In this document: in pieces, positions 1 through 64,000 of the stretch
Position numbering within the stretch: position 1 is the stretch's first letter
Layout of the letters: every line of letters starts with the position of its first letter
Origin: Gemmatimonadota bacterium
GTDB lineage: Bacteria > Gemmatimonadota > Gemmatimonadetes > Palauibacterales > KS3-K002
DNA length: 64,000 bases
Direction of reading: 5' to 3'
Assembly: GCA_039586755.1 (NCBI GenBank)
Contig: JBDHJU010000011.1
Location: 14,412-78,411 of the forward strand
Notes under the pieces: model-generated
The model's database searches: none
The model's input: only the letters and a program-made list of their open reading frames with translations
Told to the model about the DNA's origin: nothing
Translations under genes and position numbers: made by a program

Positions 1-733
1 TTTCGATTTCTTTCCCGTCGGAGGGCCGCTGGATCTTGCCCCCCGTGGGGCCGCCCACCGAGGCGAGGCGCTCCATCATCAGGTTGGTGATCACGTTCGG
101 GTATGTACCGAACCCCAGATTCTCGATCTGCTCGGCTGGGAACGGGTCCCAACCGGTCGCCCAGATCACAGCCTGAACGTCCAGCTCGATCGTCTCGGTC
201 CCCATATCGAGCTCGATTGCATCGTACGGACATGCCGGCACGCATTTCCCGCATTCGGCTCCCGGGCACACGCTACCGTCGATCGCGTACTGCAGCGGAT
301 GAGCCATCTCGAACGGCAGGTAGATTGCCTTGGTCACCGCCATCCCGAGGTTGAACTCATCAGCTCGCTCCACGGGGCAGGCCTCGACGCACTTGGCGCA
401 GGCCGTGCACTTGGCGTTCACAAAGCGTGGTGTTCGCTGGATGGTGGCTTTGTAGTTTCCGGGGCCGCCGGTGATCTTTTCGACCTGTGACAGCGTCAGG
501 CATCGAATGCGCGGGCTGGTCCTGAGGCGACGAAAGTGAATCTCCAGGCCGCAGGTCGGTGGGCAGAGCTTGGGAAAGTACAGGCTCATCTGAGCCACAC
601 GGCCGCCCAAGTGAGGGTTCTTCTCCACCAACACCACCTCGCAGCCTGCTTCGGATGCCTCGATCGCGGCGGCGATACCGCTTATGCCGCCGCCGATCAC
701 CAGGACCGTTCCCCGCTTCCCGTTTCCGCTCAT
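1..733 (-). CDS. qmoA: QmoA-like flavoprotein (HdrA-like FAD/FeS oxidoreductase), N-terminal ~244 aa; the C-terminus runs off the window start
   Basis: Minus-strand translation starts MSGNGKRGTVLVIGGGISGIAAAIEASEAGCEVVLVEKNPHLGGRVAQMSLYFPKLCPPTCGLE..., followed by CTACAKCVEACP ferredoxin-like cysteines. This is the GxGxxG FAD fold plus CPP/Cys clusters typical of QmoA/HdrA. The start ATG overlaps the upstream gene's stop (ATGA). Confidence 0.8.
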   Translation of the reverse strand, partial: MSGNGKRGTVLVIGGGISGIAAAIEASEAGCEVVLVEKNPHLGGRVAQMSLYFPKLCPPTCGLEIHFRRLRTSPRIRCLTLSQVEKITGGPGNYKATIQRTPRFVNAKCTACAKCVEACPVERADEFNLGMAVTKAIYLPFEMAHPLQYAIDGSVCPGAECGKCVPACPYDAIELDMGTETIELDVQAVIWATGWDPFPAEQIENLGFGTYPNVITNLMMERLASVGGPTGGKIQRPSDGKEIE

Positions 734-1626
734 GGTTTGTCCTCGTCGCGGGCCGTGGCCGGCTGACTGCTGAATACCTTCCTTTTGTCGAGGCTGCCCT
801 TGAAGGCATCGACTACTTCCGCCTTGGCCTTGACGGTCGGCTCGCCGAAGAGGCTGAACCGCAGCCAGAGGAACGCGAATCGTAGCAGCGCCTCGTCGTT
901 GTAGCGCATCTCTTCGACGAAGTCCTCATCCACATCGAACCGCTGCAGCAGCGTGCTGTCGAAAACGAACTCCCGGAACTTGTCCAGGTCGTAACAGGCG
1001 GTGAACAGCATGTGCATCTTCTGCGGCGAGAGGATCCCGCCATCCTCGAAGAACTTGTGGAGCGTCAGCTCCTTGTACGCCTCACCCCACTCGTCGTACT
1101 CGTCGATACCCTGGTCGTCGAGCCACTCGCGAACCGTCCACCGGTGCGACTCCGCGAATCCGCGGCAGCCCTCCTCCTGCAGGAGGAAGTAGAAGCGGTC
1201 ACCACGCCAGCCGTCCGGCGTGTCTTTTTGGGCCGCCAGCCCGAGTGGGTACATGCGGCAAGGCCATGGCCGGTCCGAGTAGACGCCGCAGCCGCCGTCC
1301 GTCAAGAACGGACAGGTCCGCACCTCGTCGTCGTTCATGCGGAGCATGACGACGGGGGTCTTCATGTCCTTCTGGACGGGCAGCAGTGCGTACTGGTCGA
1401 GGAAGTCGCTCGATGTCATCCCCAGGCGTCGCTTCAGGCGCAGGACATCGTACGGGGACAGGAAGATGTTCACGTCGCTGCAGCACTTATTGAAGCAGGA
1501 GACGCCGGGATGGCAGGCGAACTTGAAGGTGTCCTCGGGTCCGAGCCTGGCGTGATCGGTCAGGATTTTCTCCTCCAGGCGGCCATGGGGATCCTCAGAC
1601 GTCGGGGAACGTTGCTCGTCGGTCAT
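730..1626 (-). CDS. YkgJ/UPF0153-family Cys-cluster (zinc- or iron-chelating) protein, 298 aa, inserted between aprA and qmoA
   Basis: Motifs CHPGVSCFNKCC and TCPFLTDGGCGVYSDRPWPCRMYP match the YkgJ-type CxxCxxCC plus CPFL...C.IY..RP..CR.FP pattern. ATGA start/stop overlaps with both neighbours. Confidence 0.6.
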   Translation of the reverse strand: MTDEQRSPTSEDPHGRLEEKILTDHARLGPEDTFKFACHPGVSCFNKCCSDVNIFLSPYDVLRLKRRLGMTSSDFLDQYALLPVQKDMKTPVVMLRMNDDEVRTCPFLTDGGCGVYSDRPWPCRMYPLGLAAQKDTPDGWRGDRFYFLLQEEGCRGFAESHRWTVREWLDDQGIDEYDEWGEAYKELTLHKFFEDGGILSPQKMHMLFTACYDLDKFREFVFDSTLLQRFDVDEDFVEEMRYNDEALLRFAFLWLRFSLFGEPTVKAKAEVVDAFKGSLDKRKVFSSQPATARDEDKP

Positions 1627-1997
1627 TCATTTTCTCCTTCTTCGTTCTCCACGATCATCTCACGCGTCGCGGAGTCCGACCAGACCGGAATCATCGACGA
1701 GGCGCCAGTTGTGGGATTGACCATATATCGATACGACGCATGTTGACTAAACTGCTGTTCCATCCACTCCCAGCCCTCCCGGTAATACGAGCAGTCGTCG
1801 TTGAAGCAGACGTAGAGGAACTTCTCGGTCCACGTAGCGCCGTCCGGGACGATCCACTTCTTGAGACGCTGACCACAATGTGGACAGTCTCGGGAGATCT
1901 TGACCATCGGTATCCTCGATCGATTACTGGTTGCCGTGGGGATCCGTGCGCAGTCGATCACCTTGCCGGTATGGCTCGAAGAAACAACGCCTGACAT
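1623..1997 (-). CDS. Small Cys4 zinc-ribbon-like hypothetical protein (124 aa ORF; true start may be the internal Met giving ~94 aa)
   Basis: Contains CPHCGQ...CFNDDC, read as a C-x2-C ... C-x4-C zinc ribbon. The ORF sits between aprA and the YkgJ-like gene, and its stop overlaps the YkgJ start (ATGA). Confidence 0.45.
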   Translation of the reverse strand: MSGVVSSSHTGKVIDCARIPTATSNRSRIPMVKISRDCPHCGQRLKKWIVPDGATWTEKFLYVCFNDDCSYYREGWEWMEQQFSQHASYRYMVNPTTGASSMIPVWSDSATREMIVENEEGENE

Positions 1998-2080
1998 AGG
2001 ACAAGCCTGGGAGTGTGGAGCGGCCGGAACCTTCGAGCGTCGTGCCGTGACGCCCGAAGATCCCGGAGCTCGTGAACTAC

Positions 2081-3939
2081 CTAACTCGTGATGTACTTGA
2101 CGGGCTTCTTCATCATCGTCCAGTCGCCCGTGCCCCTGTCGTACTTGCAGTTGCAGAAGGCAAGCCAGTTCTTGTCGTCCATGCTCGGTTTGTCAGCGCG
2201 GAAGTAGTAGCCCGGCCAGCGGGTCTCCTCCCGGAACAAGATCGAGCGCATGTGGGCATCGGCCTGGTACATGCGGTGGACGTTCTCCCAGCAGCGCATC
2301 AGCTCGTGCAGGTTGGAGGCCGCCAGCTTCTCGGCATCTTCCTTCAGGAAGCTCAGCAGCTCCATGCCCTTTTCGAGCAGCTTGTCGCTGGTCTTGAACT
2401 GGCTGGACACACCACCCGCGTACTCGTCCATGATCTTCTGCAAGCGGTACATGAACTGCTGCGGGCGGATGTAGTTGGGGTTGATATCCGGGTCAGTGGT
2501 CATGCCACTGTACTCCTCGAACGTTGCCATGGGCCTGAGGATCTCTGCCGTCAGCGCGTCGACCTGGCCCTGATCCAGGTTGGGGGCCTGGTTGTTGTCG
2601 ACGATGTAGGAGATCGCGGCCTTGGCTGCGATACGACCCTCGGCATGTGAGCCGGAGGAGAACTTGTGGCTCGAGGCTCCTGAGGCGTCGCCGGCGGCGA
2701 ACATCCCGTTGACCGTGGTCATGTGCGGGTAACCCCAGAAGTAGTCGTCCTTCGTGTCGGCGGTCTGCAGATCCTCCGGACCGGAGACCCAGGCGCCGGA
2801 GGCGCCGGAGTGCGACCCGATGAAGTAGGGATCACAGGCCATGATCTCGGAAGCCTTCTTCTCGGGCTCGACGTTCGTGGCGGCCCAGAGGATCGCCTGC
2901 GAGATCGTCATGTCGAGGAAGTCCTCCCAAGCTTCGGCCTCGCGGGTGCCTCGTCGGCGATCTTCTTGATCGCGTCGGAGGTCTGCATGTAGATCGGGCT
3001 CTTGCCGTCCATCACGTCCAACATCATCAGCCAGTTGCGGATATTGGCAGGACGCGGCTTCACCTTGCCGTAGGGCTCCCACTTGTCGAGCTCGGCGGCG
3101 TTTTCCTGCATATAGTTGCCGCCCTCGGCGTTCGTCGCGATCGACTTGAAGAGCAGGAACCAGGCACCCACCGGGCCGTACGCGTCCTTGAACCGTACGG
3201 GGATGAAGCGAACTTCCTGGCAGGTCATCTCGGCACCGCCGTAGATCGTGAAGAAGGCGCTGGCGCCGGAGTTGAACGGCGGGTACCAGGAGCGGCCGAA
3301 GCCCTCACCGGTCGAACGCGGCTTGAACACGTGCACCGCACCGCCCATGGCGACCAGCGTGGCCTTTGCCTTGAACACGTAGATCTTATTCTCTCTGACG
3401 CTGAAACCGATCGCGCCCACGCACTTGTCGCCGTCCATCAGCGGGTGCGTGATGAACACGCGCTCGAAGTACTCGCCGCCGGCCTCTGCCAGCGCGTTCT
3501 TTGCCGCCTCAGCAACGATGACCTTGTAGGACTCGCCGTTGATCATCAGCTGCCAACGACCCTCGTGGACGTAGTTGCCTTCCTTGTCCTTCCAAATCGG
3601 CAGGCCCCACTTCTCGAACAGGTGGACAGTCGAGTCTACGTGGCGCGCGATGCTGGCCACGAGGTCCTCGCGGGTGATGCCCATGAGGTCGTTGCGGACG
3701 TAGTCGATGTAGTCCTTAAGACTGTTGTTGCCGCTGTTAAGGTCCACGTACTGGTTAATGGCCGACAGGCCCATGGCCACCGCTCCCGAGCGGTCCATGG
3801 CCGCCTTGTCCACCACGGTGACCTTCAACCCGTTCTTCTTCGCCCAATAGGACGCTTCGACCGCCGCTCCGCATGCGGCCATACCGCCGCCGCAGATAAG
3901 CAGATCGGTCTCAACCGTTACGGTCTCAAAATCCGGCAT
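2081..3939 (-). pseudogene. aprA: Adenylylsulfate (APS) reductase alpha subunit AprA, split into two overlapping ORFs (2908..3939 and 2081..3082) by a 1-nt frameshift near 2941-2952. This is either a pseudogene or a sequencing error.
   Basis: N-terminal ORF: MPDFETVTVETDLLICGGGMAACGAAVEA... (FAD fold). C-terminal ORF: ...EAEAWEDFLDMTISQAILWAATNVEPE...WGYPHMTTVNGMFAAGDASGASSHKFSSGSH... The junction reads KKIADEAP|AR.. in one frame and ..REAEAWEDFLD in the other, at a 'caccc' run. Confidence 0.85.
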
Positions 3940-3989
3940 TTTTCGTTGTCTCCTTCTTTTCGTCGTCCGAAGAGATCAAGTGTCGCCGA

Positions 3990-4457
3990 CTAGAGCGTTG
4001 GGACCTTGTCCATCTTGACCGGGCCGCGCTCCGTGTTGAGGCCCTGCGGCTCGCACATCAGCGTCGCGCTCTTCAGGTCATCGTCGCCTGTCGGATAGTG
4101 ATCGAACGGCTGAGCCTTACCTTCCTCGACGCCCCTGCGGATCGGGAACTTGAAGCGTTTCGGCTTGATGTCCTTACTGCGGAACTGCAGGGTCCACATG
4201 ATGTCCTCGCTGCTACGCATCGCCGTGACGCTCGCCCCCAGCGGGACGAAGTCCTGGTAACCGCGGACCTCGATAGCCTGCGTCGGGCAGATCTTCACGC
4301 AGCTGTAGCATTCCCAGCACATCTGCGGATCCTGGTTGAAGGCCTTCATGCTATCCTTGTTCAGGACCATGAGATCGTTCGGACAGATGTGCTGGCAGGC
4401 GGTCTTATCGAGCGCCTTGCAACCGTCACACTTGTCCACAATCACGTAACTCGGCAT
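3990..4457 (-). CDS. aprB: Adenylylsulfate reductase beta subunit AprB (2x[4Fe-4S] ferredoxin-like)
   Basis: MPSYVIVDKCDGCKALDKTACQHICPNDLMVLN...CWECYSCVKICPTQAIEVRGY. Strong AGGAGG RBS 7 nt upstream. Confidence 0.92.
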   Translation of the reverse strand: MPSYVIVDKCDGCKALDKTACQHICPNDLMVLNKDSMKAFNQDPQMCWECYSCVKICPTQAIEVRGYQDFVPLGASVTAMRSSEDIMWTLQFRSKDIKPKRFKFPIRRGVEEGKAQPFDHYPTGDDDLKSATLMCEPQGLNTERGPVKMDKVPTL

Positions 4458-4574
4458 CTCCGCGCCTCCTGGTTGAATTGTACGTACGCCTACATCTCTC
4501 CGGGGTGATCGCTAGCGAGTCGCCGAGGGGCTTCCGCGGGGGCGGGAAGCTGTATGTGACTGCTTAGGGTGGGG

Positions 4575-4635
4575 CTTGTGCGATTTTTTTCACGATTCTC
4601 GGCACTTACCGAGATTTTTGTCACGATTACAATCT
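4575..4635 (-). promoter_or_regulatory. AT-rich candidate operator/promoter element upstream of aprB. A 16-nt direct repeat flanks a 5-bp-arm palindrome.
   Basis: GATTTTTTTCACGATT (4583-4598) and GATTTTTGTCACGATT (4613-4628) match 15/16. Between them lies CTCGG-CACTTAC-CCGAG. An AT-rich island in a 65% GC background, ~130-170 nt upstream of the aprB start. Confidence 0.4.
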
Positions 4636-4772
4636 GGCAAGGTATTCCGCCCCGCGCAAGGAGGGCGAAGAAACATGATACCGTTGTGAGTTTTAGGCCG
4701 GAAACGACCCGCACGAAGCCTCTCTCGGGGCCTAGATCCGGGCCGGTGGGGGCGCTGCCTGGAGCAGGTCGC

Positions 4773-6965
4773 TCAGGAGCCGATTAGCGAGGGGAGGTGG
4801 TTCTCGATCCACTCCTCGACCTCGTCGACGGCGGCTGAGAAGTGGGGTTGGGAGCGCATGGCGTCTGCGAAACCGGCAACGGCCCGGTCGAGATCCTCGG
4901 CGGTCCAGAGTGATAGGCCGTTCGGCAAGTCGGTCGCGGGGATGGAGCCGAACGTGTTGAAGTCGATGACCCTGAGGGGCTCGGCGGTGAAATCGCGCAG
5001 ACCGCCCAGGGTTTTGGCATCGAAAAGGGGTTCTTGGCTGTCGACGCCGAAGTAGACGAAACCTGCATGGGCGATGGCGCGGGCGACGCCGGCCTCGGAG
5101 TACGACTGGACACGCAGGCGCTTCCCGTGGCCGACGGCACTGCGCAGCAGCTTGAGCTGGCCGTGGTGCCTCCTGTAGATCAGGGTCATCTGGCTCTGAG
5201 GTACGTCGAAGTGCTCGGACAGGGCGGAGAGGATCGAACGCGAAGTAGCCGATCCCCCGATGACGACGTGACGACACTCGTCCATGTGGGCGCCGTCGAC
5301 CTCCTGGACCCGTGCCAGGGCGGCCAGACAGAAGCTGGGGCTGAAACGACCCCATGCGGTCTCGGCTCGTACGTCGCGCGCGAGAGCCACGGCGTTTTTC
5401 ACCAGGCAGGTCGCTCGCGGACCTGCCGTGCCGGCGCGTTCGGCGGTCCGGCAGGCCGTCTGCAGCTGCGCCACCACGTCGGTGTCCCCGGGCAGGGCAC
5501 TATTCAGGCCGCAGGCGGTGCGCATCAGATGATGCCAGGCCTCGAAACCGAGCAGTGTGTTCACCTCTAGCCCTTCGGTCTCGGGACCGTACAGTCGGTC
5601 GCGGATCTGCTCGGCGACCCGCTTCCGCGCCGCGGGGTCGCCCGGATCGGCGAGCCAGCCGTAGAACTCGATCCGCTGACAGGTACTCCAGACGAACGCC
5701 TCGCTGATACCGGGCATCTCCCGCACCGAGTCGAGGAAGCCACGCACTTGTTTACGGGTCTTCCTAACCTTGCCGAAAACCCGGGGACGGCTGTACCGCA
5801 TGCGGGGACCGCGGCCGGAACGGACTCCGCCCTCGAACGAGGCGCCGATCATCACCAGCGACTCGGGCTCGCCGTCACAGAGTTCCAACTCCGGCTTCAG
5901 CCTCAGCAGCGGAACGGGCGCCGGCCGATCCGCCGTCACCGGACGCGGCCCCCTGAGCACCAGATTCCTGAGGGCTGCGACGAACGGCTCGGACGCGTTC
6001 AACCCAGGGCACAAGCTGAGTTGGCCGCCCCCCGACTCGAAGACCTCCCGGCATTCCACGTCGATCTCCCCCAGCGTCTCGAACCCGTCGATCGGCGCCG
6101 TGATCGCACTGACCAGCACCTTCTTCTCACCCGCGTCGGCGAGCTCGGCGAGCCTCTCGCTGATATGGGGGCGGAGCGAGCAGAGCGGCGCCGGGTGGGT
6201 CAGGAAGCCTAGCGAGGCCCTTTCCAGCGGCCAGCCCAGTCGGTCGGCGACCAGCCTGACCGTCCGTCTCACCTGACCCGTGTAGAGGGCCCCCCCCTGG
6301 CCCCGCGAGGCCGGCTGGCCGTGAGCGCAAAAGACCAGGTGCGCCTCATCCGGCCACAGGCCCTCCGACGCGGCATAGTCGGCGATAATTCGGGCCTGCG
6401 CTTTGACGTAACCCACGTCGTCATACCAGGTGGATCGAAGCGCCACATTGATGTGCTGCCCCCTGTGCCTCAGCACTCGGTGCAGCTCGCGAAGGATGGT
6501 GCCGGACGTGGCACGGTTGAACTGAGGGTACATCGGCACGACCACCAGATCGTCGATGCCGTCGGCTTCTACCTGGCTCATGACGTCGGCTATCTTCGGC
6601 TGGCCGTAGCGCATGGCCACGTAAACGGCCCAAGCCTCGGGCAGCGCCGCGGCGAGGGCCGAGGCCTGATCCGACATGAGGACCGCCTGCGGAGCTCCGC
6701 GCACGTCCCAGACTTTGCCGTACAGATCGGCTGAGGGGGCAGCCAGGCGCCCGGCCCGCATACGGCCGAGACCCCGCTGAAGCCAGTTCAGCCCCTGAGG
6801 CCACTTGACGAGCGAGGAGTCGGTGAATGACTCCGCCAGCAGCTTGCGCACCGATGGAACGTCGGGCCGATCGGGCGCTCCTAGACCGACCAGCAGGACG
6901 CCCCGGCGTCGCGAAGCCTGTGGTGGGCGATCCGCGCCCAATGACGGCTCTGTCTGGAGGTTCAC
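4773..6965 (-). CDS. Ferrochelatase (HemH/CpfC-like) fused to a glutamyl-tRNA reductase (HemA)-like domain, 730 aa
   Basis: N-terminal half: VLLVGLGAP...VVPMYPQFNRATSG...HLVFCAHGQP (ferrochelatase signatures). C-terminal half: ISEAFVWSTCQRIEFYGW...EAWHHLMRTACGLNSALPGDTDVVAQLQTA...RDVRAETAWGR...HVVIGGSATSRSIL (GluTR STCNR-type catalytic Cys region and NADPH-domain-like region). Confidence 0.65.
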   Translation of the reverse strand: MNLQTEPSLGADRPPQASRRRGVLLVGLGAPDRPDVPSVRKLLAESFTDSSLVKWPQGLNWLQRGLGRMRAGRLAAPSADLYGKVWDVRGAPQAVLMSDQASALAAALPEAWAVYVAMRYGQPKIADVMSQVEADGIDDLVVVPMYPQFNRATSGTILRELHRVLRHRGQHINVALRSTWYDDVGYVKAQARIIADYAASEGLWPDEAHLVFCAHGQPASRGQGGALYTGQVRRTVRLVADRLGWPLERASLGFLTHPAPLCSLRPHISERLAELADAGEKKVLVSAITAPIDGFETLGEIDVECREVFESGGGQLSLCPGLNASEPFVAALRNLVLRGPRPVTADRPAPVPLLRLKPELELCDGEPESLVMIGASFEGGVRSGRGPRMRYSRPRVFGKVRKTRKQVRGFLDSVREMPGISEAFVWSTCQRIEFYGWLADPGDPAARKRVAEQIRDRLYGPETEGLEVNTLLGFEAWHHLMRTACGLNSALPGDTDVVAQLQTACRTAERAGTAGPRATCLVKNAVALARDVRAETAWGRFSPSFCLAALARVQEVDGAHMDECRHVVIGGSATSRSILSALSEHFDVPQSQMTLIYRRHHGQLKLLRSAVGHGKRLRVQSYSEAGVARAIAHAGFVYFGVDSQEPLFDAKTLGGLRDFTAEPLRVIDFNTFGSIPATDLPNGLSLWTAEDLDRAVAGFADAMRSQPHFSAAVDEVEEWIENHLPSLIGS

Positions 6966-7459
6966 GGCTGGGGTTTGAGCTTGCGATCCTGGCCGATGAG
7001 ATCGGTGATCTGGTCGCGTGTGCGTCTCGCCAGCGCCGGATCGCGTCCATCGGTGAAGACGGCGATCGTGACGTCCTCACTTTGCAGCAGAGCTCCAAAG
7101 ATTACCTGCGAGCGCTCGGCCGATGACGCGTCGCACGCCAGTGCGCCGTTCCGAACTGCAGCTTGGACGACGGCGGCGTTGCGGTCATCCTCATCCGTGG
7201 CGGCGACGGCGAGGAACTTGCTACCCATGTGCTCTTCGCGGAACGAGTCCTGTACCCAGCGGACGCGGCCGGCCTCGATCAGCTGGGCGAGCTCGTCTGT
7301 AACCTCGGGTGATACCACGGTAACGACGGCCCCGGCATGCGTGAGGGTGATGACTTTGCGAGTCCCGACATTTCCGCCACCCACGACCAGGCAGTCCTTG
7401 TTCCGGACGTCGAGTCCTAGCGGCAGAAAGCGTAGCCTGTCCGAGGGGTCGCTGGTCAT
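6962..7459 (-). CDS. sirC: Precorrin-2 dehydrogenase / sirohydrochlorin ferrochelatase-like (SirC / CysG N-terminal domain-like) siroheme synthesis protein
   Basis: LPLGLDVRNKDCLVVGGGNVGTRKVITLTHAGAVVTVVSPEV...AVAATDEDDRNAAV is a Rossmann NAD-binding pattern typical of Met8/SirC. Overlaps the downstream fusion gene start by 4 nt. Confidence 0.7.
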   Translation of the reverse strand: MTSDPSDRLRFLPLGLDVRNKDCLVVGGGNVGTRKVITLTHAGAVVTVVSPEVTDELAQLIEAGRVRWVQDSFREEHMGSKFLAVAATDEDDRNAAVVQAAVRNGALACDASSAERSQVIFGALLQSEDVTIAVFTDGRDPALARRTRDQITDLIGQDRKLKPQP

Positions 7460-7488
7460 GTCCTCCGGGGCCTTCTTATAGTCTCGTT

Positions 7489-7941
7489 TCAGTGGCCGAC
7501 GCTCAATATACCGCTCGCCGCGAGTGTCAGGATGGCAGCCTCCAACAGGGCCATGACCACGTAGGGCGTATCTCGTTTCTTGATTAGCGTGGGGACGATT
7601 CCCAAGAAGCAGAAGATGGTCACTGCGGAAAGCACGGCGATCCCCAGAAAATTCAGATAGTCACCCTTTCCGATCACGGACAGCCAGGACCATCCGGATA
7701 TCGGGTGCTCATGGTGCAGGTGGTCGTGATTCGTCGCCTCCAGATAGTCGTGGACGTTCATCGTCCAGTACTCGGGGAGTTGTTCCACCGGAACGGCCGG
7801 CGCAACGATGCCGCTGGTGTAAAGGGCAAAGGTCACGAGTAGGAGGGCCAGCCCGAAGTACATGCCGGTCTGGAGGATCTTGGCGTAGAGGAGTTGTTCC
7901 TCGTCAGCGCCAGGGCAATCTACGTTGCCGTTCGTCTCCAT
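7489..7941 (-). CDS. Small polytopic membrane protein (DUF1634-like) of the kind commonly paired with TauE/SafE exporters
   Basis: 150 aa with ~3-4 hydrophobic segments, 15 nt downstream of the TauE gene on the same strand. Confidence 0.5.
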   Translation of the reverse strand: METNGNVDCPGADEEQLLYAKILQTGMYFGLALLLVTFALYTSGIVAPAVPVEQLPEYWTMNVHDYLEATNHDHLHHEHPISGWSWLSVIGKGDYLNFLGIAVLSAVTIFCFLGIVPTLIKKRDTPYVVMALLEAAILTLAASGILSVGH

Positions 7942-7956
7942 GTTTACACTCGCTCC

Positions 7957-8988
7957 CTAAACGATGAACGGGAGGCCGAGTCCCTTGGTGATCGCCTTGG
8001 CCCCGGCGAAGAGCAGCAGGGCGATGACGACCCAGCGAACGAACCCCGGCCTCGCGATCCGCAGGATTCGTACGCCGATAAACGACCCCAGCATTATGCC
8101 TACCAGTGACGGCACTACCATCATTGGGATTACGGCGCCCTTGTTAACATAGATCCAGGCCGCCGACGTGTCAGTGATTGACAAAAGGAATTTGCTGGTC
8201 GCCACACTGACCTTGAGCGGCGCTCCCATCACCAGGTTCAGAACCGGGATGTTGGCCCAACCGGCGCCCAGTCCGAACATCCCCGCCATCACGCCTATAA
8301 CAATGAACAGTAGCAAGCCGGGCACAGTACGGTGAACCTTCCAGTTGATCGTCTGACCCATGCTCGCCTCTGTGTACACGCCACAGATCCGCAACGCCGA
8401 AGAGACACGGTCTGGCTCAGCGACCTCCGGGAACACCGATTTCTTCGCTGCGATCATTATCGCGACAATCCCCAGGATGGTCGCTCCGAGGGCTGTCTGG
8501 ACAATATTCGTCGGTAGAGCGAGGCCGATCATCGCTCCGACGATCGCACAAGTCGAGGCGATCAGGGCCACAGGCATCGCCAGGCGCAGGCTGGCCAGGT
8601 TCATCTTCAGGAAGCCCGGCCCGGCGGCGAGCGCGCCGCTTAGCGCCACCAGAAGCCCACAGCCGCGAACGAAGTCGAGGTGGAAGGGAAAGAACCCACT
8701 CACGATCGGAACGAACAGAACGCCTCCGCCCACACCGCCCAGAGCCGCGAGGATGCCCATGACGAACGTGAGCACGAACAGGATGAGCGGCCACACCCAC
8801 CATGCTGTCGTGCTGCTGGAGACCGCTGGCGCCGTCAGATCGCTCGCCTGGATGACGGTTGGGTAGAGCAGCAGGAAAAGGCAGAGAAGTGCGCCCGTAA
8901 GATACGGCATGAATCGTCGCGTTCCTAAGATGTTCACCTGGCCTCGACTCGGGGTTCCACGCGACATCGTGATAATCGCACGATTCAA
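7957..8988 (-). CDS. TauE/SafE (DUF81) family sulfite/anion exporter
   Basis: 343 aa polytopic protein with the duplicated GxGGG motif LAALGGVGGGVLFVPIVSGFF and a second-half repeat. Confidence 0.75.
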   Translation of the reverse strand: MNRAIITMSRGTPSRGQVNILGTRRFMPYLTGALLCLFLLLYPTVIQASDLTAPAVSSSTTAWWVWPLILFVLTFVMGILAALGGVGGGVLFVPIVSGFFPFHLDFVRGCGLLVALSGALAAGPGFLKMNLASLRLAMPVALIASTCAIVGAMIGLALPTNIVQTALGATILGIVAIMIAAKKSVFPEVAEPDRVSSALRICGVYTEASMGQTINWKVHRTVPGLLLFIVIGVMAGMFGLGAGWANIPVLNLVMGAPLKVSVATSKFLLSITDTSAAWIYVNKGAVIPMMVVPSLVGIMLGSFIGVRILRIARPGFVRWVVIALLLFAGAKAITKGLGLPFIV

Positions 8989-9183
8989 CCTGATGCGAGA
9001 TATGCTCGGCGGCGCGCGGTGTCAAGCTGAGCGGAGTGTGGGCTGTCTCATCGCTGGAGAAAGGTCGAGCAATATGATATCTTGCGGTGGCCGCTTTTCT
9101 CGTGCGAGGCCTCGCGACGTATTGCGCCTCGCGAGTCCGAAGGCGCTCAGCATCCACGCGAGCCCACATGTGGGCCAGGAGTC

Positions 9184-9834
9184 ATGAGCACGACTGAAGA
9201 TCGGGAAGCGGCGTTTATAGGCAAGATAACCGCCGGCGCCACCCATGAGCTCCGCAACGTTCTGGCAATCGTAAAAGAATCTGCGGGCCTGATCGAAGAC
9301 ATCGTCAATTCCCCCGACAAACCTGGGACAGATAAAGCCGACAGGCTAATGCGGCCGATTGCGCGGATTCGGGACCAGGTCGAGCGCGGATCGGAGCTCC
9401 TCACGAGCCTGAATCGATTCGCCCACAGCATGGATCACGCAGAGGACGAGACCGACCTGAACGAGATGGCCGAGCTGCTCGCGTTCCTATGCCAGCGAGC
9501 GGCCAGAAGGGGGAGGCATCTGGTAGAAGCGCAGCCGGGGGACCAGGCCCTGACGGTAGTGGCCAACCTGCTTCGGCTGCAGATGGCTCTGCACGCAGCC
9601 GTCGAGTGCTGTCTTGAGCAGTTGCCCGAGCGTGGCAAGCTGACCCTCAAGGCGGTTCGGCACGGAGATCGACCGGCGCTCGAGTTCAATGGTGAGTCCG
9701 AGGGTGAGGCAGTTTCATTCGTGCCAAACGAGGCCGCAGCTTGGAGCCGGCTGGCGGCGGTCCTCGACGACCTGGATGCATCGGTGGAGAAAGCCGAAGC
9801 AGAGCAGGGTTTCCGGCTCGCCCTTTCGGGGTGA
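9184..9834 (+). CDS. HisKA-domain protein with a degenerate (G1/G2-box-less) HATPase-like C-terminal region. Likely a pseudo-kinase or phosphotransfer protein.
   Basis: TAGATHELRNVLAIVKES is an H-box. The downstream region (ANLLRLQMALHAAVECC ... EQGFRLALSG) resembles N/G2 boxes but lacks DxGxG and GxGLGL. The ATG at 9184 is preferred over the ORF-track start at 9082. Confidence 0.55.
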   Translation: MSTTEDREAAFIGKITAGATHELRNVLAIVKESAGLIEDIVNSPDKPGTDKADRLMRPIARIRDQVERGSELLTSLNRFAHSMDHAEDETDLNEMAELLAFLCQRAARRGRHLVEAQPGDQALTVVANLLRLQMALHAAVECCLEQLPERGKLTLKAVRHGDRPALEFNGESEGEAVSFVPNEAAAWSRLAAVLDDLDASVEKAEAEQGFRLALSG

Positions 9835-9858
9835 TGCGAGCTTGGCAGTGGGGAGGAT

Positions 9859-10785
9859 TTGATGAGCAAAATCAAGCTGCTCCTCGTCGATGACGAAGAA
9901 GCCTACGTAAAGACGCTGGCCGAGAGAATGGAGATGCGCGACGTCGGCAGTCGCGTGGCCTTGAGCGGCGAAGAGGCGCTGGAGATGCTCGAGGACGAGC
10001 CGCCCGACGTGATGGTTCTCGACCTCCGCATGCCGGGCATCGACGGGATGGAAGTGTTAGAGCGGGTCAAGCAGAAGCATCCCCACGTAGAAGTGATCAT
10101 TCTCACCGGGCACGGCTCGGACAGAGAGGAAAAGGAGGCGCGCAGGCTGGGGGCGTTCGAGTACCTGCAGAAGCCGGCGGATACGAGTCACCTCCTGAAT
10201 ACCGTTCGGGCGGCTTGGCGAAAGAGCTTGAAGGCCGCCGCCGAGTTCATCAAGGACTCGCAGGAAGAATTCGACAGGAGCATGGCTGCGGCAGCTTTCG
10301 CTGAGGCGGGCGCGCCGGAGATCGCCAGGGAGACGATGCAGGAGTCGACCCCGCGACCCGACGTGGACACCGATGAAGCCGGCGCCGCGGAGGCCGACGC
10401 CGCCACTCAGACGCTCAAGGTCCTGTTCGTTGATGACGAAGAGGACTTCGTGCGGACCATGGCCGAACGAATGGAGATGCGCGACGTGGGCAGCGAGGTG
10501 GCGCTGGATGGACAGCAGGCATTGGAGATGCTCGAGGACGAAGTACCGGACGTCATGGTTCTCGACCTGCGTATGCCGGGCATCGACGGCTTGGAGGTAT
10601 TGCGGCGCGTCAAGAGGACGTATCCAGAGATGGCAGTGATCATCATGACCGGCCATGGGTCGGAGGCGGACGAAGCAGAAGCTCGCCGCTTGGGGGCGTT
10701 TGATTACCTGACCAAGCCGGTCGACATCAATCAGCTCATGGATGTTATCCGCGAAGCGGGTCGCTCGCGTCGGAAAGCGGAGTAG
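9859..10785 (+). CDS. Tandem-receiver (REC-REC) response regulator with no output domain
   Basis: Two CheY-like domains: (1) LLLVDDEEAY...DVMVLDLRMPGIDG...ILTGHG...EYLQKP and (2) VLFVDDEEDF...DVMVLDLRMPGIDG...IMTGHG...DYLTKP. All phospho-acceptor residues are present. Confidence 0.85.
   Translation: MMSKIKLLLVDDEEAYVKTLAERMEMRDVGSRVALSGEEALEMLEDEPPDVMVLDLRMPGIDGMEVLERVKQKHPHVEVIILTGHGSDREEKEARRLGAFEYLQKPADTSHLLNTVRAAWRKSLKAAAEFIKDSQEEFDRSMAAAAFAEAGAPEIARETMQESTPRPDVDTDEAGAAEADAATQTLKVLFVDDEEDFVRTMAERMEMRDVGSEVALDGQQALEMLEDEVPDVMVLDLRMPGIDGLEVLRRVKRTYPEMAVIIMTGHGSEADEAEARRLGAFDYLTKPVDINQLMDVIREAGRSRRKAE
9862..10745 (+). repeat. Intragenic tandem duplication: the two REC-coding halves (~9862-10190 and ~10420-10745) are ~80% identical at DNA level
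   Basis: The DVMVLDLRMPGIDG-coding stretches are near-identical. Antisense spurious ORFs are also duplicated (9903..10106 and 10407..10646). Confidence 0.7.
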
Positions 10786-10809
10786 GGATGGGCGGTCGGG
10801 TTAACGAAG

Positions 10810-12573
10810 ATGATGGTGGAGACGGTAAGCCTGGTTGACGGAACGGGGGAAGATCAAGATCAACTGATCTCCCGACGGCGCTACAGGAAGATGATTCTCG
10901 TGGCGGTGCTTTCGGTATCGGCTGTAGCCGTCGCTCCGCTTCTCATCATGTCGAGTATTACCTACCACCAGTATCAGGAGGCGTTCCGAGCTGAGCTGAC
11001 CCGCCCCATGCTGCGGTTCGCCGTGGCCGGTAAGCAGGCGATCGAGTCCTACCTCTCGGAGCAGGTAGCGGCTCTCGCCATGGTGGCGCGCGAGACGTCG
11101 CTCAAGGAGCTTCGTGACCCGGGAAGGTTGAGCTCGTTGCTCACCAACATGAACCAGACCTTTGGCGGAGTGGTCGAGCTCAGCATGATCAACGAGGGGG
11201 GCGTGCAGGTCGCCTATGCCGGTCCGGGGGAGCCGCAGGCGGTCAGCTACGCGGACGATCGGTGGTTCCGAGAGGTCAGCGCCCGCGGCACGTACGTTAG
11301 CGACATGTTCCTGGGGCACCGAAACGACCCCCACATGGTTGTCGCGATCCAGCACGAAGACTCGGAAGGGAATCGGTACATCTTACGTGCGACGCTCGAT
11401 ACCGATCCATTCCACTGGCTAGTGCGCGCTCGTACGGCCCGCCGTCCGGAACTCAACCAGGTCTGTCGCAGATGCCATTCGCTGGGGGCCCAACAATTCA
11501 GCGACGCGTTCATCGTCAACCGCGAAGGTGTCCTGCAGAGTTCCTCGCGTCTTTATGGCGGCGTGTTGGAGCGCACCCCCTTACCGACTTTTCCGTACAG
11601 CAGTCAGGTGGAGCTTGTCGATGTAGTGGACGAGCAGGGAGAGCCGCTCATCGTATGTTACGCGCAGATCGATCGCTCGCCGTTTACGCTGGTGGTGTTG
11701 AGTCCTCGCATCGCTCTGCACGCGGGTTGGTTCCCGCTGCGCCGCGACCTGCTGGTATTTCCGGCGATCAGCGTCGCGCTGATTCTGGCAGTCGTCATCT
11801 GGGGTTCGATCTACGTGGTGAACCGCGTTCGCGAGGCGGATGCAAAGCGCGCGGCGCTCTACCACAAGATGGAGTACACCAACAAGATGGCCGCTATCGG
11901 GCGCCTGGGTGCCGGTGTGGCTCACGAGATCAACAACCCGCTGTCGATCATCACCCAGAACGCGGGACTGCTGAAGGATCTGATCACGCTGTCCGAGGAG
12001 TTACCCCCGAGGGATAAGCTGACCCATCTGGTGAATTCGGTTCTCAACGCCGCCGAGCGCTGTGGTGGGATTACCCACCGTCTCCTGGGTTTCGCCAGGC
12101 ACATGGAAGTGCAATGGGAGACTATCGATCTCGATGGGTTGCTCAGAGAAGTCCTGGAGTTCCTTGGGAAGGAAGCCAGCTACCGTGACATCCAGATCGA
12201 ATTCAAATACTCCGGTACGCCGCCTCCCATCGTCAGCGACAGGGGGCAGTTGCAGCAAGTGTTCCTGAACATCGTCAACAATGCTTTCGCCGCAGTCGAT
12301 GATGGTGGGCAGATCGAGATTGGGATTGAACAGCTTGGGGACGACGCCGTTGCGGTGACCATCGCCGACGATGGCGTAGGCATTCCTGAGGAACAGCTGG
12401 GGCAGATCTTCGATCCGTTCTTTACGACGAAGAAAGGTGCGGGGACGGGCCTGGGTCTCTCCATTACATATGGGATAGTGCAAAAACTGGGTGGGCAGAT
12501 CAGCGTCGAGAGCAAGGTGGGTGAAGGTACCTGCTTCACAGTCACACTGCCGATACGTCGGGCGCACGCCTAG
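10810..12573 (+). CDS. Sensor histidine kinase with a periplasmic sensing domain (Cache-like)
   Basis: N-terminal TM (MILVAVLSVSAVAVAPLLIM), ~270-aa extracytoplasmic region, second TM, H-box AGVAHEINNPLSII, N-box NIVNNAFAAV, G1 DDGVGIP, G2 GTGLGLSITYGIV. Confidence 0.85.
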   Translation: MMVETVSLVDGTGEDQDQLISRRRYRKMILVAVLSVSAVAVAPLLIMSSITYHQYQEAFRAELTRPMLRFAVAGKQAIESYLSEQVAALAMVARETSLKELRDPGRLSSLLTNMNQTFGGVVELSMINEGGVQVAYAGPGEPQAVSYADDRWFREVSARGTYVSDMFLGHRNDPHMVVAIQHEDSEGNRYILRATLDTDPFHWLVRARTARRPELNQVCRRCHSLGAQQFSDAFIVNREGVLQSSSRLYGGVLERTPLPTFPYSSQVELVDVVDEQGEPLIVCYAQIDRSPFTLVVLSPRIALHAGWFPLRRDLLVFPAISVALILAVVIWGSIYVVNRVREADAKRAALYHKMEYTNKMAAIGRLGAGVAHEINNPLSIITQNAGLLKDLITLSEELPPRDKLTHLVNSVLNAAERCGGITHRLLGFARHMEVQWETIDLDGLLREVLEFLGKEASYRDIQIEFKYSGTPPPIVSDRGQLQQVFLNIVNNAFAAVDDGGQIEIGIEQLGDDAVAVTIADDGVGIPEEQLGQIFDPFFTTKKGAGTGLGLSITYGIVQKLGGQISVESKVGEGTCFTVTLPIRRAHA

Positions 12574-12582
12574 GAGCGGCAC

Positions 12583-12969
12583 ATGGACCCCTTACGTGTT
12601 CTGATCGTCGACGACGAAGCCGAGCTGGTCACCGCCCTGGAGGAGCGGCTCAACCTGCGGGGGTTCGAGGCCAGGGGTGTGACGACCGGCGCCGATGCGC
12701 TCGCGCTACTCGCCGAGCTGCCGTTCGATGTGGTGCTACTGGACTTGAAGATGCCGGGGCTCGGCGGGTTGGAAGTCATCAGGAGGATCAAGCAAGAGCA
12801 ACCGGGGCTAAAGGTAATCCTGTTAACAGGTTGGGGCTCCGAGGAAGACGCCGAAAAAGGGAAGGCACTCGGGGCCTACGACTACCTGATGAAGCCCGTG
12901 AAGATCAGCGACCTGGTGCGGGTCCTGCTCTCCGCCTGTGACCGGGAGGAGGAGGAAAGAGAAGAATGA
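12583..12969 (+). CDS. Single-domain CheY-like response regulator
   Basis: VLIVDDEAE...VVLLDLKMPG...LLTGWG...YLMKP. Confidence 0.85.
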   Translation: MDPLRVLIVDDEAELVTALEERLNLRGFEARGVTTGADALALLAELPFDVVLLDLKMPGLGGLEVIRRIKQEQPGLKVILLTGWGSEEDAEKGKALGAYDYLMKPVKISDLVRVLLSACDREEEEREE

Positions 12970-13397
12970 ACGAGAGCACCGTGCTGCTCGTCGATGACGA
13001 GGAGGAGTTCGTCGAGGTCTTGGCGGAACGGTTGGAGACGCGCGGTCTCACGGTGGACACCGCGGGGGACGGCGAGCTGGCGTTGGAGAAGGCGGGGAAG
13101 CGGTCGTTCGATGCCATCGTCCTCGATATGGCCATGCCGGGCATGGACGGCATCGAAACTCTCAAGGGGCTGCTCCGGATCAACCCGGACCTGCAGGTCA
13201 TTCTACTGACCGGTCGCGCGACCCTGGGCCAGGCGGTGGAGGCGATGAAGCTGGGGGCGTTGGATTTTCTGGAGAAGCCGGTAGACATCGAAACGCTGGT
13301 GGCGAAGATCGAGGAGGCGGCGACGAAGAAATCGTCACTCAAAGAGAAACGCATCGCGGACAAACTGTCCGACATCATGCGAAAGAAGGGCTGGTGA
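12966..13397 (+). CDS. Single-domain CheY-like response regulator (second copy)
   Basis: LLVDDEEEF...AIVLDMAMPGMDG...LLTGRA...FLEKP. Overlaps the previous gene by 4 nt. Confidence 0.85.
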   Translation: MNESTVLLVDDEEEFVEVLAERLETRGLTVDTAGDGELALEKAGKRSFDAIVLDMAMPGMDGIETLKGLLRINPDLQVILLTGRATLGQAVEAMKLGALDFLEKPVDIETLVAKIEEAATKKSSLKEKRIADKLSDIMRKKGW

Positions 13398-13927
13398 CAG
13401 TGGAAGCCATGAGGCGCATCAAGGAAATCATGATTCCCGTGGAGCAGTACCCCTCGGTGCGGGACAACGCCACGCTACGGGAAGCGATTGTGAAGATCGA
13501 GGAAGCGCAGCTCGAGGTCGAACTGCGCAAATCTCTGCCTCGTGTGCTGTTGGTGTTCGATGAGATCGACGTGCTGGTCGGGACGGTTCGGCGCCGCGAC
13601 ATCATGAGAGGTTTGGAGCCGAAGTATCTGCTTAGCAAGCCACTGGAGTACAAGAAGAAGCTGTTTGATATAGCTGTAGATCCCAATCTAGCGGAGCTTT
13701 CCTACGATCGGGTCGTACGAGGGATCAGGGAGCAGTCGAATAGGCCGGTGAGCGATGTGATGCAACCGATTCCAGCGATCCTCGATGCCGAGGATCACGT
13801 CATGAAGGCAGTGCAGGCGATGGTCGCTCTCGACGTCAACCTGATTCCGGTGCTTCGGGAGGGGAAGCTCGTCGGTGTCGTGCGGTCGGTCGACGCGTTT
13901 CACGACCTGGCCCAACTGGTGAGATAG
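13394..13927 (+). CDS. CBS-pair domain protein
   Basis: 177 aa with two CBS-like modules (IMIPVEQYPSV...; VSDVMQPIPAIL...VALDVNLIPVLREGKLVGVV). Overlaps the upstream REC gene by 4 nt. Confidence 0.65.
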   Translation: MTVEAMRRIKEIMIPVEQYPSVRDNATLREAIVKIEEAQLEVELRKSLPRVLLVFDEIDVLVGTVRRRDIMRGLEPKYLLSKPLEYKKKLFDIAVDPNLAELSYDRVVRGIREQSNRPVSDVMQPIPAILDAEDHVMKAVQAMVALDVNLIPVLREGKLVGVVRSVDAFHDLAQLVR

Positions 13928-13968
13928 TAGCGGCCCTATTTGGGACCGCTCGCGAGGTCGTCGCTACC

Positions 13969-15498
13969 ATGACCGATGAGGCGTTGTCCGAGAGAGTGAC
14001 AGCCATACCCGGCGCCGGGGGAGTCGAGCTGGCTCGCCCGAAGGGCGCCGATGAGACCCAGGAGGCTGATTGGAAGAGGATTGTCTTCATCCTGCTGGGC
14101 TTGGTTCTCTTCGTTCTGGTTTACATCGCGCCCATGCCGGATCCAGCGGTGGACCCACAGGGCCAGGCCTTCCCGCTGACGCGGGAGGGTAAGGCGGCGC
14201 TGGCTCTGTTCTTCCTCGCGGCGACCTGGTGGGTTACCGAGGTGATCCCCATCGGGGTAACCAGCATCGCTATCGGCGTGTTCCAGGCGCTGTTCTTGAT
14301 TCGCCCCGCCCGTGTCGCCCTCACCGATTTCATGGATCCGTCGGTCTGGTTCATCTTCGGCTCGCTGGTCTTCGGGATGGTCTTTACCAAGACCGGTCTC
14401 ACACGGCGGCTGGCGTACAAGATGCTGTCGCTGGTTGGAGAGCGGACGAGCATGATCTATCTCGGCTGTTACGTGATGACGGCGTCGCTGACGCTGGTCA
14501 TGGCGCACACGGCTGTGGCCGCCACCGTCTTCCCGCTCTTCCTCGCCATCTACGCCCTGTATACCGAAGAGAGTGAGCCGACGCGATTCGGTAAGGGATT
14601 GTTCATGGGGATGGCCTTCGTCGCCGGCGCCGGCAGCATCATCACGTTGCTCGGCGCCGCTCGCGGCGCGGTGGCGATCGGTTTCTTCCGGGACATCTCG
14701 GGCCGGACGATCAGCTTCTTCGAGCTGAGCTACTACATGCTTCCGGTCGGCTTGGTGATGACGGCCCTCCTCTGGGCCTACTTCATGCTCTACTACCCGC
14801 CGGAGGAGAAGACGATTCCCGGACTGCGGCAACGAGTTCAGAGCCTGTACGCCAGGCTGGGCCCCATCAGCCGTAACGAGATCATGGCTGTAGTGATCGT
14901 CTTCTCGACGATAGTAGTACTGAGCCTCCGCTCTTTCATTCCCGCCCTGGAGCCGCTCGACAAAAGTGCGATAATCCTCGTCGCTACGGTCCTGTTCTTC
15001 GTGTTTAGGGTCGTGTCATTGGAGGACCTGGAGCACACCTCGTGGAACATCGTGTTGCTGTTCGGCGGCGCGATGAGCATCGGTTTCTGCCTGTGGCAGA
15101 CGGGTGCGGCGGAGTGGCTGGCGGTAAAATGGCTTGGCCTGCTGCACGGCACACATTGGCTGTTCTTCGTGATTGGTGTGGCGGCGTTCGTTCTCGTGAT
15201 GACCAACCTGATCATGAACGTCGCGGCTATAGCTATCACGGTGCCGGTGGCGTTGGTCATTGCTCCATATGTAGGAGTTGCCCCCGAGGTGATCCTCTTC
15301 GCGTCGCTCGTTGCCGCGGGGATGCCCTTCCTGCTGCTGGTCGGCGCAGCACCCAACGCCATCGCCTACGCAAGCAACCAGTTCACTACGGGAGAGTTCT
15401 TCCGGGCGGGGATCCCGGCCAGCCTGCTGCTGCTCGTGGTGCTGGCGCTGTTCGTCTGGGTGATATGGCCGGCGATGGGGATGCCGGTGCTGTTATAG
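13969..15498 (+). CDS. DASS/SLC13-family sodium-coupled anion (sulfate/di-tricarboxylate) symporter
   Basis: 509 aa polytopic. FFLAATWWVTEVIPIGVTSIAIGVF and the C-terminal repeat AAGMPFLLLVGAAPNAIAY are characteristic of Na+/sulfate-dicarboxylate symporters. Confidence 0.8.
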   Translation: MTDEALSERVTAIPGAGGVELARPKGADETQEADWKRIVFILLGLVLFVLVYIAPMPDPAVDPQGQAFPLTREGKAALALFFLAATWWVTEVIPIGVTSIAIGVFQALFLIRPARVALTDFMDPSVWFIFGSLVFGMVFTKTGLTRRLAYKMLSLVGERTSMIYLGCYVMTASLTLVMAHTAVAATVFPLFLAIYALYTEESEPTRFGKGLFMGMAFVAGAGSIITLLGAARGAVAIGFFRDISGRTISFFELSYYMLPVGLVMTALLWAYFMLYYPPEEKTIPGLRQRVQSLYARLGPISRNEIMAVVIVFSTIVVLSLRSFIPALEPLDKSAIILVATVLFFVFRVVSLEDLEHTSWNIVLLFGGAMSIGFCLWQTGAAEWLAVKWLGLLHGTHWLFFVIGVAAFVLVMTNLIMNVAAIAITVPVALVIAPYVGVAPEVILFASLVAAGMPFLLLVGAAPNAIAYASNQFTTGEFFRAGIPASLLLLVVLALFVWVIWPAMGMPVLL

Positions 15499-15520
15499 GA
15501 GCGACTGCTGGCGTGAGGGA

Positions 15521-16339
15521 CTAGGGGTACGGGTCAAACCACTCGACGTTCAGGCGAACCTGATCTACGCCCGGTACCGAGCGGGCGATCTCCACGATCT
15601 CTTGCCCCATCCGGCCGGACTTGAGGGCCGGAGCGCTGCCGGATACCTCTATTACTCCGTCGTGCCCTTCGATCTGGAGATCGAGGACGCGAGTCTCGCG
15701 CGTGCTCGCCAGGGCGGCCTTGACCCGAGACGCCATACGGAAGTCCATGAGCTTTGCCTTCACTTCGGGGGTGACGGCGAAGTCCGGCTGCCTCACCGCC
15801 CGCGCCACGATATTGCAGGCGGCGGGCACCGACAGGGTCTGCAGGTTGATCACCATATCGTACAGTGCCGGATCCTCGATGTCCTCACCGTACATCATCT
15901 TGACCCAGCGGGCCCGCGCTGCGTCGACGTGCTGTATGTACTCTTCGGCTGAAGTCGGGGTCATTTCGTTACGCTCCAGCAGCGTAGACACTCGTGCGCC
16001 CATGGGAGCGATCAGGCGCACCCGCAAAACAGCTGGAAGTCCCGCGAGCAGCATTTGCCCAGCGCGACCGTGGTAGACCAGATCTCCGCCGACGGTGTGT
16101 TCGGCGAGGGCTGCCTGGATTGTCGCGATGTAAGCACGCCGTACCGACGCGTGCCGCTTCCACAATCTCGGGGCGCGCTCCATCGCGCGGCTCAGCTCCT
16201 GCTCTGAAATACCGAGCTCAGAGGCCGCATCCTGAAGGACCTCCCGCGCAACCAGCGGATACTGAAGTTCCTCAGCAAGGCATTCCGCCAGCGCCTGGCC
16301 GCCGCTTTGCGTGCCCCGACAAATACTTATAATAGCCAC
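15521..16339 (-). CDS. Cytidylate-kinase-like family (Cytidylate_kin2-type, no P-loop lysine) protein with a C-terminal BON-like domain
   Basis: N-terminus MAIISICRGTQSGGQALAECLAEELQYPLVAREVL. C-terminus VLDLQIEGHDGVIEVSGSAPALKSGRMGQEIVEIARSVPGVDQVRLNVEW. Confidence 0.6.
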   Translation of the reverse strand: MAIISICRGTQSGGQALAECLAEELQYPLVAREVLQDAASELGISEQELSRAMERAPRLWKRHASVRRAYIATIQAALAEHTVGGDLVYHGRAGQMLLAGLPAVLRVRLIAPMGARVSTLLERNEMTPTSAEEYIQHVDAARARWVKMMYGEDIEDPALYDMVINLQTLSVPAACNIVARAVRQPDFAVTPEVKAKLMDFRMASRVKAALASTRETRVLDLQIEGHDGVIEVSGSAPALKSGRMGQEIVEIARSVPGVDQVRLNVEWFDPYP

Positions 16340-16342
16340 GTC

Positions 16343-16990
16343 TCAGCCTTCTCCCGCCTGTTGGAGCTGCTCGCGGCACTTGGCTGCAAAGGCTGCGAGC
16401 TTCTGCTTCACATCGTCGGTCATCTCGTACTGTGGCTGTGCCGCCGCTTCTGCGATGATCTCGCACGCCGTCTCGAGGGAGATCGACTGCAGGTTGATGG
16501 TTAGATCGTATAACGAAGGATCCTCGACATCCGCCCGGTACATCAGCTTCACCCAACGCCGGCGGTCTTCGTCCACGTCTTGAATGAACTCCTCGGCCGC
16601 CTTATGGGTCATGCGGTGGTGCGAGTCCATCAATGCCCGCATGCGCATCTCGAGCGGCGCGATGAGCCGGACAGCCAGTACGCCGGGAAGCTCACGCAGC
16701 AGGAATTGCCCGGCCAGTCCGTGGTAAACCACTTCACCGGTCGTACAGTGCTCGGCCAGGGCAGTCTGAACGGCGAGCAAATACGTCTTGCGCTCCTGGG
16801 TCAGTCGAGCCCAGCGAGATGGGGTCGCCTCGAGCTTGCCGCTCAGATCCTCCTCTGACGCTCCTAACTTCTTGGCGGCCTCCTGAAGGATCTCGCGCCC
16901 GACGCAGGGATAGTTGAGCGCGCGGGCGAGACACTCCGCCGTCGCGCGGCCTCCGCTAAGCGTTCCACGGGAAATCGTAATAATAGCCAC
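16343..16990 (-). CDS. Cytidylate-kinase-like family protein, tandem paralog of the gene at 15521-16339
   Basis: MAIITISRGTLSGGRATAECLARALNYPCVGREILQEAAKKLG... aligns along its whole length with the downstream gene. 3-nt spacer. Confidence 0.6.
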   Translation of the reverse strand: MAIITISRGTLSGGRATAECLARALNYPCVGREILQEAAKKLGASEEDLSGKLEATPSRWARLTQERKTYLLAVQTALAEHCTTGEVVYHGLAGQFLLRELPGVLAVRLIAPLEMRMRALMDSHHRMTHKAAEEFIQDVDEDRRRWVKLMYRADVEDPSLYDLTINLQSISLETACEIIAEAAAQPQYEMTDDVKQKLAAFAAKCREQLQQAGEG

Positions 16991-17190
16991 GATGCGGTCC
17001 TTTCAGGCGCGTCGTTGGCATCTTTGGAGGTTGGGGGGGCAAATCGTGCCCAAGAACAAGATAGGGTCAAAGCCCGGGGGCGGGAAACCGGTGGCCTGTA
17101 GCTGCCCGCTTGTGAGTTGTGGGAACCTCGGGCAGATTGTCCCGGCCAATCCGACCCGAGTTACCGCAGACCCGCACAGGAGGATACGCC

Positions 17191-17634
17191 TTGAGGAGCA
17201 GATATCTGGTAATCGTGTCACTGGCTTGCGCGGCCGCGTTCGCGGCGGGAGCACTCGCGCGCCAGCCCGCCGCGTCGGGTCAGGAGGCGTCGCCGGAGTC
17301 GTCGAAGCTCGCCGTGCTGTGGAGCAGCGGCGACCGGGACGTGGCGTTGAAGATGGTCTTCATGTACACGCTTAACGCCGAGCGACGTGCCTGGTTCGAC
17401 GAAGTCCAGCTCATCGTGTGGGGGCCCTCGTCGAAGCTTCTCTCGGTCGACGAGGAGTTGCAGGCCGCTATCCGGGAGATGGGTGAGGCCGGTGTGGAGC
17501 TCGTCGCCTGCAAAGCGTGCGCCGACAGTTACGGAGTGTCGGAAAAATTGGAGGAGCTAGGCGTCGAGGTGAAGTACATGGGCGTGCCGCTCACCGAGAT
17601 GCTCAAGAGAGACTGGGTGGTGGTGACGTTCTGA
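17191..17634 (+). CDS. Secreted DsrE/DsrF-like family protein
   Basis: TTG start with AGGAGG RBS. Signal peptide MRSRYLVIVSLACAAAFAAGALA. LAVLWSSGDRDVALKMVFMYTLNA...VQLIVWGPS...VELVACKACADSYGV...VVVTF. Confidence 0.7.
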   Translation: MRSRYLVIVSLACAAAFAAGALARQPAASGQEASPESSKLAVLWSSGDRDVALKMVFMYTLNAERRAWFDEVQLIVWGPSSKLLSVDEELQAAIREMGEAGVELVACKACADSYGVSEKLEELGVEVKYMGVPLTEMLKRDWVVVTF

Positions 17635-17746
17635 AGGTTAGCCGGGAGGCCGGTGCGTCGCTGCGCCTCGCGACGGGAAGCTGCTCTCGGCCACCGGCCC
17701 TCTATCGACATCTCCTACCGACACACCGGCCTCCCGGCGAACCTTC
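17633..17746. terminator. Long inverted repeat (23-nt arms, 22/23 complementary, ~68-nt loop) between convergent DsrE-like and HAD genes. Probable bidirectional terminator or structured element.
   Basis: GAAGGTTAGCCGGGAGGCCGGTG (17633-17655) against CACCGGCCTCCCGGCGAACCTTC (17724-17746). Confidence 0.45.
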
Positions 17747-17761
17747 AGCGCTCGGAAGAAC

Positions 17762-18769
17762 CTACGGTTCGAACGGGAAGACTCGCTTCCAGTCGATCTT
17801 CATCGAGATCACGGTCCAGCCGCGCTCAGCTGCCTCGTCGAGCGCTTCGTCGAGGTGGCCAATCGACGAGTCGCGGTCGTAGGCCCACTCGCGCTCGGCG
17901 TCGTCATGATGCACCAAAGCCATGAGTCTGGGGCCCGCGCCGGCGGCCGTGTACTGCAGCATCTGTAAATCGCCGTCCGAGTTGCCGAACGCCGCTATCG
18001 GGCGCCGCCCGATGAAGCGGTTGATACCCACAGGCTTACCTTCCTTATCGTCGACGAACTCGATCTCGGGTTGCTTGACCAGGACCGGCTCGCCGGCGCG
18101 CCACTCGAACCGGGTCACACCGCTCGACCCTATGACCTGCTCGGGCTCGATCCCGTAGACGTCCTCGGTGAAGACGCGCATGAAGTCGATGCCGCCGCCC
18201 GAGACGATAAAAGTCTTGAACTCGTTCGCCCGCAGGTATTCGAGCAATTCCAGCATCGGCTGGTAGGCCATGCCGGTGAACGGCTGATCGAAGCGCGGAT
18301 GACGCGCCGTGGCCAGCCAGTCGGCGACGTAGTTGCCGAACTCGTCCACCGTCATGCCGGCATGGGTCGCCATGACGACTTGCACGATGTCGTGTTCCGA
18401 CATCCGGGCGAGCGCTTCGCGATCGTTCTCCAAGATCGCCCTGAACGGCCCCTGATCGCGCCACTCCGGATGCTCTGCGGCCATGGCCCGTACGCGGTCG
18501 AGGGCGAAGAGCAGTTGGAAGTACAGCGGCTGCTCAGCCCAAAGCGTGCCGTCGTTGTCGAACACGGCGATCCGCTCTTCCGGCTCGACATAGGCCGAGC
18601 TGTTGGGATCGGTCACCGTCGCGACGAAGCTCGTGATCGCCTGCTTCGCGGGCCCGTCGTTCCAGGAGGGTAGAGGGTCAGCGCTGGTACCTCTGAGCGG
18701 TTCCTCCGAGACACCGCATCCTCCCAACAAGGCGAGCCCAATCAGACCGAGGGCGAGAATACGGGACAT
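17762..18769 (-). CDS. HAD-superfamily hydrolase, lipoprotein
   Basis: Lipobox LALLGGCG. Motif I VFDNDGTLW. Motif IV AAFGNSDGDLQML. Confidence 0.7.
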   Translation of the reverse strand: MSRILALGLIGLALLGGCGVSEEPLRGTSADPLPSWNDGPAKQAITSFVATVTDPNSSAYVEPEERIAVFDNDGTLWAEQPLYFQLLFALDRVRAMAAEHPEWRDQGPFRAILENDREALARMSEHDIVQVVMATHAGMTVDEFGNYVADWLATARHPRFDQPFTGMAYQPMLELLEYLRANEFKTFIVSGGGIDFMRVFTEDVYGIEPEQVIGSSGVTRFEWRAGEPVLVKQPEIEFVDDKEGKPVGINRFIGRRPIAAFGNSDGDLQMLQYTAAGAGPRLMALVHHDDAEREWAYDRDSSIGHLDEALDEAAERGWTVISMKIDWKRVFPFEP

Positions 18770-18863
18770 AGTGAACCTCAGCGGTTAGTGGCTGGTGACG
18801 CTTGACCGGGCGGGCGCCTGAAGCGCGCGCCCACCCGGTTTCTCTTGCAGCTTCGTGACAGTG

Positions 18864-20447
18864 TTAGTGTGCGCCTCCGCTGCTCTGCAGCATCTCCATC
18901 ACCTGGTCGAGGCTGAAGCTCGCCGGCCTTTGGCGCGGCGGGTACTCCCGGAACGTCGCCAGGAAACTACCCACGTACGACTGCGCCGGCACCAGCAGGT
19001 AGGCGCGGTCGAGCAGCCAATCGAAGTAGGTGTTCGAAGTGATGGGCGCCCGCTCGTACGGATCGCGCCGCAGGTTGAGGATGAGCGGGACCCGCAGCGG
19101 TACGAAGGGCTCCATCCAGACCCGGAAGGTGCCCGGCGACTTTTGCTCCATGAAGATGAGCTTCCAGTCGTCGTAGCGCAGCGCCGTGAGGTCGCCGTCG
19201 TCCGAGAAATAGAAGATCTCGTGGCGGCCGCTGCTCTCGGACTCGCCGATCAGATGCGGCAAGATGTTGTAGCCGTCGAGGTGGATCTGGTAGTTACGGC
19301 CCAGGGCGCGGGAGCGCCACCCGTCCAACAGGTCTTCCTTGACGTCGTCCTTGCCGGCGGCCGCGCTGAAGGTCGGGAGCCAATCCATGTGGTGGACGAT
19401 CTCGTTGGAGACCGAGCCGGCCTCGATATGACCAGGCCAGCGCACCAGCGCCGGTACGCGCCAGCCGCCCTCCCAGTTGGTGTTCTTTTCGCCGCGGAAC
19501 GGCGTGGCGGCGGCGTCGGGCCACGTGTTGTAGTGTGGGCCGTTGTCCGTGCTGTAGAAGACGATCGTGTTGTCGGCGATGCCGAGCTCGTCGAGCAGGT
19601 CGAGGAACCGCCCGATGTGCATGTCGTGCTCGACCATACCGTCGGCGTACTCGTCCTGGCCCGAGATGCCCCGTAGCTCTTCTTTGACGTGGGTGCGGAA
19701 GTGCATCCGCGTGCCGCTCCACCAGACGAAGAACGGTGTACCCTGGGCGTGTGCGTCCCGGATGAAGCGCATGGCAGCTTCCGAGGTCTCGTCATCGACC
19801 GTTTCCATCCGCTCTTTGGTCAGGGGCCCCGTGTCCTCGATGCGTCCGTCGGCCCAGCTGTGCATCACGCCCCGCGGGCCGAACGCCTCGCGGAAGGTGC
19901 GACCGTCAGCCATCACCACGTCGCCCGGGTAGTCCTCGTTCTCCGGCTCCTCCTCGGCGTTCAGGTGGTAGAGGTTGCCGAAGAACTCGTCGAACCCGTG
20001 GTTCGTCGGCAAAAACTCGTCGCGGTCACCCAGGTGGTTCTTACCGAACTGACCTGTGGCGTAGCCCAGCTCCTTCAGGACCACCGCGATCGTCGGATCC
20101 TCCTCACGCAGGCCCAGGTCGGCGCCTGGTAGCCCCACCTTACTGAGGCCGGTGCGGAACACGCTCTGGCCTGTGATGAACGAGGATCGTCCCGCCGTGC
20201 AACTCTGTTCACCGTAGTAGTCGGTGAAGATCATCCCCTCGTTGGCGATCCGATCGATGTTGGGTGTGCGGTAGCCCACCATGCCCATGGTATAGGCGCT
20301 GATGTTGGATTGGCCGACGTCGTCGCCCCAGACGACCAGGATGTTGGGTCGGTCCTGGGCGCCAGCCGGCGGCGCCGTCCAGGCGAGCAGGGCGACGGCG
20401 GCCACAGCAGCCACGGCGAAGCGCGTTAGGGTCTTGCAGTGAATCAC
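18864..20447 (-). CDS. Secreted sulfatase (arylsulfatase family) with atypical CTAGR formylglycine motif
   Basis: Signal peptide. NILVVWGDDVG...SCTAGRSSFITGQ. C-terminal sulfatase domain. Confidence 0.8.
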   Translation of the reverse strand: MIHCKTLTRFAVAAVAAVALLAWTAPPAGAQDRPNILVVWGDDVGQSNISAYTMGMVGYRTPNIDRIANEGMIFTDYYGEQSCTAGRSSFITGQSVFRTGLSKVGLPGADLGLREEDPTIAVVLKELGYATGQFGKNHLGDRDEFLPTNHGFDEFFGNLYHLNAEEEPENEDYPGDVVMADGRTFREAFGPRGVMHSWADGRIEDTGPLTKERMETVDDETSEAAMRFIRDAHAQGTPFFVWWSGTRMHFRTHVKEELRGISGQDEYADGMVEHDMHIGRFLDLLDELGIADNTIVFYSTDNGPHYNTWPDAAATPFRGEKNTNWEGGWRVPALVRWPGHIEAGSVSNEIVHHMDWLPTFSAAAGKDDVKEDLLDGWRSRALGRNYQIHLDGYNILPHLIGESESSGRHEIFYFSDDGDLTALRYDDWKLIFMEQKSPGTFRVWMEPFVPLRVPLILNLRRDPYERAPITSNTYFDWLLDRAYLLVPAQSYVGSFLATFREYPPRQRPASFSLDQVMEMLQSSGGAH

Positions 20448-20584
20448 GTTTTCCTCCCGGTTCTTGGTTCAGCTGTTGTTGGTTAGGTATCAGACATTCT
20501 CGTCAAGAGACAACGCCAAGGCAACCGGGGGTTCCGGCAGCTCCATGGCGAAGAGAAGCGACGCGGGCGCCCGCTCGGCACTCA

Positions 20585-22894
20585 TCAGTCGATCAACCGG
20601 AAAACGACCCTGTCCAACTCCCCGGTGAAAGGGAAGGCGCCGGTGTATTGCAATGACACCTGGGTGCCGTTGTCACGTCCGACGTCGAACGGTTCCGAGA
20701 GCGAGAACGTGGAGATGTGCGTTCTCGGCATGTCCACCTCGTCGACCTTCTCGCCGTTGACGAACAGCTCGCCATAGCCGGCGAAGTTGCCGGTGTTGGT
20801 GTACTTGAAGCTAAGCGTCGTCGGGCCGGTGGGTAGAGGTGGCGAAGTCAGCGTCCAGAACTCGCCGTCGAGGAAGTTATAATCGTAGTACAGGCGACCG
20901 TCCTTGATGAACATCGTGTAGCCGCCAGTGAACCCTCCGCAGGCGACGATCACGCCTTCCTCGTCGCCCTGCAGATCGATTGTGGTTTCGATGGTGTGAG
21001 AGCGGCCCTTAATGGGCGGTGACGCCTTCTCGGCGATTCGTACGGCCCCTGGATAGTAGAACGTGAACTCGGTCTGATCCCCGAACTGTCGGTCCTGCTG
21101 ACGACTGAGGCGCATGATCATGTCATCGTACAGCGGGTATACGTTGTACTTCCAGGCTTCCTGGTCGAACAGTTCGATCATCTCCTGCAGCTTCTCTGGG
21201 TACTGATCGGCGAGGTTCGTGCTCTCCGAGAAGTCCTCGTTCGTGTTATAGAGCTCCCACTCATCTAGCGCGAAATCCAGGGTGACGTTGAGGTCCCAGG
21301 GCATACGGCCCGCGTGCAACGTGACGGCCTTCCAGCCGTCGGCCCAGATCGCCCGGTTGCCGAACATCTCGTAGTACTGGACCTGCTTGGCGTTGGGTGC
21401 GTCGGCATCGTCGAAAGAATAACTCATGCTTACGCCGTCCATCGGCCGTTGGGGTATCCCGTCGATCTCGTCCGGCAATTCCAGTCCGGCCACGTCGAGC
21501 AGCGTGGGTGCGATGTCCGAGATATGGTGGTACTGGTTGCGGATCTCGCCTCTGGCCTGGATGCCAGCCGGCCAGTGGATGACGAGTGGGTCGTGAATAC
21601 CGCCGCGGTGCACCGACTGCTTGAAGTACTTGAAGGGCGTGTTCCCAGCCATCGCCCAGCCTGCGTGATAGTGCGGATAGGTGGACGGGTCACCCCACGT
21701 CTCGAGGCGCCGCATGTTGGCCTCGAACGCGGTCTGCAGGCCGTTGAGCACGTAGGTCTCGTTGAACGTTCCGGCCAGGCCTCCCTCGCCGCTGGCACCG
21801 TTGTCGGATGTCACTAGTATGATCGTGTTCTCCAATTCACCGACTCGCTCGATCGCTTCGATCATGCGACCGATTTCCATGTCGGTGTGCTCCATCATTC
21901 CGGCGAAGACCTCCATCTGTACCGCGTAGAGGCGCTTCTCCTCTTCAGACAGTGAGTCCCAGGCCGGGATGTCGTCGACCCTCGCGCTCAACTGTGTGTT
22001 CTCCGGCACGATGCCGAGCTCCTTCTGGCGGGCGAGGATCTGCTCGCGGACCTCGTCCCAGCCCACGTCGAACGCGCCCTGGTACTTGTCGATATACTCC
22101 TGCCAGACCTGGTGCGGCGAGTGCATGGCTCCGGGCGCCCAGAACACCATCCAGGGCCGGTCCGGCGCGGTGGACTCGTGTCCGGTAATGAGCTCAATGG
22201 CTCTGTCGGCCAGGTCGGTAGTGAGGTGGTAGTCCTCTTGATCCAACCACGGTTCGACGGGGTGGTGGTCGGCAAACAGCACGGTGCGGTACTGGTCCGC
22301 ATCTGCGGCCATGAAGCCATAGAAGTGATCGAACCCCTCGCCACTCGGCCACCGGGTGAACGGACCGGTCTGGGACACCTCGTTCAGTGGCGTGTGGTCC
22401 CACTTGCCGAGGGCGTAGTTCACGTAGCCGTTACCCTGCAAGACCTTGGCGACCGACTTGGCGTCCTCGGGGACGATGGCGTTGTAGCCGGGGAAGCCCA
22501 TGGCGGTGAGCGAGTGCGAGCCCAGGCCGATGGAGTGCGGGTTGCGCCCGGCCATGATCGAGGCACGGGACGGCGAGCAGAGCGCTGTGGTGTGGAAGTT
22601 GTTGTAGCGTAAACCGTTCGCCGCCAAGCGGTCGATGTTGGGCGTCTCGATCAAACCACCGAAGCTGCCGATCTGTGCGAAGCCAACGTCATCCAGCAGG
22701 ATGAGCAGCACGTTGGGTGCGCCCTCGGGTGCCGGTGTAAACGTCTCCGGCCACCACTCCTCGCTCTCATCATAAGAGCGGCCAATCGTGCCCTCGAACT
22801 CCTGCGCCCCATGCTGAGTGCTCGTCGTCTCGCATCCGGCCAGCAGGGCCAGAAAAGCGAGACCGGCGAACGCTCTGGGCCTGCTCCATCGCAT
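20585..22894 (-). CDS. Large sulfatase (769 aa) with canonical CSPSR motif and a C-terminal extension. Lipoprotein.
   Basis: LAGCETTS lipobox. NVLLILLDDVGFAQ...HTTALCSPSRASIMAGRNPHSIG. Confidence 0.8.
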   Translation of the reverse strand: MRWSRPRAFAGLAFLALLAGCETTSTQHGAQEFEGTIGRSYDESEEWWPETFTPAPEGAPNVLLILLDDVGFAQIGSFGGLIETPNIDRLAANGLRYNNFHTTALCSPSRASIMAGRNPHSIGLGSHSLTAMGFPGYNAIVPEDAKSVAKVLQGNGYVNYALGKWDHTPLNEVSQTGPFTRWPSGEGFDHFYGFMAADADQYRTVLFADHHPVEPWLDQEDYHLTTDLADRAIELITGHESTAPDRPWMVFWAPGAMHSPHQVWQEYIDKYQGAFDVGWDEVREQILARQKELGIVPENTQLSARVDDIPAWDSLSEEEKRLYAVQMEVFAGMMEHTDMEIGRMIEAIERVGELENTIILVTSDNGASGEGGLAGTFNETYVLNGLQTAFEANMRRLETWGDPSTYPHYHAGWAMAGNTPFKYFKQSVHRGGIHDPLVIHWPAGIQARGEIRNQYHHISDIAPTLLDVAGLELPDEIDGIPQRPMDGVSMSYSFDDADAPNAKQVQYYEMFGNRAIWADGWKAVTLHAGRMPWDLNVTLDFALDEWELYNTNEDFSESTNLADQYPEKLQEMIELFDQEAWKYNVYPLYDDMIMRLSRQQDRQFGDQTEFTFYYPGAVRIAEKASPPIKGRSHTIETTIDLQGDEEGVIVACGGFTGGYTMFIKDGRLYYDYNFLDGEFWTLTSPPLPTGPTTLSFKYTNTGNFAGYGELFVNGEKVDEVDMPRTHISTFSLSEPFDVGRDNGTQVSLQYTGAFPFTGELDRVVFRLID

Positions 22895-23028
22895 ACGACA
22901 CCTCCCGGAAGGTTCAGGTCGAAATCATCGTGGTGGTCCTCGGGTTCCCGGTCTGACGCGACCGAGGAGCTATCCCGGATCCTTACGGCAATGTCCTTCT
23001 ACTGTGTGCGGTTCCATGGGCTCACCGC

Positions 23029-24051
23029 TTATGGCTTACCGGCCCGCCAGGTACGGCCGGAGCGCAGCAGGTCGTTTAGGTCGCCGCAGCAGGCGGCATC
23101 GAGGCGCGACTCGACCTGGTCCTCGTAGGCCGGCGCCGGGTCGCAGTAGATGACGCCCAGCGCCACCGGGAGCTCCGGCGGCTCCATGGCGACGAGCAGC
23201 TGGGCGAGCCCGCGGTCCTTCTCGTCGTGGACCAGGATGTCGTCCTCGGTCACACCATCCTCGCCGATCGTCACGGCTTCGAGCTGCAGGGTGCCGGGCT
23301 TGAGCCGCAGGCCCTTCTCCCTGTCCTTGCCGAACAGCAAGGGCTGCCCGTGCTCGACGTGGACCTGGCGGTCGGAGGCGATACTCTTTTCGGTGAAGTC
23401 AGAGAACGCCTTGTCGTTGAAGACGATGCAGTTCTGGAAGATCTCTGTGAACGAGGCGCCGTGATTCTCGTGGGCGCGCTTCAGTACCTCTATCAGGTGC
23501 TTCTGCATCGTGTCGACGGAGCGGGCGACGAAGCGGGCGCCGGCGCCGAGTGCGAAGGAGCAGGCCGACAGCGGCTGCTCGAGCGAGCCGCGCGGGCTGG
23601 ACGGTGAGGTCGTACCCTGGCGCGAGGTCGGCGAGTACTGCCCCTTGGTGAGCCCGTAGATCTCGTTGTTGAAGAGGCAGATCTGCAGGTTCACGTTGCG
23701 GCGTAGGGTGTGGAGCGTGTGGTTGCCGCCGATGCTCAGGCCATCGCCGTCGCCGGTGACGACCCAGACGTCGAGCTCGGGGTTGGCCAGCTTGATACCG
23801 GTGGCGAACGCTGGAGCGCGCCCGTGAATCGTGTGGAAGCCATAGCTCGACATATAGTAGGGGAACCGCGCGGCGCAGCCGATCCCCGAGACGAAGACCG
23901 TGTCCTCGCGCTTCACGCCCAGCTCGGCCAGCGTTTTCTGGATGGCCTTGATGATCGCGTAGTCGCCACAGCCGGGGCACCAGCGGACCTCCTGGTCCGA
24001 GGCGAAGTCGCCGGGCTTCAGCTGATCGATATCCTTCATCGTTGTGCTCAT
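23029..24051 (-). CDS. korB: 2-oxoacid:ferredoxin oxidoreductase beta subunit (TPP-binding), KorB-like
   Basis: WCPGCGDYAI...GIGCAARFPYYM...GDGDGLSIGGNH (TPP-binding motif). Confidence 0.8.
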   Translation of the reverse strand: MSTTMKDIDQLKPGDFASDQEVRWCPGCGDYAIIKAIQKTLAELGVKREDTVFVSGIGCAARFPYYMSSYGFHTIHGRAPAFATGIKLANPELDVWVVTGDGDGLSIGGNHTLHTLRRNVNLQICLFNNEIYGLTKGQYSPTSRQGTTSPSSPRGSLEQPLSACSFALGAGARFVARSVDTMQKHLIEVLKRAHENHGASFTEIFQNCIVFNDKAFSDFTEKSIASDRQVHVEHGQPLLFGKDREKGLRLKPGTLQLEAVTIGEDGVTEDDILVHDEKDRGLAQLLVAMEPPELPVALGVIYCDPAPAYEDQVESRLDAACCGDLNDLLRSGRTWRAGKP

Positions 24052-24052
24052 G

Positions 24053-26011
<1,959 letters not shown>

Positions 26012-26277
26012 TACTATCAGAATCGTCGTTCCCCGCTAGGCGCTGGTAATCTCGAAGAATCGCCCGAATTCCTCCTTCTGGTAACAGGCATTGGGCGAGC
26101 CCCTGACCGTGTTCAGCCCCTGGGTGTGAAACGGCCGAAATACGAATCCGTGTTCCCGATAACAAGAATCGAGGGGGCCCTGGCTCCCTCCGGCTATGGG
26201 CATTTGACAGCTACTGAGGTGGGTCCGCAACGTAGGGCGCGGCCCCTCTGCCATCAAACCTCTGACGGATCCGGCTC

Positions 26278-27201
26278 ATGCAGGAGACCATTCGGAGAAC
26301 CGTGCGGCTCGCCGCCCTCGGCGTCGCCCTGGCGCTGGCGGGCGCCGGCTGCGCTGGCGACCGGCTCAAGGCGCTGGGCGAACGTATCGAGGGACGTATC
26401 GCAGATAGCGGTGCCGAGGTCGTCGGCGTCTACTTCAAGGATCTGCTGAACGACGACTCGCTGCTGATCGCGGCGGACGTTCGAGTTCATGCGGCGAGCA
26501 TGATAAAGGTTGCGGTGATGATCCAGCTGTTCCGCGATCACGCGGCGGGGCTATCGAGCCTGGACGATAGCCTGACCATCACCAGGACCTTCGAATCGAT
26601 CGTCGACGGCTCGCCCTACGAGCTGGGCGCCCCGGACGACAGTGACACGACGCTCTATCGCCGGGTCGGCGAGCGTGAGAGCGTGCGGCGGCTGACGGAG
26701 CTGATGGTCACCGTCTCCAGCAACCTGGCGACCAACATGCTGATCGAGCACGTGGGCGCCGATCGAGTGACGGCGACGATGCGTTGGCTGGGGGCGGACT
26801 CGATCGAGGTTCTGCGTGGGGTGGAGGACGGCAAGGCATACCGCGCGGGCCTTAGCAACACTACTACGGCCCGAGATCTTGGAGTAATCTTCAGCGCTAT
26901 CGCCGAAGGTCGGGCGGCGGCCGGCGCAGCGGGCCGGGAGATGATCGAGATCCTCCTGCGTCAGGAGTTCAACACAAAGATCCCCGCCGGCCTCCCAGCG
27001 GGCGCGCGGGCGGCGCACAAGACGGGTTGGATACCCGACTACGTCAGCCACGATGGCGGCATCGTCTATCCCGACGGCGGGGATGTGTACGTGCTGGTGG
27101 TGCTGACCAAGGGCGGGGAAGGTCACGACGATTACGCCGAAGAGTTAATCGCCGACATCTCGCGCATGGTCTACGACGCGGTTCGAGACGGCCGGGGTTG
27201 A
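26278..27201 (+). CDS. Class A beta-lactamase-like serine hydrolase, lipoprotein
   Basis: ALAGAGCAG lipobox. SxxK = ASMIKV. SDN-like = VSSNLATN. KTG = HKTGW. Confidence 0.7.
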   Translation: MQETIRRTVRLAALGVALALAGAGCAGDRLKALGERIEGRIADSGAEVVGVYFKDLLNDDSLLIAADVRVHAASMIKVAVMIQLFRDHAAGLSSLDDSLTITRTFESIVDGSPYELGAPDDSDTTLYRRVGERESVRRLTELMVTVSSNLATNMLIEHVGADRVTATMRWLGADSIEVLRGVEDGKAYRAGLSNTTTARDLGVIFSAIAEGRAAAGAAGREMIEILLRQEFNTKIPAGLPAGARAAHKTGWIPDYVSHDGGIVYPDGGDVYVLVVLTKGGEGHDDYAEELIADISRMVYDAVRDGRG

Positions 27202-27212
27202 GCGACGACCTG

Positions 27213-28040
27213 TCAGGCGAGGCCGACGAGCAATGCGGCCAAGACCAGGACGTTGCTCGCAACCAGCGACCAGCCCAAGCGCCGCAGGTTGCGTGGATGA
27301 ACGCCCAGCAGGCCGAAGACGAGTGCGGCCAACGCCGTTGGCACGATGGCCACGGCGGCGAGAACCGGGACGTCACTGCCAAGGGCGAGGGCGATGGCTA
27401 GGGCGATGGCAACGGCGCAGAGCAGGGGGGCCAGGTGAACGGCTCGGCTCGGGTCCGCCGTCTTCTTTGCCCGTGCGATGATGGCCCGCACCGTTATTGT
27501 GCCGAGTTGGAAGACGACCGCCCAGACGACGAAGGCGACTACGGTCTCGCGAACGCCGGCGCCTCCGGCGAGCGCCACCGGGATCATGGTGCTCGAAAGG
27601 GTGACCGAAACGAGCAACTCGCCGATAAGTGTTTTTTCCTGACGCTTGAGGGTCAGGGGAGCGAGCAGCGTGCCCAGTGCTAGAGGGACGACGGCTGAGT
27701 AGCGCGCGGTCGGTGTCGCCAACCACAGCCCTGCGGCCCCGGCAATCGCAGCGACGGCCAACACCATGGCGCTGAGCCTGCGTGCCCGATCACCCTGCTC
27801 GCGCTTCGCACGACCCCCGCGTCCGCCACTCAAGACCATGACCGGCTCGTGGACCAAGAAGACGGCGATGATGCCGACGACTAGCAGTAGAGGAGCGAAG
27901 CCCGGGTCGCCGAGCGCCAGCGCCGTCACCAGCGGGAAGCCCAGCTGGGCATAGGCGCCGTGTTCCCGCGGCAGAAGCGACGGCCCGTGGCCGGCACGCC
28001 CTTCCGTCACCGGTTCAGCCCCCGCCTCTCGTAGTAACAC
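27213..28040 (-). CDS. Polytopic membrane protein, YwiC-like
   Basis: [21 protein letters not shown] followed by ~7 hydrophobic helices. Confidence 0.4.
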
Positions 28041-28468
28041 TGGTGGTAGTCCTCGGCCGGGTAGAATTCGGCCGACGGCACGATCTCCGTCACGATCGAA
28101 TGGCTGAAGTGACCGCTCGCCTCGAGCCTTTCCTTTGAGGCGAGTGCCGCCGCCTCCTGCTCAGGCGAGTGGAAGAAAACAGCCGAGCGGTACTGCGACC
28201 CCACATCGGGACCCTGCCGGTTCGGCGTGGTCGGGTCGTGGATGTTCCAAAAGATCTCGAGCAGTTGCTCATAGGAGATCCTCGACGGGTCGTACTCGAC
28301 TTCAACCGCCTCCGCGTGCCCCGTCGTGCCCGAGCACACGTCGTCATAGCTGGGGTCCTCGGCGTGTCCTCCGGTGTACCCCACGAGTGTCGATTCAACT
28401 CCTTCGACCTTGCGAAAGGCGGCCTCGATTCCCCAGAAGCAGCCTGCAGCGAACGTGGCCTTCTCCAT
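28007..28468 (-). CDS. msrA: Peptide methionine-S-sulfoxide reductase MsrA
   Basis: [24 protein letters not shown]...[13 protein letters not shown]...[13 protein letters not shown]. Confidence 0.9.
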
Positions 28469-28741
28469 CGCGTTACCGCTCTCCTTGTTCGTCCCGTGAC
28501 CATCAGCGCGCCGCGCTGTCTAGGAAACCGCTCCAGGCCGTCCTGAGTTCGCGCCAAATAAAGTGGGCACTCGATTGGGCGCAAGCTGAGGGCGGATCCC
28601 GGGTGGCAGCCGGAGGATGATTGGACCCGGGGCCGTTGGCTGGATTCCGTAAGCTTAACGGGGGATCGTGCTAGACTTACGCAGGTCGGCTTAGCCATCC
28701 TATCCGACTGTAATTGCCATCCAACCAGCGGGCGGGAGGGA

Positions 28742-29530
28742 ATGAAACTCTGGAGCGAGCTGCGTAAGCGCCATGTTTTTGGGTTCTTAGGCGCCTAGAT
28801 CGCGGCCGGATTTCTCGTACTCGAGGGCGTTGACCAGGCGGTAGGGAACGGGCTCCTACCGGTGCTGGCGCACAAGCTCGTTCTGGTCTTCTACCTGTTT
28901 GGTTCCACGGCGAGAGGGGGACGCAGAAGCCGACCGCAGTGGAGATCTGGCTGCAAGCGCTTCTCCTGGTGGCGGGTTCGGGCTCTGGAAGTGGTCTCGA
29001 GGAACGGCGTGCGGCCCTTCCGTGGGAGCATGTTATCGGAGGACAGCATCGCCCGGGCTCTGGAGGTGGGTAGCCTGATCGCCGGGAGCGTTGAGGAAGT
29101 CAGGGATCGGATTCGTGTGACCACCCGTTTGGTGGATGGCGTCAGCGGCGCGGACTTCCAGCGCGAGGACTTCGAGCTGCCGGCGGGTGCAGAGCTCGAG
29201 TTGAGCGACTCGCTGGCGCAGGAGGTGTCGCGGTTCCTGCGCGAGCGCCTGGGCGAGGAGGTACGGGTTCGCGAGCGACGGTTGGCGACCTCCAGCACCG
29301 ACGCGTGGTCGTTGGTGGAGCGGGCCGAACGACTTCGTAAGGATGCGCTCGAGCTGGCAAACGACGATCCGGCCGCGGCGTTCGAAGCGCTGCAGAGGGC
29401 AGATTCCATTGCGCGAGCAGCGGAAGCTGCGGATCCCGATTGGGTTGATCCGGTCGTCTTGCGCGCTCGGATCTCTTATGAAAGAGCGCGCCCCGGAGCA
29501 GTAGCTCCGGGAGCCTTCTCATTTGTGTGA
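28742..29530 (+). pseudogene. Decayed remnant of a TolB-like/TPR regulatory protein of the MKLWSELKRRxVFRV... family. It carries an early in-frame stop and an internal deletion.
   Basis: 28742 ATG-MKLWSELRKRHVFGFLGA-TAG. The downstream frame encodes a TM-like segment (PVLAHKLVLVFYLFG), then DSIARALEVGSLIAGSVEEVRDRIRVTTRLVDGVSGADFQREDFELP. That matches the C-terminal part of the TolB-like N-domain but lacks the expected SIAVLPF...YFADG...ARTS block. Confidence 0.5.
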
Positions 29531-29545
29531 ACTGGCGCCCGCGCT

Positions 29546-30172
29546 TCAGCTACCGAGCGTCATTATGTAAGCGGCTGAGAAGTACCAGGTGCGGGTCTTG
29601 ATCGATTCGATCGCGTCGGTCCTCTCGCTGATGTCGGTGAGACCGTAGTTGTACCATATATCGCCGGTCAGCATGCCGGGACCGAAGTCGAAGCCCAGGC
29701 CGGCGCCGAAGATGATGCCCGAGTCGGCGCCCTTGGTGCGCGGCGCTCCTTCCCTTGCATCCTCGCAGTTCTGCTTTTCTCCCTCGAACGTCACTTCGCA
29801 GCCGGACTCGAGGCCCAGCACGGGGCCGGAGAAGAGTCGCGGCGACAGGGGTAGCCCGAGCTTGACCACCGCCAGGACGGGGATCTCGATGTACGTCAAG
29901 TCGAGGGCTACACTGCCGGCGCCTTCCGAGAAGCCCTTCTTGGAATACCAGACCTCGGTCTGCAGTGCGAACCAGTTGGAGATGTCCACCGACCCGATCA
30001 AACCCAAGTGGTAGCCGGTCTGGGAGCCGGTTTCCCCGTTGAAGGTGGTTCCCTTGGTCTCGGCGTCGGCAACATTGACACCGCCCCTCAGGCCGAAGTG
30101 CAGCCGCTGGGCCTGGGCCGGTGCGGCGAACCAGAGAGACGCCGCGAGTATGGCAAGTGTGAGTCGCTTCAT
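29546..30172 (-). CDS. Outer-membrane beta-barrel protein (OmpA-like porin family), ~208 aa
   Basis: Signal peptide MKRLTLAILAASLWFAAPAQAQ. Alternating beta-strand pattern. C-terminal aromatic YFSAAYIM. Confidence 0.6.
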   Translation of the reverse strand: MKRLTLAILAASLWFAAPAQAQRLHFGLRGGVNVADAETKGTTFNGETGSQTGYHLGLIGSVDISNWFALQTEVWYSKKGFSEGAGSVALDLTYIEIPVLAVVKLGLPLSPRLFSGPVLGLESGCEVTFEGEKQNCEDAREGAPRTKGADSGIIFGAGLGFDFGPGMLTGDIWYNYGLTDISERTDAIESIKTRTWYFSAAYIMTLGS

Positions 30173-30453
30173 CGGAATCGCTGCTCCTATCCGTATGGTC
30201 ACCTCGGCCGGATGTATATCGTCCTGGTATCGAGGCGGTGGTCTTAATAAGGGGCGCGCAGGTGGAGCGCAAGCGCTTCTCCCGCCAGCCTTAACACCTG
30301 ACATGACTGCATCGCTGGAGCGTGGGCCATCCCCACAATCCTTACGAGGCCGGGGGTGAGGAGTTTCGGGTCCCGAACGGCAAGAAAAGGGGCCCTGCCG
30401 GCGTGCGCCCGGCAGGGCCCTCGGTGGAGCCGGCAGGTCGGATCGCTGCAGTG

Positions 30454-32145
30454 CTAGACCTCCCAGCCGCCGACCAGGCGCCGCAGGTCCTCGGCGGCGG
30501 CGACGAGCTGGGTCACCGATGCGCTGATCTGCTGAGTCGTCGCCGACTGTTCCTGCACCGCGGCGCTCACGTCCTGGCTGCGAGAGGCGTGCGCCGTCGC
30601 CGTGGCCGTAACCGACTCGACGTGCCCGGCCACCTGCTCGAGCAAAGTCCTGCTGCGCTCCACGGTGGCCAGCGCCTGATCGGAAGCCTGAGCGACCTTC
30701 GCCAGGCCGGCGGCGATTGCGTCGAGGGCATCCTCAGCGCCACGCGCCACGCCCTCGACCTGGACGACCTGGCCTTCGCCCTGCTCCATCTTGAGGACCG
30801 CGGCGCCAACCCGCTCGCGTAGCTTGGCGACGACCTCCTCCACCTCGGTCGCCGCCCCATCGGCCTCCGCGGCCAGCTTGCCGACCTCGTCGGCGACGAC
30901 GGCGAAGCCACGCCCCTCGTGACCGGCGTGTGCGGCCTCGATGGCCGCGTTCAGCGAGAGTAGATGCGTCTGTTCGGCGATCGAGGCGATCCGCCTGACG
31001 AAGCCGGTGATACGGTCGGTGGCGTCCTGCAGCCCCTCGAATTCCAGGGCCGAGTCGTGCACGTACCCTTTGAGGCTCAGCAGAAGGGAGACAGCCTGGC
31101 GAACCGAGTCTTGGCTCTGACCGGTTTGCTCCTGGATCGAGTGACTCAGTTGGCGGTTGCGGTTGGCTTCCGATTCGATCTTAAGCGCTCCGTCCCGTAG
31201 CTCGACCACCGCGGCGGCAGTCTCGCTTAACGAGTCGGCCTGTCTGTCGGCCCCTTCCGATATCTCGCCCATCGCCAGCGCGACCTCATGGGTCGAGGAG
31301 GCGACTTGCTCCGAGATCGATGAAAAGTCGGCTGCCGAAGACGAGATCTGGGAAGCGGTCGAGACCACCTGCCCGGCGACATCGGTCATGCTCGAGGCCA
31401 TCGCGTTGAACGAGAAGCCGAGATCTGCGAATTCCTTTGGCATGCCAGATGTCCCGACCCGGGTACGCAGCTGGCCTTCCCCGAACCGCCTGGCCGCGCC
31501 GACCAGCTCGGCGAGCGGGCGATCGAGGGAGCGGACGGCCAAGTAGGCCAGGCCTCCGCCGATCAGGAGGGCGATGAGCAGGATGCCGAATACGTACCTC
31601 GAACGCTCCAGGGCGCGTTGTTGGAAGGCGGCGGTGGAGTTTGCCAGAACCAGCGACTGTCGCTCGCCGAGCGCCGAAATCAAACCCGCTACCTGTCGTG
31701 CCAGAGGCTGCAGCTCGTCGGCCAGCTGCCGTGCCTGCGTGCGCCGGCCGATGTCGTACAGCGCGTGAGCACGCGCGAACTCGACTTCGAGGGTGGTGAG
31801 TGCCGCGGTCAGTTGCTCGACGAGCAGGACGTCTTCCGCCGAGAGGCCCTCCAAGTCCCGGTAGCGGTTGGCCACATCCTGAGTGCGGCCGGCGAGCTGG
31901 GTAAATTGTCCCTTCTGGTCACGATCGCCGGTGGCCAGATACCCTTCGGCGGCGAAGATCAGATCGAGAACGTCGGCCTGAAGACCGCTACCCCACTCGG
32001 CGACGCGTGTCACCTGATCTATCCCGGCATCGTACTCGTCGGCCAGCCCGTTGAGCGAGCTAATGCCGATCAGCCCACTGGCCAGCAAGCCGATGAGCAG
32101 GGCGAGGAAGGCGCCGGCCTGTCGAGCTTTAATAGTCTGAATCAC
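30454..32145 (-). CDS. Methyl-accepting chemotaxis protein (TM, periplasmic helical sensor, HAMP, MA domain)
   Basis: C-terminal signalling domain: heptad-rich region ending in [25 protein letters not shown]... with conserved [34 protein letters not shown]. Confidence 0.85.
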
Positions 32146-33281
32146 GAGCCACCCTCTACGCTCACGAATTCGATTGCATCTCCGGAAACACGTCCTACCG
32201 CGAAGCTCTTGCCGATCGGATCGCCATTTTCGTCAAAAGCGATACGCCCGCTCACGCCGGCAAAGGCCTCGCGTTCAGCACCGACCTGCTCGAGGTGTGC
32301 GCGAATGCTCGTTCGGTCGAAGCCGGCCTCGCTGACCGCCCGTGCCAGCAGCATCAAGGCGTCATAGCCCAGGGCCGCGAAGTGATCGGGCGGATCCCCG
32401 TGCCGGGCCGTGTAGGCGTCGACGAACTCGCGGCCGCCGCCACCCGGAGCGTTGGGGTGGTAGAGCAAGCCGATGTAGGTCCCCTCGAAGGCCGCTCCCT
32501 GGCCCGCGAGGCCCAGGATCCCGTCTCCACCCACGAACGGTGCGTCGATTCCCATCTCGCGCGCCTGGCGGATCACGGGTGCGGCGCCGACGTCGGTGCT
32601 GCCGATGAATATCAGGTCCGGTCGTGCAGCGCGGACTCCCATCAGATAGGCTTCGAAGTCCGTAGTGCTCCCCTCGATAAATGGGTACTCCTCAACCAGG
32701 ACACCGCCGCCGGCCGCGTAGGTCCTGCCGAACGCATCTCTGAGACCGCGGCCGTACGGGTCGTTGGCGTAGATGATCGCCGCCTGCGTGCCCAACTCGC
32801 GCAGCGCGAACTCGGCCAAACCGGCGGCGTTGACCACGTCGCTCGAGCAAACGCGGAAGATCCACTCGCCGGCATCGCTGATCTCAGGGCTCGTGGCGGC
32901 GGGCGATACGGTGGGAAGGCCGCGGTTGTAGATCGGAGCCGCGGCGAGCGTGGCGCCCGAATTGACGTGCCCGACCACCGCTAGCACCGTGGCGTCATTG
33001 TATAGCCGGTCAGCCACCGTCACCGCCTGGCGCGTGCTGGCGCTGTCGGTCAGTGCTACGAGCTCGACCGTTCGCCCTTCGATTCCGCCCGCCAGGTTGA
33101 GCTGGTCTCGGGCCAACTCGGCGCCGCGGAGCGTGTGTGAACCGATGAACTGCTCGAGAGGCGCCGCGACGCCGAAACGCACGGTGTCGGCGGGGCCTTC
33201 TCCGCCGCAGGCGGTGGCGGCGAGGCTGAGGGTTGCCAGCCCTAGGAGCGACGCGCGTATCCGCGAGTATCGCATGAGCAT
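32142..33281 (-). CDS. Periplasmic substrate-binding protein, branched-chain amino acid (LivK/Peripla_BP_6) type. Lipoprotein.
   Basis: [10 protein letters not shown] lipobox. RFGVAAPL...[23 protein letters not shown]... Its stop overlaps the MCP start by 4 nt. Confidence 0.7.
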
Positions 33282-33486
33282 GGTCGGAATGGGGTATGGG
33301 GAAGCGGGTGGGGGAGACGGGGTAAACTACAATAATCGAATGGGTTACGTGCCGTCAAGGACGCGGCTTGCTGTCGCACTCCGGCGCTGAGAGAGTCCCC
33401 GACACATCGGAGGTGCTCGTCTCGTACGGAAGGGCGGGGCTCCCGGCCCTGCGGGCACAACTCCGAAGATCCGACAAGGAGGCAAA

Positions 33487-33663
33487 ATGGGCGGTATCGG
33501 CGGCCTTTTCGGCCTTATCGTGCTGATCGCCGATATCTGGGCTCTCCTCAACATCTGGGAGTCCGGTGAGTCCACGGGCAGCAAGCTTCTGTGGACCGTG
33601 GCGGTTCTCGTATTCCCGGTTGCCGGGTTCATCGCCTGGCTCCTCTTTGGACCGAAAAAGTAG
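33487..33663 (+). CDS. Unannotated 58-aa PLDc_N-type small membrane protein
   Basis: AAGGAGG RBS 7 nt upstream. MGGIGGLFGLIVLIADIWALLNIWESGESTGSKLLWTVAVLVFPVAGFIAWLLFGPKK matches the DIWAI...S..SKLLW...PxxG...YLLFG pattern of the phospholipase-D-nuclease N-terminal micro-protein family. Confidence 0.6.
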   Translation: MGGIGGLFGLIVLIADIWALLNIWESGESTGSKLLWTVAVLVFPVAGFIAWLLFGPKK

Positions 33664-33704
33664 CGGGGCTCAGCCGGCGCCGTTCGTTGGGTTGGCCGGC
33701 GGGC

Positions 33705-35156
33705 TCAACTTTCCGCCGGTCCGACCCGCTGAGCGGAAGTGAACTCGGCGACGGCGGCCTCAGGGGTCTTTACGATCAGGAAGTAGGCGAACAGCAAGCT
33801 GGGCCACAGGTGGAGTGCTAGTCGGTGCCTCGACGTGCCCATGTGCCAGGCGAGATCGTACGGCGTCACGACGTATACAAACAGATAGGCCGCGAGGACC
33901 AGGCTCAGCGTGACCAGCATGGTGACCACACTCTCTCGCTCTATACTCTTTCTTCGCCAGCCAACGGCCAGCAGGTAGAGCGCCAGCACGAGCGGCGCCG
34001 CCACCAGCCAGCCGCTGAGGTTCAGAAAGCGCTCTCCGAACGACACGAGCACGAACCAGATTCGGCCGGGATCCGTCAACCGTTCGATGATGTCGGCGAG
34101 GCGCAGTGAAGCGAGTAAATCGTTGGGGGGCGCGACCGTCCACCTGAACACCACGATCAGAGTCAGCAACGGGGCCAGCCCCAGTAACAAGGTGCCCTGA
34201 CTGCGAAGGGCCCGGCCCCAACCTCGCAGGTGTGCGACGACCAGCAGTCGGCCAACCAGCAGAGCGAGTACGAAGATCAGACCCTCATTCTTTGTCCAGG
34301 CGGCAAGGCCCGCGGTCAGTCCTGCCAGGGCGATGAACCCTCCGCCTCCGTCCTCGACCGTGTCGGCGAGGGCCAGCACAACGAAGGTCGCCAGTATGAA
34401 GAATGCCAAAGGGACGTCGGCGTACTGATTCGCCGCCTGGTAGACCAGCGTGTTACAAGAGAGCACTAAGATGCCGGCCAGCAGGCCCTGGCCAGAGCTC
34501 CGCAACGAGGTGAGGGCCCCCAGCAGCAGGAAGGCCGTGGCGAGGGCGAAGAGCAGGCCCAGCAGAATCGGCACGATCTGCGGCTCGGACCCGATGAAGC
34601 TCCAGGCGCGTGCGGTTGCCCCCGGTACCAGTAGAGGATAGTCGGCGTGGGTCCAGGTCCCCAGCAGATTGGAAAAGGCATCCCTCCAATGGTCAGCTCC
34701 ACGGAACAGGAATCGGGCACGCAGGTTCCAGATGCTTGCGGCGTCCCAGCCACCGTGTGGGTAGGTTGCCGAACGGTAACCGAAGCTGAGGGCTGCTGCG
34801 ATGAGCGAGACGGCGAACCCCGGAACCAGCAACCAGGAGACGAACGGTGACGCGCTCGGGCGATCGACGGGCCTGCGGCTAGCGGTCAGCGCTCCGCTCC
34901 GCGCCCGGCGCAGGGCGAAGCCGATCAGCAGCGCCAGGCCCGCGACCTCCATCACGAAATACACTTTCGCGGAGCCGAGTCCGACCAGCCCGACAAAGAA
35001 ACCCGCTGAAGACAGACCCAGCCCCAGACCGACCCCCAGCGCCAGCATTGTTGGCATTTCTGTCATCGACACACGCGCCCGCGGCCAGAACGCGAAGAGA
35101 AACAGAGCGCCTCCGATGACGGAGAGGATAATTGCGAGGAGCAGCTCCGAAGTCAT
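33705..35156 (-). CDS. Large polytopic integral membrane protein (possible GT-C-type glycosyltransferase or DUF2029-like); function unknown
   Basis: 483 aa, >10 hydrophobic segments, hydrophilic loop YRSATYPHGGWDAASIWNLRARFLF. Confidence 0.35.
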   Translation of the reverse strand: MTSELLLAIILSVIGGALFLFAFWPRARVSMTEMPTMLALGVGLGLGLSSAGFFVGLVGLGSAKVYFVMEVAGLALLIGFALRRARSGALTASRRPVDRPSASPFVSWLLVPGFAVSLIAAALSFGYRSATYPHGGWDAASIWNLRARFLFRGADHWRDAFSNLLGTWTHADYPLLVPGATARAWSFIGSEPQIVPILLGLLFALATAFLLLGALTSLRSSGQGLLAGILVLSCNTLVYQAANQYADVPLAFFILATFVVLALADTVEDGGGGFIALAGLTAGLAAWTKNEGLIFVLALLVGRLLVVAHLRGWGRALRSQGTLLLGLAPLLTLIVVFRWTVAPPNDLLASLRLADIIERLTDPGRIWFVLVSFGERFLNLSGWLVAAPLVLALYLLAVGWRRKSIERESVVTMLVTLSLVLAAYLFVYVVTPYDLAWHMGTSRHRLALHLWPSLLFAYFLIVKTPEAAVAEFTSAQRVGPAES

Positions 35157-35713
35157 CGCTCCTCTCGTTCGAGCACTAGGAGACCGTCACCCAGATCGCG
35201 CCGCACGATCAGTCCCTCGGGGTACTTCCTGTCGAAACCCGGCTCACCGGTCGAGTCGGCGGGGTAGTTGCCGACTACGATCGGGAGATCGGTGTCTCTG
35301 AGGACGATGAGCGGCGCCAGCGAGTACTGGGTGAGGAAATAGTCCCGCATCGCCTCCGCGCTGGTGAACGAGCCGCCGCTCAAGCCGTCGCTGGCGTAGC
35401 CCACGATTCCGCGTGGCGGCAGATGCTCCCGCAATCGCCGCAACCGCTCGTCTTGCTCGCCTGTCCGCTGATCGCCGGCCGGGGCCGCGAACCGCGAGTC
35501 GCGATGTAGCTCGACGGTTTGGTGGAGCGCTTCCACGCTTCCGGCCAGCGCCAGGAAGACGGTAGTTGCCAAGGCGGCTCGGGCCAGCAGAGGTCGGTGG
35601 GTTCGCATACCCGCCAAGATACCGGTCATGCCTCGTTTCAGCCACGAAAGGGGGCGCGCCATGGAACCCGGAACCGGGGCGCGGGCGTTGACTTCGGGCA
35701 GGCCAGGCTGCAT
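35153..35713 (-). CDS. Hypothetical protein with an N-terminal TM/signal anchor. True start probably at an internal Met around 35608-35662.
   Basis: MRTHRPLLARAALATTVFLALAGS... Overlaps the downstream membrane-protein gene by 4 nt. Confidence 0.35.
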   Translation of the reverse strand: MQPGLPEVNARAPVPGSMARPLSWLKRGMTGILAGMRTHRPLLARAALATTVFLALAGSVEALHQTVELHRDSRFAAPAGDQRTGEQDERLRRLREHLPPRGIVGYASDGLSGGSFTSAEAMRDYFLTQYSLAPLIVLRDTDLPIVVGNYPADSTGEPGFDRKYPEGLIVRRDLGDGLLVLEREER

Positions 35714-35750
35714 GCTCAGCCAGTTGTGGCCAATTCGCGGAGGGATTCCA

Positions 35751-36758
35751 ATGCTAGCTCGGAGTTTGCCATGGAAGCGGCGCGCCGTTCAGCCGGCGCG
35801 GAGGTTGGCTCGGTGGCGCTGCCTCGGCCTGCTTGCGGTCCTCCCCGTCCTCGTCAGCGTCCCGCAGGACGGCTTCGGCCAGTACGAGAATATCGTCCTG
35901 CCCGTCGACACGATCGAGTACCTGTTCCGCTACGAGGAGTTCCGGATAGCGCAAATGAGGGACACGCGCTTCGAGGGGGACAGGACGCAGGTCGTCGTGC
36001 TGGCGTTTCCCGGCTACATGCCGCTACGCATCAAATGGGCGGCGGCTCCCAGGGGCGCCGACTCGTTCAACAACAAGCCCCGTTTCGAGATAGGGGTCTA
36101 CGAGCTGCAGAAGCTGTTCTTGGATGAGGAGGACTACGTTGTTCCTCCGACCGTGCTCCGCAGCATGACGTTGGATGAGTATCCTCGGTCGGATGCCGTG
36201 ATCACGACCTTCCGAGGCATCGATGCTGTGCTTGTTCTCATGCAGTACTGGCTGAGCCAGGTCACCGACGAAGACGTCTACGACGAGGACAGAATCGAGG
36301 ACGATTCGCTGTACGCCCGGCACCTGGCCGACATGAACATCCTGACCTATCTGGTCAGGCACGCGGACGCCAACCCGGGCAACATGCTGATCTCGACGGC
36401 CGGTAACGCCAGGGTCTTCGCCGTGGATAACGGCGTCTCGTTCGGCGACATCAGCGATCGGCCCGACGACTGGCGGAAGATGCGCACCGAGCGTCTGCCG
36501 CAGGGCACGGTGGAGAGGCTGCGGGGCATTAGCGAGGAAGATCTGCACCAGACGCTGGGCGTGTTGGCCCAGTTCGAGGTCCGAGGCGGCCGACTGGTGC
36601 AGGTCGAGCCCACCGAGAACCTGGACCCGGGGAACGGCGTGCGTCGCAAGGACGATGTCGTTCAGTTGGGGCTGACCAGACGTGAGATCGGGAGAGTCTT
36701 TGGACGCCTGGAGGATCTGCTGAAGGACATAGACGAAGGGAAGTACGATATTTTCTGA
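35751..36758 (+). CDS. Secreted protein with atypical protein-kinase-like (PKL / APH-ChoK-like) catalytic core, paralog 1
   Basis: GGAGGG RBS. Signal peptide MLARSLPWKRR...LLAVLPVLVSVPQDGFG. Candidate beta3 Lys (PLRIKWAAAP), alphaC Glu (EIGVYELQKLF), catalytic loop LVRHADANPGNMLIS (HxDxxxxN) and Mg-binding VFAVDNGVSFGD (DxG). No TM other than the signal peptide. Confidence 0.55.
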   Translation: MLARSLPWKRRAVQPARRLARWRCLGLLAVLPVLVSVPQDGFGQYENIVLPVDTIEYLFRYEEFRIAQMRDTRFEGDRTQVVVLAFPGYMPLRIKWAAAPRGADSFNNKPRFEIGVYELQKLFLDEEDYVVPPTVLRSMTLDEYPRSDAVITTFRGIDAVLVLMQYWLSQVTDEDVYDEDRIEDDSLYARHLADMNILTYLVRHADANPGNMLISTAGNARVFAVDNGVSFGDISDRPDDWRKMRTERLPQGTVERLRGISEEDLHQTLGVLAQFEVRGGRLVQVEPTENLDPGNGVRRKDDVVQLGLTRREIGRVFGRLEDLLKDIDEGKYDIF

Positions 36759-37760
36759 GCAGGGTATGGAGCCCGCAGGGATCGCAGTGTTGTATCGGGT
36801 CGCACCGGGGAGGCGGCAGCTGGGCGCACGGAACGGTCTGCTGTTGTCACTTTGCGTCCTGGCTGTCCTGGGTCGTCCGCTCGACGTCTTCGGCCAGTAC
36901 GAGAACTTCATTCTGCAGGTCGACACGCTCGAGATGCTATTGCGTGACCGTGAATTTTGGATCGCGCAATTCGCCGACAACCGTATCGTTGGAGACCGGA
37001 CACAGCGCGCGGTCCTGGTGTTTGAAGATTTTCCGCCCATAAACGTCAAGTGGGCGGCGGCGCCCAGGGGCGCCGACTCGTTCAACAACCGCCCGCGCTT
37101 CGAGATGGCGGTCTACGAGCTGCAGAAGCTGTTCCTGGACGTAGAGGACTACGTCGTGCCGCCGACGGTGGTCCGTGCGATGCCGCTGGACGAGTACCCG
37201 CGGAAGAACGCCGTGCAGACGACGTTTCGCGGCATAGACGTCGTCTTGGTTCTCTTGCAGTACTGGCTGAGACAGGTCACCGACGAAGACGTCTACGACA
37301 GGGACCGCATAAGGGAAGATTCGCTGTACGCCCGGCACCTGGCCGACATGAACATCCTGACGTATCTGGTCAGGCACGCGGACGCCAACCCGGGGAACAT
37401 GCTGATCTCGACGGCCGGCAATGCCAGGGTCTTCGCGGTGGATAACGGCGTCTCGTTCGGCGACATCAGCGATCGGCCCGACGCCTGGCGGAAGATGCGC
37501 ACCGAGCGTCTGCCGCAGGGCACGGTGGAGAGGCTGCGAGGCATTAGCGAGGAAGATCTGCTCCAGGCGCTGGGCGTTTTGGCTCAGTTCGAGGTGAGAG
37601 GTGATCAACTGGTCCAGGTAGAGCCGACCGAGAACCTGGACCCGGGGAACGGTGTGCGTCGCAAGGACGATGTGGTTCAGTTGGGGCTGACGACCCGTGA
37701 GATCGGGAGAGTCTTTGGACGCCTGCAGGATCTGCTGGAGGATATAGACGAGGGGAAGTA
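36290..37760 (+). repeat. Tandem gene duplication: the 3' ~460 nt of the two kinase-like genes (approx. 36290-36758 and 37305-37773) are >90% identical by eye. The 5' halves are ~75-80% identical.
   Basis: Long identical runs, e.g. gattcgctgtacgcccggcacctggccgacatgaacatcctgac and ggcgtctcgttcggcgacatcagcgatcggcccgacg, occur in both copies. Confidence 0.7.
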
Positions 37761-37773
37761 CGAAATCTTTTGA
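36766..37773 (+). CDS. Secreted PKL-fold kinase-like protein, tandem paralog 2
   Basis: Same motifs (NVKWAAAP, EMAVYELQKLF, LVRHADANPGNMLIS, VFAVDNGVSFGD). N-terminal hydrophobic leader LLLSLCVLAVLG. Confidence 0.55.
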   Translation: MEPAGIAVLYRVAPGRRQLGARNGLLLSLCVLAVLGRPLDVFGQYENFILQVDTLEMLLRDREFWIAQFADNRIVGDRTQRAVLVFEDFPPINVKWAAAPRGADSFNNRPRFEMAVYELQKLFLDVEDYVVPPTVVRAMPLDEYPRKNAVQTTFRGIDVVLVLLQYWLRQVTDEDVYDRDRIREDSLYARHLADMNILTYLVRHADANPGNMLISTAGNARVFAVDNGVSFGDISDRPDAWRKMRTERLPQGTVERLRGISEEDLLQALGVLAQFEVRGDQLVQVEPTENLDPGNGVRRKDDVVQLGLTTREIGRVFGRLQDLLEDIDEGKYEIF

Positions 37774-37784
37774 GTGGGAGACGT

Positions 37785-39095
37785 ATGAGGCGAAGGGGCT
37801 TGACGGCAATCGGCATCGCCGCGTTGGCCGTCCCGTTGCTGGCGGCCGCTGGGTCGGCGGTCATTCTCGATTGCGGGCCGGCGCGGTCCGCTCCCCAGGA
37901 GGAAGCCGGGCGGTCCAAGATCCGTGTCGACGGCGAGTACGGCCTCTGGGTGCGGGAGATCGGTGACTCGTTGCAGATGCGCTGGTTTACACGGGAACAC
38001 GGTGTGGGGTACCTGGAAGTGGTCGTCGACGGCGGAGCGGTCTACGGGGTCGAGACCGAGCCCAGCACGGCCCACGCCGCGTCGTTTCCTAAGCCGGCCG
38101 CACCCGAGCTGACGCTGCGCTACGGTGGTCGCGGGGATCCGCAGGACGCGCACGAGACGGTCATCTACTTCGACCTGCCGCAACGCCCGATCGAGACAGA
38201 GTTCGAGGGCGTCGACACGCTCTTCGTCGTCGGTGATGTCCACGGTCAGTACGACACGCTCACCGCGCTGTTTCGCAACGCCGGCCTCATCGACGGCGAC
38301 GATCGCTGGACCGGCGGCCACAAATGGATCGTGCTGCTCGGCGACCTGGTCGATCGCGGGCCCGATGTCCACAAGGTCTTGTGGTTTCTGTACGAGCTGG
38401 AGCGCGACGCGACGCGACAGGGCGGCCGCGTCCAGGTCCTGTTGGGCAATCACGAGATCATGGCGATGAGCGACGACCCCCGGTACGTGTCGGCGAAAGA
38501 GAGGCTGATCGCCCAGAATCACGGCGTCGCATACTGGCAGCTGTTCGACCCGCGAAGCTCGATTCTCGGGAAGTGGCTTGCATCGAAACCGGCGCTGATC
38601 AGAATCGACAGGGTGGTACTAGCGCACGGTGGTGTCGGTCCCGAGTACATGGCCTACTCGATCCCCGAGTTCGACGACTCGCTGGGGCTGTTCATGAGCG
38701 AGGAGTGGTTCTACCGCATGGCCGACAGCACAGCTGCTTACACCCCACTGGACTCGGTGACGCTCTTCCGTCGCATCGACTTCTTCTTCGACGAAAACAG
38801 CGTCTTCTGGTATCGGGGCTACATGCATACCGATACCCTCTATACCGATAGCCTCGCGTCAGTACTCCAGCAGGTTCTCGAGCGGCACGACAGCGACCTC
38901 CACGTGGTCGGCCACACGGCGGTCGATTCGATCCAGACAATGTACGATGGATCTTTGGTCGCTGTGGACCTGAAGGAAGCGGCAACGGAGATGCTCCTCC
39001 TGGTACGCAGTCCCGAGAGTTACGAGCGGTATCGCTATACTTTGTCGGGGCCGCCGCAGCCGCTCGAGATCCCCGTCGCCGCCGGCGGCGGGTAG
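37785..39095 (+). CDS. Secreted PPP-family metallophosphoesterase (Ser/Thr-type phosphoprotein phosphatase, ApaH/Shelph-like)
   Basis: Signal peptide MRRRGLTAIGIAALAVPLLAAAGS. Motifs GDVHGQ, GDLVDRG, GNHE in canonical order and spacing. Starts 11 nt after the paralog-2 stop with a GGGAG RBS. Confidence 0.75.
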   Translation: MRRRGLTAIGIAALAVPLLAAAGSAVILDCGPARSAPQEEAGRSKIRVDGEYGLWVREIGDSLQMRWFTREHGVGYLEVVVDGGAVYGVETEPSTAHAASFPKPAAPELTLRYGGRGDPQDAHETVIYFDLPQRPIETEFEGVDTLFVVGDVHGQYDTLTALFRNAGLIDGDDRWTGGHKWIVLLGDLVDRGPDVHKVLWFLYELERDATRQGGRVQVLLGNHEIMAMSDDPRYVSAKERLIAQNHGVAYWQLFDPRSSILGKWLASKPALIRIDRVVLAHGGVGPEYMAYSIPEFDDSLGLFMSEEWFYRMADSTAAYTPLDSVTLFRRIDFFFDENSVFWYRGYMHTDTLYTDSLASVLQQVLERHDSDLHVVGHTAVDSIQTMYDGSLVAVDLKEAATEMLLLVRSPESYERYRYTLSGPPQPLEIPVAAGGG

Positions 39096-39245
39096 CTCTT
39101 CCACCAGACCCACCGGACTCACGTTGGTCGAGGTATAGGCGCAGCCGAACGAACCACGAAACCGCCCATGGCGTCGGGTCGTAGAGGGCCCTAAGGTTCA
39201 CACCCGGGAGCCCCACCCATCTCAGTGCCTTTCGGTTGAGGTGAT

Positions 39246-41417
39246 ATGTACCCTTCTGCGGTGGGGCGCGTTCTTCTACTCCTGTCACTGGCGAGCGGGG
39301 CGATCACCCCGGCACAGACCCAGGAGCCGCTTCGTCCCCTGCGCACCGATGATCCGCCGGTGATCGATGGCGACCTGGCAGACCCGGTGTGGCAGGAGGC
39401 CCCCCAGCTTTCCGAGTTCATGACGTGGGCGCCGGACTACGGCAAAGAGATGCTCGGCGCGACAACGGTATACATGGCTCACGATGCGTCGAACCTCTAC
39501 TTCGCCTTTCGCTCCTTCGACGCCGAGCCCGAGAAGATCAAGACGTCGATCACCAGCCGGGACAACATATGGCGGGAAGATTGGGTCGCCATCAACCTCG
39601 ACTCGTTCAACGATCAGCAATCGCTCTACGCGCTTTACATCAATCCGCACGGCATCCAGGCGGACAGCCGCTATGCCGCAGGCCACGAGGACCGCAGCTT
39701 CGATCTGGTCTGGTACAGTGCCGGCCGAGTGGACGAGGCCGGGTACACCGTCGAGGTGCAGATACCGCTCAAGAGCATCCGCTACGCCGAGGGAGACTCG
39801 GTCAGCATGGGGGTCATCTTCGAGCGCCACATCAGCCGCCGCTCGGAGTATGGCAGTTGCCCGCCACTCGATCCGAATCAGCAGGAGTGGCTCACTCAGA
39901 TGGCGCCGATGGTCTTCCACGACCTCGAGCGCTCGAAGCTGTTGGAAGTGATTCCGGCCGCGACTTACGCGTACAGCGAGGCGCTGGAGGAGGGCGGGCT
40001 GGCCACTGACGAGCGGCAGGGCGAGCTCAGCCTGACCGCCAAATACGGCGTCACCTCGGACCTGATCTTGGACGGTACCTACAATCCCGACTTCAGCCAG
40101 GTCGAAGCCGATGCCGGGCAGGTAGATGTCAACCTGCGCTACCAACTCTACTTTCCCGAGAAGCGGCCGTTCTTTCTCGAGGCGCGCGAGAACTTCACCG
40201 TCGCCGCCACCGCATCATCGGAGAGGGATCCCGTTCAGTCGATCGTCTACACCAGGACGATCGTCGATCCCGTCGCCGGGTTCAGGCTGTCGGGCAAGCT
40301 CGGTGCCAAGAACACCGTGGCCTCGATCTACGCGGCTGACCAGCTGCCGGAACCCGAGCCTGCGTCGGGCGCCGGTTACGCCCACTTCCCCATACTGCGG
40401 TACAAGCGGACGCTAAACGAGGACAGCTACGTCGGGGGTATCATCGCCGGCCGTGAACTGCGGCATCAATACAACCGTTTGGCAGGAGTCGACGGTCAGC
40501 TGCGTGTCAGCGATTCCAGCATGCTCGGGTTTCACGGCCTCTTCTCTTGGGCCCGGCAGAGTCTCGCGACCCTGGCGGTAGAGGGACGGTCCCTCAGTGC
40601 ACAGTACTCGCACGGGACCCGCGACCTCGACTACGGCCTGGCCGTGAACGACGTCTCAGAGGATTTCCGTGCCGAGATGGGTTACGTGATCCGTACGGGG
40701 ATACTCCAGTTCAGTGGCCTGCTCAAACCGAAGATCTACCCGAACTCGAACGTCCTGCGACGGATCGACATCGAGCTTTTCTCGGCTCAGACCGAGGACA
40801 GGTTCAGCGGGCTATGGGAGACGTTCAATCACGTCTCGATGCTGAACCGCCTTTGGGGAAGCCTGACCCTCAAGCTGAAATACTCGTATTCGACTGAGAT
40901 CTTCCTCGGTCAGCGATTCCGGACCGGTGGGTTCCACGTATTCGGCGGCGGCCAGTTTACCCGGCAGCTCTATTTGGGAGTCCTCTACAGGAACGTCGGG
41001 TCGATCTTCTACTCGGAAGACCCGTATCAGGGTCGCAGCAACGTGTTGCGGGCCGACCTCGTCTATCAGCCGTCGGACAAACTGCGTTCCGAGCTGAGCT
41101 TCACTTACAGTGACTTCTATCGGGAGTCGGACGGACAGAAGATCTATAACTACCCGATCGTTTGGGGAAAACTGACTTACCAGTTCAACAAGTATCTCTT
41201 CCTGCGCGGGATCCTCGAGTACAACGACTTCCGGGATGAGATGCTCACCGACCTCTTGGTTTCCTTTACCTACATTCCGGGCACCGTGATCCACATCGGC
41301 TATGGCGCTCTCTTGGACAAGATCGAATGGAGGAACGGCGAATACGTGGAGGGTGACAGGTTCCGCCAGACCCGGAGGCGATTCTTCTTCAAGGCGTCGT
41401 ATCTCTGGCGGATCTAG
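39246..41417 (+). CDS. DUF5916 / CBM9-like domain outer-membrane-associated protein (723 aa)
   Basis: Signal peptide. PPVIDGDLADPVWQEAPQLSEFMTWAPDYGKE...YFAFRSFD (CBM9-like N-domain). Long beta-rich C-terminal region. Confidence 0.55.
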   Translation: MYPSAVGRVLLLLSLASGAITPAQTQEPLRPLRTDDPPVIDGDLADPVWQEAPQLSEFMTWAPDYGKEMLGATTVYMAHDASNLYFAFRSFDAEPEKIKTSITSRDNIWREDWVAINLDSFNDQQSLYALYINPHGIQADSRYAAGHEDRSFDLVWYSAGRVDEAGYTVEVQIPLKSIRYAEGDSVSMGVIFERHISRRSEYGSCPPLDPNQQEWLTQMAPMVFHDLERSKLLEVIPAATYAYSEALEEGGLATDERQGELSLTAKYGVTSDLILDGTYNPDFSQVEADAGQVDVNLRYQLYFPEKRPFFLEARENFTVAATASSERDPVQSIVYTRTIVDPVAGFRLSGKLGAKNTVASIYAADQLPEPEPASGAGYAHFPILRYKRTLNEDSYVGGIIAGRELRHQYNRLAGVDGQLRVSDSSMLGFHGLFSWARQSLATLAVEGRSLSAQYSHGTRDLDYGLAVNDVSEDFRAEMGYVIRTGILQFSGLLKPKIYPNSNVLRRIDIELFSAQTEDRFSGLWETFNHVSMLNRLWGSLTLKLKYSYSTEIFLGQRFRTGGFHVFGGGQFTRQLYLGVLYRNVGSIFYSEDPYQGRSNVLRADLVYQPSDKLRSELSFTYSDFYRESDGQKIYNYPIVWGKLTYQFNKYLFLRGILEYNDFRDEMLTDLLVSFTYIPGTVIHIGYGALLDKIEWRNGEYVEGDRFRQTRRRFFFKASYLWRI

Positions 41418-41719
41418 CCGCCAACCCTGGCCTCCGATGGACTGTCCAACTGTGGCGAAGGGCCGGGTGAGGGCCTGGCTGTGGCGGCCAGGGCGTTGCT
41501 TGACCCACCGAACCAGGTGTCCGATTATGGGACTGGCCGATCCCACAGGCAGACACCCGGCGGCAGCTCCGGGGCCCGGATATCCTGGAATCTGTTGGGC
41601 TTCAGGCGTGCCGGGACGGTGCGGGCCTTGGCACGGATCTTCCCCCTACGAATCCGCACGAGGGTTAGATCCGTATGAGAGACTGAAGGTATGGGTTTCA
41701 CCTCACAGGGGTGACTTAA

Positions 41720-42964
41720 TTGGATATCAAGCGGGAACCGCGGCCGAAGACAAAGCGCTGGGTTTACCTTGGCGTTGGGATCGTCGCGGTCGTCGTGATC
41801 ACGGTGGCCCTGGGTCGGTTGGGGCCTGCCGCCCCCGGCGTCGACCGGTCGAGTGTTTGGACCGACGTGGTAAAGCGGGGCGAGATGGTGCGGCAGGTCC
41901 GTGGCCCGGGGAACCTGGTCTCGGAGCAGGTGCGCTACATCGCGGCGCTGACGGCCGGGCGCGTCGAGCGTAGGTTTGTGGAGCCCGGGGCCGTGGTGGA
42001 TAGTGCGACGGTGCTGCTGGTGCTCAGCAATCCCGACGTCGAGATCCAGGCGCTGGACGCGCAGCGTCAGCTGACCGCGGAAGAAGCCCGCCTCGTGGAT
42101 CTGCGGACGCGGCTGGAGAACCAGCGGCTGAGCCAGGAAGGGTTGGTGGCGACGGTCCACGCCCAGTACCAGGAGTCGATGCGAAACGTCGCCCGGGACG
42201 AAGAGCTCGCGGGAAGAGGCCTGCTCTCGGATATCGACCTGCAGACCTCCCGCGACAGGGCGGAGGAACTGGAGAAGCGGTGGGACATCGAACAGCAGCG
42301 GTTGGCCGTGATGACTGACGCGGTGGAGACCCAACTTTCGGCGCAACGGGCCCAGGTCGAGTGGCTGCGCTCGATCGCCGTGTTCAAGGAAAACCTTGTA
42401 AGCTCGATGATAGTGGTGGCCGGTGTGTCGGGTGTGCTGGCCGACCTGCAGTGGGAACCAGGCCAGTGGGTGAGGCCGGGGGACGAGCTGGCGCGGATCG
42501 TACAGCCCGGCCGGCTGAGGGCGGAGGTGCGGATCCCCGAGACCCAGGCACGCGACGTGGCGATCGGGCAGCTGGCGCTGATCGACACGCGCCCCGACAC
42601 GGTTATGGGGCGAGTGATGCGGATCGATCCCGCGGTTGCGGGCGGCAGCGTGACCGTCGATGTGCGGCTCGAGGGCGAGTTGCCGAAGGAAGCGCGTCCG
42701 GATCTAAGCATCGACGGAACCATCGAGATCGAGCGCCTGACCGATGTCCTCTACGTGTCGCGGCCGACGTACGGGCAGCCGAACAGCTTGGTCGGGCTGT
42801 TCAAGGTCGTCGAAGACGGGAACGCCGCCGTGCGGGTCAGGGTGCGACTGGGCCGCGCATCGGTCAATACGATAGAGATCATTGAAGGCTTGATTGAGGG
42901 TGACGAGGTTATCGTGAGTGACATGTCGACCTGGGACGAGTACGACCGGGTACGACTGCGGTAG
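41720..42964 (+). CDS. HlyD/MacA-family periplasmic adaptor (membrane fusion protein)
   Basis: N-terminal TM. Coiled-coil region (EIQALDAQRQLTAEEARLVDLRTRLENQRLSQE). Beta-barrel and lipoyl-like segments. Confidence 0.75.
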   Translation: MDIKREPRPKTKRWVYLGVGIVAVVVITVALGRLGPAAPGVDRSSVWTDVVKRGEMVRQVRGPGNLVSEQVRYIAALTAGRVERRFVEPGAVVDSATVLLVLSNPDVEIQALDAQRQLTAEEARLVDLRTRLENQRLSQEGLVATVHAQYQESMRNVARDEELAGRGLLSDIDLQTSRDRAEELEKRWDIEQQRLAVMTDAVETQLSAQRAQVEWLRSIAVFKENLVSSMIVVAGVSGVLADLQWEPGQWVRPGDELARIVQPGRLRAEVRIPETQARDVAIGQLALIDTRPDTVMGRVMRIDPAVAGGSVTVDVRLEGELPKEARPDLSIDGTIEIERLTDVLYVSRPTYGQPNSLVGLFKVVEDGNAAVRVRVRLGRASVNTIEIIEGLIEGDEVIVSDMSTWDEYDRVRLR

Positions 42965-42994
42965 TGAACTCGAAACGAGAGCGAAGACAGAACA

Positions 42995-43732
<738 letters not shown>

Positions 43733-43807
43733 AGAGATCCCCTTTCTAGGCACGCTGCTCCACTAGGTGGATTCGTGTGCCCGGAGGGACCGTAGGAAGG
43801 CATCCGC

Positions 43808-45181
43808 GTGAGCCAACCGTCCGCTTGCTACCGCGTACTCATCGCCGATGACCAGCCCGACGTGCTGCAGGCTCTTCGCCTGCTGCTGAAGGGCGAGGGC
43901 TTCGAGATCGAGACCGCCACTTCACCGGCCGGCGTCCTGTCGGCAGTCGAGGCGCAGGACTTCGATGCCGTCCTCCTCGACCTCAATTACAGCCGCGATA
44001 CGACCTCGGGCCGCGAAGGCCTCGATCTGCTGGCCACGGTTCAGGTGCTCGACGACACGCTGCCCGTCATCGTGATGACCGCTTGGGCTAGCGTGGAAAC
44101 GGCGGTGGAGGCGATGCGGCGCGGCGCCCGCGACTACGTACAGAAACCGTGGGACAACGCGCGCCTGCTCACCACCTTGAGCACCCAGGTCGAGCTGGGA
44201 CGGGCGCTGCGCAAGGGTCAACGGCTAGAGCACGAGAACCTGCGACTGAGAAGGCAGGAGCTGCCCGGACTGATCGCCGAATCGCGCGCGATGCAACCGG
44301 TGCTCGAAATCATGGAGCGGGTCGCCGCATCGGATGCCAACGTCCTGATCAGCGGTGAGCACGGGACCGGCAAGGACGTGGTGGCAAGGTGGCTGCACGT
44401 GGCCTCCGATCGGGCGGCCAAGCCACTCGTTACGATAAACGCTGGCGGCATCTCCGAGACGCTGTTTGCCAGTGAACTGTTCGGGCATGTGAAGGGCGCG
44501 TTCACCGACGCCAAGTCCGACCGCATCGGCTGCTTCGAGCTGGCACATAGCGGAACACTCTTTCTGGATGAAATTGCCAACGTCCCCATCCAGCAGCAGG
44601 CCAAGCTGTTGCGTGTGCTCGAGACCGGCGAACTACAACGCGTCGGTTCATCGAAGACACGTCAGGTAGATGTCCGACTCCTATCGGCCACCAACGCGAA
44701 CATCTTCGAAGAGGTCGCCGAGGGGCGGTTCCGCGAGGACCTTCTATATCGGCTCAATACGGTTGAGATCGAGCTTCCTCCGCTGCGCGATCGGCGCGAG
44801 GATATTTCCCTACTGGCCAACAACTTCCTCCTGCGGATGGCCGAGCGGTATCGCAAGCCAGTTGAGCGCTTCGAGGCCGACGCGATGCAGGCGTTGCTGG
44901 AGCACACGTGGCCGGGCAACGTGCGTGAGCTCGAGCACGTGATCGAGCGCGCCGTCTTGATGGCGCGTGGAGCGGCGATCCGAGCCTCCGATTTGGGGCT
45001 GCGTTCGAGAAGCGACGGGGCCGCGCAGCTCGAGGAGATGAAACTGGAGGAGGCGGAGCGTTATCTTATCCAGAGGGCGCTCGAGCGGCATGGCGGCAAT
45101 GTGAGCCAGGCGGCTGCGGCGCTCGGCCTCAGCCGCAGCGCCCTATACCGGCGCCTCCAGCGCTACGACCTTCCACATTAG
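43808..45181 (+). CDS. Sigma-54-dependent response regulator (REC + AAA+ sigma-54 activator + HTH), NtrC family
   Basis: REC (LIADDQPDV...LLDLNY). AAA+ (ISGEHGTGKDVVA, GAFTDA, ...). C-terminal HTH AAALGLSRSALYRRLQRY. Confidence 0.85.
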   Translation: MSQPSACYRVLIADDQPDVLQALRLLLKGEGFEIETATSPAGVLSAVEAQDFDAVLLDLNYSRDTTSGREGLDLLATVQVLDDTLPVIVMTAWASVETAVEAMRRGARDYVQKPWDNARLLTTLSTQVELGRALRKGQRLEHENLRLRRQELPGLIAESRAMQPVLEIMERVAASDANVLISGEHGTGKDVVARWLHVASDRAAKPLVTINAGGISETLFASELFGHVKGAFTDAKSDRIGCFELAHSGTLFLDEIANVPIQQQAKLLRVLETGELQRVGSSKTRQVDVRLLSATNANIFEEVAEGRFREDLLYRLNTVEIELPPLRDRREDISLLANNFLLRMAERYRKPVERFEADAMQALLEHTWPGNVRELEHVIERAVLMARGAAIRASDLGLRSRSDGAAQLEEMKLEEAERYLIQRALERHGGNVSQAAAALGLSRSALYRRLQRYDLPH

Positions 45182-45195
45182 AGCAGAAACGGCGG

Positions 45196-46512
45196 ATGAT
45201 AAGATTGCGCCACGAACAGCGCATACTCGTTATGACGCTGATCGCCGGGCTACCGGGTACGCTCGTGGCGACGATCTTGCTCTGGATAGGAGATTTCTCG
45301 ACCAAAGTCCAATGGACCTTCACGCTGTTGGTCGCCTCCATCTGGTTGGGGTACGCGTTCGCGGTGAGGGAGCGCGTCATCCGTCCTCTGCAGACACTCT
45401 CGAACATGCTCGCCGGTTTACGCGAGGGCGACTATTCCATCAGGGCAAGGCGCAGTAGTCCGAGAGGCCCGCTGGGACTCGCCATGCTGGAGGCGAACAT
45501 CCTCGGCGAAACGCTTCGCGAGCAGCGGCTCGGGGCCCTGGAGGCGACGGCGCTCTTGCGTCGCGTGATGGAAGAAATCGATGTGGCGGTCTTCGCGTTC
45601 GATGCGGAAGGCCGACTGCGGCTCGCCAATCGAGCTGCCGAGCGCCTGCTGGATCAGCCGCTGGAAAGGCTGATCGGCCGCGATGCGGGTTCGCTGGGCC
45701 TCTCCCGACCGCTGGAGGAAAATCCCGGGACCATGGACCTGACCTTCCAGGGCCGCCTGGGTCGCTGGGACGTGCGGCAGACGACGTTCCGTCAGGGCGG
45801 CGTGCCCCACCGGTTGTTAGTGCTGGCCGACCTCAGCCAGGCGCTGCGGCAGGAGGAGCGCCAGGCCTGGAAGCGCCTCATCCGTGTGTTGAGCCATGAG
45901 ATCAATAACTCGCTGGCCCCGATCAAGTCGACGGCGGAGAGCCTACTGAGCCTGACGCGTCGTGAGCCGAAGCCCGCCGACCTGGACGAGGACGTGGAGC
46001 AGGGGCTCAAAGTGATCGCCGGCCGCTCAGAGGCGCTGAGCCGCTTCATGGCCTCGTACGCCGACCTGGCGCGGCTGCCGCCGCCGGAGCTCGGTCCGGT
46101 CGAGGTCGGGGCCTGGGTTCGACGGATCGCCGAGCTCGAGACGCGCCTGCCGGTCACCGTCCGTGACGGGCCCGAACTGACGATCCTCGCCGATGGAGAC
46201 CAGCTCGACCAGCTGCTCATCAACCTGGTCAGGAACGGCGTGGATGCGGCGCTGGAAACGGGCGGCGCCGTGGAGGTTGGCTGGCGACGTAACGGGGGTA
46301 CGCTGGAAGTGTGGGTGCGGGATGAGGGTCCCGGGCTGTCCGAGACCAAGAATCTGTTTGTCCCCTTCTACAGCACCCGGCAGGGCGGTTCGGGGATCGG
46401 CCTCGTCCTCAGCCGCCAGATCGCCGAGGGCCACGGCGGGACCCTCGAGTTGCATAATCGGAGGGACCGTAGCGGCTGCGTTGCCATGCTGACGTTGCCG
46501 GAGGGTAGCTAG
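45196..46512 (+). CDS. Sensor histidine kinase (TM + HAMP/PAS-like + HisKA + HATPase_c), partner of the NtrC-like regulator
   Basis: H-box LSHEINNSLAPIKS. N-box LINLVRNGVDAA. G1 RDEGPGL. G2 GSGIGLVLSRQIAEGHGG. Confidence 0.85.
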   Translation: MIRLRHEQRILVMTLIAGLPGTLVATILLWIGDFSTKVQWTFTLLVASIWLGYAFAVRERVIRPLQTLSNMLAGLREGDYSIRARRSSPRGPLGLAMLEANILGETLREQRLGALEATALLRRVMEEIDVAVFAFDAEGRLRLANRAAERLLDQPLERLIGRDAGSLGLSRPLEENPGTMDLTFQGRLGRWDVRQTTFRQGGVPHRLLVLADLSQALRQEERQAWKRLIRVLSHEINNSLAPIKSTAESLLSLTRREPKPADLDEDVEQGLKVIAGRSEALSRFMASYADLARLPPPELGPVEVGAWVRRIAELETRLPVTVRDGPELTILADGDQLDQLLINLVRNGVDAALETGGAVEVGWRRNGGTLEVWVRDEGPGLSETKNLFVPFYSTRQGGSGIGLVLSRQIAEGHGGTLELHNRRDRSGCVAMLTLPEGS

Positions 46513-47726
46513 CCCGTCAGCACTTCCTCTCCATCCAGCCGCGCCACGATTACCGAGCCGCAAGAATCACTGAGCACGTTAACCGTGGTGCGGAACATGT
46601 CGAGGACTCGGTCAACCGCCAGAATTATCCCCACACCTTCGAGCGGCAATCCCACGGCGGCAAGTATGATCGACATCATCACCAGACCCGACATGGGCAC
46701 ACTGGCTGCGCCGATCGACGCGAGCAGCGCCGTGACGACGATGATCAGCTGCTGGTCGAAGGAGAGCGCAAAGCCGTAGACCTGTGCGATGAAGATCACG
46801 GCGACGCATTCGTAGAGCGCCGTACCATCCATGTTGACTGTCGCGCCGATCGGGAGCACGAACGAGGCGATCTTTTCTGACACTTTCGAGTTGTCGGTCA
46901 CCGCCTCCATCGTGAGCGGCAGCGTCACTATGGTGGAACAGGTAGAGAAGGCGGTCACCAAGGGCGGTGGCATCCCTTTGTAGTGTCGCCAGGGATTCTT
47001 GCGCGTCACGAGATAAACGAGCAATGGCAGCGTCACGCTGGCATGGATGAAGAGCCCGATTAGAACGACGACGAAGTAGAAGCCCAACGACCGAAACGCC
47101 TCGAAGCCCGTCGTCGCCACGATCGTGGCGTTTATTCCGAAGACGCCCAGCGGCGCCGACCAGATCACCAGTCGCGTCATCTTCATCATCGCCTGGAATG
47201 CCGCCTGAAACAAATCCCCCAACTGCGTTCGCTGCGGTTCCTTCAGCTGCGTGATGAAGTAGCCGAACAGGATGCAGAAGAATATCACCGGAAGAACATC
47301 GCCTTCGGCCAGCGACTGGAACGGGTTCTCCGGGATGATCCGTAGTATGAGGTCCTTGACACTCTGTTGTGCGGCCGGGATCTCGGTGACGGCTTCAGTG
47401 AGCTGGATGGCCGACCCGGCGCCGGGCCTGAAGATGTTCACCAGGATCTGGCCGGTCAGTATCGCCAGCAGGCTGCTAGTGACGTAGTATGCGAAGGTCT
47501 GCGCGCCCAGCAGGCCCAGGTTCTTCCGCTCGCCGACGCTGACGACCGCCGCGGTCAGAGATGTGATGATCAGCGGCATGATCGCCATGCGGAGGAGCCT
47601 GAGAAACACGTCGGACAAAGGCTCGGCTACCGGTACGATCGCTTCGCCGAACAGCTTACCGGCGAGCATACCGGCGAAGAGGCCGACGAATATCCAGAAT
47701 GTCAGCGATCTATAGGGGATCCTCAT
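46509..47726 (-). CDS. Dicarboxylate/amino-acid:cation symporter (DAACS, GltP/DctA-like)
   Basis: 405 aa polytopic. ...AAVGLPLEGVGIILAVDRVLDMFRTTVNV... is typical of sodium:dicarboxylate symporter family C-termini. Confidence 0.75.
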   Translation of the reverse strand: MRIPYRSLTFWIFVGLFAGMLAGKLFGEAIVPVAEPLSDVFLRLLRMAIMPLIITSLTAAVVSVGERKNLGLLGAQTFAYYVTSSLLAILTGQILVNIFRPGAGSAIQLTEAVTEIPAAQQSVKDLILRIIPENPFQSLAEGDVLPVIFFCILFGYFITQLKEPQRTQLGDLFQAAFQAMMKMTRLVIWSAPLGVFGINATIVATTGFEAFRSLGFYFVVVLIGLFIHASVTLPLLVYLVTRKNPWRHYKGMPPPLVTAFSTCSTIVTLPLTMEAVTDNSKVSEKIASFVLPIGATVNMDGTALYECVAVIFIAQVYGFALSFDQQLIIVVTALLASIGAASVPMSGLVMMSIILAAVGLPLEGVGIILAVDRVLDMFRTTVNVLSDSCGSVIVARLDGEEVLTG

Positions 47727-47797
47727 AGCCGCGTAATCTGCAGCGCCGTGGCCTGTTAGGAAACCACCGGCGCTCTAGCCCCACCGGGAGGTCAGCC

Positions 47798-49495
47798 ATG
47801 CGCGACGCAGTCACAGCATTCGCCTCGGTCCTGATCGCCTGGGCCGCCATTGGGGCGGCTCCGGGCTTTGCGCAGCAGGCGGAACTAGATAGTGGCGCAA
47901 TCACGCCGCGCGTCGACAGCGTCTTCGCCGAGTACGACCGAACCGATTCGCCGGGCTGCGCGCTGGGCGTGATCCGGGACGGCGAGCTGATCTACGCGCG
48001 CGGCTACGGGATGGCGAACCTCGATCTCGGCGTCGCGATAACGCCGGCCAGTGTCTTCCGCATTGGGTCGACGTCGAAGCAGTTCACGGCTGCGGCCGTC
48101 GTGCTGGCGGCGCAGAACGGAGAACTATCGCTCGAAGACGATATCCGGAAGCATCTGCCCGAGATGCCCGACTACGGTAGGACGATCACGATCCGTGACC
48201 TGCTGCATCACACGAGCGGCATTCGCGACTACATTGGACTTATGTATTTGTCGGGTCTCCGCGAAGACGACTGGTTCACCGACGGTGAAGTCGTGGCGAT
48301 GGTGGCGCGGCAGCAGGCGACCAACTTCGAACCGGGCTCGGAGCATCTGTACAGCAACTCCGGCTACTTCCTGATATCGCAGATAGTCAAGCGAGCCACC
48401 GGGATGTCGCTTCGCGAGTACGCGCAGGAGCACATCTTCCGGCCGCTGGGGATGACCCACACACACTTCCACGACGACCACAAAGAGATCGTCGCGGAGC
48501 GCGCCAGCGGCTACGCGCCGGCACGTGGCGGCGGCTTCCGTATCAGCATGACGACCCTCGACATGGTGGGCGACGGCGGCGTTTTCACGACGGTCGAGGA
48601 CTTGCTACTCTGGGACGGTAACTTCTACGAGCCGCGCGTGGGTGGCGACGAGTTGGTGCAGACGATGCTCCAACGTGGCGTCCTCACGGGCGGCGACACG
48701 CTGAGCTACGCGCTGGGGCTGGGGCACGCGATGTATCGAGGATTGCCCACTGTGCGACACGGGGGAGCGTGGGTGGGGTTCCGGGCGCAGATGATTCGCT
48801 TCCCGGAGCAGCGCTTCTCGGTTATCTGCCTGTGCAATCTGGCCGCGGCGAACCCGACGGAGCTGGCTGAGCAGGTGGCCGACGTCTACTTGGCTGACCT
48901 GCTGGAGCCCGAGCAGGCGGGCCCAGCCACGGCGGCCACATCGCCCGACGATCCGCCCATCGAGCTGGCTCGGGATGAGCTGGCCCGCTGGGTAGGCCTG
49001 TACAGGCGACTCGATGGCGACAGCTATCTGCAGTTGGAGATGCGTGAGGACAAGCTGACGTTGGCCGCAGATGCCGGCTACGAGCTCGTGCCACTGGCCG
49101 AGGATCGTTTCCGACTCGCCGGCATCCCGGTTCAGATCCACTTCGCCGTAACCGAAGACGGGTCCCGCATGACGGTGGTCCAGCGGGGCGGCAGGCGTGC
49201 CTACGATCTCGTGGAAGCGGCGAAGTACAGTGCGGCGGAGCTCGCTGCGTTTGCCGGTACGTTTCACAGCGAGGAGCTCGACTCGAGCTATCGGATCTAT
49301 ATAGCGGAAGGTGAGCTCAAGGTGCTGCGGGGCCGAGGCGACCCGGAAACGCTCCGACCCACGGTGGCGGATGAGTTCATGCTGGCAGGTGCTCGCGTGA
49401 CGTTCGAGCGCGACGTTCGCGGCCGGGCTGGAAGCTTCGTCCTCAACGCGGGTCGTGTCAGAGGCATCCGTTTCGTGCGGATTGACGGGGAGTGA
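47798..49495 (+). CDS. Secreted class-C-type beta-lactamase-family serine hydrolase with a C-terminal extra domain
   Basis: Signal peptide. SxxK = IGSTSKQF. YxN = YSNSGY. HxG-like downstream. Confidence 0.7.
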   Translation: MRDAVTAFASVLIAWAAIGAAPGFAQQAELDSGAITPRVDSVFAEYDRTDSPGCALGVIRDGELIYARGYGMANLDLGVAITPASVFRIGSTSKQFTAAAVVLAAQNGELSLEDDIRKHLPEMPDYGRTITIRDLLHHTSGIRDYIGLMYLSGLREDDWFTDGEVVAMVARQQATNFEPGSEHLYSNSGYFLISQIVKRATGMSLREYAQEHIFRPLGMTHTHFHDDHKEIVAERASGYAPARGGGFRISMTTLDMVGDGGVFTTVEDLLLWDGNFYEPRVGGDELVQTMLQRGVLTGGDTLSYALGLGHAMYRGLPTVRHGGAWVGFRAQMIRFPEQRFSVICLCNLAAANPTELAEQVADVYLADLLEPEQAGPATAATSPDDPPIELARDELARWVGLYRRLDGDSYLQLEMREDKLTLAADAGYELVPLAEDRFRLAGIPVQIHFAVTEDGSRMTVVQRGGRRAYDLVEAAKYSAAELAAFAGTFHSEELDSSYRIYIAEGELKVLRGRGDPETLRPTVADEFMLAGARVTFERDVRGRAGSFVLNAGRVRGIRFVRIDGE

Positions 49496-49577
49496 GGTTG
49501 TGGCGGGTACTATCGGCTGTCAGGAGCCTCTCGACTGTCGCGCCTAAGGTGCACTGTCGAAATTCGGAGGAAGCCCC

Positions 49578-50588
49578 ATGTCCCGTCGGAGAATCGACGG
49601 CATAGAGTGGTACGTGGATGGAAAGGCTGAGGAACGCGGTGAGCCCGGCATCTACCACTCTTACATGGCGAGCCTGGCGACGGCCATCAACCACGTCGCC
49701 GGATCGCTCGACCCTGCGTGGCTGATGGGGAGCAGCGGCTTCGCGTTTAGGAGCTTCGTGAACGAGGTCTTCTGTCCCAGCGCGATGAGCATCTTCAAAT
49801 GGGCGGACGTCCTGCCGGAGGCGATGGAGCAGGCGGGCTATGAGTGCAGATACATAAGTCGTATGTGGGATGACGGCCAGGTGGAGGAGCAGAGGAGGGA
49901 GGAGGCTCACGCCGCGATAGTCGAGGGGGTCGGCCGGGGCGTTCCCGCTATCGTCTGGGACGTCGCCGACGTGGAGTGGGGACTGATAGTCGGGTACGAC
50001 GACGACGGCGAGTCGTACGATGTGCTTTCGTATGTGGGCAAGCCGTCATCGCTTCCCTATGCCAGGTTGGGGAAGAACGGCATCGATGTTCTCTCGGTGG
50101 CTATCCCGGTAGACCCGAATCGCAGGAGTCGCGAAGAGGTCGTACTCAACTCGCTAAGGGTCGCCATCGCCCACGCCGACGGGGAGGAATGGACCGAGCG
50201 GCCCAAGTACCAGAACGGTTTCGCCGGACTCGACCTGTGGGCGACGATCTACAACCGCTGGGCATTACTGGTCGGCGCCGGCAAAGGCGAGAAGCTATCT
50301 CTGGACCTGGTCGACTGGGCCGCTTACTACGCCGGGCATCACTATTCGGCCCGCTGCTACGCCCGGGATTACCTGGAGGCCGTCGCCGGTGAGAGCGAGC
50401 CTTTGCGGCAGGCGTCGTCGTCGTTCGCGGCGGTCGCTTGCCACCTGCGGCCGGTCTGGGAACACGCCTGCGAGAAGCGCCCCCCCGAAAGCGTCGTTCT
50501 GTCTTCCCTGGCGGATCATATAAGAGACGCGCTGCTCTCCGAGGTGCGGGCGATCGATTACATCAGGGAGCACGTGGAAGATCGCTAG
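49578..50588 (+). CDS. Hypothetical protein (336 aa); family not recognised with confidence
   Basis: Good GGAGGAAG RBS, high third-position GC, no TM. Confidence 0.3.
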   Translation: MSRRRIDGIEWYVDGKAEERGEPGIYHSYMASLATAINHVAGSLDPAWLMGSSGFAFRSFVNEVFCPSAMSIFKWADVLPEAMEQAGYECRYISRMWDDGQVEEQRREEAHAAIVEGVGRGVPAIVWDVADVEWGLIVGYDDDGESYDVLSYVGKPSSLPYARLGKNGIDVLSVAIPVDPNRRSREEVVLNSLRVAIAHADGEEWTERPKYQNGFAGLDLWATIYNRWALLVGAGKGEKLSLDLVDWAAYYAGHHYSARCYARDYLEAVAGESEPLRQASSSFAAVACHLRPVWEHACEKRPPESVVLSSLADHIRDALLSEVRAIDYIREHVEDR

Positions 50589-53287
50589 AGGCTCAGCCAG
50601 TAGTTGACCTTCACCAGGACCGTGTTCTGGGCCGGATCGTCGAACAGCCTGTCGAACTCCTTCAGGCCCCGGAACGTGGGGTCACTCAACCAATTGAAGC
50701 GGTCGTGGTTCCAGACCAGGAAGAGCGTCGAGCCGGGCATGTACTCCCAACGCAGTACCAGGTTGGTGCGAAGCGAACGGGTGGAGAAATCCGGGTTGAA
50801 GAAGGTAAACGGCTCGGCCGGACCGTCGCCGTCCGGGTCCACCGTGTAGGTGTTGGATTCGTCGTCCAACGAGATCATCGAGCCACCATCCACCCCGTAG
50901 ACAAGGTGGTTGAACGTACCGGGCTCGGCCAGCTCCTTGAAGCCCATGTAGTCGCCGCTGGCGATGAACGGTTGTGCCCAGAGCTGCAGCGACAGGTTGG
51001 GCGTGACCGCCAAGTCCATCCGCACGGTAAGGTCGAAACTGGTCTGAACGAGCTCGCTAAACACGTAACGCCCGCCGAACGTTGCCGTAGCGAGAGAATC
51101 CTGTCGCTGCGTGACGTAGAAGCCCATCGAATGTGACTTTTCGAAGCCGGGCGAAAGGGTGAGGTTGAGCGATCCGGTCGGCCGGATCCGGATGGTTACG
51201 CCGCTACCGAGGCCCCAGCCGCCGTATTCGTTTCCGGCGTAGTACGTGAAGAGGCCGAGCGAAACGGGTTTGCGACTGTCGGTACTGACGAAGACTTCGC
51301 CGTTCCAAACCTGCGGCCTCTCCCTCAGTGGACCGCCTCGGGTCGCTTTGTCGTCCTGCGCTCTGAAGCTGTAGCTAGCCCCGACGTTGAAGTCCCAGTA
51401 GTTGAGGAACTGCCCCCCGACGCCGATGTACGGCGTGCGGCCCAGAGCTGCACCGCCGAAGTTCCACGATTGCGCGAAGGTCGCATTTATGCGAAAGTTG
51501 CGGAAGACTTTCCCGGGATCGAGCCAGCGTCGCTGCAGACGCAATCCCCAGAAGACACGGTCGACGACGCTTTCGAACCCGGCATCGTTGATCTCGAATC
51601 CCGGCGAGTAGGCGAAGAAGTCCGTCGCGTAGGTCCAGTTGCCGCTTACCTTGCCCGCCTGCAGCGAGGTGGCGTAACCCGACAGGCCCGTTGCCGTCGT
51701 GTCGACCGAGACGTAGTCCTGGTCGGGCCGCTGGTAATAGCGAGCCGACGAGCGCTGCGTGCCAGTAATCGCCAGCTGGTCACCCCGGATGTGCGACGCG
51801 GCAAACGAGCCATTCACCACGAACTGGTCGTTGCTGAAGCGGTGGAAGAAGTCGACCCCGCCCGAAAAGGCAGAGGAGCGCAGGTAGTTGAAGTCGGGGT
51901 CGTTGATATCGCGCAGCACGCTCGTACCGAGCAGACCGATACCGCTGGCGCCGTCGCGAAAATCCCTCCTGAGGCTGAGTACGGCATAGTTGGCCAGCGG
52001 TTCGACCTGGGTGGAGCTTCGGGTCCCGTCCTCGGCGAAAAGCTGCGCGTATTCCCGCGAGGTCAGCGCGTCCATCGCGCCGATCGACCAACGGCCCGTC
52101 TTACCCGAAACTTTGGCTGCTCCGATGACTTTGGTGGCAGTCGGGTAATCGACGTACCCTCCCGGCTCGAAAACTGCGCGGGTGGGACTGCGGCCGACGC
52201 GGCGCGAGTAGAACAGCTGTGGCGCTCCAAAGACGAAGCCGCCGCTGCCGGCGCCGAACTGGAAGAGGTCCGCCCCCTCGACGAAGAAGGGTCGACGCTC
52301 CTGGAAGTAAGTCTCGAAGGCGCTCAGGTTGACGACCGCCGGGTCCGCCTCGACCTGACCGAAGTCGGGGTTGACCGTGGCATCGAGCGTTAGGCCGCTG
52401 GTGACGCCGTACTTCAGGTCGAAGCCGGCGGAGAGGTCGTAATTGCCGCCCTGGGTGAAGGGGTTGTCCGGATCGATGCCTTCCTTGTAGTCGGCCGTGC
52501 CGACGGTGTACGGCAACAGCTCCAGCCGGCGCGGCGCCGGGATATCCCGCAGTCCGACAAGATGCCCGAAGTTGGACGCGTAGCCCTGCTCGGTGTTGGG
52601 TACCCAGCTCCAGCGGACTCTCTCGTTCTTGCGGAAGATCCTCCGCGCGATGTTGATTCCCCATACCTGCTCTTCGCCGCCTGGGAAACGGAGCTGTGAG
52701 AAGGGAATCTGCATCTCCACGACCCAGCCCAACGAATCCACCTGCGCCGCCACGGCCCACACCGGCTCCCAGGAATCATCGCCGTGCATATCGTCGTTCG
52801 TGGCCACTTCATCGTTCCGCACGCCGGCCGGGTTGACCGAGAAGCGAAAGGCTGTGCGGTGATCATGATACGAGTCGATGATGACCCAAAACTCATCACT
52901 CGACGTGTGGGTGTCGCGCCTGCCGAGGCGTCGGACGATCGCCTCGGGCGCGCTGTCGTACAGCCGGGCACCGATGTAGAGAGCGCTCCCGTCGTAGACG
53001 ATGCAGACTTCGGTGCGCTCGCTCGGCGCCGTCCCGTCCTCCGGCTCGACCTGGGTGAAGTCCGAGACGATCATGGCGCCCTGCCACGCCGCGTCGTCCA
53101 GCCGCCCGTCCAGGTCGGGCGCCTGGTCCACGTAGGTTGCGGTGATCTGCGGCGGCACACGCCCGTCCCCGTGCGTCAGCATCGACGCCAGGGCCTGGCT
53201 GGTGGTCTCGGTCTGTGGTGCTGCCGCCTGAATAGCGAGCGCGAAAGCGAGTATGATCATGGTGCACGGTGTGTAGGGTGCCACCAA
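50585..53287 (-). CDS. DUF5916 / CBM9-like domain outer-membrane-associated protein, paralog (900 aa)
   Basis: PDLDGRLDDAAWQGAMIVSDFTQVEPEDGTAPSERTEV...YIGARLYD parallels the N-domain of the 39246 gene. The C-terminus ends in aromatic-rich YWLSL. Confidence 0.55.
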   Translation of the reverse strand: MVAPYTPCTMIILAFALAIQAAAPQTETTSQALASMLTHGDGRVPPQITATYVDQAPDLDGRLDDAAWQGAMIVSDFTQVEPEDGTAPSERTEVCIVYDGSALYIGARLYDSAPEAIVRRLGRRDTHTSSDEFWVIIDSYHDHRTAFRFSVNPAGVRNDEVATNDDMHGDDSWEPVWAVAAQVDSLGWVVEMQIPFSQLRFPGGEEQVWGINIARRIFRKNERVRWSWVPNTEQGYASNFGHLVGLRDIPAPRRLELLPYTVGTADYKEGIDPDNPFTQGGNYDLSAGFDLKYGVTSGLTLDATVNPDFGQVEADPAVVNLSAFETYFQERRPFFVEGADLFQFGAGSGGFVFGAPQLFYSRRVGRSPTRAVFEPGGYVDYPTATKVIGAAKVSGKTGRWSIGAMDALTSREYAQLFAEDGTRSSTQVEPLANYAVLSLRRDFRDGASGIGLLGTSVLRDINDPDFNYLRSSAFSGGVDFFHRFSNDQFVVNGSFAASHIRGDQLAITGTQRSSARYYQRPDQDYVSVDTTATGLSGYATSLQAGKVSGNWTYATDFFAYSPGFEINDAGFESVVDRVFWGLRLQRRWLDPGKVFRNFRINATFAQSWNFGGAALGRTPYIGVGGQFLNYWDFNVGASYSFRAQDDKATRGGPLRERPQVWNGEVFVSTDSRKPVSLGLFTYYAGNEYGGWGLGSGVTIRIRPTGSLNLTLSPGFEKSHSMGFYVTQRQDSLATATFGGRYVFSELVQTSFDLTVRMDLAVTPNLSLQLWAQPFIASGDYMGFKELAEPGTFNHLVYGVDGGSMISLDDESNTYTVDPDGDGPAEPFTFFNPDFSTRSLRTNLVLRWEYMPGSTLFLVWNHDRFNWLSDPTFRGLKEFDRLFDDPAQNTVLVKVNYWLSL

Positions 53288-53423
53288 ACCTTAGATGCCA
53301 GTTGCCTTCAGATGGTTGCGGGCGGAAACCACTGCCGCGACCGGCGAGCGTCATCGTATTAGATGTACGATGAGTGACGAAGGTTGCCGGAGGTCTTTTC
53401 GACATCGAGCAGCCCACAGCCGA

Positions 53424-53548
53424 CCGCCGATTGTCGGCTTCTCTTCAACGACCGACGAACGACGACCCACCCTCGACGTCGAACGTCGCGAGTGGGGCGT
53501 CGTTCGTCGAAAACCGGCTGAAGAATCGGCTGTCGAATGTCGGTTTTC
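53424..53548. other. Highly structured intergenic segment. It has a near-perfect 18-bp-stem hairpin (53453-53509) plus a second 8-bp-stem hairpin (53507-53548), rich in TCGA/CGAC repeats. Candidate terminator or structured RNA downstream of the VWA gene.
   Basis: CGACGAACGACGACCCAC...GTGGGGCGTCGTTCGTCG; GAAAACCG...CGGTTTTC. Confidence 0.4.
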
Positions 53549-53563
53549 TTACTGTACCCGCAA

Positions 53564-55232
53564 CTAGTAAGTCGCCTGTGCCAGAAGTTCCATCGAGTTG
53601 ACCGCCTCGACCAACCTGACGAACTCGGCTCTGTAGCCTTGCGAATCGTCGCCGGTCGCGGCGCGGGCCACTTCAAGGACATCGGCCAGCGTCCAATCGT
53701 CGCCGCAGTACTCGGACTCTCTGAGGATCATCCCGAACCCGGCCACCGCGGCGGCGAAACGCATATCGACGGACGGGTCGTCGGACGAGTCGAGCACCGG
53801 ATGGTGGATGAGCCGGCTCTCGTCTCCGTCGGGCTCCTTGTAGCGGAGCTTGACGAACATGAGCTCGGGCGAGTCCGAGGTCGAAGTCGTCGCAGCCGGC
53901 GTCTGGTAGCGCAGCGAATCGACGCCGCGGATCCCGTACGGACTGTCGATGCCGACTGGGATCAACTCGTAGAGGGCGGTCACCGAGTGACCGGCGCCCA
54001 GCTCGCCGGCGTCCTTCGTGTCGTCGTTGAAATCCTCGTTCGCCAGCAGACGGTTTTCGTAGCCGATCAGGCGGTAGGCCGCCACCCGGCTCGGGTTGAA
54101 CTCGACCTGGATCTTCACGTCTTTGGCGATTGTGAGCAGCGTGCCGCCCATCTCGGTCACCAGCACCTTACGAGCTTCCATCAGGTTGTCGATGTAGGCG
54201 AAGTTGCCATTCCCGTGATCTGCCAGCTGCTCCATCTTCGAGTCCTTCAGGTTGCCCGTACCGAAGCCGAGCACGGTGAGGAAGGTACCCTGCTCGCGCT
54301 TCTCCTCGATGAGACGGACCATCGCGGCGTCGCTCGAAGCGCCCACGTTGAAGTCGCCGTCTGTCGCCAGGATTACGCGGTTGTTTCCACCGTCGATGTG
54401 GTTCTCGTGCGCGATCCTGTAGGCGAGGATGATCCCCTCGCCGCCTGCGGTCGAGCCGCCGGCCTCGAGCGCCTCGATGGCGCTGAGGATCGTGTCCTTC
54501 TCATCGCCTGGCGTCGACGGGAGCACGAGGCCGGCGGCGCCGGCGTAGACCACTATGGCGACCCGGTCCTCAGGACGAAGCTCGTTCACCAGCATCCGGA
54601 ACGATGCCTTCAACAGCGGCAGTTTGTCCGGCGATTGCATCGAGCCCGAAACGTCGAGCAGGAAGACGAGGTTGCTGGGCGGCAGGTTTTCCGTATCGAC
54701 CCTCTCTCCCTGAATGCCTATGCGCACCAGCTTGTGAAGCGGGTTCCAGGGCGCGTCCGTCAGCTCGGTGGTGATCGAGAACGGGTGCTCGCCGTCGGGG
54801 TCGGGGTAGTCGTAGTGGAAGTAATTGATCAGCTCTTCGATGCGCACGGCGTCGATGGGCGGCCGCTGACCGTGGTTGATGAACCGCCGCACGTTGCTGT
54901 ACGACGCTCGGTCGACGTCGATGGAGAAGGTCGACAGCGGGTTGACCGCCGCGCTGAGAAACATGTTCTCGACGATCCGAGCGTACGACTCGGTATTGAA
55001 GTTGGGGTCGTAGCGGCCCTGTAGCTCGTAGCTCACGCCGCCTACTGCGTCGGCGGCGGCCTTGCCGCGCTCCCTCAACTCGGTGGCCGAGATCGGCACG
55101 GCCTGCGGCGTGACAACTGCGGGATCCTGCTCGCCCTCATCCGTCCGCGCCTCTTGCTTGAGGGCGGTCGCCGTGCAGGCGTATACGCCCAGTACGAAAA
55201 GGGCAATCAGTGTGGTCGGTCGGTGGTTCATG
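53564..55232 (-). CDS. von Willebrand factor type A domain protein, YfbK-like (signal peptide, VIT-like N-domain, VWA with MIDAS)
   Basis: MNHRPTTLIALFVLGVYACTATA. MIDAS LVFLLDVSGSM...ATDGDFNVG. C-terminal DUF3520-like region. Confidence 0.7.
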
Positions 55233-55417
55233 ATTATCGCTCCCTCTCTAGCCCGGGCCGGGCCCGGTGCAATTTGGCTCAGGTCCTCCTTCCAAGAAGG
55301 GAGACGATCTAGGCCCCGGGGCTTGCACACCTCAGCCCCGGCCCCTCTGGTTCGTGAATCGGTGGGCCCGCATACTGCGTAGTGTATCCCATAGCCAAAT
55401 ACCGTCCGGAGGGCGTT

Positions 55418-56608
55418 ATGAAACGACCACCCGAATCTCAGGAGCGGGAGATCAGTCGCAGGGACTTCGTGCGCCTGTCGGCTATGGTGGTGGGGAGCGC
55501 CGCGGTGGGGGGGTGCGGAGGCACCCCCAGCTCGCAGGGGCCGACCACACCGGATCCAGAGATCCCGGTGGAGCCGACGGCGAGCGTGGCGGCGGCTCGT
55601 GGCACCGACCTTTACAGCATGACCCGTGAGGTGCTGGAGCGGGTCGGCGGGATCGAAAGCGTCGTCCACGAAGGCGAGACGGTGTTCATCAAGCCCAACA
55701 TGGTGACCTTCCCCTGGGCATCGAATGGCAGTGTCTTCCACAACGGAGAATGCACGAAACCGGAGATCCTCATCGCCACGGCCGAGGAGTGCCTGAGGGT
55801 GGGTGCGTCCGAGGTCGTCATCGGCGACGGCTCACAAATAGCGTCTTTCGACTGGGAAGAGGCGACGACCCTGGACGGCTCGACGAACCTGGTCGCCGAG
55901 GCGGCGCGCTTGAGCTCGGAGTACGCCGGTAACTGCAGGGTGGCATGCCTCGAAGTCGATTCGCCGGAGTGGGACGAGGTCCCCTCTAGCACTTACCTGG
56001 GGACGATCGCGACGTCCAGCCTCGTAACCCGAGCCGATCGCGTAATCACGGTACCCGTCGCCAAGACTCATTGTTGGGCCCAGCTGACTCTGGGGCTGAA
56101 GAATTTCGTCGGCGTCACGTCGCTGGCGCGCTACGCGGGAACCGCCAACGATCGCGGTGTTGTGTTCGATCACAGCAGCACTCGGTCGATCGCCGAGATC
56201 TATCTCGATGTCGTGCGCGGTGCGCAGGTAGACCTCTCGATCATCGACTTCTCCATCGGGGTCGAGGGCGATGGCCCGACCACGGGCCATGGCGGCCGGA
56301 CGGTGGACATGAGGAACCGGCTCGGTTCATGGCTCTTGCTCGCCAGTACCGATGTGGTGGCGGCCGACGCGATGGCGGCCCAGGTCATGAACCACAACCC
56401 CCACTCGATAACGCAGCTGCCCATGGCGAGGTCGCTGGGTTTGGGCGAGTATCGTCCGGACTACATCGAGCTCGTCGGCGCGGACCTCGACGATCTGCGC
56501 GTCACCTGGGCGCCGGCCGTACTCAGGAACCGGATCGCCAGTTGTCCCTTCTCGGGCCCGCACTTCGCGGCCCGGCCTCGCAACAGAACCACTGGGCACG
56601 CGGTCTAG
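55418..56608 (+). CDS. DUF362 family protein with Tat signal peptide
   Basis: SRRDFVRLSAMVVGSAAVGG twin-arginine motif. ...VFIKPNMV...VGVTSLAR... is DUF362-like. Confidence 0.5.
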   Translation: MKRPPESQEREISRRDFVRLSAMVVGSAAVGGCGGTPSSQGPTTPDPEIPVEPTASVAAARGTDLYSMTREVLERVGGIESVVHEGETVFIKPNMVTFPWASNGSVFHNGECTKPEILIATAEECLRVGASEVVIGDGSQIASFDWEEATTLDGSTNLVAEAARLSSEYAGNCRVACLEVDSPEWDEVPSSTYLGTIATSSLVTRADRVITVPVAKTHCWAQLTLGLKNFVGVTSLARYAGTANDRGVVFDHSSTRSIAEIYLDVVRGAQVDLSIIDFSIGVEGDGPTTGHGGRTVDMRNRLGSWLLLASTDVVAADAMAAQVMNHNPHSITQLPMARSLGLGEYRPDYIELVGADLDDLRVTWAPAVLRNRIASCPFSGPHFAARPRNRTTGHAV

Positions 56609-56644
56609 GGTGACCGCGTGCCAGTGCCAGATCGGAGGACGCAG

Positions 56645-58120
56645 ATGATTCGCAAGTCTCTCGTAGGTCTCATTCTCACTCTCCTTTCAGCTCAAACCGC
56701 GCAGGCGCAGCAGCCTGGGGAAATCAGCTATCACGATGAGTCGGTGATGCCCACCGGGCTCATCGGCGAAAGGATAAGCTCGGTTATCAGCACCTTGAAC
56801 GCCGGCGATCCGGCCGCTGTACGCAGTTTCATAGAGGAGGAGTGCAGCGAGCGGTTCGCGAACTTCGCGCCGATGGAGGAGCATGTCAGCGTATTCCTCG
56901 GCATACGGCGCCAGACGGGCGGTGTGGACTTTCACAGCATTCGCACCTACGTGCCGGAACGAGTCGGTGAGACGGTCGTCATCCTCAAGGACCGCAACTT
57001 CGGCGCCTGGCGCGCTTTCACCCTGAGGCTCGACGACGCCGGCCGCGTGGCCGGACTCGGCTTCAACAATGCCCGTACTCCCTCGAACGTCGATGAGCCA
57101 CCGCTCGGCGAGTCGCAGGTCGTCGAGATAATCGAGGAAACGGTCGAGCGAATCTGCGCAAATGATGTGTTCTCCGGCACGGTGCTGCTCGCCAAGGATG
57201 ATGAAATCCTCTTCTCGCACGCCTGCGGCGAGGCCAGCAAGCGTTTTCACGCACCGAACAACATCGACACGAGGTTCAACATCGGATCGATGAACAAGAT
57301 GTTCACGGCGACGGCGATAGCGCAGCTGGTCGAGCGCGGCGAACTGTCGTACGACGAAACCATCGATAAGTACGTCGACGAATCGTGGCTACCTCGGGAA
57401 ATCACGAGCAAGATCACGATTCACCATCTGCTGTCCCACACCTCGGGGCTCGGCAACTATTTCAACGAGACCTACGCGACCGGATCTCGGCAGTTGTACC
57501 GGAGCGTGGACGATTTCAAGCCGCTAGTGCAGGGTGACGAACCGGCGTTCGAGCCTGGCGAACGGTACCGCTACAGCAACACGGGGATGTTGCTACTGGG
57601 TGTCGTGATCGAGAGCGCCACCGGCGGCAGCTACTTCGATTACATCCGCCAGCACATCTACGAACCCGCCGGCATGGAGGGCTCCGACAGTTACGAGATG
57701 GACTACCCCGTCGAGAACTTGGCGATCGGGTACGATCCGAATCCTGGGGGCGAGTACGGCTGGAAGAACAACCTCTACATGCACGTCATCAAAGGTGGCC
57801 CGGCGGGCGGCGGGTTCTCGACCGTCGGGGACTTGCACCGCTTCGCCCGGGCGCTGGTGACGGGCAAGCTCGTTTCGCAGGGCTCGTTGGACGTCATGTG
57901 GACCGCCAAGTCGGATGCGGGATACGGCTACGGGTTCGGCACTCGGGTGGGGCCGAAGGGTAGGGTCGTCGGACACGGTGGTGGCTTTGCCGGAATTAAC
58001 GGCGATCTCGAGATCTTCGTCGACGCCGGATATGTCGTCGCCGTCCTCTCCAACTACAGCAACGGGGCCAGCCCGCTATCCGGGAGGATCCAAGATCTCA
58101 TCGGACGGGTGCAGCCGTGA
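56645..58120 (+). CDS. Secreted beta-lactamase-family (class C-like) serine hydrolase with an N-terminal accessory domain
   Basis: Signal peptide MIRKSLVGLILTLLSAQTAQA. SxxK = GSMNKMF. YxN = YSNTGM. HGG-type C-terminal motif GHGGGFAG. Confidence 0.7.
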   Translation: MIRKSLVGLILTLLSAQTAQAQQPGEISYHDESVMPTGLIGERISSVISTLNAGDPAAVRSFIEEECSERFANFAPMEEHVSVFLGIRRQTGGVDFHSIRTYVPERVGETVVILKDRNFGAWRAFTLRLDDAGRVAGLGFNNARTPSNVDEPPLGESQVVEIIEETVERICANDVFSGTVLLAKDDEILFSHACGEASKRFHAPNNIDTRFNIGSMNKMFTATAIAQLVERGELSYDETIDKYVDESWLPREITSKITIHHLLSHTSGLGNYFNETYATGSRQLYRSVDDFKPLVQGDEPAFEPGERYRYSNTGMLLLGVVIESATGGSYFDYIRQHIYEPAGMEGSDSYEMDYPVENLAIGYDPNPGGEYGWKNNLYMHVIKGGPAGGGFSTVGDLHRFARALVTGKLVSQGSLDVMWTAKSDAGYGYGFGTRVGPKGRVVGHGGGFAGINGDLEIFVDAGYVVAVLSNYSNGASPLSGRIQDLIGRVQP

Positions 58121-58147
58121 GTGTGGTAAGCTAGGGCGCGGCGGCGG

Positions 58148-59542
58148 ATGTCAAGAGCTGAGACCGGTGGGGGCGGCACAGCTGCCGAGCCGGCTCTTCC
58201 AGGCCGGTGGGGGCCCGTCTCCGCTGAGGAGCGGATCGTCACTCTGGACGTGCTGCGCGGGGTCGCGATCTGCGGCATGCTGTTGGCCAACATCGTCATC
58301 TTTGCATTCCCAGCCAGTTCCAGAAACATGATGGGCGGAGCGGCCACCGCTGCCGAGGTTGCGGTGGCTACCGTCCTCGCGCTACTCGTCGAGGGCAAGT
58401 TCTACACGCTCTTCTCCATCCTCTTTGGGATGGGTCTGGCGCTTCAAAGCTGGCGGGCCGACGAGCGTGGTAGGCCGTTCATTGGCGTCTACGTCCGCCG
58501 CATGATCGTGCTGCTTGTCATCGGCGTCGCCCACGGCCTGCTCTTTTCCGCCGTCGACATCCTGGCCTTTTACGCTCTGATTGCTCTCATTGCTCTCCCT
58601 TTTCGGAGACTCGAGGCGCGGTCACTTCTCGTGACCGCCGTCGCGCTGTATCTCGGCAGTATTGTCGCGCTCGGTGTGTACGCTCAACGCGCGCTCGGCG
58701 GTGCGCTACCGGGCGAGCCGAACTGGCAGCAACTGCTTGACGAACGAGCTGGGGCGTCTGGGGATGCCCTTCGTGCGGGCGGCGCGAGCGCGTCGGGGAT
58801 CGCGACGGGGGTGACGTTCATACCTCTGGTCACGAAGGTCTTCAAGGTATCCGAGCGCGAGCTTTTTGAGTTCATGGCGGACGAGGAGCGCATCTTCAGC
58901 GAGGGCACGTGGGCGGAGCAGGTCCGGCATCGGGCCGTGAGCTACCTCGCCGTGGTGATGCCCCTCAGGCTCGTGTTTCTGAGCTGGCGTGTGCTCGCCC
59001 TGTTCATCCTCGGTATGTACTTCGTCAAGCGCTCGCTCTTCCTCGAGCGCGATCGAAATCTCGGGCACTACAGAACGATCGTCTTCTCGGGTCTGGTACT
59101 TGGACTGCTGCTCGAGCTGACGGGGGGAGCGGCGCAGCAGCTGAGCGGCGAGTACGTGGCGGCGATCTGGGTCTTATTGATAGGCTTCAACATGGGGATT
59201 CCGGCGCTGAGCCTAAGCTATGCCGGCGCGGTGGCGCTGGCCTGCGCGAGAAACGCCGGGTCGAGCGTCGTCCGCTCGCTCGCCGCGCTAGGTCGCACGG
59301 CGCTGACGAACTACGTGGGCCAGTCCGTCATCTGCGGCCTCATCTTCTACTCCTACGGATTGGGGCTATTCGGAGAATTGAGCGGCATCGAGGCGCTGCT
59401 GCTCGCCGTGCCGATCTTGGCCGCTCAGCTGGTTGTGAGCGTGGTCTGGCTGAAGTTCTTCCGCTTCGGCCCGCTCGAGTGGGCCTGGCGATCCCTGAGC
59501 TATTGGCAGATTCAGCCGCTGCGTCGGCAGGAAGCGCTATGA
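58148..59542 (+). CDS. DUF418/DUF1624 (YeiB-like) polytopic membrane protein
   Basis: VTLDVLRGVAICGMLLANIVIFAFP... is the typical DUF418 N-terminus. ~10 TM. Confidence 0.65.
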   Translation: MSRAETGGGGTAAEPALPGRWGPVSAEERIVTLDVLRGVAICGMLLANIVIFAFPASSRNMMGGAATAAEVAVATVLALLVEGKFYTLFSILFGMGLALQSWRADERGRPFIGVYVRRMIVLLVIGVAHGLLFSAVDILAFYALIALIALPFRRLEARSLLVTAVALYLGSIVALGVYAQRALGGALPGEPNWQQLLDERAGASGDALRAGGASASGIATGVTFIPLVTKVFKVSERELFEFMADEERIFSEGTWAEQVRHRAVSYLAVVMPLRLVFLSWRVLALFILGMYFVKRSLFLERDRNLGHYRTIVFSGLVLGLLLELTGGAAQQLSGEYVAAIWVLLIGFNMGIPALSLSYAGAVALACARNAGSSVVRSLAALGRTALTNYVGQSVICGLIFYSYGLGLFGELSGIEALLLAVPILAAQLVVSVVWLKFFRFGPLEWAWRSLSYWQIQPLRRQEAL

Positions 59543-59680
59543 ATCGGCGTGCGGCCCGACATCGTAAGGTGTGGTAGAGCTTCAGGATCGCCGGCTTGAT
59601 GCGGACAACCGTACGGCGGCCGGGCCCGTCCAAATGATGGGAGAGGGTGTTCCGGCAGCCTAACCGGTTCAATCGTTGGT

Positions 59681-62048
59681 TTGCACTGGAGGGCGCCCGT
59701 GAAGGCGATCTGGGTCTGGGCGCAAGGAAGGTCCAGGTTCGAGGTCCTGGTGGCATCGGCCGTGGTGCTGGTAGGTGTCGCTGCGGGTCTGGTCGCGCTG
59801 GAGGCCGTGACGGTTGCCCGTCTGGGGGACTCGACCCTGAGGGCCCCGACAAGGATATACGCACGTCCCCTCGTACTTCACCTTGGCATGCAACCGAGCC
59901 GCTCGTTGGTCGAGGACGAGCTCGAGCGGTTGGCCTACGTGGGTGCCTCGGGCCGCGATGTCGGGATCGGCGAGTACCACCTCCAGTCACGAACTTGGAC
60001 GATCGGTCGTCGGCCTTTCCGCCACCACGAGAGGATCAGCCCGGGCGGCACCGCCATCATCCGCTTCGACTACAGAGGGCGCATCGCGAGAATCGATGAC
60101 GCCAGCGGTGAACGGCTGACCCATGTCACGCTGGAGCCGCAGCTGATCGGCACTTTCCAGGGCACATCGCACAAGGATCGCGTTCCGGTACAGATGGCCG
60201 ATGTGCCGAAGCATGCGACGCATCGTTGCCGCGTCCATTGCCAACCTCCGGGCCGGACAGGTCAGGCAGGGCGCCAGCACTCTCACCCAGCAGCTTGCCA
60301 AGAATCTGTTCCTGAATCCGCGACGCACGATAATCCGTAAAGTGCGCGAGGCCGCCATAGCGGTAGTTCTCGAGCGACGCTACAGCAAGGAACAGATCCT
60401 CGAGGCCTACCTGAACGAGGTCTACCTCGGGCAAGACGGTGGGCTCGCGATCCACGGTGTGGGTCGGGCGGCACAGTACTACTTCGGCAAGGATGTGAGC
60501 GCGCTCGACCTCGGCGAAGCGGCGACCCTCGCCGGCTTGATACGCGGCCCGGGCCTCTACAACCCGTTCCGGCGACTGGAAGCAGCGAGGATGCGTCGCG
60601 ACCTGGTGTTGCGACGGATGGAAGAAGTGGGGGTCATCGACCAGGAGGCCCATCAGGCAGCGGTGAACTCGCCACTTGTCATACGCGTGGAGCCCCAGCC
60701 GACGCGCAGTGCCCGCTACTTCATCGATTTCGTGAGAGAGCAGTTGAGGTCCGATGGCCAGGATGACCTCGCCGGCGAAGGCCTCGCGGTCTTCACTACG
60801 CTGGACACACGGCTTCAGCGCGCCGCTGAGCGGGCCTTGGGCCAGGGCCTACTCCAGCTCGAGTCACAGTACCCGCACCTGGCGCGCGATGATTCGCCGA
60901 TCCAGGCGGCGCTGGTCGCTCTCGACCCGCAGACCGGCGATGTCCTCGCCATGGTGGGAGGTCGCGATTATGGTGCCTCGCAGTTCAATCGCGCGGTGCA
61001 TGCGCGCCGGCAGCCGGGCAGCGCCTTCAAGCCCGTCGTAGCGCTTGCCGCGTTGTCGCGCCGCGGTGATGACAGCGACGCAGAGGATCAGCCGACCCTC
61101 GCGACGATCCTGAACGACGAGCGGTTCGTCGTGCAGACGCGACAAGGACCTTGGGAGCCGGTCAACTACGATCGGCGTTTTCGCGGGCCGATAAGGTTGC
61201 GCGAGGCGCTCGAGAAATCGCTGAATGTGCCATTCGCCAGGCTCGGCATGATGGTGGGGCCGGAACGAATCGTCGAGACCGCTCGCGACCTGGGAATCGA
61301 GGGCCGACTCATCGCCGTGCCCAGCATAGCCCTCGGCTCGAACGAGGTGACCCCGCTGGAACTGACCCGCGCCTACGGGGTGCTGGCGGCGGGTGGATAT
61401 CGCGCGGAGACGCGGGCGGTGTTCGGCGTGCTCGATCGTGAGGGCGAACTGACAGCCCGCAACGACAGGACCGGTGAGCAGGTCTACGAGCTGGCCGAGA
61501 CATATCTCGTCACCTCGGCGCTGCGCGGGGCGGTCGAGCGCGGCACCGGTCGCGGGCTGCGATCGCTGGGCTACCGCGGTGATGTGGCGGCAAAATCCGG
61601 CACGACGAACGACTTCCGCGATGGGTGGTTCATCGGCTACACGCCCTCGCTGACCGTCGGCGTTTGGGTCGGATTCGATGATGGGCAGAGCATCGACTTG
61701 CCCGGCGCCAGAGTAGCGCTGCCGATCTTCACTCGCTTTCTGGTCGAGGCCGTCGGTTCCTACGGCGATCGAGGCCCCTACGGTGGCGACCGCTTCAGCA
61801 TACCGCCGGGGATCGAGGTGGTGGAGGTCGATCCGCGCACCGGCCTGCGCGCCGGCCTGGGCTGCCGCGGCGAACGCGAGCTCTTCCTGCGCGGCACAGC
61901 TCCACGCCGCAGCTGCTCGCCCTACGCGGTCGTGCGCTGGCTGCGCGATGGCGAGGAGTGGGTGAGCGAGCAAGCTGATCGCCTACGTCTCGAGCTACAG
62001 CGACTGTTGGAGCAGGACGCCCGTCGCAGGCGCGGCGGAGGTCGCTAG
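59681..62048 (+). pseudogene. Class A penicillin-binding protein (PBP1-type; GT51 transglycosylase + transpeptidase) disrupted by an internal out-of-frame deletion at ~60213-60222. The deletion removes the catalytic-Glu EDxxF motif.
   Basis: ORF 59681..60340 ends ...VPVQMADVPKH, then frameshifts. ORF 60201..62048 continues RIVAASIANLRAGQVRQGASTLTQQLAKNLFL...RKVREAA...YLNEVYLG (GT51 motifs 2-5), then transpeptidase SxxK (GSAFKP), SxN (KSLN), KTG (KSGTT). Only ~4 nt lie where ~60 nt encoding LxDAxLAxEDRRFYxHxGVD is expected. Confidence 0.65.
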
Positions 62049-62196
62049 CGCCTATACCGTCACCAACACGACACGGCAATCGTCTTCGTCGGCCCTCTCG
62101 AGTTTGCCTACTCCAGGACGCGATACGTTTGACTCGCTATGCGGATGGTCGTAGCGTGAAGGGGCCAATTCGTTCCCTGTAACCGAAGAGCGGGAC

Positions 62197-62637
62197 ATGT
62201 CGCTGACGACGAAGGAAAAGCAATTGGTTTCTGTGGGCGCGTCGCTGGCCTCCGGGTGCAAGCTTTGCGCCGACTACCACTTCGAGAAGGTGCGCAAGGT
62301 CGGCGCTACGGATGAGGAGATCGAGCAAGTCATGAACGTCGCCATTGCAGTGCGCGACGAAGCCAGGAAGATAATGGAGTGGCATGGGCTAAAGCTCCTG
62401 GGGCGCAAGTTGCTCGGGCAGGAAAGTGAGCCGCCCGTCAGCGGTGGTGACACGACACGTATGACAGAGCTTGTGTCTATCGCCTCCGCTTTCGCGGTCA
62501 ATTGCACCTCGAGCTTGGAGAAGCACATCGAGGCGGCCCGCAGCCTGGATGTTTCTGATGACGACGTACAGGCGGCCGTTGACATAGGCAGGTTCATCAA
62601 GGGAAAGGCAGACTCTTACTGCTGTAAGGTCATATAG
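62197..62637 (+). CDS. Carboxymuconolactone-decarboxylase (AhpD-like) family protein
   Basis: ASGCKLCADYH is the CxxCxxxH AhpD-type motif. The second half is homologous (AFAVNCTSSLEKH). Confidence 0.6.
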   Translation: MSLTTKEKQLVSVGASLASGCKLCADYHFEKVRKVGATDEEIEQVMNVAIAVRDEARKIMEWHGLKLLGRKLLGQESEPPVSGGDTTRMTELVSIASAFAVNCTSSLEKHIEAARSLDVSDDDVQAAVDIGRFIKGKADSYCCKVI

Positions 62638-62663
62638 CTACACCCATCAGGAGGAATCTGAGG

Positions 62664-63185
62664 ATGGTTTCCCCCGCGGACTGCATTCTCGTCAAGCCCA
62701 GTTTTGGACGCTTTGTCTACTACAAGCTCCTCACTGCGGTCCCAGTCGCCGCTGCCTTAATCGCTATCATTCGGTACTCCGATGCACCCTACTGGCCTTT
62801 CGTATACATCGGACTCTGCCTGCTGCACGCCGGCATCATGTACACGATCAAGTGTCCCCATTGCGCTTACTATAAGATGGGCGGAAAGACGCACCACTGT
62901 TTCATGATCTGGGGCACCCCCAAGATATGGAAACCTAGATCGACGCCGGAGAGCCGGATCGTTGGAATTTACGCTCCAATCGGCATGCTGGTCCTTACGG
63001 CCTTTCCCGTATACTGGCTGCTATCGCAATGGGAGTTGCTGCTCGTCTACGTTCTCTCCATCGCGGCCCTCGTCATGTCGTTCGGACTGAACGATTGTCC
63101 ACGGTGCCTCAACTTCGAGTGTGGGCACAATACGGTACCCGAGGAAGTGAAGAGGGCGTACTTGGAATCGATCGTAGTGGACTGA
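62664..63185 (+). CDS. Cys-rich small membrane protein (4 predicted TM, three Cys pairs); lower-GC islet
   Basis: AGGAGG RBS. CPHCAYYK...HHCFMIWG...CPRCLNFECGH. Local GC ~54% with rare codons (tta, aga, ata). Confidence 0.45.
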   Translation: MVSPADCILVKPSFGRFVYYKLLTAVPVAAALIAIIRYSDAPYWPFVYIGLCLLHAGIMYTIKCPHCAYYKMGGKTHHCFMIWGTPKIWKPRSTPESRIVGIYAPIGMLVLTAFPVYWLLSQWELLLVYVLSIAALVMSFGLNDCPRCLNFECGHNTVPEEVKRAYLESIVVD

Positions 63186-63370
63186 TCTCGACCCTGGGGG
63201 CGTGGCGGGGATGAGTGTCTCGCAGGACACCTGACCCTCCGCTGCGCGTGTCCGCCTGGACACGAAACCACCGTGCGGCGCCGAGCCGGGTCTGGCCCCC
63301 GGCCTGCCTCTCTGATTCCGTGAAGGCCCCGCGATGGGCGGGGTGCGGAACCAGGAGGAGGCTACGCGTG

Positions 63371-63454
63371 ATGGCGCTCAAAGTCCGAACCGGGGTGGTG
63401 CAGACAGCGGTGGCCGTCGCCCTCTGGGTGCTGCTGACCCTCCTCCTGGCCTAG
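63371..63454 (+). CDS. Candidate 27-aa hydrophobic micro-peptide
   Basis: AGGAGGAGG 9 nt upstream of the ATG. MALKVRTGVVQTAVAVALWVLLTLLLA has a single TM helix. Confidence 0.25.
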   Translation: MALKVRTGVVQTAVAVALWVLLTLLLA

Positions 63455-64000
63455 CATAAGGTCGGTCGAACCTGAAGCTCCACTGCAGCGCCTAACGGAG
63501 CCGTACCAACACGGCGCCCCTCTCCGAATTCCGCACTGCGAGGAAGCATCGCTTGACAAGCGCTTGACGGCTGAACCCTCAGGTCGCTATTCCCCTGGTT
63601 CGCATCACGAAACTAGAAGTCTGCCGCGGCGACCAGGCGTGCGCGCGAGCGGTTGCGAACAACGCACCGGGCAGGTTGCTGATGGGCATCCTTCTGGGTG
63701 CCACCGCCGGAGTCGTCGGCGAAGGGGTAGGCTCGGCCCTCACCTTGAAGGAGGCCGAGCTTGGTGAGGCGGCGGCCCAGGGGGCTCTCTACGGTGCGGC
63801 GCTCGGCGCTGACGCAGAAAGAGGAAGGGAGGGCGAAGGGCTGTGGCAAGAAGTGACGGTCGGACAACTGCGGCAGGAACTGGCGGCGGCCTCTCCTTCA
63901 AAGCGGTGATCTGACCCTGTTCGACACCTTCCGCCGCAAACCCTCGTAGGGCTATAGGGGACGGACCTGTCCCCAGCCGATAGCCCCAATCCAGCCCCTC

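Follow-up and report, generated by a model that had tools for sequence, protein, structure and literature searches.

Organisation of the apr/qmo locus

The window, meaning the whole stretch of 64,000 nucleotides of Gemmatimonadota DNA that was analysed, carries five genes on the minus strand in the order aprB, aprA, a Cys4 zinc-ribbon gene (ZnF), a YkgJ-type gene and qmoA, in agreement with an earlier note on this DNA. The features of the locus, in the direction of transcription, are:

Operator-like repeat, 4582-4627, minus strand: two copies of ATCGTGA[A/C]AAAAATC, 31 nt apart, lying 125-170 nt before aprB
aprB, 3990-4457, minus strand: 155 aa; NCBIfam aprB equivalog (181.5 bits, cut-off 135.65), Pfam APS-reductase_C
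aprA, 2081-3939, minus strand: frameshifted in the window by a 34-bp deletion; mechanical open reading frames 2908-3939 and 2081-3082
Intercistronic RNA hairpin, 2024-2066, minus strand: 18-bp G+C-rich stem, starting 15 nt past the aprA stop
Zinc-ribbon (ZnF) gene, 1623-1907, minus strand: 94 aa, acidic; Ogr/Delta-type CX2CX22CX4C, Pfam Ogr_Delta
YkgJ-type cysteine-cluster gene, 730-1626, minus strand: 298 aa, soluble; Pfam CxxCxxCC, PF03692
qmoA, 5' part, 1-733, minus strand: 244 codons, running off the window edge; HdrA-like, with FAD and Fer4 domains

The deletion, with its junction between 2943 and 2942, divides the aprA of the window into two frames, and alignment to the sibling locus L001 gives the missing stretch as ACGAGAAGTCGGCGAAGAAGAAGCTGAAGGAGCT. 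The two open reading frames cover NCBIfam aprA profile positions 1-321 and 325-614 (457.5 and 408.5 bits), and the gene is intact, encoding 630 aa and free of the deletion, in five near-identical sibling assemblies (L001-L005).

The earlier note had proposed extending the contig to see whether qmoB and qmoC follow, and both are present after qmoA in L001-L003. The full-length qmoA of L001 encodes 420 aa and is followed by qmoB (748 aa) and qmoC (419 aa), and the sibling contigs continue beyond qmoA with qmoB, qmoC, sat, an OsmC-family gene, dsrC and dsrMK. The aprB and aprA equivalogs followed by qmoA, qmoB and qmoC, complete in L001-L003, identify the locus as a dissimilatory APS reductase/Qmo cluster. 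Gene order and orientation are the same as in the canonical aprBA-qmoABC operon found in sulfate reducers and green sulfur bacteria (for example Desulfovibrio vulgaris DVU0846-0850), near which sat and dsrC also lie; unlike the canonical operon, the operon described here has two extra genes between aprA and qmoA and a conserved hairpin after aprA. No mention of the two inserted genes or of the hairpin was found in the accessible apr/qmo synteny and review papers, and no description of a link to apr/qmo was found in literature on YkgJ, COG0727 or cysteine cluster proteins.

The ATGA stop/start overlaps that had been noticed between ZnF and YkgJ (1626-1623) and between YkgJ and qmoA (733-730) are real, and the former is 4 nt long in 36 of 43 related loci, while the latter measures 4 nt in 33 and 1 nt in 10 of 57 loci. 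The two proteins may be made stoichiometrically with QmoA, as had been argued from these junctions, although a stop/start overlap is no proof of stoichiometry. The statement that all the genes are translationally coupled fails between aprA and ZnF, which are separated by a spacer of 173 nt that in the window folds into a strong conserved hairpin. Of 64 related loci, 63 have a stem of 8 bp or more here (median z -4.3), and the consensus hairpin comprises 15 pairs, of which 11 show compensatory changes. The hairpin is not followed by a U-run, and no Rfam family matches it.

The repeat upstream of aprB is probably an operator for a regulator, judging from its recurrence. ATCGTGA[A/C]AAAAATC has only two matches in the 64-kb window against 0 expected, and the shorter form CGTGA-N5/6-ATC precedes aprB in 33 of 50 related loci, with a density of 2.8 per kb compared with 0.07 per kb in the background. 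The motif resembles CRP/FNR sites.

The zinc-ribbon protein

The ZnF gene had been drawn as a frame of 124 aa (1623-1997) and is here shortened to 94 aa (1623-1907), because the first 30 codons of the longer frame evolve near-neutrally (dN/dS 0.46-1.67, versus 0.10-0.23 for the rest), homologues are mostly 94 aa long, and a GAGGA lies 7 nt ahead of the ATG at 1907. The extension up to 1997 is probably untranslated.

ZnF matches Pfam Ogr_Delta (PF04606) with 32.4-33.1 bits, above the gathering cut-off of 26.3, and is thereby a member of this family. The four finger cysteines, C8, C11, C34 and C39, are invariant and spaced CX2CX22CX4C, as in the transcription activator Ogr of phage P2. The Pfam match is limited to the 47-residue finger; the C-terminal half is conserved and aromatic-rich and ends in an acidic tail. 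The protein is acidic (median pI 4.6; finger part 5.0) and soluble, without long hydrophobic runs, and its AlphaFold2 model has a pLDDT of 82.3. No relative of ZnF was found in the PDB, where the single sequence match (E 0.76) is meaningless, no NCBIfam family matches it even at E<=10, and the IMG/VR viral contigs contain no relatives. ZnF shares with the activators of P2-like phages the four-Cys finger spacing and a Pfam match above cut-off, but differs from them in being acidic rather than basic, in its unrelated conserved C-terminal half and in being cellular and embedded in an operon. The basic character and phage context of a phage late-gene activator are lacking, and its TGT-N12-ACA sites show no enrichment.

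The YkgJ-type protein

The 298-aa protein belongs to Pfam PF03692, which it matches over residues 40-129 with 32.1 bits (gathering score 23; E 1.9e-7). It carries eight cysteines, C38-x5-C44-x3-C48-C49 followed by C105, C113, C123 and C154, whose conservation across 109 cluster representatives reaches 97% or more and which are invariant in alignments A1 and A3, together with the YkgJ-family motif block CPF..GxCxxYxxRPxxCRxYP. The C-terminal half is helical and conserved and matches no Pfam family. The protein is acidic and soluble, with no transmembrane stretch and no hydrophobic stretch longer than 6 residues, and its AlphaFold2 model has a pLDDT of 82.8. No relative was found in the PDB, no NCBIfam family matches even at E<=10, and no relatives are present among the viral contigs of IMG/VR. 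A phage origin of the pair was rejected for lack of IMG/VR relatives of either protein.

Homologues of the 298-aa protein number 2514, the best 120 of which are 73-86% identical; among clusters built at the 50% identity level, 193 have E<=1e-30. Source annotations name the homologues 'YkgJ family cysteine cluster protein'. The gene is under strong purifying selection (dN/dS 0.08-0.14), as is the 94-aa frame of ZnF, and median identity to the window protein is 72%, compared with 72% for QmoA and 74% for QmoB. In conservation, the YkgJ-like protein thus matches QmoA and QmoB.

Two described proteins invite comparison. Escherichia coli YkgJ and its family (PF03692; UPF0153, COG0727) share the HMM match above the gathering score and the CPF..GxCxxYxxRPxxCRxYP block, but the 298-aa protein adds the helical C-terminal domain, is about three times as long as E. 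coli YkgJ and belongs to a subfamily tied to apr/qmo. FliB, the flagellin lysine-N-methyltransferase of Salmonella, is likewise cytoplasmic and has an N-terminal CC-ending Cys motif and eight conserved cysteines (PMC8598068). It differs in its CX4CX3CC motif, the first spacer of which is one residue longer in the CX5CX3CC of the 298-aa protein, in its length of ~400 aa, in its other C-terminal part and in its flagellar rather than sulfur-related context. The CX4CX3CC motif of FliB, which that of the 298-aa protein resembles, binds a [4Fe-4S] cluster (PMC8598068), and by analogy with FliB spectroscopy the 298-aa protein may bind metal, either as zinc or as an Fe-S cluster. FliB, the only characterised relative, is an enzyme and not an electron carrier, which counts against a role in electron transfer.

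Synteny and distribution of the pair

Among 71 loci from GTDB, the gene immediately before YkgJ is ZnF in 67 of 67, aprA lies upstream of the pair in 54 of 55, and qmoA directly follows the YkgJ gene in 57 of 65. Carriers in this set include Gemmatimonadota, Planctomycetota, Latescibacterota, Desulfobacterota UBA2156 and others, and altogether the pair adjoins apr/qmo genes in at least eight phyla and in several gene orders. All carriers found are metagenome-assembled genomes (MAGs) or metagenome contigs, and the genome-contig scan returned relatives at 51% identity or more only. The metagenome scan for distant clades used a 14-sequence alignment as the query, as a 48-sequence alignment was too divergent.

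The pair is more tightly tied to aprA than to qmoA. It stays at the 3' end of aprA where qmoAB sit upstream, as in Zixibacteria (L078) and Bacteroidota (L080), and also where qmoAB are absent from the neighbourhood, as in L017, L030 and L074, in which only the gene for a QmoC-like membrane protein comes after aprBA-ZnF-YkgJ. Sister clades at ~50% identity (Zixibacteria, a Bacteroidota MAG and Abyssubacteria) keep aprBA-ZnF-YkgJ and have qmoAB moved upstream. Clades at 35-47% identity, mostly also embedded among apr/qmo genes, show three other arrangements: in one, tandem YkgJ genes come after qmoABC; in another, aprBA and the YkgJ gene diverge; and the third runs aprBA, a SEC-C/HEAT gene, ZnF, inverted tandem YkgJ genes and qmoA, in that order. 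Of the distant loci, 23 extend for at least 3 kb to either side, and of these 16 have apr, qmo or sat within 6 kb, 3 have dsrA and 4 have no sulfur gene within that distance. In some lineages ZnF is missing at this position (L132, L133 and L161).

A lack of apr linkage among homologues of the 298-aa protein would have spoken against the earlier note; these homologues are overwhelmingly apr-linked, and synteny strongly supports the functional link to Apr/Qmo that the note had proposed. DVU0851 ('QmoD'), a hypothetical protein at the end of the Desulfovibrio qmo operon, is also uncharacterised and is abundant and co-expressed with qmoABC (PMC3125180, PMC10920352). DVU0851, unlike the pair, is encoded beyond qmoC, and its homologues are reported to be confined to Desulfovibrio; compared by description, it was rejected as an orthologue, being Desulfovibrio-specific according to the literature.

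Proposed role and alternatives

The two genes are probably undescribed helper components of the APS reductase/Qmo system, because they occupy the same placement across at least eight phyla. The earlier suggestion that they encode subunits or maturation factors is one form that such help might take. More specifically, we put at even chances a reading in which a soluble Fe-S protein and an acidic zinc-ribbon partner form an accessory pair that works with AprBA and Qmo. The pair would be transcribed with aprBA, 3' of the conserved hairpin, which probably lowers or segments downstream expression, and would be translated in a coupled chain from ZnF through the YkgJ-like protein to QmoA. The 298-aa protein would be a soluble cytoplasmic Fe-S protein with at least one [4Fe-4S] cluster on its N-terminal CX5CX3CC, its four further invariant cysteines providing a second cluster or metal site, and the acidic 94-aa ZnF would be its protein-binding partner. 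Both would dock at the cytoplasmic AprBA/QmoA(B) interface, there to promote electron transfer or redox-dependent assembly between Qmo and AprB. That a cluster is bound, that the two proteins associate physically with Apr/Qmo and what activity they have are all inferred.

AprAB crystallised as an alpha-beta dimer only, and Duarte et al. (2016) reportedly observed electron transfer from Qmo to Apr without extra proteins; the pair is therefore unlikely to be a universal obligatory subunit. The lineages without ZnF at this position, the four long loci without a nearby sulfur gene and a radical-SAM fusion in one representative (P0339) also weigh against the accessory-pair reading. With purified QmoABC and AprAB, electron transfer from menaquinol to APS went undetected, and a third partner was proposed (Ramos et al. 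2012; PMC3333476). That the YkgJ-type protein and ZnF are this long-sought Qmo-Apr 'third partner', acting as a relay or as an entry point for a second, low-potential donor, is a speculative and rather unlikely extension of the accessory-pair reading. On this extension, the pair may at L017, L030 and L074 replace QmoAB altogether in a minimal quinone-to-APS reductase module.

A different kind of help is conceivable, although we consider it unlikely: the 298-aa protein could be a FliB-like [4Fe-4S] enzyme, possibly SAM-dependent, that modifies AprA, AprB, a Qmo subunit or a cofactor, with ZnF as substrate adaptor, and the two would constitute a maturation system. FliB, a [4Fe-4S]/SAM-dependent lysine methyltransferase with CX4CX3CC and eight conserved cysteines, is the only relative that has been studied biochemically, and in one representative (P0339) a radical-SAM domain is fused to a YkgJ-like domain at 38% identity, but this fusion was seen only once and may stem from faulty gene calling. 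In lineages where the YkgJ gene follows aprA, AprA has a Lys-rich loop, DEKxAKKKLKELE (DEKSAKKKLKELE), which exceeds by 6 residues the loop of lineages with a divergent YkgJ gene; the correlation is a lead, not a test, and we know of no modification of AprAB. The extra zinc-motif proteins of some lineages (SEC-C/HEAT, small Cys-rich) look more like an assembly toolkit than a wire. Against a modifying enzyme, the Cys spacing is x5 here and x4 in FliB, no SAM-binding motif was found in the 298-aa protein, and NCBIfam, which is believed to include a FliB model, returns no family match at E<=10, so that, assuming the model is present, the protein falls outside the FliB sequence family. A regulatory pair, in which ZnF would activate or repress the apr/qmo promoter while the Fe-S protein senses redox state or sulfite, is improbable. 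The curated Ogr_Delta match with its CX2CX22CX4C spacing and the repeated, conserved operator-like motif upstream of aprB would suit it, but the match spans just the finger, ZnF is acidic throughout, finger included, unlike a DNA binder, and viral contigs hold none of its relatives. Ogr-type TGT-N12-ACA sites precede aprB in 5 loci versus 3.2 expected, which is no enrichment, and the operator-like motif resembles the CRP/FNR type and is absent from 17 of 50 loci, all of which have the ZnF gene.

It is very improbable that the pair are mere passengers without a role in APS reduction, spread with a horizontally moving island. The island is clearly mobile, AprA being 83-96% identical between phyla, but the association with apr/qmo persists at 35-50% identity and through at least five gene orders, under strong purifying selection and with conservation equal to that of QmoA and QmoB. 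Scarcely credible is a disguised Qmo/Hdr subunit (HdrB CCG or QmoC) in a variant resembling qmoAB-hdrBC, an identity that the earlier note had named as a possible refutation. Gram-positive sulfate reducers do have hdrBC in place of qmoC (PMC10504309), and the 298-aa protein, like HdrB/HdrD, is cysteine-rich, cytoplasmic and encoded beside qmoA. It has no transmembrane stretch, however, and a complete qmoC follows qmoB in L001. HdrB/QmoC identity was ruled out at the level of domains, as PF03692 is the only Pfam match at E<=1, with no CCG (PF02754), Fer4 or NarI/Nitrate_red_gam.

Among the redox steps of dissimilatory sulfate reduction, APS reduction comes first, and its reversal comes last among those of sulfur oxidation; the route of electrons between the quinone pool, Qmo and AprAB, as well as any energy conservation there, is still debated (PMC3333476). 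Recurrence beside apr/qmo and conservation make the two proteins concrete targets for expression, purification and assay. Annotation pipelines in which 'aprBA-qmoABC' is scored as a contiguous unit will wrongly split operons carrying the pair, and both families could serve as markers for this Apr/Qmo lineage.

Organization of the apr-qmo locus

The genes for a 94-aa Cys4 zinc-ribbon protein (ZnF) and a 298-aa YkgJ-like cysteine-cluster protein form, with qmoA, a conserved, co-oriented and translationally chained set 3' of a conserved hairpin. The earlier note had placed five minus-strand genes in the order aprB, aprA, Cys4 ORF, 298-aa ORF and qmoA, and ORF listing and translation confirmed that order:

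3990-4457, minus strand: aprB; NCBIfam equivalog, 181.5 bits against a cut-off of 135.65
2081-3939, minus strand: aprA; NCBIfam aprA profile in two pieces, 1-321 on ORF 2908-3939 and 325-614 on ORF 2081-3082
1623-1997, minus strand: Cys4 ORF (ZnF); Pfam Ogr_Delta PF04606, 32.4 bits against 26.3
730-1626, minus strand: 298-aa ORF (YkgJ-like); Pfam CxxCxxCC/YkgJ PF03692, 32.1 bits against 23
733 to the window edge, minus strand: qmoA; ORF listing and translation

The ATGA stop/start overlaps that had been described are present at 1626-1623 and 733-730. Translational coupling, which had been claimed for the whole locus, holds for ZnF/YkgJ-like and YkgJ-like/qmoA but not for aprA/ZnF, between which lies a 173-nt spacer opening with an 18-bp G+C-rich RNA hairpin (2024-2066, minus strand). 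The Cys4 protein had been read as 124 aa; its gene is shortened to 1623-1907 (94 aa), given that its homologues are mostly 94 aa and align from M31 of the longer ORF, that codons 1-30 are near-neutral whereas the core is constrained (dN/dS of 0.46-1.67 versus 0.10-0.23, against seven close relatives), and that GAGGA lies 7 nt 5' of the ATG at 1907. Beyond the window edge, where the earlier note had proposed to look for qmoB and qmoC, both come next in sibling contig L001, in the run qmoA (420 aa), qmoB (748 aa), qmoC (419 aa), sat, an OsmC-family gene, dsrC, an RsbRD_N-domain gene, dsrM and dsrK.

Several other genes of the window neighbour the cluster. Directly 5' of aprB lie a fusion gene joining a ferrochelatase domain to a glutamyl-tRNA reductase N-terminal domain (4773-6965, minus strand; a 730-aa ORF whose L001 gene call has 692 aa) and an NAD_binding_7 (siroheme-synthase-like) gene (6962-7459, minus strand). 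They make an unusual tetrapyrrole-synthesis pair beside the sulfur genes, one that the nearest Gemmatimonadota loci also have. A TauE/SafE-family permease gene and a small DUF1634/AF_1016-like membrane-protein gene (7489-7941 and 7957-8988, minus strand) accompany the apr cluster in several lineages, including loci L017 (8912-10428) and L080 (11366-12596), and in L017 they lie directly 3' of the YkgJ-like gene, overlapping it by 4 nt. Two neighbouring paralogous genes at 15521-16339 and 16343-16990 (minus strand), both starting (V)AII(S/T)I(C/S)RG(T)xSGG, resemble, by eye, the cytidylate-kinase-like (Cytidylate_kin2 + BON) genes flanking the apr-qmo cluster in L080.

Conservation of the pair in related genomes

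A scan of GTDB with one genome per species yielded 71 loci, gathered by similarity rather than random sampling, mostly from Gemmatimonadota (best match 95% identity) and Planctomycetota, with the remainder from Latescibacterota, Desulfobacteraceae UBA2156, other Desulfobacterota/'delta proteobacterium' MAGs, a Spirochaetales MAG and a Chitinivibrionia MAG. The ZnF gene is directly 5' of the YkgJ-like gene in 67/67 loci, aprA lies at most 1.5 kb upstream of the pair in 54/55, the sole exception (L008) having a masked N run at the aprA position, and qmoA is directly 3' of the YkgJ-like gene in 57/65. The ZnF-to-YkgJ overlap is 4 nt in 36 of 43 cases, and the YkgJ-to-qmoA overlap is 4 nt in 33 and 1 nt in 10 of 57. 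In two loci (L026 and L034) the place expected for qmoA is taken by a second YkgJ paralogue. Three others (L017, L030 and L074; about 3800-11700 in each) have the order sat-aprBA-ZnF-YkgJ with a QmoC-like gene after it, and the 8 kb to each side contain neither qmoA nor qmoB. Inspection of the ORFs in L017 placed the TauE gene and the small membrane-protein gene between the YkgJ-like and QmoC-like genes, the latter encoding a Fer4 dicluster domain and a NarI-like membrane domain. This variant may be a minimal Apr-to-membrane module.

Features of the two proteins

Eight cysteines of the YkgJ-like protein (C38-x5-C44-x3-C48-C49, C105, C113, C123 and C154) show at least 97% conservation among 109 cluster representatives and do not vary in two curated alignments; LxPYD, RP and CRxYP signatures are conserved too. 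Across 35 complete loci, median identity to the window protein is 72% for the YkgJ-like protein and QmoA, 74% for QmoB, 60% for QmoC and 88% for AprA and AprB. With a dN/dS of 0.08-0.14, the YkgJ-like protein combines strong purifying selection with an Fe-S-type cysteine pattern. It is acidic and without a hydrophobic stretch, and its AlphaFold2 model (pLDDT 82.8, pTM 0.78) is Cys-rich with little regular secondary structure in the N-terminal half and helical in the C-terminal half. No relatives were found in the PDB by profile search of its sequences or by Foldseek. A Pfam search excluded an HdrB/CCG or QmoC identity, which the earlier note had considered.

The ZnF finger, CX2CX22CX4C, is invariant, and the conserved C-terminal half is aromatic-rich (ASYRY..NPTTG...PVWSD.ATREMIV) and ends in an acidic tail; the median pI is 4.6. 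The predicted ZnF model (pLDDT 82.3) has no structural relatives in the PDB, and neither protein has viral relatives in IMG/VR viral contigs.

The aprA deletion, intercistronic hairpin and aprB upstream motif

Relative to five near-identical JGI assemblies (L001-L005; flanking DNA 99.6-100% identical), all of which possess an intact 630-aa aprA, window aprA lacks 34 bp (ACGAGAAGTCGGCGAAGAAGAAGCTGAAGGAGCT) at a junction between 2943 and 2942, which shifts the frame. The deletion may stem from misassembly of a purine-rich stretch or may be a real variant. It falls exactly within, and removes part of, a Lys-rich loop (DEKSAKKKLKEL). An alignment of 83 AprA sequences (loop at about residues 330-345, window about 2900-2960) shows the loop as (A/T)PDEKxAKKKLKELE in lineages with the YkgJ-like gene directly 3' of aprA and as six residues shorter, e.g. 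MDKKELKHLE, where the YkgJ gene is divergent (L091, L094, L106, L135 and L136).

When hairpin position was compared across loci L007-L076, a similar G+C-rich stem of 13-20 bp was present directly 3' of the aprA stop codon in 63/64 related loci (median z -4.3), and in an RNAalifold consensus built from 24 sequences compensatory changes occur in 11 of the 15 pairs. No Rfam family matches the hairpin; its probable role is that of an intercistronic stabiliser or attenuator setting abundant aprBA apart from the downstream genes. Upstream of aprB, ATCGTGA[A/C]AAAAATC occurs twice, 31 nt apart (4582-4596 and 4613-4627, minus strand), the sole two matches in 64 kb; it has 1-5 copies in 33 of 50 related loci, about 40-fold over background. 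As a sequence, the repeated motif looks like a CRP/FNR half-site pair and is a candidate operator.

Distant relatives and other gene orders

Searched exhaustively with HMMER, 1.84 billion cluster representatives gave 1973 clusters at E<=1e-3, of which 193 reach E<=1e-30, the best-scoring being mostly near-full-length matches of 35-50% identity. Sister clades of about 50% identity were examined in three MAG groups. The order is qmoAB-sat-aprBA-ZnF-YkgJ in Zixibacteria, the same followed by qmoC in one Bacteroidota MAG, and sat-aprBA-ZnF-YkgJ-qmoABC in Abyssubacteria; the pair is therefore fixed to the aprA 3' end even with qmoAB elsewhere.

A metagenome scan with clades 35-47% identical to the window protein as seeds gave 80 loci, in which the most frequent clustered neighbours are QmoA/B (26 loci), QmoC (22), ZnF (20), AprA (18) and AprB (11). 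Of the 23 that extend 3 kb or more to both sides, 16 have apr, qmo or sat within 6 kb, three have dsrA and four have none of these. Gene order varies by clade. In one arrangement, aprBA-YkgJ-qmoABC, ZnF is lacking (L132, L133 and L161). A second has qmoABC and then a small Cys-rich gene, tandem YkgJ genes and a SEC-C gene, with ZnF in the opposite orientation; in a third the YkgJ gene diverges from aprBA; and a fourth runs from aprBA through a SEC-C/HEAT gene, ZnF and inverted tandem YkgJ genes to qmoA. A hitch-hiking artefact is ruled out as the cause of the apr/qmo link, since the link survives such sequence divergence and so many rearrangements.

Extra genes for uncharacterised metal-motif proteins occur in the apr-qmo neighbourhood of more distant lineages (L164, 3538-9941; L166, 3-8229; also L099, L115, L125 and L134): a tandem pair of YkgJ paralogues overlapping by 4 nt, ZnF in the opposite orientation, a gene for a SEC-C-motif/HEAT-repeat protein (437 aa) or for a SEC-C protein of 250 aa, and one for a Cys-rich protein of ~90 aa. 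A YkgJ subclade away from apr/qmo (L120, L155 and L162; about 5000-12300) lies about 4 kb 5' of dsrA in a conserved block of YkgJ, dapA, a TPR protein and an uncharacterised 396-aa protein.

Possible role of the pair

The reading favoured here, given about an even chance, is that the pair acts at the cytoplasmic Apr-Qmo interface in a redox relay or in redox-dependent assembly; the 298-aa protein would bear at least one [4Fe-4S] cluster and the pair would bind AprBA/Qmo. It is favoured because, in several gene orders, the YkgJ-like gene sits between apr and qmo genes, because its product is constrained as much as the Qmo flavoproteins, and because some loci have a QmoC-like gene next, without qmoAB. 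Electron transfer from menaquinol to APS was not detected with purified QmoABC and AprAB, and a third partner was proposed (Ramos et al. 2012, PMC3333476). The fit of the pair to this open problem is notable. Duarte et al. in 2016 reportedly observed Qmo-to-Apr electron exchange later in Desulfovibrio, and an extra protein would therefore not be required universally.

The main rival, that the YkgJ-like protein is a FliB-like enzyme modifying Apr/Qmo, appears unlikely. In Salmonella FliB, the sole biochemically characterised protein with such a motif, SAM-dependent flagellin lysine methylation requires an oxygen-sensitive [4Fe-4S] cluster bound by the N-terminal CX4CX3CC, and FliB shares with the YkgJ-like protein the presence of eight conserved cysteines (PMC8598068). 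SAM chemistry is weakly hinted at by a single 690-aa homologue (P0339), in which a radical-SAM domain (residues 88-238) is joined to a YkgJ-like domain (453-686, 38% identical to the window protein), and the AprA loop DEKxAKKKLKELE, longer where the YkgJ gene follows aprA and struck by the window's deletion, is a lead only. The YkgJ-like protein matches no NCBIfam model, and FliB-family membership is therefore unsupported. A regulatory role for the pair, for which the Ogr_Delta match of ZnF might be read, is disfavoured because ZnF is acidic, Ogr-type sites are not enriched 5' of aprB, and the motif 5' of aprB is CRP/FNR-like and does not track ZnF.

The pair is not mentioned in the full-text literature on YkgJ, COG0727, PF03692 or 'cysteine cluster protein' with apr/qmo, a scope outside which most subscription journals fall, so that an earlier mention may exist, nor in the main papers on apr/qmo synteny and diversity (Neukirchen 2023, Diao 2023, a marine Gemmatimonadota study, the cable-bacteria repertoire and Ramos 2012). 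DVU0851 ('QmoD') of Desulfovibrio is, according to the literature, a distinct operon passenger restricted to that genus. All carriers of the pair found are MAGs or metagenome contigs, which may be why it has gone unremarked. The two genes are read here as a conserved, uncharacterised accessory pair in an otherwise known system, the apr-qmo operon.

Follow-up and report, generated by a model that had tools for sequence, protein, structure and literature searches.

The window (the whole 64-kb stretch of DNA analysed here) harbours three genes, designated K1, K2 and PH, that are closely packed on one strand within the region 35751-39095 (Table 1). A gap of 7 nt separates the K1 stop (36758) from the K2 ATG (36766), and one of 11 nt the K2 stop (37773) from the PH ATG (37785), the TTG at 37770 being a less likely start for PH. 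SD-like sequences were recognized 5' of the K1 ATG (GGAGGG) and 5' of PH (GGGAGA). No convincing terminator was found between the three genes, nor any convincing promoter or terminator on scanning nt 35100-41600, where no sigma-70 consensus was seen either; the divergent intergenic region upstream of K1 is the presumed promoter region of the trio. The GC3 of the three genes (0.80-0.82) is similar to that of the adjoining genes, and the trio is annotated with identical gene starts in three NCBI MAG assemblies. Neither Rfam families nor tRNA genes were detected across the whole window. The three genes had been described in the initial annotation as one co-transcribed unit, an arrangement backed by the short gaps, by the conserved adjacency in other species and by the natural K-PH fusion proteins described below.

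Table 1. Features of the K1-K2-PH locus and its upstream neighbours (positions within the window).
Feature	Coordinates	Strand	Description
GT-C/PMT-like glycosyltransferase	33705-35156	-	Putative membrane protein, 483 aa; weak Pfam PMT and NCBIfam LA_3751/LA_3752 matches
U186	35153-35713	-	Small, putatively exported or anchored protein
Divergent intergenic region	35609..35750	.	Between the likely U186 start and K1, from sequence; presumed promoter region
K1	35751..36758 (ORF list: 35628/35751-36758)	+	Predicted exported PI4KII/Fam20-like atypical kinase, 335 aa from ATG 35751; assigned on ORF, SD, Pfam and ortholog identity
K1 signal peptide	35751-35879		aa 1-43, predicted; cleavage between G43 and Q44
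K1 key residues	36033-36035; within 36357-36383; 36426-36434		K95; H204/D206/N211; D226-N-G, respectively; also E113
K2	36766..37773 (same in ORF list)	+	Tandem paralog of K1, 335 aa
K2 signal peptide	36766-36894		aa 1-43, predicted
PH	37785..39095 (ORF list: 37770/37785-39095)	+	PPP metallophosphatase of the Shewanella-like (Shelph) type, predicted to be exported; 436 aa counted from ATG 37785
PH domains			Signal peptide, ~aa 1-25; FN3-like beta-sandwich, aa 50-128; catalytic domain, ~aa 140-420

K1 and K2 share 80% identity, at the protein and nucleotide level alike. K1 is 85-89% identical to the single-copy orthologs of other MAGs, as compared with 80% to K2; by sequence identity, K1 is the conserved ortholog copy and K2 the faster-diverging one, in which every catalytic residue is kept and most of the changes fall within aa 1-118, i.e., the signal peptide plus the N-lobe. 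The tandem duplication of the kinase is lineage-specific. Both proteins display the motifs KWAAAP (aa 95-100), YELQKLF, RHADANPGN (aa 203-211) and VDNG (aa 225-228). Among 40 homologs, H204, D206, N211 and D226-N227-G228 were invariant and K95 was conserved in at least 90%, with a Gln at this position in a few. The beta3-type Lys, the HxDxxxxN loop and the DxG proposed by the initial annotation are therefore shared across the family and, more generally, all motifs quoted for K1, K2 and PH were found in place; their full or almost full conservation across 40 homologs, together with the Pfam matches, shows that they are not due to chance. The alphaC-type Glu had been misplaced in YELQKLF: this residue (E118) varies among E, R, A, Q and H in the homologs, and the invariant Glu is E113, within PRFE. 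At 50% identity the kinase family comprises 673 clusters, mostly from Gemmatimonadota and related MAGs sampled here.

All three proteins had been credited with signal peptides, and the family statistics agree. In 108 K homologs the h-region is strongly hydrophobic in 94% and the n-region net-positive in 96%, and the -1 residue preceding the conserved Gln is Ala or Gly in 95 of 101. A hydrophobic N-terminus was likewise found in 37 of 40 members of the PH family, some with a lipobox. These features support Sec-dependent export of K and PH, with a predicted location in the periplasm or envelope.

K1 and K2 matched the Pfam family PI3_PI4_kinase (PF00454) with 28.5 and 30.0 bits, respectively, against a gathering threshold of 27.1, over aa 162-250 only, and many K homologs score under this cut-off. 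The family, which the initial annotation did not recognise as a named one, can thus be attached to a named family, albeit marginally. Since K2 and the family profile, searched against PDB sequences (phmmer for the PDB match), retrieved nothing significant, the classification was drawn from structure prediction and targeted hhalign comparisons. The AF2 kinase model (pLDDT 84.9) predicts a bilobal kinase fold with the beta3 Lys and the alphaC Glu, in accordance with the protein-kinase-like fold originally suggested and not with a non-kinase structure; its overall three-dimensional architecture is predicted to be Fam20-like. By hhalign, the family profile aligned with the PDB-verified PI4KIIalpha sequence (E 1.3e-5), pairing IRHxDxNxGNxLI with IRNTDRGNDNWLI and VDNGVAF with IDNGLAF, plus a D-x-WR...LP segment, so that D206, N211 and D226 are in register with the NTDRGNDN and IDNG of PI4KIIalpha. 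In a weak alignment with Vps34, the same three residues correspond to the Asp of DRH, the catalytic-loop Asn and the Asp of DFG. These models and alignments place K1 and K2 in silico in the PI3/PI4-kinase superfamily, nearest in sequence to type II PI 4-kinases and with a predicted Fam20-like overall architecture. Membership of the type II PI 4-kinase family itself was rejected: both proteins start with predicted cleavable signal peptides, and their mature forms contain no Cys, making impossible the palmitoylated Cys-rich motif by which PI4KII is anchored to membranes. Fam20 membership was rejected as well, PF06702 giving 12.2 and 11.9 bits (E 0.15-0.18) against a gathering threshold of 26.8 and hhalign to the verified Fam20A catalytic fragment a probability of 2.4%.

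PH carries the PPP motifs GDVHG (aa 150-154), GDLVDRG (aa 186-192), GNHE (aa 221-224), HGG (aa 281-283) and GHT, numbered from ATG 37785, which are invariant among 20 homologs. Together with the match to Pfam Metallophos (E 6e-14), they bear out the perfect PPP motifs noted before, and PH is, judged on its sequence, an intact PPP enzyme. Its nearest characterised relative is Shewanella PPI, and an insert separates GNHE from H(A/G)G. At the (I/L/V)D(S/T)G site, a motif of bacterial-type PPPs (PMC535813), PH reads VAVDLKEA and the Shewanella enzyme AVDSSIK, the Asp being retained and the S/T-G absent.

The pairing of kinase and phosphatase proposed initially is conserved among relatives, even if not universally: of the 74 evaluable species loci, 36 have PH directly downstream of K, 6 have it elsewhere in the vicinity, and 32 have no phosphatase nearby. 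K-PH coupling is therefore frequent but not obligatory. It extends to six distinct single-chain fusions, five in the order K-PH (P0121, P0125, P0390, P0391 and P0393) and one in the order PH-K (P0392), the latter recovered from two independent samples; each fusion sequence that was read (P0121, P0125 and P0392) has one N-terminal signal peptide only. An N-terminally truncated HK-K fusion (P0412) and a chimera of K with an unrelated tail (P0413) were too uncertain to be used as evidence. Coupling by adjacency and fusion stands, like the predicted fold, the conserved catalytic residues and the predicted export signals, as an in silico result. Nothing that the initial annotation had named as refuting its proposal was observed.

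In 37 of 65 evaluable loci, K belongs to an operon with overlapping stop and start codons, in the order TLC/HEAT/cNMP, REC, HisKA/HATPase, K and, in some cases, PH; a single TLC-K fusion was also found (P0146). The transporter is annotated by the sources as an ATP:ADP antiporter or a member of the Npt1/Npt2 family, and the response regulator (RR) and histidine kinase (HK) of the operon have no TM segments. No TLC match was obtained across the 64-kb window, which lacks NTT-RR-HK genes upstream of the kinase, and, in a search for an NTT elsewhere, none of the best 120 of 495 matches fell on contigs of complete-chromosome relatives (CP070812.1 and others). In the clade of the window, the GT-C gene lies upstream of K in place of the NTT/RR/HK operon. 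The divergent U186/GT-C pair (33705..35713) adjoins K-PH in L001, L008-L012, L015 and L016 only, and its functional tie to the module is only a lead; an internal Met is the likely start of U186, since the homolog in L001 measures 152 aa. Among the other neighbours sought around K loci as candidate substrates, only PH, NTT, RR and HK recur meaningfully. Further recurrent clusters were discarded, being either shadow ORFs on the antisense strand or products of synteny within a lineage, e.g., SmpB and TyrRS in Marinimicrobia. The DUF5916/CBM9 gene downstream of PH was discarded as a part of the module, since it recurs in only about 4 loci.

Taken as a whole, we lean slightly towards a model in which K1/K2 and PH are exported phosphotransferases and an exported phosphatase cycling one shared envelope substrate, with ATP supplied by an NTT-type transporter. 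K1 and K2 would be Sec-exported, catalytically competent phosphotransferases acting in the periplasm or cell envelope; PH, co-transcribed and exported, would oppose them on the same extracytoplasmic substrate, the cycle setting its phosphorylation state. The phosphate donor would most likely be ATP. An NTT-type supply is proposed because the NTT operon is co-encoded with K in most relatives: the NTT-HEAT-cNMP transporter might deliver ATP to the periplasm and take up ADP in return, with its control exerted from the cytoplasm. To our knowledge, ATP export by an NTT-HEAT protein has no demonstrated case. In the lineage of the window, where the transporter is not adjacent, it would have to be supplied in trans. 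ATP use, its export by the NTT, the logic of a reversible cycle and the substrate are what we infer from these observations. As for the substrate, Ser/Thr/Tyr residues of an envelope or periplasmic protein come, within this model, a little short of an even chance; they are preferred by analogy with co-operonic Ser/Thr kinase-phosphatase pairs and on account of the PPP-type partner, a glycan or a lipid head group of the envelope being almost equally likely. Counting against the model are the established view that the periplasm contains no ATP, the absence of an NTT from the window, the K loci without phosphatase, the wide occurrence of NTT-HEAT proteins as compared with the small kinase family, the Gln that replaces K95 in a few homologs and the lack of a conserved substrate gene nearby.

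The same genes could instead form an envelope-building set, in which K1/K2 phosphorylate a periplasmic-face lipid head group or glycan and PH acts on another position or on a later intermediate. PI4KII, the xylosylkinase Fam20B and POMK offer models for such lipid or glycan phosphorylation and, in the clade of the window, the divergent GT-C/PMT-like glycosyltransferase would make the acceptor. However, this GT-C neighbour is confined to one clade, most K loci having signalling or transport neighbours, the neighbourhoods hold no conserved sugar-nucleotide or lipid-carrier genes, and we know of no PPP/Shelph enzyme acting as a lipid or glycan phosphatase; we regard such a role as rather unlikely. 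Scavenging of extracellular nucleotides or phosphate appears improbable; here the NTT would import nucleotides, K would bind or trim them instead of modifying a macromolecule, and PH would hydrolyse nucleotides or dinucleoside polyphosphates in the periplasm.

Far-fetched, in our opinion, is a secreted effector or toxin set working with ATP inside other cells, as H. pylori CtkA and the Legionella effector kinases do: Sec signals reach the periplasm only, the neighbourhood contains no genes of a secretion system, matches to defence or effector families were not obtained, and in free-living environmental MAGs the module is in stable synteny, on the chromosome, with genes for regulation and transport. 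An anti-phage defence role likewise found no support, PADLOC giving no match. Very little weight can be given also to the possibility that the proteins are inactive or mis-localised, i.e., pseudokinases, or cytoplasmic proteins whose hydrophobic N-terminus does not serve export. Such a view can invoke the loss of K95 in a few homologs and the fact that support for activity comes from sequence and models; against it stand the invariance of the catalytic residues, the canonical and conserved signal architecture with A/G at -1, and the fusion proteins read, which keep exactly one signal peptide.

We know of no dedicated periplasmic kinase/phosphatase signalling system in bacteria, and no published description of an exported K-PH module was found in the literature. 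As read from its sequence, the module is a testable candidate for such a system, i.e., an exported kinase with an apparently intact active site and a partner phosphatase, sometimes on a single exported chain, and the ATP/ADP-translocase homolog co-operonic in most relatives could solve the problem of energy supply. If confirmed, extracytoplasmic ATP-dependent phosphorylation would be established for bacteria, the widespread NTT-HEAT-cNBD transporters would receive a first function, and type II PI 4-kinases and Fam20 secretory kinases would gain bacterial relatives structurally intermediate between them. Even in the minimal outcome, the pairing of a Shelph phosphatase with an exported kinase, whether its substrate is a lipid, a glycan or a protein, would be new biochemistry. 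A broader and quite tentative proposal, which we presently doubt, is that some diderm bacteria, mainly Gemmatimonadota with a sparser representation of other FCB-group lineages, possess true periplasmic ATP-dependent phosphorylation, a cNMP/HEAT- and two-component-gated NTT antiporter, which trades ATP of the cytoplasm for ADP of the periplasm, fuelling an exported PI4KII/Fam20-like kinase whose marks the exported Shelph phosphatase erases. Such a system would parallel, in bacteria, the secretory-pathway kinases of eukaryotes, in which Fam20 is combined with lumenal ATP import, and the window would hold a trimmed version of it with a duplicated kinase.

Among known systems, PrkC-PrpC and PknB-PstP resemble K-PH in having co-transcribed genes for a kinase and an opposing phosphatase. 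The catalytic domains of these pairs are, however, cytoplasmic Hanks-type kinases and PP2C phosphatases, whereas K and PH are predicted to be exported and belong to other families. The similarity of K to PI4KIIalpha/beta (PF00454) is limited to about 60 residues and, unlike PI4KII, K is bacterial, bears a predicted cleavable signal peptide for export and has a PPP phosphatase as its genetic neighbour or fusion partner. With Fam20 (the xylosylkinase Fam20B, the Golgi casein kinase Fam20C and the pseudokinase Fam20A), K has no significant sequence relationship and, in contrast to Fam20A, both paralogs of the window retain all catalytic residues. The atypical kinases CotH, CtkA, HipA and actin-fragmin kinase, some of them exported, are far more distant from K than PI4KII and Fam20 are, and have neither a paired phosphatase nor a transporter linkage. 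On the phosphatase side, the closest known enzyme is the cold-active protein-tyrosine phosphatase PPI of Shewanella, of the Shelph clade (Andreeva & Kutuzov 2004, PMC535813), from which PH differs by an additional N-terminal FN3-like domain and by its genetic tie, sometimes a fusion, to an exported kinase. The transporter found in the 37 operons has the same TLC, HEAT and cNMP_binding architecture as the NTT-HEAT-cNBD fusions surveyed by Major, Embley & Williams (2017, PMC5381601), a gene type missing from the window itself. That survey found NTT-HEAT proteins in many bacterial groups, their function being then unknown, and reports neither a function nor a kinase or phosphatase link for the fusions; nothing newer on NTT-HEAT function was found in the literature after 2017. 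NTT-HEAT proteins being widespread (PMC5381601) and the kinase family small, they must also have a kinase-independent role.

Three same-strand ORFs were found at 35.6–39.1 kb of the window, coding for two tandem kinase-fold paralogs (K1 and K2) and a neighbouring PPP-type phosphatase (PH), all predicted to be exported. K1 and K2, each 335 aa long and 80% identical at both protein and DNA level, are spaced by 7 nt and K2 and PH by 11 nt; no credible terminator was found between the three genes, and their co-transcription is probable. Their GC3 (0.80–0.82) is like that of the adjoining genes, and the trio is present, identical and with the same gene starts, in three NCBI MAG assemblies. All the motifs reported for the three proteins in the initial annotation were recovered at their places.

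Coordinates of the kinase/phosphatase genes, their neighbours and related loci
Feature	Sequence	Position (nt)	Strand	Remarks
K1	window	35751–36758	+	ATG 35751 likeliest start; GGAGGG 5' of ATG
K2	window	36766–37773	+	ORF
PH	window	37785–39095	+	ATG 37785; GGGAGA 5' of ATG
GT-C/PMT-like membrane glycosyltransferase (483 aa) and, upstream of it, exported 150–186-aa protein	window	33705–35713	-	
CBM9_1 + DUF5916 protein (723 aa)	window	39246–41417	+	150 nt downstream of PH
Double-receiver protein, 587-aa histidine kinase, two single-receiver proteins	window	9859–13397	+	
Five-gene operon, Gemmatimonadota	L003	3477–10249		
Five-gene operon, Gemmatimonadota	L005	3510–10260		
Five-gene operon, Gemmatimonadota	L007	405–7107		
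Five-gene operon, Gemmatimonadota	L091	3545–10208		besides these four operons, about 33 further loci
P0392	L091	8001–10208		fusion protein
DUF5916 gene or remnant	L091	1072–3369		
DUF5916 gene or remnant	L055	about 3776–4243		
DUF5916 gene or remnant	L008	8445–8618		

The Pfam family PI3_PI4_kinase matched the two kinases with scores of 28.5 and 30.0 (gathering score 27.1), along aa 162–250 only, the ABC1, OspG and Fam20C matches being sub-threshold; phmmer against PDB sequences with the kinase as query gave no match. The AlphaFold2 model, computed from an alignment of 40 kinase-family sequences, was confident (pLDDT 84.9, pTM 0.82). Its top Foldseek match was PI4KIIalpha (E 4e-7), and Hydra Fam20 was matched with a TM of 0.51, in accordance with the kinase-like fold originally proposed. 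When the family profile was aligned by hhalign to the PI4KIIalpha segment, confirmed against PDB chain 4hnd_A, an E of 1.3e-5 with 34% identity over 61 columns was obtained, pairing LTYLVRHADANPGNMLIS with LDYIIRNTDRGNDNWLIK, VFAVDNGVSFG with VAAIDNGLAFP and D-A-WR..RLPQG with D-S-WR..WLPQA. The same comparison with a verified Fam20A catalytic fragment was negative (probability 2.4%). K1 and K2 are therefore, on the Pfam, model and hhalign results, divergent members of the PI3/PI4-kinase superfamily.

Residues E113, H204, D206, G210, N211 and D226-N227-G228 are invariant in the 40-sequence alignment, and K95 is kept in at least 90% of the homologs. The alphaC Glu had been placed at E118 (YELQKLF), which proved variable, the invariant Glu of the same helix being E113. 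A weak but independent alignment with Vps34 superimposes D206 on the DRH Asp, N211 on the catalytic-loop Asn and D226 on the DFG Asp; given this register and the conserved residues, the active site looks competent for phosphotransfer in K1 and K2 alike. As for PH, the PPP assignment was sustained by a Metallophos match and by metal ligands all invariant across 20 homologs; PH also matches the Shewanella cold-active protein-tyrosine phosphatase with an E of 2e-38. Its clade is the Shewanella-like (Shelph) group of PPP enzymes described by Andreeva & Kutuzov (PMC535813).

Signal peptides, already suspected on all three proteins, recur in their homologs. Among 108 full-length kinases, 94% carry a hydrophobic stretch close to the N-terminus (11 residues, Kyte-Doolittle mean >=2.0) and 96% a net-positive segment ahead of it, and in 95/101 Ala or Gly occupies position -1 relative to a conserved Gln (Q44), with A, L, V or G at -3. 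The kinase N-terminus thus reads as a canonical Sec/SPase I signal, with cleavage of K1 and K2 predicted at G43|Q44. A hydrophobic signal sequence was also detected in 37/40 PH homologs, some with a classic lipobox (e.g., LAGC in L053); the PH of the window is without a proper one.

With 826 proteins at 90% clustering and 673 clusters at 50% identity in a set of 1.84 billion representatives, the kinase family is a small one, 'hypothetical protein' being the sole source name among those listed. It derives almost entirely from MAGs of Gemmatimonadota, plus some bins of Marinimicrobia and other FCB-group lineages. The kinase–phosphatase neighbourhood first noticed in the window recurs elsewhere: among 80 species-representative loci, PH lies directly 3' of the kinase on the same strand in 36 and close by in 6 more, is absent from 32 (about 40%), and could not be judged on 6 too short contigs. 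Tandem kinase duplicates occur at three loci besides the window. Upstream of the kinase, 37/65 evaluable loci carry a conserved gene set for a TLC(NTT)-HEAT-cNMP_binding transporter (roughly 1000 aa; TLC/NTT, ATP/ADP-translocase-like), a receiver-only response regulator (RR, 160 aa) and a soluble HisKA/HATPase histidine kinase (HK, 270–314 aa), the stop and start codons of these genes frequently overlapping. The full operon, conserved in Gemmatimonadota, runs transporter, RR, HK, exported kinase, exported Shelph phosphatase.

Marinimicrobia copies (L042, L043, L059, L060, L067, L076, L083, L087), with neither phosphatase nor NTT, have a housekeeping-gene environment (SmpB, TyrRS) and a PF01663 phosphodiesterase 2–3 kb off. 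L043, labelled Thaumarchaeota, may be a mis-binned Marinimicrobia contig, since its kinase matches K2 with the same identity and length as that of L042 and both share the PF01663 neighbour.

Six distinct fusion proteins unite kinase and phosphatase in a single chain: five in kinase–phosphatase order (P0121, P0125, P0390, P0391, P0393) and one, P0392, in the reverse. The sequences of P0121, P0125 and P0392 have one N-terminal signal peptide each; P0390, P0391 and P0393 were taken as fusions on the basis of their length, their coverage of the query and their Metallophos domain. P0392 was found in two independent samples and sits within the NTT-RR-HK operon, and in P0146 a TLC domain is fused to the kinase via the former signal segment. 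These fusions support the pairwise gene links (Rosetta-stone). In P0412, a single truncated example, the kinase follows a histidine-kinase fragment.

At the kinase locus the window clade is without NTT, RR and HK genes, and no TLC match was found in the 64 kb. Tblastn matched the operon's RR and HK (34–40% identity) to the receiver/HK cluster at 9859–13397, apparently a phosphorelay or chemotaxis-like locus with no relation to the operon. Divergently transcribed from K1 are a GT-C/PMT-like glycosyltransferase and a small exported protein with no family match, an arrangement kept down to 56% kinase identity and conserved with the kinase–phosphatase pair in this clade only. The closest relatives, L010 (CP070812.1), L008, L009 and L011, carry just one kinase gene, with the surrounding synteny shared (MCP, Peripla_BP and GT-C upstream to HlyD, ABC and sigma-54 RR downstream), thus the K1/K2 duplication is recent. 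K1 shares 85–89% identity with single-copy genes of other MAGs and is the conserved ortholog, K2 the faster-evolving duplicate. Their divergence concerns mainly the signal peptide and N-lobe (first roughly 120 residues, 37–73% identity, 36766–37120 vs 35751–36105), the C-lobe being 90–100% identical; together with the closeness of K1 to its orthologs, this suggests N-lobe neofunctionalisation or a heteromeric pair. Downstream of PH, L001 and L010 carry a methyltransferase where the window has a DUF5916 gene, whose recurrence is limited to three other, differently organised loci and is not general.

In silico, kinase and phosphatase are evolutionarily coupled by adjacency and by independent fusions in both orders, and the kinase often shares an operon with a homolog of ATP/ADP translocases and a two-component pair located in the cytoplasm. 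Kinase and phosphatase would share one extracytoplasmic substrate and form a cycle on it, with ATP as the putative phosphate donor, and the NTT-type antiporter might swap cytoplasmic ATP for ADP made outside, under cNMP and phosphorelay control. We know of no NTT-HEAT protein for which ATP export has been demonstrated. Three substrate classes are candidates: a protein is favoured by the PPP partner and by the logic of a kinase and phosphatase sharing an operon, a lipid head group by the PI4KII relationship, and a glycan by the match to Fam20B and the neighbouring GT-C gene; no substrate gene conserved near the kinase loci was found.

Envelope lipid or glycan biosynthetic modification is a rival explanation. 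Another is extracellular nucleotide or phosphate scavenging, to which features of PH that resemble ApaH, and PF01663 and PF04185 genes close by in some loci, lend support; a secreted effector set is a further rival. That K1, K2 and PH are inactive or mis-localised has to be weighed against the in silico picture of exported kinases with an intact active site and an exported, intact PPP phosphatase.

The component folds are already known. No description was found in the literature of an exported bacterial PI4KII/Fam20-like kinase family, of such kinases paired with or fused to a Shelph phosphatase, or of their operonic link to NTT-HEAT-cNBD transporters. The function of NTT-HEAT proteins was unknown in 2017, when a survey reported the family in many bacterial groups (PMC5381601), many more than those with the kinase found here; nothing newer, and no function for the NTT-HEAT-cNBD family, was retrieved. 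We rate the module itself among extracytoplasmic atypical kinases, a kind already known; for the full system, the chance of its being a new category is substantial, the category being ATP-dependent phosphorylation in the periplasm, fuelled by an ATP supply of its own. By sequence K1 and K2 are nearest to type II PI4K, and their modelled overall architecture resembles Fam20/PI4KII. The arrangement of the GT-C and small exported-protein genes beside the kinase is reminiscent of the POMT/POMK logic, a tentative parallel, and an exported kinase with an NTT would find its analogy in the eukaryotic Fam20 kinases, which work in an ATP-importing lumen.
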